Assembly (NCBI RefSeq): GCF_002075285.3 | Contig: NZ_CP021983.2 | Span: 4,441,153 to 4,465,152 of the forward strand | Length of the DNA: 24,000 nt | Reading direction: 5' to 3' | DNA from: Halomicronema hongdechloris C2206 | GTDB lineage: Bacteria; Cyanobacteriota; Cyanobacteriia; Phormidesmidales; Phormidesmidaceae | Shown here: positions 1-24,000 of the stretch, piece by piece | How the letters are laid out: every line of letters starts with the position of its first letter | Position numbering within the stretch: position 1 is the first letter of the stretch | Made by a program: the position numbers and the translations under genes | Notes under the pieces: generated by a model | The model's input: only the letters and a program-made list of their open reading frames with translations | What the model was told of the DNA's origin: nothing | Databases searched by the model: none

Positions 1-55
1 GAAAGCAATGGAGTGGCTAGCTTCTCTCGCTGTGGTAGGGGAACCGAGAGAATGA
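1..55 (+). CDS. 3' end of an unidentified upstream gene (partial), possible partner or antitoxin of the PIN gene
   Basis: The frame starting at nt 2 is open from the window edge (..KAMEWLASLAVVGEPRE*). Its TGA (53-55) overlaps the ATG (52-54) of the next gene as ATGA, a typical coupled two-gene arrangement. The fragment is too short to identify. Confidence 0.35.
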   Translation, partial: KAMEWLASLAVVGEPRE

Positions 56-507
56 AAGCAGTTGCAATTGTTGATACATCTATATTCTGCAATGTTCTCG
101 ATATTCCTCATATGAATAGTGAACGGACTCAGGTAATGCAAAAGTTGAAAGATTTACTTGAGGAAAGTACTAATCTTCTTCTACCTATGGCTGCCGTCTA
201 TGAAACAGGGAATCATATTGCTCAACTCAGTGATGGTGGAAACCGGCGTCAATTTGCTGAAGTTTTCATTGAGCAAGTCAAGAAAGCGATAAAAGGGGAA
301 GCACCTTGGCAAGTTATGCAGCTGCCAGATATGGAGGAGGTTGGAGAATGGCTAAGTAACTTTCCTGATTCAGCAATGCGTGGCGCAGGTATGGGAGACT
401 TATCAATAATCAAAGAGTGGGAGAAGACGATTAGGATAACGCCCAATCACCGTATTTTTATATGGTCTTTAGATGGCGATCTTCAGGGATATGATCATAT
501 TCCTTGA
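52..507 (+). CDS. PIN-domain protein (VapC-like putative ribonuclease)
   Basis: The ORF track gives 13..507. I prefer the ATG at 52 (MKAVAIVDTS..) because PIN domains start this way and because of the ATGA overlap with the upstream ORF. Acidic residues are spaced as in PIN domains: VDTS, YETG, GDLSII, SLDGDL. The gene is AT-rich (line 61-120 is 19/60 GC by hand count). Confidence 0.55.
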   Translation: MKAVAIVDTSIFCNVLDIPHMNSERTQVMQKLKDLLEESTNLLLPMAAVYETGNHIAQLSDGGNRRQFAEVFIEQVKKAIKGEAPWQVMQLPDMEEVGEWLSNFPDSAMRGAGMGDLSIIKEWEKTIRITPNHRIFIWSLDGDLQGYDHIP

Positions 508-753
508 TCCTAATAATTAAGCTTTAGCTAGCAGTGTTGACTTTTATGCAAAAATCTGTTCCCTTTCGAGAAAATCTTATTGATTCTAGGCTTTCGCAAA
601 AAGCTGACAATTCAAATGCAGCGGACAGTTTTGAGCCGTTGCTGCTGAGTTTAAGGTTGTCTGCTGCCGATGATTTGAGCCGTTCCCTCTCCAGGCAAGC
701 CTTTGACTTGAGAAAGTCGCATCAATGCGTCGCAACCTCCTCGGAACCTAACG

Positions 754-973
754 CTATGATTTGCTGCCGTAGTAGAAGGCGATTTCTCTGTCTTTGAGGG
801 GCGCAAAGCCAGCTTCCTGCAGCATGTGCTCCAGATCAGCCAGGGAAAAGTGCTTGGCACCGATGCGGAGGATGCGCGATGGCCCTTCAGGGCCGGTCTA
901 GCCCCTCTGGGGCGGCGTCGCCTTTTATGTCGCCCTGCGAAATGACCATCGCATCGTATTGGTGACGCCACTG
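754..973 (-). pseudogene. Decayed gene remnant; the last fragment resembles the C-terminus of a class I SAM-dependent methyltransferase
   Basis: Two adjacent minus-strand fragments lie in different frames, with no start codon. Fragment 973-887 reads QWRHQYDAMVISQGDIKGDAAPEGLDRP*. Fragment 897-754 reads TGPEGPSRILRIGAKHFSLADLEHMLQEAGFAPLKDREIAFYYGSKS*. The ..LEHMLQEAGF.. tail resembles methyltransferase C-termini. This is my own hand translation. Confidence 0.3.
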
Positions 974-1157
974 CGCTACCACTGGGCTTCCTTGGCCATC
1001 ACCCGCCGATACAGCTCCAGCTTGGCCGCAGGGATGGGGCTGCCATCGAGGTCAATGCCCTGGGCAAGGGCCTGATCAACGGCATCGGCGCCCGTGGTGG
1101 TGGGGTGGGTCATCGGTATCCTCGTGAATCAATCGATAAATCGATCCGCATCCTATC

Positions 1158-1190
1158 AGAAAAAATCCCCCGGCGCCTTGGCGTCGAGGG
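1158..1190 (-). terminator. Rho-independent terminator downstream of rplL
   Basis: On the minus strand, CCCTCGACGC / GCGCCGGGGG forms a GC-rich stem (one mismatch, one G-U) with a short loop. It is followed by ATTTTTTCT and lies about 43 nt after the rplL stop. Confidence 0.6.
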
Positions 1191-1232
1191 AATCCATCAT
1201 GACCGGCCCTGCAGCCGCAGCCAGGGACCAGG

Positions 1233-1646
1233 CTACTTGACAGACACCTTGGCACCGGCCTCTTCCAGCTGCTTCTTGGCATCTTCGGCGGCTTCCTTGG
1301 CCACGGCTTCCTTGACCGCTTTGGGAGCCGATTCCACCACTTCCTTGGCTTCCTTCAGACCCAGGCCAGTGAGGGCACGTACTACCTTGAGGATGGCGAT
1401 CTTCTTGTCCGCGGGAACCTCTTCTAGGACCACGTCGAATTCGGTCTTCTCTTCGGCCTCCTCAGCGGCGGCTCCGTCACCGCCAGCCCCGGCCATCATG
1501 CCGGGGGCCATCATCATCATGCCACCGCCACCAGCGGCAGAGGCATCGACGCCAAAGGTGTCTTCGATTTGCTTCACCAGCTCAGACGCCTCCAGAAGAC
1601 TGAGGGACTTAAGCTGTTCTAAAATTTCGTCGGTCTTAGCAGACAT
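1233..1646 (-). CDS. rplL: 50S ribosomal protein L7/L12
   Basis: [33 protein letters not shown].., an Ala/Gly hinge, and a C-terminal ..[16 protein letters not shown].. Unmistakable L7/L12; follows rplJ. Confidence 0.97.
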
Positions 1647-1706
1647 GGGTTAACTCCTGTGAAATGGACACAACAAATCGAGACAGTAGAGATAGAGGGG
1701 CTGCTC

Positions 1707-2267
1707 CTACGACTCTTCTTGCTCGGAAACAGCCTTGATGGCGCGAGTCAGGGAAGCTGGCACTTCCTTGATACCCACAGCCAGTTTGGTGGGAACGGCA
1801 TTGAGCCCTACGCCCAACTTGGTGGGAACAGCATTGATGGCACCGGCAATGCGGGCAATCAGCTCTTCCTTTGACGGCAGGTCGGTGATGGCTTTGATGT
1901 CGTTTTCATCAAGGGCTTGTCCCTCCATGACGCCGCCGCGCAAGACGGTTTTTTTGGTGTCTTTCTGGAAGGCTTGGTACTCCTTGATGGCTCCGCCCAG
2001 ATCGTCCTTGACCAATACAAAGGCCGAGGCATCCTTCAGGAAGGTCTGAATCGGCTGCCAGTTATCATCCCCCTCAACGGCAATGCGCATCAGGGTATTC
2101 TTGGTCACCTTACAGACAGCCCCTTTGGAGCTGAGACGATTGCGCAGATCGGTGATTTCAGCAACGGATAATCCCTTGTAGTCAATCACCAGAGCCAGCT
2201 CAAAGCCAGTCAATAGCTCTTTCAGCTCTGCCACAATCTCCTTCTTGTTCGCTAACGTTCTCCCCAT
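1707..2267 (-). CDS. rplJ: 50S ribosomal protein L10
   Basis: [34 protein letters not shown].. is typical L10. A strong SD (AAGGAGGTGA) precedes the ATG. The C-terminal helix carries repeated ~10-aa segments ([11 protein letters not shown] / [11 protein letters not shown] / [11 protein letters not shown]). Confidence 0.97.
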
Positions 2268-2322
2268 TCGGTCTCACCTCCTTTTAATCGGGGATTACAA
2301 ATCTGTGGGGGACCCAGCCATT

Positions 2323-2348
2323 AAAAAACCTCCGGGAAATACCGGAGG
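2323..2348 (-). terminator. Intrinsic-terminator-like hairpin inside the rplJ leader (candidate attenuator)
   Basis: The minus strand reads CCTCCGG-TATTTC-CCGGAGG followed by TTTTTT. It is 56 nt upstream of the rplJ ATG and about 250 nt downstream of the rplA stop. Confidence 0.5.
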
Positions 2349-2598
2349 ACAGGCCCTGAAAGTAAGCGGCGGCCGCACGCTATCAATGTGCGATCGCAAT
2401 GGCTAGGGCATCTACCTCGGCAGGGTTTATGCGCAGGCAACCTGCTGTCTCCGGCTTACCAAGCTATGGAGTTGTGGCGTGGGTCAATAACTTACCTCTC
2501 CATGAGAAATGTTTGCAGTAGGGATATCTTGGCTTGCCTTAGGCAATATCAGCCATCTTAATATCCCGTAGGGCGCTATCACTGATGACCCATGTGGG

Positions 2599-3234
2599 TT
2601 ACCATCGCCAGTAGCGCCCCTTAGCTCCCGAAGGCCGGTTGCGATCGATACATTCCTGTAAGGCCTTTAAGTTCATCAGCAGATCTGCCACCGAAAAAGA
2701 TGCCTTACCGAACATCACATGAACGATTCCAGTCCGATCCGCTCGAAATTCGAGCTTACCTGCCTTAAACTCATCAATCGCCTGGGACAAATTAAAGGTC
2801 ACCGTACCACCCTTGGGAGACGGCATCAAGCCCCGTGGCCCCAACAGACGCCCCAGCTTAGCCACCTTGGGCATCATGTCTGGAGTGGCAATCAAGACAT
2901 CGAAGTCCATCATGCCTTTAGAGATCTCCTCAATTAGATCCTCTGAACCAGCCATGTCAGCCCCGGCACTACTGGCTTCCGTTACATTTTCACCTCGAGC
3001 AATTACAGCCACCCGCACAGTTTGCCCGGTGCCCTTTGGCAAAATGACCGTCGTTCTCAGTTGCTGATCCGTGTACTTAGGATCGATGCCCAAACGAATA
3101 TGGGCCTCTGCTGATTCCGGAAACTTAGCCGTGGCTGTGTCCTTCAGTAAGGTGAGGGCTTCCGTGGGCTCGTACAGCTGATCCTCAACCCTTTTGTGAA
3201 GGTCCTGAAGTCGTCGAGAAATTGTCTTAGGCAT
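2599..3234 (-). CDS. rplA: 50S ribosomal protein L1 (apparently truncated at the C-terminus)
   Basis: [48 protein letters not shown].. is clear L1. The ORF stops two codons after ..GAKGRYWRW, at 211 aa, shorter than typical bacterial L1. Confidence 0.9.
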
Positions 3235-3305
3235 AATCCATTACTACTCCTGGGGTGATAACGAAGTCGCAACCTCTCCCCCTCTATGGGACATACCGCC
3301 CTAGA

Positions 3306-3387
3306 GACGGCAAACTTTTCTACAATACCCTACTCCACCTGACCATGACGGCAAACTTTTCTACAATACCCTACTCCACCTGATCAT
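3306..3387. repeat. 41-bp tandem duplication in the rplK-rplA spacer
   Basis: gacggcaaacttttctacaataccctactccacctga occurs identically at 3306-3342 and 3347-3383, separated by ccat (period 41). Confidence 0.95.
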
Positions 3388-3417
3388 GGCAGAGAATCCT
3401 AGGCTGAGGCAAAGAAC

Positions 3418-3843
3418 CTAGCCAGATACCGTGACGCCCATATTCCGGGCTGTCCCTTCCACGATGCGCATAGCCGCTTCAATATCGTTGGCATTGAGGT
3501 CGGGCATTTTGGTCTCGGCGATCTCTCGCAGTTGGTCACGGCTAATGGATCCCACCTTTTGAGTGCGAGGTTCCCCGGATCCCTTCTCAATCCCGGCCGC
3601 CTTTTTAATCAAGACCGACGCTGGGGGAGTCTTGAGGATGAAGGTGAAGCTGCGGTCTTCAAACACCGAAATCTCGACTGGCACTACCAGCCCCACCTTA
3701 TCCGCCGTTCTGGCATTGTATTCCTTGCAGAACGCCATGATATTGACGCCATGCTGACCTAGAGCTGGGCCAATGGGGGGAGCCGGATTTGCCTTCCCTG
3801 CTGGAATCGCTAATTTAATAATCGCAACTACTTTCTTCGCCAT
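3418..3843 (-). CDS. rplK: 50S ribosomal protein L11
   Basis: [44 protein letters not shown].. is the canonical L11 N-terminus. Confidence 0.97.
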
Positions 3844-3846
3844 CGA

Positions 3847-4521
3847 CTAACTCTCTTTTTGAACCTGGTTGAATTCCAACTCCACTGGGGTATCACGCCC
3901 AAAGATTGACAGCAACGCCTTCAATTTGTGACGTTCAGGACTGACTTCAATCACCTCACCCTCAAAATCTTTGAATGGACCCGACAGCACCAAAATCTTG
4001 TCGCCAGTGGCCATATCAATTTTGACAACAGGCTTCTGTTCCTCAGTCCGCTTGAAGATGCGCTTAACTTCAGCTCGACTCAGGGGCATGGGTTTCACAT
4101 GACCCCGACCGCGACCATAGCGACGCCGCTGCTCCGCCCCCACAAAGTTAATCACATGGGGGGTATTTTTGACGACAGACCAAGCCTCATCATCCATCAG
4201 CATGCGCACCAGCACATAGCCTGGAAAGACCTTCTCCTCAATGTTCTGGCGACTACCATCCTTACGAAGCTTAACTGCCGGAGTTTGGGGGATCTCGATC
4301 TGAAAGACTCGATCAGCTACATCGAAGGTCTTGATGCGCTGCTCCAGATTCAGCTTCACTCGATTTTCACACCCAGAAGCCACCTGCACGGCATACCAGC
4401 GTCCCTGCTTTTCAGAAATCGCTTGGGCCTCACCCTCATCAACTACATCAGCCGATGAGATATCTGCAGATTCCACGTCGTCATTGAAGCCGTCGTTGAA
4501 ATCGTCTGCTGTCAACGCCAT
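3847..4521 (-). CDS. nusG: Transcription termination/antitermination factor NusG
   Basis: ..WYAVQVASGCENRVK.. (NGN domain) and C-terminal KOW ..GDKILVLSGPFKDFEGEVIEV.. There is an acidic N-terminal extension. The position between secE and rplK is conserved. Confidence 0.95.
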   Translation of the reverse strand: MALTADDFNDGFNDDVESADISSADVVDEGEAQAISEKQGRWYAVQVASGCENRVKLNLEQRIKTFDVADRVFQIEIPQTPAVKLRKDGSRQNIEEKVFPGYVLVRMLMDDEAWSVVKNTPHVINFVGAEQRRRYGRGRGHVKPMPLSRAEVKRIFKRTEEQKPVVKIDMATGDKILVLSGPFKDFEGEVIEVSPERHKLKALLSIFGRDTPVELEFNQVQKES

Positions 4522-4523
4522 CT

Positions 4524-4808
4524 CTAAAACACCTGTCTAGACGCCCATCCGAAAACCTGATCGATTAAATAAATCAAGGAAGCGGAAAGGCTCACCATCA
4601 GAATTACGGCGGCAGATTCGCTGATTAACTGCTGCCGACTGGGCCAAACAACTTTGCCTAGCTCTTCCTTGGTACCCTCCAAGAACTTAGCTAGATTAAA
4701 GCCCTCCTCTGCCGTCGATTGAGCCTTGGATTGAGCCTTGGATTGAGCCTTGGATTGAGCCTTAGCATTATCGCGCTTCGGGTCAGATTTCGTATCTTTT
4801 TTAGCCAC
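4524..4808 (-). CDS. secE: Preprotein translocase subunit SecE
   Basis: ..FLEGTKEELGKVVWPSRQQLISESAAVILMVSLSASLIYLID.. is the SecE signature with a single C-terminal TM helix. It lies immediately upstream of nusG. Confidence 0.85.
   Translation of the reverse strand: MAKKDTKSDPKRDNAKAQSKAQSKAQSKAQSTAEEGFNLAKFLEGTKEELGKVVWPSRQQLISESAAVILMVSLSASLIYLIDQVFGWASRQVF
4717..4764. repeat. 12-bp tandem repeat x4 inside secE, encoding (KAQS)n
   Basis: gattgagccttg is repeated at 4717, 4729, 4741 and 4753; the last copy ends in a instead of g. It encodes AKAQSKAQSKAQSKAQS in the SecE N-terminal tail. Confidence 0.95.
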
Positions 4809-4974
4809 TGCCTATAGACTCCTGCGTATTCAACCTCGGCAACTCAAGCACACCAAATACTTTTACTAGCTGAATCAGCCTACGACAATGCATTTAGCGT
4901 CTGGCCTCAAGCTGCAAACTCCTTCTATGATAAGCAGTCTCATTGCCTGTCTGAAAGGCCCTCACCACCGAACG

Positions 4975-5035
4975 ACAATTCTACCCGAAGTCCTGACACG
5001 TCAAGCTGAGTCCCTAAGAACTTCGGGTAGATTGT
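4975..5035 (-). other. Long hairpin in the tRNA-Trp / secE spacer
   Basis: Arms 4975-4991 (acaattctacccgaagt) and 5020-5035 (acttcgggtagattgt) pair over 16 bp with a 1-nt bulge and a 28-nt loop. A second 7-bp pairing (5006-5012 ctgagtc with 5042-5048 gactcag) interleaves with it. Confidence 0.6.
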
Positions 5036-5048
5036 AATGGTGACTCAG

Positions 5049-5121
5049 CGCGCCCTGGAGGACTCGAACCCCCGACATCGGGTTTTGGAGACCCGCGTTC
5101 TACCAACTGAACTAAGGACGC
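5049..5121 (-). tRNA. trnW: tRNA-Trp (anticodon CCA)
   Basis: The minus strand reads GCGTCCT-TA-GTTC-AGTTGGTA-GAAC-G-CGGGT-CTCCAAA-ACCCG-ATGTC-GGGGG-TTCGAGT-CCTCC-AGGGCGC-G. This is a 73-nt cloverleaf folded by hand; CCA is not encoded. tRNA-Trp upstream of secE is a conserved arrangement. Confidence 0.93.
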
Positions 5122-5196
5122 ATACGGCCAGAGTCAATTTGAATAGATTTAACCTGAATCAATCAAGCTAAATCCTAGCTCATCCTTAGTCTACCG

Positions 5197-5559
5197 TTAG
5201 ATAGGCCGGTCGAACCGTTGCTTCAGACGTGTTGCCTTACCAACCCGATTACGCAGGTAGTACAGCTTGGCTCGACGAGCTTTACCACGACGAATGACTT
5301 TGATGTTAGCAATGCGAGGGGCGTGCAGCAGGAAGACCCGCTCTACACCAATACCCTGAAAGATACGGCGGACAGTAATGCTGGCATTGATGCCACCATT
5401 GCGCTTGGCAATCACCGTGCCTTCATAGGGCTGAACCCGCTCTTTTCCCCCTTCCTGAATAATTACACCGACGCGGACAGTGTCGCCGACGTAAATTTCG
5501 GGGATATCGTCCTTATAGTAGTCCGCTTCGATAGAGCGGATGATCTCCTCAGCGTTCAT
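5197..5559 (-). CDS. rplS: 50S ribosomal protein L19
   Basis: ..[58 protein letters not shown].. is canonical L19. Confidence 0.96.
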
Positions 5560-5756
5560 AGGGCCTGCAAAAACGCACAGTCTATTACACTACACTAGTA
5601 GAGCATCAAATATCAACACTCTGCTGGCTACGACAGCAATTCTCATTTTGGCGAAAAGCTGCTCAAGCTCTAGAACTGGACAGTGGAAAGTTTTCAGTCC
5701 GCTGGCAAGACACCAAGAAAAACGGACGTGGGTTAAGTCGAATCACCCATCATGTC

Positions 5757-5788
5757 CAAAACTGGCTGATATAGAACGTTTCAGCCAG
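5757..5788 (-). terminator. Possible Rho-independent terminator downstream of gloB and a small ORF
   Basis: A perfect 8-bp inverted repeat, ctggctga (5762-5769) / tcagccag (5781-5788), has an 11-nt loop. On the minus strand it is followed by TTTTG. Confidence 0.4.
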
Positions 5789-5848
5789 CAATATTATGGA
5801 GCTATGCCAACGTCTTGAGCAAATCTTAGGGGAGACTGCGTCTAGTCT

Positions 5849-5998
5849 TTAGTCGGGAGTCCTCGTTTCGGTGGTTTGTCCTCTTGGTGTGGAGCATCCT
5901 CTCTTAATGCTCAACCTGCTACCGTCACCAGCTATGTGAATGCCCTGGGTTTGAATGAAGATGAAGGCGATGAAACCTGCTCCGACTTGGCCCACCAA
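5849..5998 (-). CDS. Hypothetical small protein (49 aa, hydrophobic N-terminus), speculative
   Basis: Not in the ORF track because it is under 60 aa. GGAGG (6006-6010) lies 7 nt before TTG/GTG (5998/5995) and 20 nt after the gloB stop. Translation is (M)VGQVGAGFIAFIFIQTQGIHIAGDGSRLSIKRGCSTPRGQTTETRTPD*. I recognise no homolog. Confidence 0.25.
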   Translation of the reverse strand: MVGQVGAGFIAFIFIQTQGIHIAGDGSRLSIKRGCSTPRGQTTETRTPD

Positions 5999-6018
5999 TC
6001 TTCCGCCTCCTACGGGGC

Positions 6019-6792
6019 TTAAAACTGATCCTTCCGGCTCCGCAGGCGAGCAAAGGCTTGCACGGGTTCGTGACTCTGGACAGCCTTTTGTAGAGCCAGA
6101 TGATCCCAGCGTAGGAAGGGATTTGTGGCCTTTTCTAGGCCTAGGTCCGAGGGGATTGTAGCCTGCTGCCGTTGGCGAGCGGCCTTGACCATGGCGAATC
6201 GCTGTTGCAGATCAGGGTTTTGGCCATCTACGGTGAGGGCAAATTTCAGATTTTTCAGGGTATATTCGTGGGCGCACCAAATGCGGGTTTGGTCAGGTAA
6301 GGTCCGAATCTTGCTGAGGGATTGCACCATCTGCTCAGGCGTGCCCTCAAACAAGCGACCACAGCCACCGGCAAAGAGGGTATCGCCGCAGAAGAGATCG
6401 CCCCAGTCGCTACCGGGGGCGGGGGAAAAATAGTAGGCGATGTGGGCCCGAGTATGTCCCGGTACGAATAGGACGGTGCCGGTACGACCGGCGAAGGTAA
6501 CGGTGTCGCCCTCCTGCAGAAAGATCTGTTGGCCAGGAATGCGATCGCAATCTTCGGCGCCGCCATAGACCACCGCCTCAGGATAGTGGGCTAACAGCTG
6601 CCGGTTGCCACCCACATGGTCGGCGTGGTGATGGGTATTGAAGATGGTCCCCAGGGGAGCTCCGAGTTCCTCTAGTTTCTGCAAGACCGGGGTAGCCTCG
6701 GCTGGATCCACCACGGCAGCAGTGTTGTAATTCCTATCGTGGAGGACAAAGATGTAGTTGTCTGAGAGGGCATTCAGGCGATAGATATCCAT
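6019..6792 (-). CDS. gloB: Hydroxyacylglutathione hydrolase (glyoxalase II)
   Basis: [19 protein letters not shown].., metal-binding motif [11 protein letters not shown], and ..[18 protein letters not shown].. are typical of GloB. Confidence 0.93.
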
Positions 6793-7153
6793 AGGTTGAG
6801 CATTATCGGCAGACCAGATATGGCCGTGGATCGATTGATGATGCCTCAGCGATCAGGCCGACGTCATACATGACTACACACATGGCTACTTCTAGCGTAG
6901 AAACTGCCGGGGGAATTAGCATCCATCCTGGGCCAGGCATCTTGCCATTATCTCCGAACAATTACTGAAGCGTTAACCGTTTCTGTGGTAACGATTCCGT
7001 GAATTTAGCGCTGCGCTGATAGGCCAATCCAGCCTGTAATACAGATATCAGGTGGCGATGGGTGCTGAGAAGACAACGGGTTATTGCCTCATATCCACTA
7101 CGAAATCGTGGCAGTGATGGCACCTCGTTCACTCGACTACCAGTCTCGGCCAG

Positions 7154-7444
7154 ATGATGCTTACCGAGAGGGGCGGACGACCCATGCCAGCCTCAGCCGT
7201 CTGGCCCATGCTATCCACACGCATTTGGACTCGTACCGTGATGGGAACAATGACCACTGCTGCCCAGGCCAGGATTTATCAACTCGTGCACCAGGCGATC
7301 CATCAGGGGCGCTTGAGCCGCTGCGACCATCTCACCCTGGTCTCGGCTATGCTAGCAGACGCTACCCTGGACCCCTTAGACCGCAGCCAGATCAACCGCG
7401 TATTCGACTATGTCCGCATGGGACGGGTGCGGCTGGTGGATTAA
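7154..7444 (+). CDS. Small hypothetical protein
   Basis: The C-terminal two-thirds look protein-like (..AQARIYQLVHQAIHQGRLSRCDHLTLVSAMLADATLDPLDRSQINRVFDYVRMGRVRLVD). The true start may be an internal Met such as 7241 or 7250. Function unknown. Confidence 0.5.
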   Translation: MMLTERGGRPMPASAVWPMLSTRIWTRTVMGTMTTAAQARIYQLVHQAIHQGRLSRCDHLTLVSAMLADATLDPLDRSQINRVFDYVRMGRVRLVD

Positions 7445-7456
7445 TCTGGGCTGCCT

Positions 7457-10192
7457 TCAGGCATCGAAAATGCCCAACTGCTCTACGGGCTCGGCCACAG
7501 TATCGTCAGACGGCTTATGAGGAGACGACTTGGGGCGACTGCCCCGGCGTAGCCCCACGGCAATCTTGCTGTGTTGTTCGATCTGATGCATGACCTGTTT
7601 GGCCCGCCGGATCACCGATGGCGGCAACCCAGCTAGGCGGCCGGCTTCGATGCCGTAGGAGCGGTCGGCGCCACCGGGGCGCACCTGGTGTAGAAAGATG
7701 ATCTGATCTGGCATTTCCTTCACCGTCACCTGGTAGTTGGCCACGTTGTCGAGGATGCCGGAGAGTTCGTTGAGCTCGTGGTAATGGGTGGCGAAGATGG
7801 TGCAGGCGCGGATGTCGCTGGCCAGGTGCTCGGCGACGGCCCAGGCGATGGAGAGGCCATCGAAGGTGGCGGTGCCCCGGCCAATCTCATCCAGGAGCAC
7901 CAGGGAATGTTCGCTGGCATGGTTGAGGATGTTGGCGGTTTCGTTCATCTCCACCATGAAGGTGGATTGACCGGTGGCTAGGTCATCTACGGCCCCGACT
8001 CGGGTGAAGATGCGATCGCAAATGCCCAAGCTAGCCGCCTGGGCCGGGACAAAACTGCCCACCTGAGCCATCAATTGAATCAACCCCACCTGACGCAGAT
8101 AGCAACTTTTACCACTGGCGTTGGGGCCAGTGAGAATAATTAAATCCGGGTCGGGGGATGATCGGGGTTGAGTGCCTGCCAGTGCCTGTCCGCTGCCTGT
8201 TGACTGGTCTGCTCCTAATGCCGTGGCGTTGGGCACGAAGAAGCCGGTCGGGAGCAACTGCTCTACCACTGGATGACGGCCAGCCTCGATGGCGATCTGA
8301 CGGTGCTGTCCCATGTGGGGGCGGCAATAGCCTTGATAGACGGCGACTTCGGCCAACCCACAGAGCACATCGACGGCAGCCACAGCCTGAGCCACGCGGC
8401 GGATACAGTCGGTGTGTTGGCCTACCTGCTGCCGCAACTGCACGAAGATGTCGTACTCCAGGCTGTGAATTTCAGCTTGTAGGTTAAAGACCCGGGCTTC
8501 CCGTTCCTTCAGTTCCGGGGTGATGTAGCGTTCTTCGTTGGTCAGGGTTTGCTTGCGGATATAGTCGGCCGGGGCCTGCTCGGCTTTGGCCCGAGAGATG
8601 CTGATGTAGTAGCCAAAGGCCTTGTTAAACCCCACCTTGAGGGTAGCAATGCCGCTACGCTGCCGCTCTACGGCTTCTAGGTTGGCGATCCACTGTTGAT
8701 CTCCGGCCACCTGTTGCCGCAGGCTATCGAGCTTGTCGTTGACGCCATCGCGGATCAGGTTGCCCTCATTCAGATAGAGGGGCGGGGTGTCGACCAGATG
8801 CGATCGCAACACCTGACCCAACTGTTCCAATTCAGGCGGCACCATTTGTAGTGCCTTTAGGTAAGCAGATTGAGCCGAGGCTACCAAGGCCGCCAGTTCT
8901 GGTAAGCGGGCAAACGAATCCGCCAGGGCCACCAGATCCCTGGCATTGGCGGTGCCAGAGCCGGCTCGACCGGCTAGCCGCTCCAGATCATAGATTTGCT
9001 TCAGGCGCTGCTGCAGGATTTGCCGCAGATTACCATCTTGAACCAGGTCTTCTAGGGTGTCTTGGCGAGCCTGAATGGCCTCAATATCTAAGAGAGGCTG
9101 CAGCAGCCAGCGACGCAGAGCCCGACTGCCCATGGCGGTCACGGTGCGGTCTAAGGCCCATAGCAGGGAACCATGGAAAGTGCTATCGCGGGCGGTCTGA
9201 GTAATTTCCAGGTTGCGGCGGGTTTGGTGATCGATGACAAGATACTCGCTCAGGGTATAGGTGGCCAGGGACTGCAAGGGCACCTGCATCGATTTCTGGG
9301 TGTCTTCCAGGTACTCCAACAGCCCCCCAGCAGCCCGTACGGCCAACGGTAGGTGTTCACAGCCCAACCCTTCTAAGGAACGGAGGCGAAACCGCTGTAG
9401 CAGTCGCTGGCGGGCTTCGCTTTGGGTAAAGGGGGCCTGGGGCCGCAGGGTATAGCAAAACTGGCGCGGTAGACAATCGGGCAGATGCTCGGAGGGTTCC
9501 CCTGGCCGCAGCAACGTGATGATATCAGGGGCATTGGTGGGCACCAGGGTCTCGGCCGGCTGCAGACGCATTACCTCTTGGGTGAGCTGCTTTAGGGAGC
9601 GAGACTGGGTGGTAAAAAACTCCCCCGTGGAGACATCGGCATAGGCCAGGCCCCAGTGGTCTGCAGCCATCACAACCGCCGCCAGGAAGTTATTGCGACT
9701 GGCACTGAGCATGCCCTCTTCCAGCACTGTGCCTGGGGTCATCACCCGGGTGACTTCCCGCTTCACCAGCCCCTGGGCCAGGGCCGGATCTTCCACCTGG
9801 TCACAGATAGCAATGGCAAAACCCTTCTCCACCAGGGCAGTGCAGTAGCGGTCTAGCGCGTGGTGGGGAATGCCGGCCAAGGGCACCCGGCCAATGGCCT
9901 TGCCGGCGTCCTTGCTGGTCAGCACCAGTTCTAGTTCCCGGGCGATGGTGATGGCATCCTGAAAAAAGGTCTCGAAAAAATCACCGACGCGGTACAGCAG
10001 CAGGGCGTGGGGATGTTCCTCCTTGATGGCCACATAGTGCTGCATCATCGGCGTCAGATCATCCCAGTTAACGGAACCATGGTCGCTGTAGCGGACGGTA
10101 TGCTTGGCCAGCCGCTCTGGCAGATCAGCGGCAGACGGGTTGGCGGCAGGGGAACCGGTCATAGACATCGTCAAGGTATGACGGGCACTCAA
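7457..10192 (-). CDS. mutS: DNA mismatch repair protein MutS
   Basis: ..[16 protein letters not shown].., Walker [27 protein letters not shown] and a C-terminal dimerisation region. The start at 10192 is TTG; the ATG at 10168 is an equally plausible start. Confidence 0.97.
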
Positions 10193-10382
10193 GCTGGTTA
10201 ACAGTGGCTATATTGTAGGCCCCTGACCAGTCCCCCTGCGGAGTTGGGCTTGGACCAACCGCCAGTCTCTGGAAGGCAATGACACCAGACCCTATGCCTT
10301 TGGGGTGACTAGAGGCCTGAGCAGGCAGCAGCTCGTACCATTAAGCTTCGTTGCATGCTTTCACGCAGCCTGGAAGGACCAT

Positions 10383-10396
10383 GTTACGTTCGTAAC
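10383..10396. promoter_or_regulatory. Palindromic candidate operator in the mutS / small-ORF divergent region
   Basis: GTTACG-TT-CGTAAC has 6-bp arms. A third GTTAC half-site lies at 10413-10417. The palindrome is 39 nt upstream of the GTG at 10435. Confidence 0.3.
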
Positions 10397-10434
10397 GTTC
10401 TCATTGCACATCGTTACATTAGGGAGAGGGTTCT

Positions 10435-10650
10435 GTGGCACTGTCTGAGAACGCTATCGACGCTGTAAACAACGCTGTCAATACTGAGCGCGAAGACTTC
10501 AGCGAGTATGTCGCCCATTTGCAACTGCATATGGCCCTGCAGGCTCGTAACCTGGTACCGGCACTGCAACATCGGGGCGATCGTCGTGAGACGCTATTGC
10601 ACCAAACCCAAGCTGATTTCGAAAAACTGATTTCTCGTCAAGGGGTATAG
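10435..10650 (+). CDS. Small hypothetical protein (71 aa)
   Basis: The GTG start is preceded by GGGAGAGGG (10422-10430). The composition is helical and charged. A good terminator follows. Function unknown. Confidence 0.5.
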   Translation: MALSENAIDAVNNAVNTEREDFSEYVAHLQLHMALQARNLVPALQHRGDRRETLLHQTQADFEKLISRQGV

Positions 10651-10679
10651 CTTTCCGCCTGTAGCGGGACCATAGCCTG

Positions 10680-10715
10680 GCGTCTATCTCGGCAAGGGAT
10701 AGGCGCTTTATTTAT
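10680..10715 (+). terminator. Rho-independent terminator
   Basis: GCGTCTATC / GATAGGCGC forms a 9-bp stem (one G-U) with a 9-nt loop, followed by TTTATTTAT. It lies between convergent genes. Confidence 0.6.
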
Positions 10716-10717
10716 GA

Positions 10718-11419
10718 CTAATAGCGGCGGGAAGGCCCCTTGGTATCCATCAGGCCCAACAGGGGACCCAGAATGATACCGAAGACAAAGCCGCCGGCAT
10801 GGGCCCAGTAGGCGACGCCACCAGCGCCGACATCGGCGTTTGCTCCTAAACTAGCCAATCCATAAAGGGCCTGCTGCACGAACCAGAACCCCAGGAAAAA
10901 TAAGGCTGGCACCCGCACGGTAGTAATAAAGAAAAAGAGAGGCAGCAGGGTGAGGATGTAGGCCCGGGGAAACCGCAGGATGTAGGCTCCCATGACGCCA
11001 GCAATGGCACCACTGGCTCCCAGGGTTGGCACTGCAGAGAGGGGGGCGAATATCCACTGGGCCAGGGCAGCCAACACCCCACACCCCAGATAAAAAATCA
11101 CGAAGCGTCCTTTGCCCAGCTGCTCTTCAATGTTGTTGCCAAACACCCAGAGATAGAGCATGTTGCCGCCGATGTGCAGAATGCCACCATGTAGAAACTG
11201 AGACGTAATTAGGGTGAACCATTCCTGCGGGGACGCTTGACCGGCAAAGCTGGCAGTTAGTTGCTCAGGCACGATGGCCCAGGTATCAAAGAACTGCTGC
11301 AGCTGGGCTGAAGAGGGCAGACTGAGCTCGTAGAGGAAGATGAGGACATTGATGAGAATCAGGGTATAGGTGACATGGGGCGTCGTTTGGGTGGGATTCT
11401 CATCACGTAGGGGAACCAC
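10718..11419 (-). CDS. Rhomboid family intramembrane serine protease
   Basis: Multi-TM protein with ..FLHGGILHIGGNMLYLWVFG.., catalytic GASGAIAGVMGAY and ..AHAGGFVFG. GTG start. Confidence 0.9.
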   Translation of the reverse strand: MVPLRDENPTQTTPHVTYTLILINVLIFLYELSLPSSAQLQQFFDTWAIVPEQLTASFAGQASPQEWFTLITSQFLHGGILHIGGNMLYLWVFGNNIEEQLGKGRFVIFYLGCGVLAALAQWIFAPLSAVPTLGASGAIAGVMGAYILRFPRAYILTLLPLFFFITTVRVPALFFLGFWFVQQALYGLASLGANADVGAGGVAYWAHAGGFVFGIILGPLLGLMDTKGPSRRY

Positions 11420-11469
11420 AGGCCTGGTTAGAGCGACGACTCCTATATTCTACGGGGGTTTACAGCAGT

Positions 11470-12378
11470 CTACCCAGCGGTAGGTAAAAGGGTAAGCTGG
11501 CCCTGGTCACCATTGAGCTCTGCTGGCACACCCACTGGCAGGGCGGCGTTGACGCCATCATGGCCGAAGGGTAGATCGGAGACGACGGGAATGCCGAGAT
11601 CGCCGATGCGATCGCACAGTACCTCAGCCACACTGAAGCTGGGTGTATGCTCGGCGGGAAGACAGCGGCTAAAGCGCCCTAGGGCAATGCCACCAACTCG
11701 CTGGAGTTTGCCACTAGCCCGCCAATGGGTCAGCAGGCGGTCAATGCGATAGGGAGCCTCAGTGACATCTTCTAAAGCCAGAATCACTCCGTCCAAATCA
11801 GGCTCATCGGCGGTACCTAACAGATGAGTAGCCACCGTCAAGTTGGCCGGAAGCAGTCGTCCCCGTGTTTTCCCTTGGTGCCAGCCCCGACCCTGTAAGG
11901 GGGCCACAGAACGGCCCTCGATCCAGTCAAATAGGCGCTGGCGCGACCACTGCGGTTCCTGGGCCAGAGTAGTCAAGAGAGGTCCATGGACCCCGGCGAT
12001 CCCCAGCTTGGCTAGACTCCACAACAGGCTGGTGATATCCGAAAAGCCAATCAGCCATTTGGGCTCGGTCGAAGGCCAACGCCACGCCTCCAGCAGGCGG
12101 GTGCCGCCAAAGCCGCCGCGGGCACAGAGGATGCCTCGACAATCCGGATCCAGCCAGGCCTGCTGCAGTTGCTGGCGGCGAGCGGCATCATGGCCCGCCA
12201 GATACCCCCATTGGTGATCATAGCCAGGGCTCAGCTCTATGCGATAGCCCCGCCGCCGCCAGATATCTACCCCGGCCTGAAAAGCCTCCAACTCCCGTAA
12301 GGCACCACTGGGGGCAATTACCCGTAGACAATCCCCAGGTTGCAACGGCGGCGGTAACTGACAATCAGAACGGCGCAT
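11470..12378 (-). CDS. LD-carboxypeptidase (peptidase S66, LdcA-like)
   Basis: ..LRVIAPSGAL.., ..GYLAGHDAARRQQL.., ..ILCARGGFGGTRLL.., nucleophile motif IGFSDITSL, and ..LPFGH.. are all S66 hallmarks. Confidence 0.88.
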   Translation of the reverse strand: MRRSDCQLPPPLQPGDCLRVIAPSGALRELEAFQAGVDIWRRRGYRIELSPGYDHQWGYLAGHDAARRQQLQQAWLDPDCRGILCARGGFGGTRLLEAWRWPSTEPKWLIGFSDITSLLWSLAKLGIAGVHGPLLTTLAQEPQWSRQRLFDWIEGRSVAPLQGRGWHQGKTRGRLLPANLTVATHLLGTADEPDLDGVILALEDVTEAPYRIDRLLTHWRASGKLQRVGGIALGRFSRCLPAEHTPSFSVAEVLCDRIGDLGIPVVSDLPFGHDGVNAALPVGVPAELNGDQGQLTLLPTAG

Positions 12379-12781
12379 TGACAGGGCTACTCCTTAATCG
12401 GCCGTTCATTACTATACACACCGACCATTGAGACGGTTTTGGGACGCCTAGCGACGCTGCTCTCAGTAGTCTTAACTCAACAAGCCGGCGAGCTGCTAAC
12501 CAGCAGTCATTCCAAGAAAGCAAGCATATTAGCCTGTTTCGCCAAGTTAGAGACGGGACTAGCCCTGGCTAGTCAGCCATTGGGCTACGGCAAACGCTCT
12601 GAAAGAGCACCCTAAGACCTAATTTGCAAAGGAATTCTTCAAAAGCTTGCAAGGCTAATAACAACCTTGAGGGAGCGTTTGCGGTGGTCCTAGAAGATTT
12701 GCCCTAACTGCTGTGTAGGCGTTTCGCAAATCACCCAAAGTAGCTCTTGATTCTCCATAAAAGTCTGGGCAGACTGGAGAG

Positions 12782-13888
12782 GTGCAACGGCTGTTCATCT
12801 GCTTAGAGGGGAGTCTCCTCGGCGACATCGTGTTACTCAAGACCTTCGACATTGCTCCAGGGCAAGTTCAGACCTTCCTATGGGACGGAGGAGCGGAAGC
12901 ATGGTCGCAGGTAATACTGGCTGAGGAAATTTGCTCAGCAAATCTACGGCTGGTGTTTCACAGCTGGCCCCAATTGTCCGAGCACGAGGGGATTATTCAG
13001 AGTGTGCTCCAGACCTTGGCAGAGGTTGTCTATAGACTCTGGCCCAGCTGGTATTGCCAGGACAACTTATTTGCCGATGATGCTACCACAGAAGCCGCCG
13101 TCCTCAACAGCTATCGCTGTCTAGACTGGCAGAGGCGTGAGGCTGGAGTATCGTTGCCATGGCTGAAAGCAGCCGTTCGAGCCCGACAGCAGGGCAAGGT
13201 GCCGCTTCTAGATCCATTTCCCCACTCTCTGCAGCTGGCTCAACTGGCCCTTGCCATTGACCCAGCCGGTATTGTTCTAGTCTTAGCCTTAGCGGAGCCC
13301 CGGCCTGCCGACCATCGTTTGTTGGCCTTAGCTAGGGCCGTCAATTGGATAGCCATCCATTCACAGGCTCGTGTGGCCCTGTGGCTGCCTCAATCTCTAG
13401 CACAAGCGGCGGCGTTGGATTCGATCTTGTATGGCGCTAAGGTTCTGCCTTGCCCATTGACGGCGGCGGTTGCTACCGCTGAAGACGAAGCTAAACATGT
13501 GGTATTTCCCATCCACGGTAGACCGCATCCGTTTAGTCCAGGGGAGGAGAAATTGGCTCAATGGCTGGCTCGAGATAGGGAGTTAGGGCAGCTATTTAGC
13601 TTCAACCAGATGGTGAGGACGAAGAGGGGCCAGACCTATCTGGTAGATTTGCTGTGGCTAGAGGGTCGGGTGATTGTTGAAGTGGATGGTTACCGCCACC
13701 ACGGTAACCGGTTTGGGTTTAATCAGGATCGCCATCGTGACTATGACCTCCTGATCAGCGACTATGTGGTGCTGCGGCTGCCCCATGATGAGGTGCTCAA
13801 CGATGTCGAAGTTGCGGTAGAAAAGATCCGCGACGTGGTGCGATTTCGTCGCCGACAGCTTTGTCATACCCGCGAGGTGTCTCTGTGA
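12782..13888 (+). CDS. Cassette gene A: unknown ~245-aa N-terminal region fused to a C-terminal DUF559 / Vsr-like (PD-(D/E)xK-type) endonuclease domain
   Basis: GTG start just after GGAGAG. The C-terminus (about nt 13517-13837) reads SPGEEKLAQWLARDRELGQLFSFNQMV..TYLVDLLWLEGRVIVEVDGYRHHGN..DRHRDYDLLISDYVVLRLPHDEVL. This matches my memory of the DUF559 pattern (T/S-x-x-E-x-x-LW .. hhhDF .. hhhEhDG..H .. D..RD..L...G..VLR). I do not recognise the N-terminal part. Confidence 0.85.
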   Translation: MQRLFICLEGSLLGDIVLLKTFDIAPGQVQTFLWDGGAEAWSQVILAEEICSANLRLVFHSWPQLSEHEGIIQSVLQTLAEVVYRLWPSWYCQDNLFADDATTEAAVLNSYRCLDWQRREAGVSLPWLKAAVRARQQGKVPLLDPFPHSLQLAQLALAIDPAGIVLVLALAEPRPADHRLLALARAVNWIAIHSQARVALWLPQSLAQAAALDSILYGAKVLPCPLTAAVATAEDEAKHVVFPIHGRPHPFSPGEEKLAQWLARDRELGQLFSFNQMVRTKRGQTYLVDLLWLEGRVIVEVDGYRHHGNRFGFNQDRHRDYDLLISDYVVLRLPHDEVLNDVEVAVEKIRDVVRFRRRQLCHTREVSL

Positions 13889-14544
13889 CTATTGAATTAA
13901 CGCCCAAGCTGGATTTGGTGATTTGGAGTCTCCTAATCACAGGCGATGAACCGATGATGTCAAAGGTGAAGCCAGGCATAACGCCAACTGAGCGAAAAAA
14001 GCTGATTGATGCAGGTTTGATTCGATTGGAGAAACGAGGTCGAGCTTCTCATATTGTGCTAGAAGATAAAGCCTGGGATTGGCTGGCCACACGGTTGCAA
14101 TCTCCAGACTTCACAGTCGAGTTCCCGAGTCGAGCTACGACTGCTATTCCCACATTTCAAGTCTTGCTAGGAAAAGTAGGGGAATTTTTGCGATCGCACA
14201 ATATTTCCCTGGCTGAATTTCTCAACCCACCTCCTGAGTCCCACAAACTGAATAATGATGATTTAGAGAAAGTTGCCGAAGTCGACTTAACAAAACATAT
14301 ACATGCTGCTTATACCAAGATTACAGGTGGTCAATACAGCGTTAGAGTGCGACTATCTGACCTACGACATAATCTATCTAATTTTTCTCGAGCTGAAGTT
14401 GACAGTGCATTGAGAAATATGGAGTTAGCTGGACATGTAGTCTTAATGCATTTAGACGATCCAGATGAAATCAAGCCAGAAGATGAGGCGGCAGCTGTCG
14501 ATATTGATGGCCATAAAAGTCACATTTTATACTTAAAGGCTTAG
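13885..14544 (+). CDS. Cassette gene B: predicted DNA-binding protein with two winged-helix-like modules
   Basis: The ORF track starts at TTG 13861. I prefer GTG 13885, which overlaps the gene A stop as GTGA. The N-terminal LTPKLDLVIWSLLITGDEP..ITPTERKKLIDAGLIRLEKRGRASHIVLEDKAWDWL looks MarR-like wHTH. The C-terminal VRLSDLRHNLSNFSRAEVDSALRNMELAGHVVLMHLDD looks like a second wHTH. The domain calls are by eye only. Confidence 0.7.
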   Translation: MTIELTPKLDLVIWSLLITGDEPMMSKVKPGITPTERKKLIDAGLIRLEKRGRASHIVLEDKAWDWLATRLQSPDFTVEFPSRATTAIPTFQVLLGKVGEFLRSHNISLAEFLNPPPESHKLNNDDLEKVAEVDLTKHIHAAYTKITGGQYSVRVRLSDLRHNLSNFSRAEVDSALRNMELAGHVVLMHLDDPDEIKPEDEAAAVDIDGHKSHILYLKA

Positions 14545-14555
14545 GATATAGAACG

Positions 14556-17500
14556 GTGGAAAATTCGATTGCTTTTCAGGCTCTTCAATCTGTCGATTTT
14601 AACTGGACCATGCACATTAAAAGTGTATGGGAAGACATAATTGATGATATTGAGGGATTACACCAACAGGAACGCCACTTTATCGCCTCTGCCCTTGACC
14701 AACTCCTAAAGACATCTCAGCCGCTTGCGCCACTTGGCATTGTTATTGCAGGGGAGGGAGGTGTAGGTAAAACTCATCTCATTGGAGCAATTCGTAAATA
14801 TACCATTACCCATGGGCTCAATTTTATTCTGGTCGATATGACTGATGTCCGTGACTTTTGGGAAACTGTTCTTCAGGGCTATATTAGTTCATTACAAGAA
14901 GATGCTGTTGATGGTACGGCCCAATTTCAACTAAGAGATTTAGTGGGTTATTTGGTTTCCCTGACAGGGAAATCGGTCTCTTCAGGTGTGATGGCTGCTC
15001 TGCCTGAGAAGTCTTTGAGAAATGCTATCAAGCACGTTTTGAATGCCCTAGCTCAAGTTGATCGGAAAGCTGCAGCCGAGTTCCAAGATGTCATCCGAGC
15101 CTTAATTTTGTTAAATTCTGATAGCTTTGAAATCTTGGGTATTGGTCATACTTGGCTGCAGGGATTAGAAATCGAAACTGAGGATAAAACTCGATTTGGC
15201 TTCAGGCAAACTATTGCGACTAGTCCCAGGAAAATCGTACAGGGTTTGTCTTGGTTAATGAGTTTGCAGCGACCATCAGTATTGGCTCTCGATCAACTGG
15301 ATTCTATCGTGATGCAACATCACTATGGAGCCGGTGGCTCTACAGATTTAGATCTATCAGAAGAACAACGTATCTCAAAAGCCATTATCGAAGGTATTGG
15401 CGGTGGATTAATGGCTCTACGTGATACCATCTATCGTACGCAAATAATTGTTTCTTGTCTGGAATCAACCTGGAACGTTCTTGTAAATCAAGCTATTAGT
15501 ACATTTCAAGATCGCTTTCATAGACCGCTCATCCTAGGACGAGTTATTAGTTCTGAAGTTGCTCGAGCCATTGTTGAAAAACGCCTTCAGCAGGCATATG
15601 AGCAGGTTGGTTTTGTTGCCCCCTACTCTACTTGGCCATTTTCCAAATCATTTTTCCAATCTGCTATTCGTCATTCCCCGAGACGGATTTTAAAGCGTTG
15701 CTATGAGCATCAACAGCATTGCTTAGTGGCAGGAGAAATTCAGGAAATTCATTCATTTGGTAACGACGTAGTCATAGATGATCCTCCTGTCGACCTCGAG
15801 GCAATTGATCAGGCATTCGCAACGGCTCAGCAACAGGTTGACATCAGGGCTGCCCTAGATGAGACCCAAGAAGATGCTGTGTTAGGGCAGTGGCTGCAAA
15901 CCGCTGCAAAGTGCTTGGTTGCGGAGAACCCGACTCCAGATACGGTGGACAGCGAGGTAGAGGTCAACTTTCCAGGCGGCAAAAATTATCCTCAACTTCA
16001 CGCCAGGGTGAGGCTGATTTACCGCAACGAAGGGGACCGGGAGAAGCATTTGTCCTTGAGGGCGCTGTTGCGATCGCATCATGCCGCCTACCGCGCCCGC
16101 CTGAAAACGGCCATGACCACGGCTGGTATCGACCATGCCCTGAGTTTTCGGCGGCTGCTCATTGTCAGAGTCGGTGATATTCCTGGTGGTGCAACTACTC
16201 AAGAATTGAGCCACCGATTTACTGAAGCAGGCGGCTTAATGGTCTATCCCGACGAGGCTGAATTGCGCCTCTTGGCAGCCCTGCATCAGATCAGGTCAAT
16301 GGAACATTTTGATACCTGGCTGCATCAGCGTCGTCCAGTGTCACAACTGCGGTGCTTTCAATCCACCGTCACCTGGCTATTTGGCGATACCGTCGATGTA
16401 TTCTCCTCTGGGAAAACGGTCTCTTCGGGGACGCTAGATTCCCCTCCTCAACCAGCACCTGACAAGCCAGATGAGTTGCCACTGAAATCGCCACATTCAG
16501 GAGATCACCCTGTCGCACCCTCGCCGGTTGGCCTGCCCATTGGCCGACAGCTTAGACAGCCCCAAGACATCGTCGCGATTCCCCTAGAGGCCTTAACCAA
16601 ACACATCGTCATCCTGGCCGGCAGCGGGGCGGGGAAAACCGTGCTGGTGCGTCGACTGGTGGAAGAAGCCATCCTGAAGCAGATCCCGGCCATTGTCATT
16701 GATGGGGCCAATGATCTGGCCCGCATGGGAGATCCATGGCCAGAAACACCAGCGGCATGGGATCACCTCGACCGTCGCCAAGCCCAGCAGTACCATCAAT
16801 CCGTCGATGTCGCCGTTTGGACCCCTGGCCGTGAAGCTGGCAATGCAGTCACCCTGAACCCGCTACCGGATTTTGCCGCCCTCACGAACAACGCCGATGA
16901 ACTCAATCAGGCCATCGACATGGCCCGCGACAGTCTGCAAGATATCGTTGCCTCGGGCAATTCAGCCACGGCCAAGGTGCGGCGAGGCATTCTCAGAAAT
17001 GCCCTAGAGGTGTTCGCAACTAACGGCGGCGGTGATCTTGAGGGCTTTGCCGACTTTTTAAGAGACCTCCCCGAGGATGCCGCCGGCAACATTTCTAGAG
17101 CCAGCCAACATGCCCAAGCCATGGCAGATTTACTCAGTGCAGAAATGGCCAACAATCCCCTCCTGCGTCAGAGTGGCGCCCCACTGGCCCCGGCCATTTT
17201 GCTAGGGCTAGAGGGTTCGTCTGCCAAAACTCGCCTCTCGATTCTCAACTTTATTGGTCTGTCTGGACTGCCGCAGCAGCAGCAGTTCCTCCATCAACTG
17301 GCCATGACCCTATTTACCTGGATTAAGAAACACCCAGCCCCAGCAGGTCAACCCCTACGGGGGCTGCTGGTGATCGATGAGGCCAAGGACTTTTTACCGT
17401 CTCGGCAATCGACTCCCTGTAAATCCAGCCTGAATCGTCTCGCTGCCCAGGCTCGGAAATACGGGCTAGGGCTGATCTTTGCCACCCAAGCCCCCAAGAG

Positions 17501-17771
17501 TATTGACCATAATATTATCGCCAACTGCTCAACCCAGTTCTATGGGCGCAGCAATTCTCCAGCAGCGATCGATGTAGTGCGGGATCAACTCCAGCAACGC
17601 GGCGGCCAGGGGGACGATATTGCTCAACTGCAGCGAGGAGAGTTTTATGCCGTTTCTGAATCAATCAATCCCCCGATTAAAATCACGGTGCCGCTGTGTT
17701 TGTCCTTCCATCCGCCCACTCCCTTAGATGAATCAGAGGTATTAGAGCGGGCCAAGCAATCTCGCCAATAA
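14556..17771 (+). CDS. Cassette gene C: 1071-aa dual P-loop protein with an N-terminal ORC/Cdc6-like AAA+ module and a C-terminal HerA/FtsK-like (DUF87-type) ATPase
   Basis: GTG start 11 nt after the gene B stop. Module 1 has Walker A GEGGVGKTHL (aa 66-75, nt 14751) and a Walker-B-like SVLALDQLD (aa 241-249), then a lid-like ..RPLILGRVISSEVARAIVEKRL. A Pro-rich linker spans aa ~625-660. Module 2 has ..LPIGRQL..VAIPLEALTKHIVILAGSGAGKT (Walker A, nt 16617) and Walker B LLVIDEAKDF. The motif ARKYGLGLIFATQAPKSIDHNIIANCSTQFYGR is typical of HerA/DUF87 proteins. Confidence 0.9.
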   Translation: MENSIAFQALQSVDFNWTMHIKSVWEDIIDDIEGLHQQERHFIASALDQLLKTSQPLAPLGIVIAGEGGVGKTHLIGAIRKYTITHGLNFILVDMTDVRDFWETVLQGYISSLQEDAVDGTAQFQLRDLVGYLVSLTGKSVSSGVMAALPEKSLRNAIKHVLNALAQVDRKAAAEFQDVIRALILLNSDSFEILGIGHTWLQGLEIETEDKTRFGFRQTIATSPRKIVQGLSWLMSLQRPSVLALDQLDSIVMQHHYGAGGSTDLDLSEEQRISKAIIEGIGGGLMALRDTIYRTQIIVSCLESTWNVLVNQAISTFQDRFHRPLILGRVISSEVARAIVEKRLQQAYEQVGFVAPYSTWPFSKSFFQSAIRHSPRRILKRCYEHQQHCLVAGEIQEIHSFGNDVVIDDPPVDLEAIDQAFATAQQQVDIRAALDETQEDAVLGQWLQTAAKCLVAENPTPDTVDSEVEVNFPGGKNYPQLHARVRLIYRNEGDREKHLSLRALLRSHHAAYRARLKTAMTTAGIDHALSFRRLLIVRVGDIPGGATTQELSHRFTEAGGLMVYPDEAELRLLAALHQIRSMEHFDTWLHQRRPVSQLRCFQSTVTWLFGDTVDVFSSGKTVSSGTLDSPPQPAPDKPDELPLKSPHSGDHPVAPSPVGLPIGRQLRQPQDIVAIPLEALTKHIVILAGSGAGKTVLVRRLVEEAILKQIPAIVIDGANDLARMGDPWPETPAAWDHLDRRQAQQYHQSVDVAVWTPGREAGNAVTLNPLPDFAALTNNADELNQAIDMARDSLQDIVASGNSATAKVRRGILRNALEVFATNGGGDLEGFADFLRDLPEDAAGNISRASQHAQAMADLLSAEMANNPLLRQSGAPLAPAILLGLEGSSAKTRLSILNFIGLSGLPQQQQFLHQLAMTLFTWIKKHPAPAGQPLRGLLVIDEAKDFLPSRQSTPCKSSLNRLAAQARKYGLGLIFATQAPKSIDHNIIANCSTQFYGRSNSPAAIDVVRDQLQQRGGQGDDIAQLQRGEFYAVSESINPPIKITVPLCLSFHPPTPLDESEVLERAKQSRQ

Positions 17772-17913
17772 AATCTGCAGAGTAATGATTTATAACAACT
17801 GCAATACGTCATTCCGGACAAGCGCAGCACGACCCGGAATTCAGGTCGTACACTCTGGGCCCAAGAGACTGTTTGAAACCAGCGTTTATCAGCCAGCAGT
17901 TGGTCCCTCTGCC

Positions 17914-18588
17914 TTAGCCACCTGTTTGAATACTCAAATGCTGAGTAGCCGCCTGAGCAACGATCTCAGACTCATCCTGAGTCAGGCGCTCTAGGGCCGC
18001 CCGGGCCTCTGGAGCCGTGAAATGATGCAAGGCCGTGACCAGGCGATGGCGTACCTGCCAGTCGGCATCTTCTACGAAGGGCAATAGTAAAGGGATAGCG
18101 CGCTCATCCTGCAACTCGCCCAGGGAGCCAATGGCTGCGGTCTTCACCAATTCGTTGTCCGACCCCAGGGCCTCTCGCAGCAAATCAAAGGCCCTAGGGT
18201 CACCAAACTCTCCTAGGGCTGCAATAATGCTGAACTGGACTAGCCATTCTGAACTTTCATAATACTGGGCTTTCAAATCCTCAAACAGCCCCGATAATTT
18301 CAAGGCACCGATAGTGTCTGCCGCCGCCGCTTGAACGTCAGGTTCAGGATCGCTCAGTAACGCCTGACGCAATAGCCCTAGCAAGCGGTTCCCATCTTGA
18401 TGGCCCAGGCTAGCTAGTTGGCTAATGGCCGCGTAACGTACTCGATCATTGCCGTCCTGGGCAGCTAACTGCACCATGTCAAAGGCGATGGCCGGGTCGA
18501 GCTGTCGTAATTGGTTAACGCCGCGGAGTCGCTCCCCAAAATCCTCAGACTGCAAGAGCTGCCTGGCACTTTCCGGTGTGATGGACAT
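17914..18588 (-). CDS. HEAT-repeat protein (PBS-lyase HEAT-like repeats, NblB/CpcE-like family)
   Basis: Repeated ..D.RVR..A..aLg.. units are present (DGNDRVRYAAISQLASLG, DPEPDVQAAAADTIGAL, DNELVKTAAIGSLGEL, DADWQVRHRLVTAL). Confidence 0.85.
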   Translation of the reverse strand: MSITPESARQLLQSEDFGERLRGVNQLRQLDPAIAFDMVQLAAQDGNDRVRYAAISQLASLGHQDGNRLLGLLRQALLSDPEPDVQAAAADTIGALKLSGLFEDLKAQYYESSEWLVQFSIIAALGEFGDPRAFDLLREALGSDNELVKTAAIGSLGELQDERAIPLLLPFVEDADWQVRHRLVTALHHFTAPEARAALERLTQDESEIVAQAATQHLSIQTGG

Positions 18589-18862
18589 TTGTTATCCGCT
18601 ACACAAAACCCTTAGTACCACTATCGGGCATTTTGGGGATCAGGCGACAGAGTGTCTACAAGATTTTCTCAGAATTCAAGAGAGAGCCCTGGGCATATTC
18701 AGGGTGATTGCTCTGAAAAACCTCTGTGGTAGCAGGGTCAAGCCTTCGTCCCATGCCAGGAGCTACCAACATTAAGCAATATTTCACCTAACCAGTATCT
18801 GGTGCGGGACTCGAGAAAACGATTTAACCCTGCACCAGATAGCAACCGCTGTTATGGCCATA

Positions 18863-19345
18863 TCAAACAGACTGGGCCGTCTCATCGTAACTTCTAGCCA
18901 TTTCCCGCACGATATCGCCCCGGGTGAGGATGCCCACCACCTTGCGGTCCTGATCAACCACGGGCAAACGCCGCACATGTTTGTCGTGCATGGTTTGGGC
19001 TGCATCCCGAATCGACTGGCTTGGCGTTGCCGTCACCACCTGTTCAGTCATTAGATCTCGGACTAATTGCCCCAGCGCCTTGTGCAATTCTTGGTTGTAG
19101 CGAACCGGATTTTTCAGATAGATCACACTGTCAAGCAAGGTGATATAGGCGGGCAAAGGCGCGCCAGTAGCTTGCCACATCAAATCTGATTCCGACAAAA
19201 TTCCCACCAGTCGGCCGGTATCATCTGTCACCGGTATGCCGCTGATGTGGTGATCGATTAGCACCTGCACAGCATCCTTCAAGACAGTAGTGGGACGCAC
19301 CGTTAGTGGATTCGGTGTCATCACGTCGGCGACAGCTTTGGCCAT
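18863..19345 (-). CDS. CBS domain pair protein
   Basis: Two CBS motifs are present: ..VMTPNPLTVRPTTVLKDAVQVLIDHHISGIPVTDDTGRLVGILSESDL.. and ..LMTEQVVTATPSQSIRDAAQTMHDKHVRRLPVVDQDRKVVGILTRGDIV.. Confidence 0.9.
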   Translation of the reverse strand: MAKAVADVMTPNPLTVRPTTVLKDAVQVLIDHHISGIPVTDDTGRLVGILSESDLMWQATGAPLPAYITLLDSVIYLKNPVRYNQELHKALGQLVRDLMTEQVVTATPSQSIRDAAQTMHDKHVRRLPVVDQDRKVVGILTRGDIVREMARSYDETAQSV

Positions 19346-19428
19346 ATAACCCCCTAATTGGCGTAGGTGAGGGACTCAGTCTCCTCTATAGTCATTCTAG
19401 AAAAGGCCATCACGAAACCATCGGCCTT

Positions 19429-20496
19429 TCACAGGTCGTTACAGTAACACACCAGGATCTCAATACACTCAGCAATGGCCCCTAAGTGGGCAATCTCATA
19501 GCCATGGGTGTTCTGGGTGGGGAAGCTCAGACAGGCGGCTCGAGACACATGGCCAAATTTCATGGCGATGGAGCCATCACTGCCAAAACTACTAAGAGTA
19601 GTCAATTGCAGGGAGACACCTGCCACCGCTGCTGCTCGGCGAATATCACGATTGAGCCCATCGTCGTAGAGACCATAGCCATCCTGATAGAGCAACACTG
19701 GCTGCTCCCCAGCCTGAATCGGATATTCCCTGGAAAGCGGACAAATTTCTAGAGCAATCAGACCTTCGAGCCGATGGCGTTGGGTGAAGTAAAGGGCTCC
19801 TACGGCTCCCACTTCTTCCTTGGCAGAGGCAACTAAATAGACCGTTACTGGAGGCTGCTGCAGCCGTTCAGCCAGAGCCAATAAGATGGCTACCGAGGCC
19901 TTGTTATCGAGGGTATAGCTGGCCATATAATTGCCCAGGCGGCAGGGGCGCTTGCGGTGCTTGCCTACCACTACCCGCGTGCCAGGATGAACACCAGCAT
20001 CTGCCAAAGCCTCTTGAGACAAAGTGGTCTCGATCCAAGCATCTTCCCAGAGGACGGCCTTACCTTCCTGATGTTCTTTCTGCGGAGATTGGTGGGAGAC
20101 GTGGCGGGAGCCAAAGCAGAGAATGCCACTGACGGTAGTATGGTCCCCCAATACATCAACCACCCCTTCGCCATAGACCCAAGGGAAGGCCCCGCCTAGG
20201 GGACCAACAGTAATACGCCCATTGCGCTGAATGGTCTTGACGATGGCACCAATTTCGTCTTTGTGGCCAGTAATGGCAATGGCCCGCTCAGGCTGAGCGG
20301 CTCCGTTGTCGCTGGTCTGACTACGGCCGGGAATCTTGGCAATGATATTGTCAGCCTCGTCTTGCCAGTGCTCGACGCCTAAAGCACTCAGACGATCTAA
20401 CAGGTATGTATTCAGTTCGGTCTCGGCTCCACTCGGGGAGTGGCACATGACCAAATGATCAATCTGGTGGAAGAGCTGGTCGTAGGCCATAGGCAT
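19429..20496 (-). CDS. M42 family metallopeptidase (glutamyl aminopeptidase / FrvX-like)
   Basis: ..LVMCHSPSGAETEL.., ..ITGHKDEIGAIVKTI.., ..LDNKASVAILL.. and ..ASAKEEVGAVGA.. are M42 hallmarks. Confidence 0.88.
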   Translation of the reverse strand: MPMAYDQLFHQIDHLVMCHSPSGAETELNTYLLDRLSALGVEHWQDEADNIIAKIPGRSQTSDNGAAQPERAIAITGHKDEIGAIVKTIQRNGRITVGPLGGAFPWVYGEGVVDVLGDHTTVSGILCFGSRHVSHQSPQKEHQEGKAVLWEDAWIETTLSQEALADAGVHPGTRVVVGKHRKRPCRLGNYMASYTLDNKASVAILLALAERLQQPPVTVYLVASAKEEVGAVGALYFTQRHRLEGLIALEICPLSREYPIQAGEQPVLLYQDGYGLYDDGLNRDIRRAAAVAGVSLQLTTLSSFGSDGSIAMKFGHVSRAACLSFPTQNTHGYEIAHLGAIAECIEILVCYCNDL

Positions 20497-20566
20497 TGGT
20501 GCAGAAATAGTTATGGCCCTGGGCAGGGTGGGAGGTCAAACGATGTGCAATGATTTTGCCTCGATC

Positions 20567-20887
20567 TTAGGTTGGAGTGTTCCCCGTTAGGACCGCCTGC
20601 AAGCGGCTGCGGAATTGGCCTTTAGGATGTCCTCCCTTGACTTCTCCCAGGATGGTGAAGTCCCCGTCTGGATCATCGCAGATGATATATGTCGGCCATC
20701 CCATTTGAGCTTTATCGGGATATTGAGCCAGCAACACATTGCGATATTTGCGGTAAGTCGCTGTGTCTTGCATCTTCACGTCGACGAATTCCAAGCCCAG
20801 CTCCGTGGCGACTTTCTGATCATAGAACGACATCTTGTGGCAGATGCCGCAGTCCTCGGAGGAAAATTTAATTACGGTGCGACTCAT
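20567..20887 (-). CDS. Thioredoxin-fold protein (CGIC motif)
   Basis: The ORF track gives 20567..20953. I prefer the ATG at 20887 (MSRTVIKFSSEDCGICHKM..), which is preceded by GGGGAG. It has a CxxC motif and a later ..GWPTYII.. as in thioredoxin-like proteins. Confidence 0.75.
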   Translation of the reverse strand: MSRTVIKFSSEDCGICHKMSFYDQKVATELGLEFVDVKMQDTATYRKYRNVLLAQYPDKAQMGWPTYIICDDPDGDFTILGEVKGGHPKGQFRSRLQAVLTGNTPT

Positions 20888-20986
20888 GGTTCTTGCTCCC
20901 CAGCACAATCGATCGTCAGTATGACTCGTTAGCCTGCAGAGGACCATAGTCATCCTATAGCAATCGCTACGGAACCATGACCAGAG

Positions 20987-23290
20987 TTATGCCAGGGGCT
21001 GTTGTTGCCGCCAGCGCTGTAACGCTGGCACCACTGGACAGGGGGGTGCTTCTTGTAAAGCATCCGGTTTACTCCAGGTGAAGGGAGCCTGGCGGGCGGC
21101 TGACAGCCACAAAAAACGCTTGGCCCGGGTCATGGCGACGTAGAGTAGGCGATATTCTTCCGCGGTTTTCAGGGTCTGGGCCTGGTGCCAGGCGGCTATG
21201 GCATTGGGCATAGGCTGGGCGGCGGCGTCTCCGTGGGCATGGGCCCGGATTTGAGCCCGGGCTACTTCGGCTAGGGTAAAGTCTCCTAGAAATTGGGCTT
21301 GGGGTGGCACCCAAAGCTCTCCTGGCAAGGTGCGCTGGTGCAGAAAGGGCAGAAATACGCCGTCCCAATCTAGGCCCTTGGCTTTGTGCATGGTAATCAC
21401 GGTTAGCTGGCCCCGGCGGGTATAGAGATCGTCGGTATCTTCTGTCTCTACAGCTTCGAAGCGCTCGGTATCCACGATGTCTCGCAGGATCTGAATCAGG
21501 GTGTTTAAGCCCATGGCAGCCTGGGCCTGTTGGCCTAAGCGAGTCGCCAACTTGTCGGCGGTGGCCAGTTCACTCTGGTTGTAGCCGAGGCTGAGGCCGA
21601 TGAAGGGCACCAGGTGGTAGGGGGGCAATTCAAATCGCGATCGCACCAAACTGACACAGAGGTGCTGAGCCTGGCGAGCCGCATCGGTGGTTCGCGGTGG
21701 GTCTAGGGGGGTCGGGTAGAGAAACTGTTCAGGGGCACTGGCTAGGGCGTCGAGATCTTGGCCGGGAATGCGGCGACGGTCTACCAATACCCGTAGGGCC
21801 GCCTTCAGGGTGTCGGCAGAATGGGGCCGCTGGATGAACTGCAGCAGGGTGAGCATCTCCCGGGGCACTTGGGTCTGGCGATCCTGTTCGCCCACGTCGT
21901 AGAGATGAATCCCAGTCGCGGCCAGGTCGGAACCATAGCACTGTCTGAGATGATGGCTGATAAATTGACCCTGGCGATATTCCCGCACCAGGATGGCCCA
22001 ACTGTAAGTGTGGGGGGCCATCGTGCCTGCTAGGATCTGCTGGGCGATGGCGGCTACCGTATCGTGAATGGTGTCTGGGGTCTGAATGGTAACCCCCTCA
22101 CCCAGGGGAGCCGGGTTGGCATCGGGCTGAGGATCACCGCAGGGCACTGGTCGAATGGTTTGGGGCCGAAAGGGCAATGGCTGCATCGCCACGGTCTGGT
22201 TGACCCAGCCCAGTACGAAGTTGGCCGCTGCCATGATGATGGGGCTGCTGCGGCCGGCTTCATCCATGGTCACCAGGCGTCCTTGCCCCTGGCAGCGATC
22301 GCAAAATTGGTTGAAGTACACCGGGTCTGCCGGCGTGAAGGTGGAGTTGATGGCCTGGTTGGGATCGCCCACCCGGATTAGATTCAGGTTTTGATCTGGG
22401 TGTTGGGGAGCCGCGGCCAGTTGCTCTAGCAGTTGGGTCTGTAGCGGCGAGGAGTCTTGGGCCTCGTCCTCGAACACGGCAAATACCCGCGATTGCCAGA
22501 ATCGTCGCGTCTCAGGGTCCGCCAGGGCGCGTAAGGCCGCCAGAATCATGTCGTCGTAGTCGATGAAGCCCCGCTGCTGTAGGCCGTCTTGATACTGCTG
22601 GTAAAGCCCTGCCGCCAGGGTGAGCACCGGATAGTCGGTACCACCGTCAGTATCGATGCGATGGAGACTGGTCGCTAACTCGGCCAGGACCTCTGGCAGC
22701 AGACCCGAGCTTTTGGCTTCTCGGATGGCGGTATGGGCTAGCGTCGGCAGGACGTCGGTGCGCAACACCGATTGCCGCCGCAGCCGCTCGGTTTCTTCGC
22801 CGTCGAATTGACGGCCTTCGATCAAGTGCTGATATAACTCGGGATGATGGGTGATCCAACGCTCTACGCTTTGACGCATCAACCGATGGCTCTGGCTGGG
22901 GGAGACTAGGGTCAGGGTCTCTAGGTTGAGGTTGGAGAGTTCTGGGTTGCGGCTGGCGATGGTCAGGGCTAAGCCATGTAGGGTATAGGTGACGAAGCTG
23001 GTTTGGGGCAGGGATAGCTGCTGCAGATGCGATCGCACCTTGGCCTTCAGATTCGCCGCTGCCGAGCGGGTGAACGTAACTAATATCAACTGGCGGCGAC
23101 CATGGAGTCGCTGCTGAGCAATGGTAAAGGCTGCCGCCGCCGCCATACCGGTAGATTTTCCCGACCCTGGCACCGCCGAGACCGCCAAGGGACCTCCGGT
23201 CCAATCGGCCATGGCTTGTTGACCATGGCGCAGACCACGGTATAGCTCCTGCAGCACGGCAGGGCGATCGAGGGAAGGACTGCTGACCAC
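20987..23290 (-). CDS. UvrD/Rep/PcrA-family superfamily-1 DNA helicase
   Basis: Walker A AVPGSGKST, ..VFEDEAQDSSPLQ.., ..IRVGDPNQAI.., ..ITMHKAKGLDWDGVFLP.. and ..LLYVAMTRAKRFLWLS. No appended nuclease domain is visible. Confidence 0.92.
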   Translation of the reverse strand: MVSSPSLDRPAVLQELYRGLRHGQQAMADWTGGPLAVSAVPGSGKSTGMAAAAAFTIAQQRLHGRRQLILVTFTRSAAANLKAKVRSHLQQLSLPQTSFVTYTLHGLALTIASRNPELSNLNLETLTLVSPSQSHRLMRQSVERWITHHPELYQHLIEGRQFDGEETERLRRQSVLRTDVLPTLAHTAIREAKSSGLLPEVLAELATSLHRIDTDGGTDYPVLTLAAGLYQQYQDGLQQRGFIDYDDMILAALRALADPETRRFWQSRVFAVFEDEAQDSSPLQTQLLEQLAAAPQHPDQNLNLIRVGDPNQAINSTFTPADPVYFNQFCDRCQGQGRLVTMDEAGRSSPIIMAAANFVLGWVNQTVAMQPLPFRPQTIRPVPCGDPQPDANPAPLGEGVTIQTPDTIHDTVAAIAQQILAGTMAPHTYSWAILVREYRQGQFISHHLRQCYGSDLAATGIHLYDVGEQDRQTQVPREMLTLLQFIQRPHSADTLKAALRVLVDRRRIPGQDLDALASAPEQFLYPTPLDPPRTTDAARQAQHLCVSLVRSRFELPPYHLVPFIGLSLGYNQSELATADKLATRLGQQAQAAMGLNTLIQILRDIVDTERFEAVETEDTDDLYTRRGQLTVITMHKAKGLDWDGVFLPFLHQRTLPGELWVPPQAQFLGDFTLAEVARAQIRAHAHGDAAAQPMPNAIAAWHQAQTLKTAEEYRLLYVAMTRAKRFLWLSAARQAPFTWSKPDALQEAPPCPVVPALQRWRQQQPLA

Positions 23291-23410
23291 AGGGCTCCTC
23301 TCTGTCTATCCCTTCAGCATAGCGGCAGCTACGGCCAAAGGCAGAAACCAGACCGCAGAAGACGGACAAAAATCTTACGGCTGGCGGCTAGAAGCCACGC
23401 CTATACCAAG

Positions 23411-23432
23411 AAAACCCGCCTGCGCGGGTTTT
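23411..23432 (-). terminator. Short palindromic hairpin, possible bidirectional terminator after the SGNH hydrolase gene
   Basis: AAAACCCGC-ctgc-GCGGGTTTT. The GC core is only 5 bp and is flanked by A/T runs on both strands. Confidence 0.45.
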
Positions 23433-23545
23433 CAGCTCAGTAAGATAGTCGGCACAGGCCGCCTTCGATTGTATAGCAGCGGTTTACTCAGAGAGAAGCC
23501 ACTTCGTGTCTATAACCCGCCCCGCATTAAAGTTTTGTCTTAGTG

Positions 23546-24000
23546 CTAGATCGATAGAATGGCCGTCTGCCAGAGACGATAACCCTGGACATTGAGGTGG
23601 AGGCCGTCGGTGGTGAGCTCAGGGCGTAGTCGGCCCTGGGCATCGGCAAAGTCAGTGGCCACATTTAGAAATTGAATCTCTTCCTGGCGGGCAATCCAGG
23701 CAATGTCTCGATTCAACCGTTGCACCTGCTGGCTGGGAATATGGTCCCAGCGGGTGGGCAGAATGGAATGGAGTACGATGCGAGCCTGGGGATGTTGCTG
23801 TTGCAGCTGCCGCACGATTTGCCGCAAGTTTCTAGCCACCCTATTCACAGGCACCCCATTCTTTAAATCGTTGATCCCAGCCATCAGGTGAATCGTGTCA
23901 GGGCGAGTTTGGGCAAAGGTGTCTAATCGGTTGAGAATATCGGCAGTGGTTTCCCCAGAAATACTCTGATTCAGCCAGAAGCGATCCCTGGGCAGATGCT
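23546..24000 (-). CDS. SGNH/GDSL-family hydrolase (5' end outside the window)
   Basis: The ORF track starts at the Met at 23884, but the frame stays open to the window edge. It reads ..NQSISGETTADILNRLDTFAQTRPDTIHLMAGINDL..TTDGLHLNVQGYRLW, giving SGNH blocks II, III and V (DGLH). Confidence 0.8.
   Translation of the reverse strand, partial: HLPRDRFWLNQSISGETTADILNRLDTFAQTRPDTIHLMAGINDLKNGVPVNRVARNLRQIVRQLQQQHPQARIVLHSILPTRWDHIPSQQVQRLNRDIAWIARQEEIQFLNVATDFADAQGRLRPELTTDGLHLNVQGYRLWQTAILSI

Follow-up and report, generated by a model that had tools for sequence, protein, structure and literature searches.

Introduction

Combinations of an Orc/CDC6 AAA+ ATPase with HerA/FtsK, a restriction endonuclease (REase) and a rapidly evolving winged-helix (wHTH) protein have been predicted to act against invaders and termed 'HerA/FtsK capture systems' (Rakesh, Aravind & Krishnan, NAR 2024; PMC10853773), a description that PMC12839542 repeats. 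According to the former paper (PMC10853773), these systems are defined by an inactive REase inserted ahead of the Orc C-terminal wHTH, they occupy mobile gene neighbourhoods, and they distribute their domains over single or multiple polypeptides; a helical-bundle insertion is present in some of their HerA versions, two families of active REases are described and the wHTH is related to DndG/SspB/FokI.

Several other systems share part of this inventory. MADS has eight genes, including a methylase, a specificity subunit, an OLD-type ATPase, DUF4276, a kinase (Mad6), the DptG-like Mad7 and Mad8, a HerA-like ATPase required for phage resistance; Mad6, Mad7 and Mad8 are mandatory. Sir2-HerA and HerA-DUF4297 encode a HerA-type ATPase beside an effector enzyme, Sir2 or the Cap4-like DUF4297. 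In DndFGH/SspFGH a large protein ending in a HerA/FtsK domain works with a multi-wHTH DNA-binding subunit, and archaeal HerA-NurA combines a HerA-family ATPase and a nuclease in one operon. Finally, Gao et al. in 2020 reportedly described Hhe/Nhi-type helicase-nuclease defence proteins with MTES_1575/DUF559-type REase domains, in which one polypeptide carries the nuclease as a fusion with an SF1 helicase. Here we describe a cassette from the cyanobacterium Halomicronema hongdechloris whose gene set, judged from its sequence, fits the predicted Orc/CDC6 + HerA/FtsK capture class.

Results

The window, a stretch of 24,000 nucleotides from H. hongdechloris C2206 (contig NZ_CP021983.2, positions 4,441,153 to 4,465,152), carries three plus-strand open reading frames (ORFs), genes A, B and C, which form a tightly coupled operon.

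12379-12781: upstream spacer, 403 bp, between ldcA (minus strand) and gene A
12782-13888, plus strand: gene A, ORF of 368 aa, effector candidate
13885-14544 (likely start; longest ORF 13861-14544, 227 aa), plus strand: gene B, two-domain winged-helix protein, constant partner of C
14556-17771, plus strand: gene C, ORF of 1071 aa, double ATPase
17772-17913: downstream spacer, 142 bp, where C and the HEAT-repeat gene converge with their 3' ends

These ORFs and spacers agree with the initial annotation, which had described three plus-strand genes with flanks of 403 bp and 142 bp, set among minus-strand housekeeping genes with LD-carboxypeptidase upstream and HEAT downstream. Going by the Pfam labels of co-linear orthologues at the locus of the closest relative (L081), the minus-strand neighbours are LD-carboxypeptidase-type Peptidase_S66, rhomboid and MutS on the upstream side and HEAT, CBS, Peptidase_M42 and UvrD on the downstream side. 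The true start of B is most likely GTG 13885, overlapping the TGA stop of A as GTGA, and not TTG 13861; it yields 219 aa, the length of NCBI protein P0121. Four-nucleotide overlaps are common at other loci with the cassette; the gap between B and C is 11 nt. GTG 12830 may be an alternative start of A (352 aa, near the family median of 356), and for C, the family-wide conservation of L10 and W17 favours GTG 14556 over the start chosen by NCBI, which lies 18 codons further downstream and gives protein P0001 of 1053 aa.

About 330 nt of the upstream spacer (roughly 12330-12760) are missing in the closest relative, the alignment with L081 consisting of 100% gaps at 12401-12700. This spacer gave no significant match in an Rfam search, its promoter-like sites do not outnumber those in shuffled sequence, and it has just one inverted repeat, imperfect and 18 nt in size. 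The downstream spacer is poorly conserved relative to L081 (44-53% with gaps) and no terminator-like sites were found in it; the nearest one on the plus strand (17684-17698) lies within the 3' end of C, and such sites are no more numerous in the scanned region than in shuffles.

Protein A (AlphaFold model pLDDT 85; family of at least 308 clusters) is an alpha/beta N-terminal domain devoid of a P-loop, joined to a Vsr/DUF559-type endonuclease.

12809-13429, plus strand: N-terminal domain of A, aa ~10-216, alpha/beta fold without Walker A
13538-13879, plus strand: C-terminal nuclease domain of A, aa 253-366, Vsr/EDxHD/DUF559 restriction-endonuclease fold, catalytic set intact

DUF559 had been predicted at the C-terminus of A, and our Pfam search places it there (aa 272-353, E=8e-10); PF18741 (MTES_1575) is matched as well, by A and by many homologues. 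By Foldseek, the nuclease domain resembles I-Bth0305I (3r3p; prob 1.0, TM 0.79), NGO0050 (3hrl) and AbaSI. All 65 sequences share D289, E300, D302, D316, R317, D320 and R332, and 58 of them retain H307. The structure of the N-terminal domain is weakly similar to NTPase domains of ORC/Cdc6, RdrA and Apaf type (Foldseek against PDB; E 0.014-0.1, TM 0.2-0.3), its would-be P-loop positions are not conserved among 65 sequences, and it is the fastest-evolving segment (mean pairwise distance 0.72).

Protein B, without a match in Pfam, PADLOC or NCBIfam, belongs to a family of 1,970 representative clusters. Its AlphaFold model (pLDDT 88) has winged-helix-like domains at aa 15-79 and 136-225, separated by a disordered linker, and its closest fold matches are the ArsR, MarR, AspA and F-93 winged-helix proteins, all of which bears out the earlier reading of B as a double-wHTH protein. 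No relation of B to DndG, DptG, SspB or Mad7 was detected.

Protein C, which has 451 full-length homologues of ~1050-1120 aa, begins with an AAA+ module of the ORC/Cdc6 branch, continues with a middle region and ends in a HerA/FtsK module. The ORC/Cdc6 assignment is a tentative one drawn from weak Pfam matches, to families of the ORC/Cdc6-STAND branch, and one motif.

14556-15575, plus strand: N-terminal AAA+ module, aa 1-340, with Walker A and a Walker B-like motif
14751-14774, plus strand: N-terminal Walker A GEGGVGKT, aa 66-73
15282-15302, plus strand: N-terminal Walker B-like LALDQLD, aa 243-249
15576-16550, plus strand: middle region, aa 341-665
16551-17768, plus strand: C-terminal HerA/FtsK-type ATPase, aa 666-1071
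16620-16640, plus strand: C-terminal Walker A GSGAGKT, aa 689-695
17367-17384, plus strand: C-terminal Walker B LVIDEA, aa 938-943

Both Pfam matches expected in C were found, AAA_22/AAA_16 at aa 46-167 and DUF87/HerA at aa 673-743. Across 11 members the N-terminal module is matched by AAA_16 in all 11, by AAA_22 in eight and by BrxC_BrxD in four; NACHT, nSTAND, IstB and DnaA models match it too, and its PDB sequence matches cover the Walker A region only. Whereas its Walker A is retained in 65/65 sequences, the Walker B-like motif reads D-Q-x-D (D246 in 64/65, Q247 and D249 each in 65/65), and this D-Q-h-D is the 'DExD' pattern of ORC/Cdc6 with Gln in place of Glu. Exchange of the Walker B Glu for Gln is a classic substitution in AAA+ proteins that leaves ATP bound and blocks hydrolysis.

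In the middle region, aa 341-610 are strongly conserved with many invariant charged residues (e.g. H482, R484, R486, E492, E496, H498), and aa ~610-665 form a low-complexity linker. This region had no Pfam match (10 members) and no PDB sequence homologue, and its profile resembles neither A nor B. The C-terminal module, with about 240 aa from Walker A to Walker B, retains K694, D941 and E942 in 65/65 sequences, and GxGxGK[TS] and hhhDE are canonical in all. It is matched by the PADLOC mad8 model (aa 670-1045, E=1.8e-26, model positions 15-299 of 314) and by several HerA models of PADLOC and NCBIfam. Among solved structures, the C family profile also matches chains that bear the label HerA or ATP-binding protein (8xau being the best, E=4e-11), the part aligned with the HerA chains being only the C-terminal portion of the RecA-like core (query ~890-1050).

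The three families recur together far above chance, as their co-occurrence elsewhere makes plain: the order A-B-C is kept at 64 of 73 evaluable loci (80 fetched) and B-C at 76 of 76. Nine loci (about 12%) have B-C without A, and the nuclease is therefore not obligatory. The cassette has been horizontally exchanged among bacteria of many phyla (at least 10), its hosts being Cyanobacteria, Chloroflexota, Planctomycetota, Myxococcota, Desulfobacterota, Verrucomicrobiota, Acidobacteriota and others, and also Alphaproteobacteria and Actinomycetota. It is rare and patchy, a pattern-limited scan of 185,579 species genomes having confirmed 162 stretches, and far from being a universal housekeeping locus in fixed synteny it was found at the HEAT-gene-anchored site in none of 62 evaluable other cyanobacterial contigs. 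As the initial annotation had noted, the trio has no methyltransferase, integrase or transposase gene beside it. The initial annotation had also proposed to look for enrichment near defence genes: no family recurs among 134 immediate neighbours, defence-type PADLOC matches are sporadic and single-member, and neighbours are mostly housekeeping genes, likewise in the window.

Two lineages (window and L081) have the cassette at one shared site, and its backbone is younger than the chromosomal flanks: where the amino acid is identical, third-position identity is 0.82-0.87 for the backbone versus 0.60-0.69 for the flanks. Within it, one block has been replaced as a unit, with sharp boundaries and foreign GC.

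14200-15850, plus strand: replaced block, ~1.6 kb, C-terminal domain of B and N-terminal ~420-430 residues of C, the ORC/Cdc6-type ATPase module

Against L081, the block has a nucleotide identity of 38-69%, compared with 88-96% to its left and mostly 91-98% to its right; amino-acid identity is 0.38 and 0.49 for the B C-terminal and C N-terminal parts and 0.90-0.97 for the rest. The block has a GC of 0.426 and a GC3 of 0.29-0.35 (flanking genes 0.58-0.70), and its nearest relative is not that of the remaining cassette. In other close pairs, too, the most diverged segments are these same parts of B and C; the segment-distance correlation bearing on their co-evolution is modest (rho about 0.4).

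Discussion

The initial annotation did not recognise this gene combination as any named system, and neither PADLOC nor NCBIfam assigns one to the trio; as a prediction, however, the class had already been described as 'HerA/FtsK capture systems' (PMC10853773, PMC12839542). By domain inventory, both have an ORC/Cdc6-branch AAA+, HerA/FtsK, an active REase-fold nuclease and a fast-evolving multi-wHTH protein, and the ~240 aa between the Walker motifs of C recall the published HerA versions with an insertion. A counterpart of the inactive REase that defines the published class (PMC10853773) would be sought in the C middle region, the fold of which is unassigned. The two active REase families are not called Vsr/DUF559 in that paper, and B lacks detectable similarity to DndG/DptG/SspB.

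The remaining systems are less close. The C HerA module resembles Mad8, yet no other MADS component is present. Compared to Sir2-HerA and HerA-DUF4297, C has its HerA in fusion with a ~660-aa region of ORC/Cdc6 type, a Vsr/DUF559 nuclease takes the role of effector and a third protein, the wHTH, is obligatory. Matches of DndH and SspH to the C-terminus of C are marginal (E 0.008-0.07), and the cassette lacks DndF, DndG, SspF and SspG homologues as well as nearby phosphorothioation genes. Unlike archaeal HerA-NurA, it has no NurA or Mre11/Rad50 and is patchy and horizontal rather than lineage-wide. Hhe/Nhi proteins are said to share the nuclease family of A, but in A the nuclease is fused to the P-loop-less alpha/beta domain and the motors sit on a separate protein.

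Against this background, we lean towards seeing the cassette as a conflict module that is self-contained and passes horizontally between hosts, one of the predicted 'Orc/CDC6-HerA/FtsK capture' type and most likely directed against invading DNA (phages, plasmids, conjugative elements). The earlier proposal of a defence or conflict system keeps its support from domain logic, mobility and mosaic evolution, but gains none from its surroundings: with no recurrent family among the neighbours, the putative defence role rests on those three.

An unlikely alternative is a selfish cassette, whose nuclease would act in a homing-like manner by cutting cassette-free alleles, with the cassette copied in by recombination and the ATPases as remnants of the element's replication-initiation and DNA-transfer machinery. 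A younger backbone at a site shared by two lineages is as homing or allelic transfer predicts, the closest structure to the A nuclease domain is a homing endonuclease (I-Bth0305I), and the cassette moves alone without an integrase, in Tsukamurella even into a ribosomal-protein operon, adjoining a VapBC pair. However, insertion contexts vary at nearly every locus without a common target gene, homing calls for far less than a unit of 5 kb and three genes that includes two conserved ATPases, and nine loci keep B-C without A. Moreover, no phage copies were found, cassettes in plasmid records occur only on very large replicons and no terminal repeats surround the cassette within the window.

Improbable, too, is abortive infection by a non-specific DNase A that B-C would keep inactive and release on an infection signal so as to kill the cell, a reading that looks the same as the favoured one at the level of sequence. 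In Sir2-HerA and HerA-DUF4297 the effector is reported to be activated inside the HerA complex, the N-terminal ATPase of C looks switch-like rather than motor-like, and no modification enzyme for marking self DNA was found; yet B-C-only loci occur, and the low-pLDDT linker and separate N-terminal domain of A, as modelled, suggest tethering. Least likely by our reckoning is a role in DNA repair or chromosome maintenance akin to archaeal HerA-NurA resection or FtsK segregation, with the nuclease processing ends and the wHTH targeting lesions or specific sites, since the coupling of a HerA/FtsK-type motor with a nuclease, the position between MutS and a UvrD-type helicase and the mostly housekeeping neighbours are set against rarity and patchiness, an empty site in 62/62 other cyanobacterial contigs, horizontal exchange and internal mosaicism, interruption by an IS element in Leptolyngbya PCC 7375, the lack of a NurA or Mre11/Rad50 partner and a MutS/UvrD proximity that is not repeated at other loci.

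For the conflict module that we favour, we infer a mechanism, including its physical interactions, ring formation, target and defence phenotype, in which B would bind DNA via its winged-helix domains and dock with its C-terminal domain onto the ORC/Cdc6-type module of C. Because of its invariant Asp-Gln Walker B, this module would hold ATP but hydrolyse it poorly, and may be less a motor than a nucleotide-dependent switch or loader. The HerA/FtsK module, canonical in Walker A and B, would form a ring that pumps double-stranded DNA and, as the initial annotation had proposed by analogy with known HerA systems, might scaffold and activate the nuclease; the Vsr-type nuclease of A, tethered by its P-loop-less alpha/beta domain, would cut the captured DNA. 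What our analysis newly brings to this family is the younger backbone, the replacement of a low-GC block as one unit and the N-terminal D-Q-x-D Walker B, and recognition may lie with the C-terminal domain of B and the N-terminal module of C jointly.

Organization of the cassette

ORF calling places A, B and C exactly where the initial annotation had put them, on the same strand and with the same two spacer lengths, and the minus-strand housekeeping surroundings it described are seen on both sides of the cassette.

Genes of the cassette and its surroundings (window coordinates)
12782-13888, plus strand: gene A, nuclease (ORF call)
13861-14544, plus strand: gene B, small double-wHTH protein (longest ORF; probable start GTG 13885)
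14556-17771, plus strand: gene C, 1071-aa double ATPase (ORF call)
Spacers of the cassette: 403 bp on one side, 142 bp on the other
Neighbours on one side, minus strand: L10, L1, L11, NusG, tRNA-Trp, L19, GloB, MutS, rhomboid, LdcA
Neighbours on the other side, minus strand: HEAT, CBS, M42 peptidase, UvrD

The probable GTG start of B at 13885 overlaps the TGA stop of A (as GTGA) and the stop of B is followed after 11 nt by the GTG of C, an arrangement which indicates that A, B and C form one operon. The cassette belongs to the chromosome of Halomicronema hongdechloris, near XM38_042360, and C is matched at 100% by the NCBI protein P0001. This 1053-aa NCBI version starts C 18 codons further downstream and so drops window positions 14556-14609. 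Since the codons lost in this way include those for residues L10 and W17, both conserved family-wide, GTG 14556 is more likely to be the true start. Gene A may also start later than called, at GTG 12830, which gives a protein of 352 aa compared with a family median of 356 aa.

The closest relative of the window, locus L081 from an uncultured cyanobacterium, carries the cassette at the same site and between the same flanking genes. Its ldcA-A spacer is only ~118 bp long, and ~330 nt of that in the window (12330-12760) are missing from it. This extra DNA holds a single 18-nt imperfect inverted repeat (12582-12599 / 12673-12690); the upstream spacer shows no RNA-family match, no long ORF, no att-like repeat and no promoter excess. 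Two small ORFs of the window (10435-10650, plus strand, 71 aa; 20567-20953, minus strand, 128 aa) lack Pfam matches and are 97% and 94% identical to L081 ORFs at the same positions; they probably represent real conserved genes. Upstream of gloB, the window has a ribosomal/transcription cluster (1700-5600: L10, L1, L11, NusG, tRNA-Trp, L19) at a position where L081 has glycogen synthase and DNA ligase genes instead; hence, synteny with the closest relative stops at gloB.

Predicted activities of the three proteins

Protein C combines two ATPase modules, for which the initial annotation had expected AAA_16/AAA_22-like and DUF87/HerA matches, and both were found.

Regions of protein C
aa 1-340: N-terminal AAA+ module (Pfam matches to AAA_16, AAA_22 and others)
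aa 341-610: middle region, strongly conserved
aa 666-1071: HerA/FtsK-type ATPase (DUF87, PADLOC and PDB matches)

The N-terminal module matches AAA_16 in 11/11 members, AAA_22 in 8/11 and BrxC/BrxD in 4/11, besides NACHT, nSTAND, IstB and DnaA models. Among PDB sequences its alignment is confined to the Walker A region. These Pfam matches, together with one motif, suggest its placement in the ORC/Cdc6-STAND-initiator branch of AAA+ proteins. Its Walker A is invariant and its Walker B reads h-A-h-D-Q-h-D, with Gln in 65/65 sequences of our family census, i.e. the layout of an ORC/Cdc6-style 'DExD' in which Glu is replaced by Gln. In AAA+ proteins this Walker B exchange classically permits ATP binding and blocks hydrolysis, and we infer that the N-terminal module of C binds ATP with hydrolysis blocked or impaired.

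The HerA module, for its part, has a canonical Walker A and an hhhDE Walker B in 65/65 sequences. Its best PADLOC match is Mad8 of MADS (E=1.8e-26) over nearly the full model; several HerA models are matched as well, of which only the C-terminal third is covered, and so are solved chains labelled HerA or ATP-binding protein (8xau, E=4e-11). Given the D-Q Walker B at one end and canonical HerA motifs at the other, C appears to join one switch-like and one motor-like engine. The middle region has no match in Pfam or among PDB sequences, and profile-profile comparison with the A nuclease and with B detected no similarity. Directly downstream of a full-length C, locus L036 encodes a 688-aa paralogue (11471-13537) that matches aa 7-607 of C and is devoid of the HerA module, which shows that the ORC/Cdc6-type half can stand as a separate protein.

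As anticipated in the initial annotation, A ends in a DUF559 domain (Pfam, E=8e-10). In the AlphaFold model of A (pLDDT 85) the nuclease superposes on Vsr-type nucleases, best seen with the catalytic domain of I-Bth0305I (prob 1.0, TM 0.79), with Neisseria NGO0050 and AbaSI as further fold matches. Because its catalytic residues are invariant (D289, E300, D302, D316, R317, D320 and R332 in 65/65 family members), A is probably an active nuclease. The preceding ~215 residues are modelled as an alpha/beta domain, whose best structural matches are weak and comprise the NTPase domains of RdrA, ORC/Cdc6, Apaf-like proteins and TnsC (E 0.014-0.1). The would-be P-loop position is not conserved across the 65 sequences, and profile-profile comparison with the N-terminal module of C gave no similarity. 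This domain may be a degenerate, non-catalytic NTPase-like adaptor.

Gene B lacks any match in Pfam, PADLOC or NCBIfam. Its AlphaFold model (pLDDT 88) shows one compact domain at aa 15-79 and another at aa 136-225, with a disordered linker of variable length between them, and the fold matches of the whole model are all small winged-helix DNA binders (ArsR, MarR, AspA, F-93; E ~0.01-0.1, prob ~1). With fold matches this uniform, the 'double wHTH' label that B had been given is a reasonable one. B is fast-evolving, its mean pairwise distance being 0.65 vs 0.48 for the HerA module. Models of DndG, DptG, SspB and Mad7 showed no similarity to B, nor to the 32 B-family members scanned, and neither a DndG nor a FokI chain is among its top 50 fold matches. 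An exhaustive B profile search collected 1,970 representative clusters (counted at 50% identity), 369 of them at E<=1e-30 and almost all of 200-270 aa, so that the B family is large in environmental data.

Distribution and mobility

A C-family alignment was used to scan 185,579 species, each represented by a single genome; 162 stretches were confirmed, and 80 loci were fetched. B is found immediately upstream of C in 76/80 loci, the other four being contigs that end before B. A lies immediately upstream of B in 64/80, and the three families that the initial annotation had grouped as one candidate system thus recur together elsewhere. Among the 16 loci without A, seven contigs are too short and nine have room, with unrelated genes in its place and no diverged A detectable by the family HMM. 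B and C are therefore obligate partners, frequently joined by A (~88% of evaluable loci). There is no fourth conserved gene: all-against-all clustering of flanking ORFs returned only antisense shadow ORFs within A and C. The module spans at least 10 phyla, with cyanobacteria, planctomycetes and myxobacteria among its carriers. The full trio also occurs in the alphaproteobacterium Methylobacterium and in two genera of Actinomycetota, Nonomuraea and Tsukamurella. Searches of IMG/VR and of phage genomes turned up no relatives.

The 134 immediately flanking genes are heterogeneous: the commonest Pfam families occur in just 3/134, and no family recurs, be it integrase, transposase or methylase. The statement that no methyltransferase accompanies the cassette holds for the cassette of the window and extends to these recurrent-neighbour counts. 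As to proximity to known defence genes, a check proposed along with the defence reading, the same 134 nearest neighbours gave only sporadic single-member PADLOC matches. The module is clearly accessory, and it travels alone without a visible tie to defence islands. The clearest local defence-type cluster beside it is in locus L070 (10557-15118), where a PLD-nuclease/SNF2-ResIII helicase/DUF3427 protein and a second, stand-alone HerA-like ATPase follow downstream of the module.

In Tsukamurella tyrosinosolvens (NZ_LR134464.1; locus L086, 4241-9209) the trio, annotated as DUF559 / hypothetical / DUF87 with the accessions WP_068741540 to WP_068741542, splits the ribosomal-protein operon, with rplN on one side and rpsQ on the other, and the insertion also brings a VapBC pair, a gene for a DEAD-box helicase and two further genes annotated as hypothetical. 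The sequence NZ_LR134464.1 is labelled a plasmid, yet it bears core ribosomal genes. In Leptolyngbya sp. PCC 7375 (locus L018, 10970-12541) a gene for a 460-aa DDE transposase interrupts C close to the 3' end and the last ~105 codons of C resume at 12541-12867, which makes this copy a pseudogene created by IS insertion.

As for the site itself, most of 80 contigs from cyanobacterial metagenomes (L087-L166) share the conserved CBS-HEAT pair (window 17914-19345), and the DNA past the HEAT 3' end varies among them. In all 62 of the 62 contigs that could be evaluated from the CBS-HEAT anchor, nothing like the cassette lies beyond HEAT. Universal presence at this position, which would have spoken for a housekeeping locus, is thus not what cyanobacteria show. 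A strict empty site with LdcA adjoining HEAT was not found; distant cyanobacteria keep CBS-HEAT and differ on the far side.

Mosaic evolution of the cassette

Third-position identity between the window and L081, computed only over codons for identical amino acids, differs between the cassette and its surroundings.

Third-position identity, window vs L081
Eight flanking housekeeping genes: 0.60-0.69
A: 0.87
B N-terminal domain: 0.83
C residues 436-1071: 0.82

With values higher than those of the flanks, the backbone of the cassette has a common ancestor more recent than that of the surrounding chromosome. This backbone is interrupted by a diverged block. Nucleotide identity to L081 is 88-96%, drops to 38-69% at ~14.2-15.85 kb and is mostly 91-98% thereafter, and the 1.6 kb concerned are exactly the B C-terminal domain plus the first ~420-430 residues of C. 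At the amino-acid level, identity is 0.38 for the B C-terminal domain and 0.49 for the N-terminal part of C, compared with 0.90-0.97 elsewhere. By its composition, the window copy of the block is foreign (GC 0.426; GC3 0.29-0.35 vs 0.58-0.70 in flanking genes), and its nearest relative is protein P0003 (70%), that of the remaining C being P0002 (90%).

The same segments are the most diverged ones in four other close pairs of loci (L021/L024, L003/L028, L010/L012, L018/L022). In a further pair, Leptothoe PORK10 (L008) vs Leptolyngbya PCC 7375 (L018), the B N-terminal domain differs by 0.69 at a HerA-module distance of 0.09, so that this domain, too, can be exchanged independently. Family-wide, the B C-terminal domain tracks the N-terminal and middle segments of C (rho ~0.4) more closely than it tracks the B N-terminal domain (rho 0.21). 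All of these correlations are weak, and at such deep divergence close pairs are more informative than mirror-tree comparisons.

Their co-replacement leads us to infer that the B C-terminal domain and the C N-terminal module function together and would constitute the variable 'recognition' end of the system; the former probably binds the latter. One step further, the block may be a horizontally exchangeable specificity cassette, traded across lineages, whose swap would re-target a constant nuclease/translocase chassis to other invaders. This is a tentative idea and, to our minds, a rather doubtful one, for which target-recognition domain swapping in HsdS of Type I restriction provides a functional comparison. 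If true, block exchange would be a previously undescribed way to diversify an ATPase-based immune sensor.

Comparison with known systems

When A, B, C, their sub-regions and 32 members of the B family were scanned with PADLOC, NCBIfam and Pfam, informative matches were confined to mad8 and HerA models. BREX, Avs and Septu were rejected as assignments, and the view that the trio belongs to no named system stands. MADS, with mandatory Mad6 kinase, DptG-like Mad7 and Mad8 and an accompanying methylase and specificity subunit, does not apply because just a Mad8-like module is present here, and A, B, the N-terminal part of C and conserved neighbours gave no mad6, mad7, methylase or specificity-subunit match. 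Sir2-HerA and HerA-DUF4297 are two-gene systems pairing a stand-alone HerA with a Sir2 or DUF4297 effector, whereas the cassette has neither effector domain and its HerA module shares a polypeptide with 660 aa of N-terminal sequence. DndFGH / SspFGH were dismissed as well, the DndH and SspH matches at the HerA module of C being marginal (E 0.008-0.07) and DndF and DndG lacking. The HerA-NurA repair system, whose NurA nuclease usually comes along with Mre11/Rad50, is excluded by the absence of these families from the cassette and its conserved neighbours, and classical restriction-modification by the absence of a methyltransferase from the cassette and recurrent neighbours.

The gene combination was, however, not as unrecognised as initially held, since it is known as a predicted class, the Orc/CDC6-HerA/FtsK capture systems of Rakesh, Aravind and Krishnan (NAR 2024, PMC10853773). 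In that paper's account of the class, these are mobile neighbourhoods in which an Orc/CDC6 AAA+ ATPase is combined with an active REase of one of two families, a HerA/FtsK domain and wHTH; an inactive REase is inserted after the AAA+ core, ahead of the Orc C-terminal wHTH, some HerA/FtsK domains contain an inserted helical bundle, and a subset has a rapidly evolving protein of 2-4 wHTH related to DndG/SspB/FokI (PMC10853773). The same account proposes that the apparatus is positioned on DNA by its Orc/CDC6 part and that HerA/FtsK intercepts invader DNA and pumps it to the nuclease (PMC10853773), a proposal restated in a 2026 BREX paper (PMC12839542).

By description of the gene set, our trio matches this predicted class. 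Shared are the HerA/FtsK domain, an active REase-fold nuclease and mobility; B, with its two winged-helix-like domains and its fast evolution, is a candidate for the wHTH protein. When compared with the published description, A corresponds to the active REase at the level of fold and catalytic residues, and C aa 1-340 may correspond to the Orc/CDC6 part by its Pfam matches and ORC-like D-x-h-D Walker B layout. On an inactive REase insert, the sequence searches with C aa 341-610 gave no signal. Mobility is evident from variable contexts, a backbone younger than its flanks, the ribosomal-operon insertion and the missing cassette in 62/62 contigs. The DndG kinship described for the wHTH protein is not detectable in B. 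The literature searched yielded no experiments on the capture class and no paper naming both DUF87 and DUF559.

Interpretation and significance

The initial annotation gave an accurate anatomy of the trio, both in positions and in domain calls. What we add is a Walker B that reads D-Q without exception, a B-C core for which the nuclease is optional and a naturally swapped block that marks a probable specificity module. The best-supported reading, towards which we lean, is that the cassette is a predicted anti-invader module, in which B and the C N-terminal module would form an ATP-gated recognition and loading unit, the C C-terminal module would act as a ring translocase and A as a tethered Vsr-type nuclease. 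Two other readings are unlikely, namely that the trio is a selfish homing-type cassette or that the same machine works in an abortive or toxin mode; a role in repair or maintenance is very improbable.

Should the prediction of an anti-invader module be right, the cassette would represent a widespread predicted immune module that is absent from PADLOC v2.0, and a compact three-gene entry point to the 'HerA/FtsK capture' idea, according to which a DNA pump borrowed from segregation/conjugation machinery and an ORC-like loader intercept invading DNA. It comes with experimental handles: a naturally 'trapped' D-Q Walker B beside a canonical one, an optional nuclease and the block swap. If the prediction is wrong, the cassette would still be a clear example of an operon that moves without an integrase and undergoes replacement, whole or in part, through recombination.
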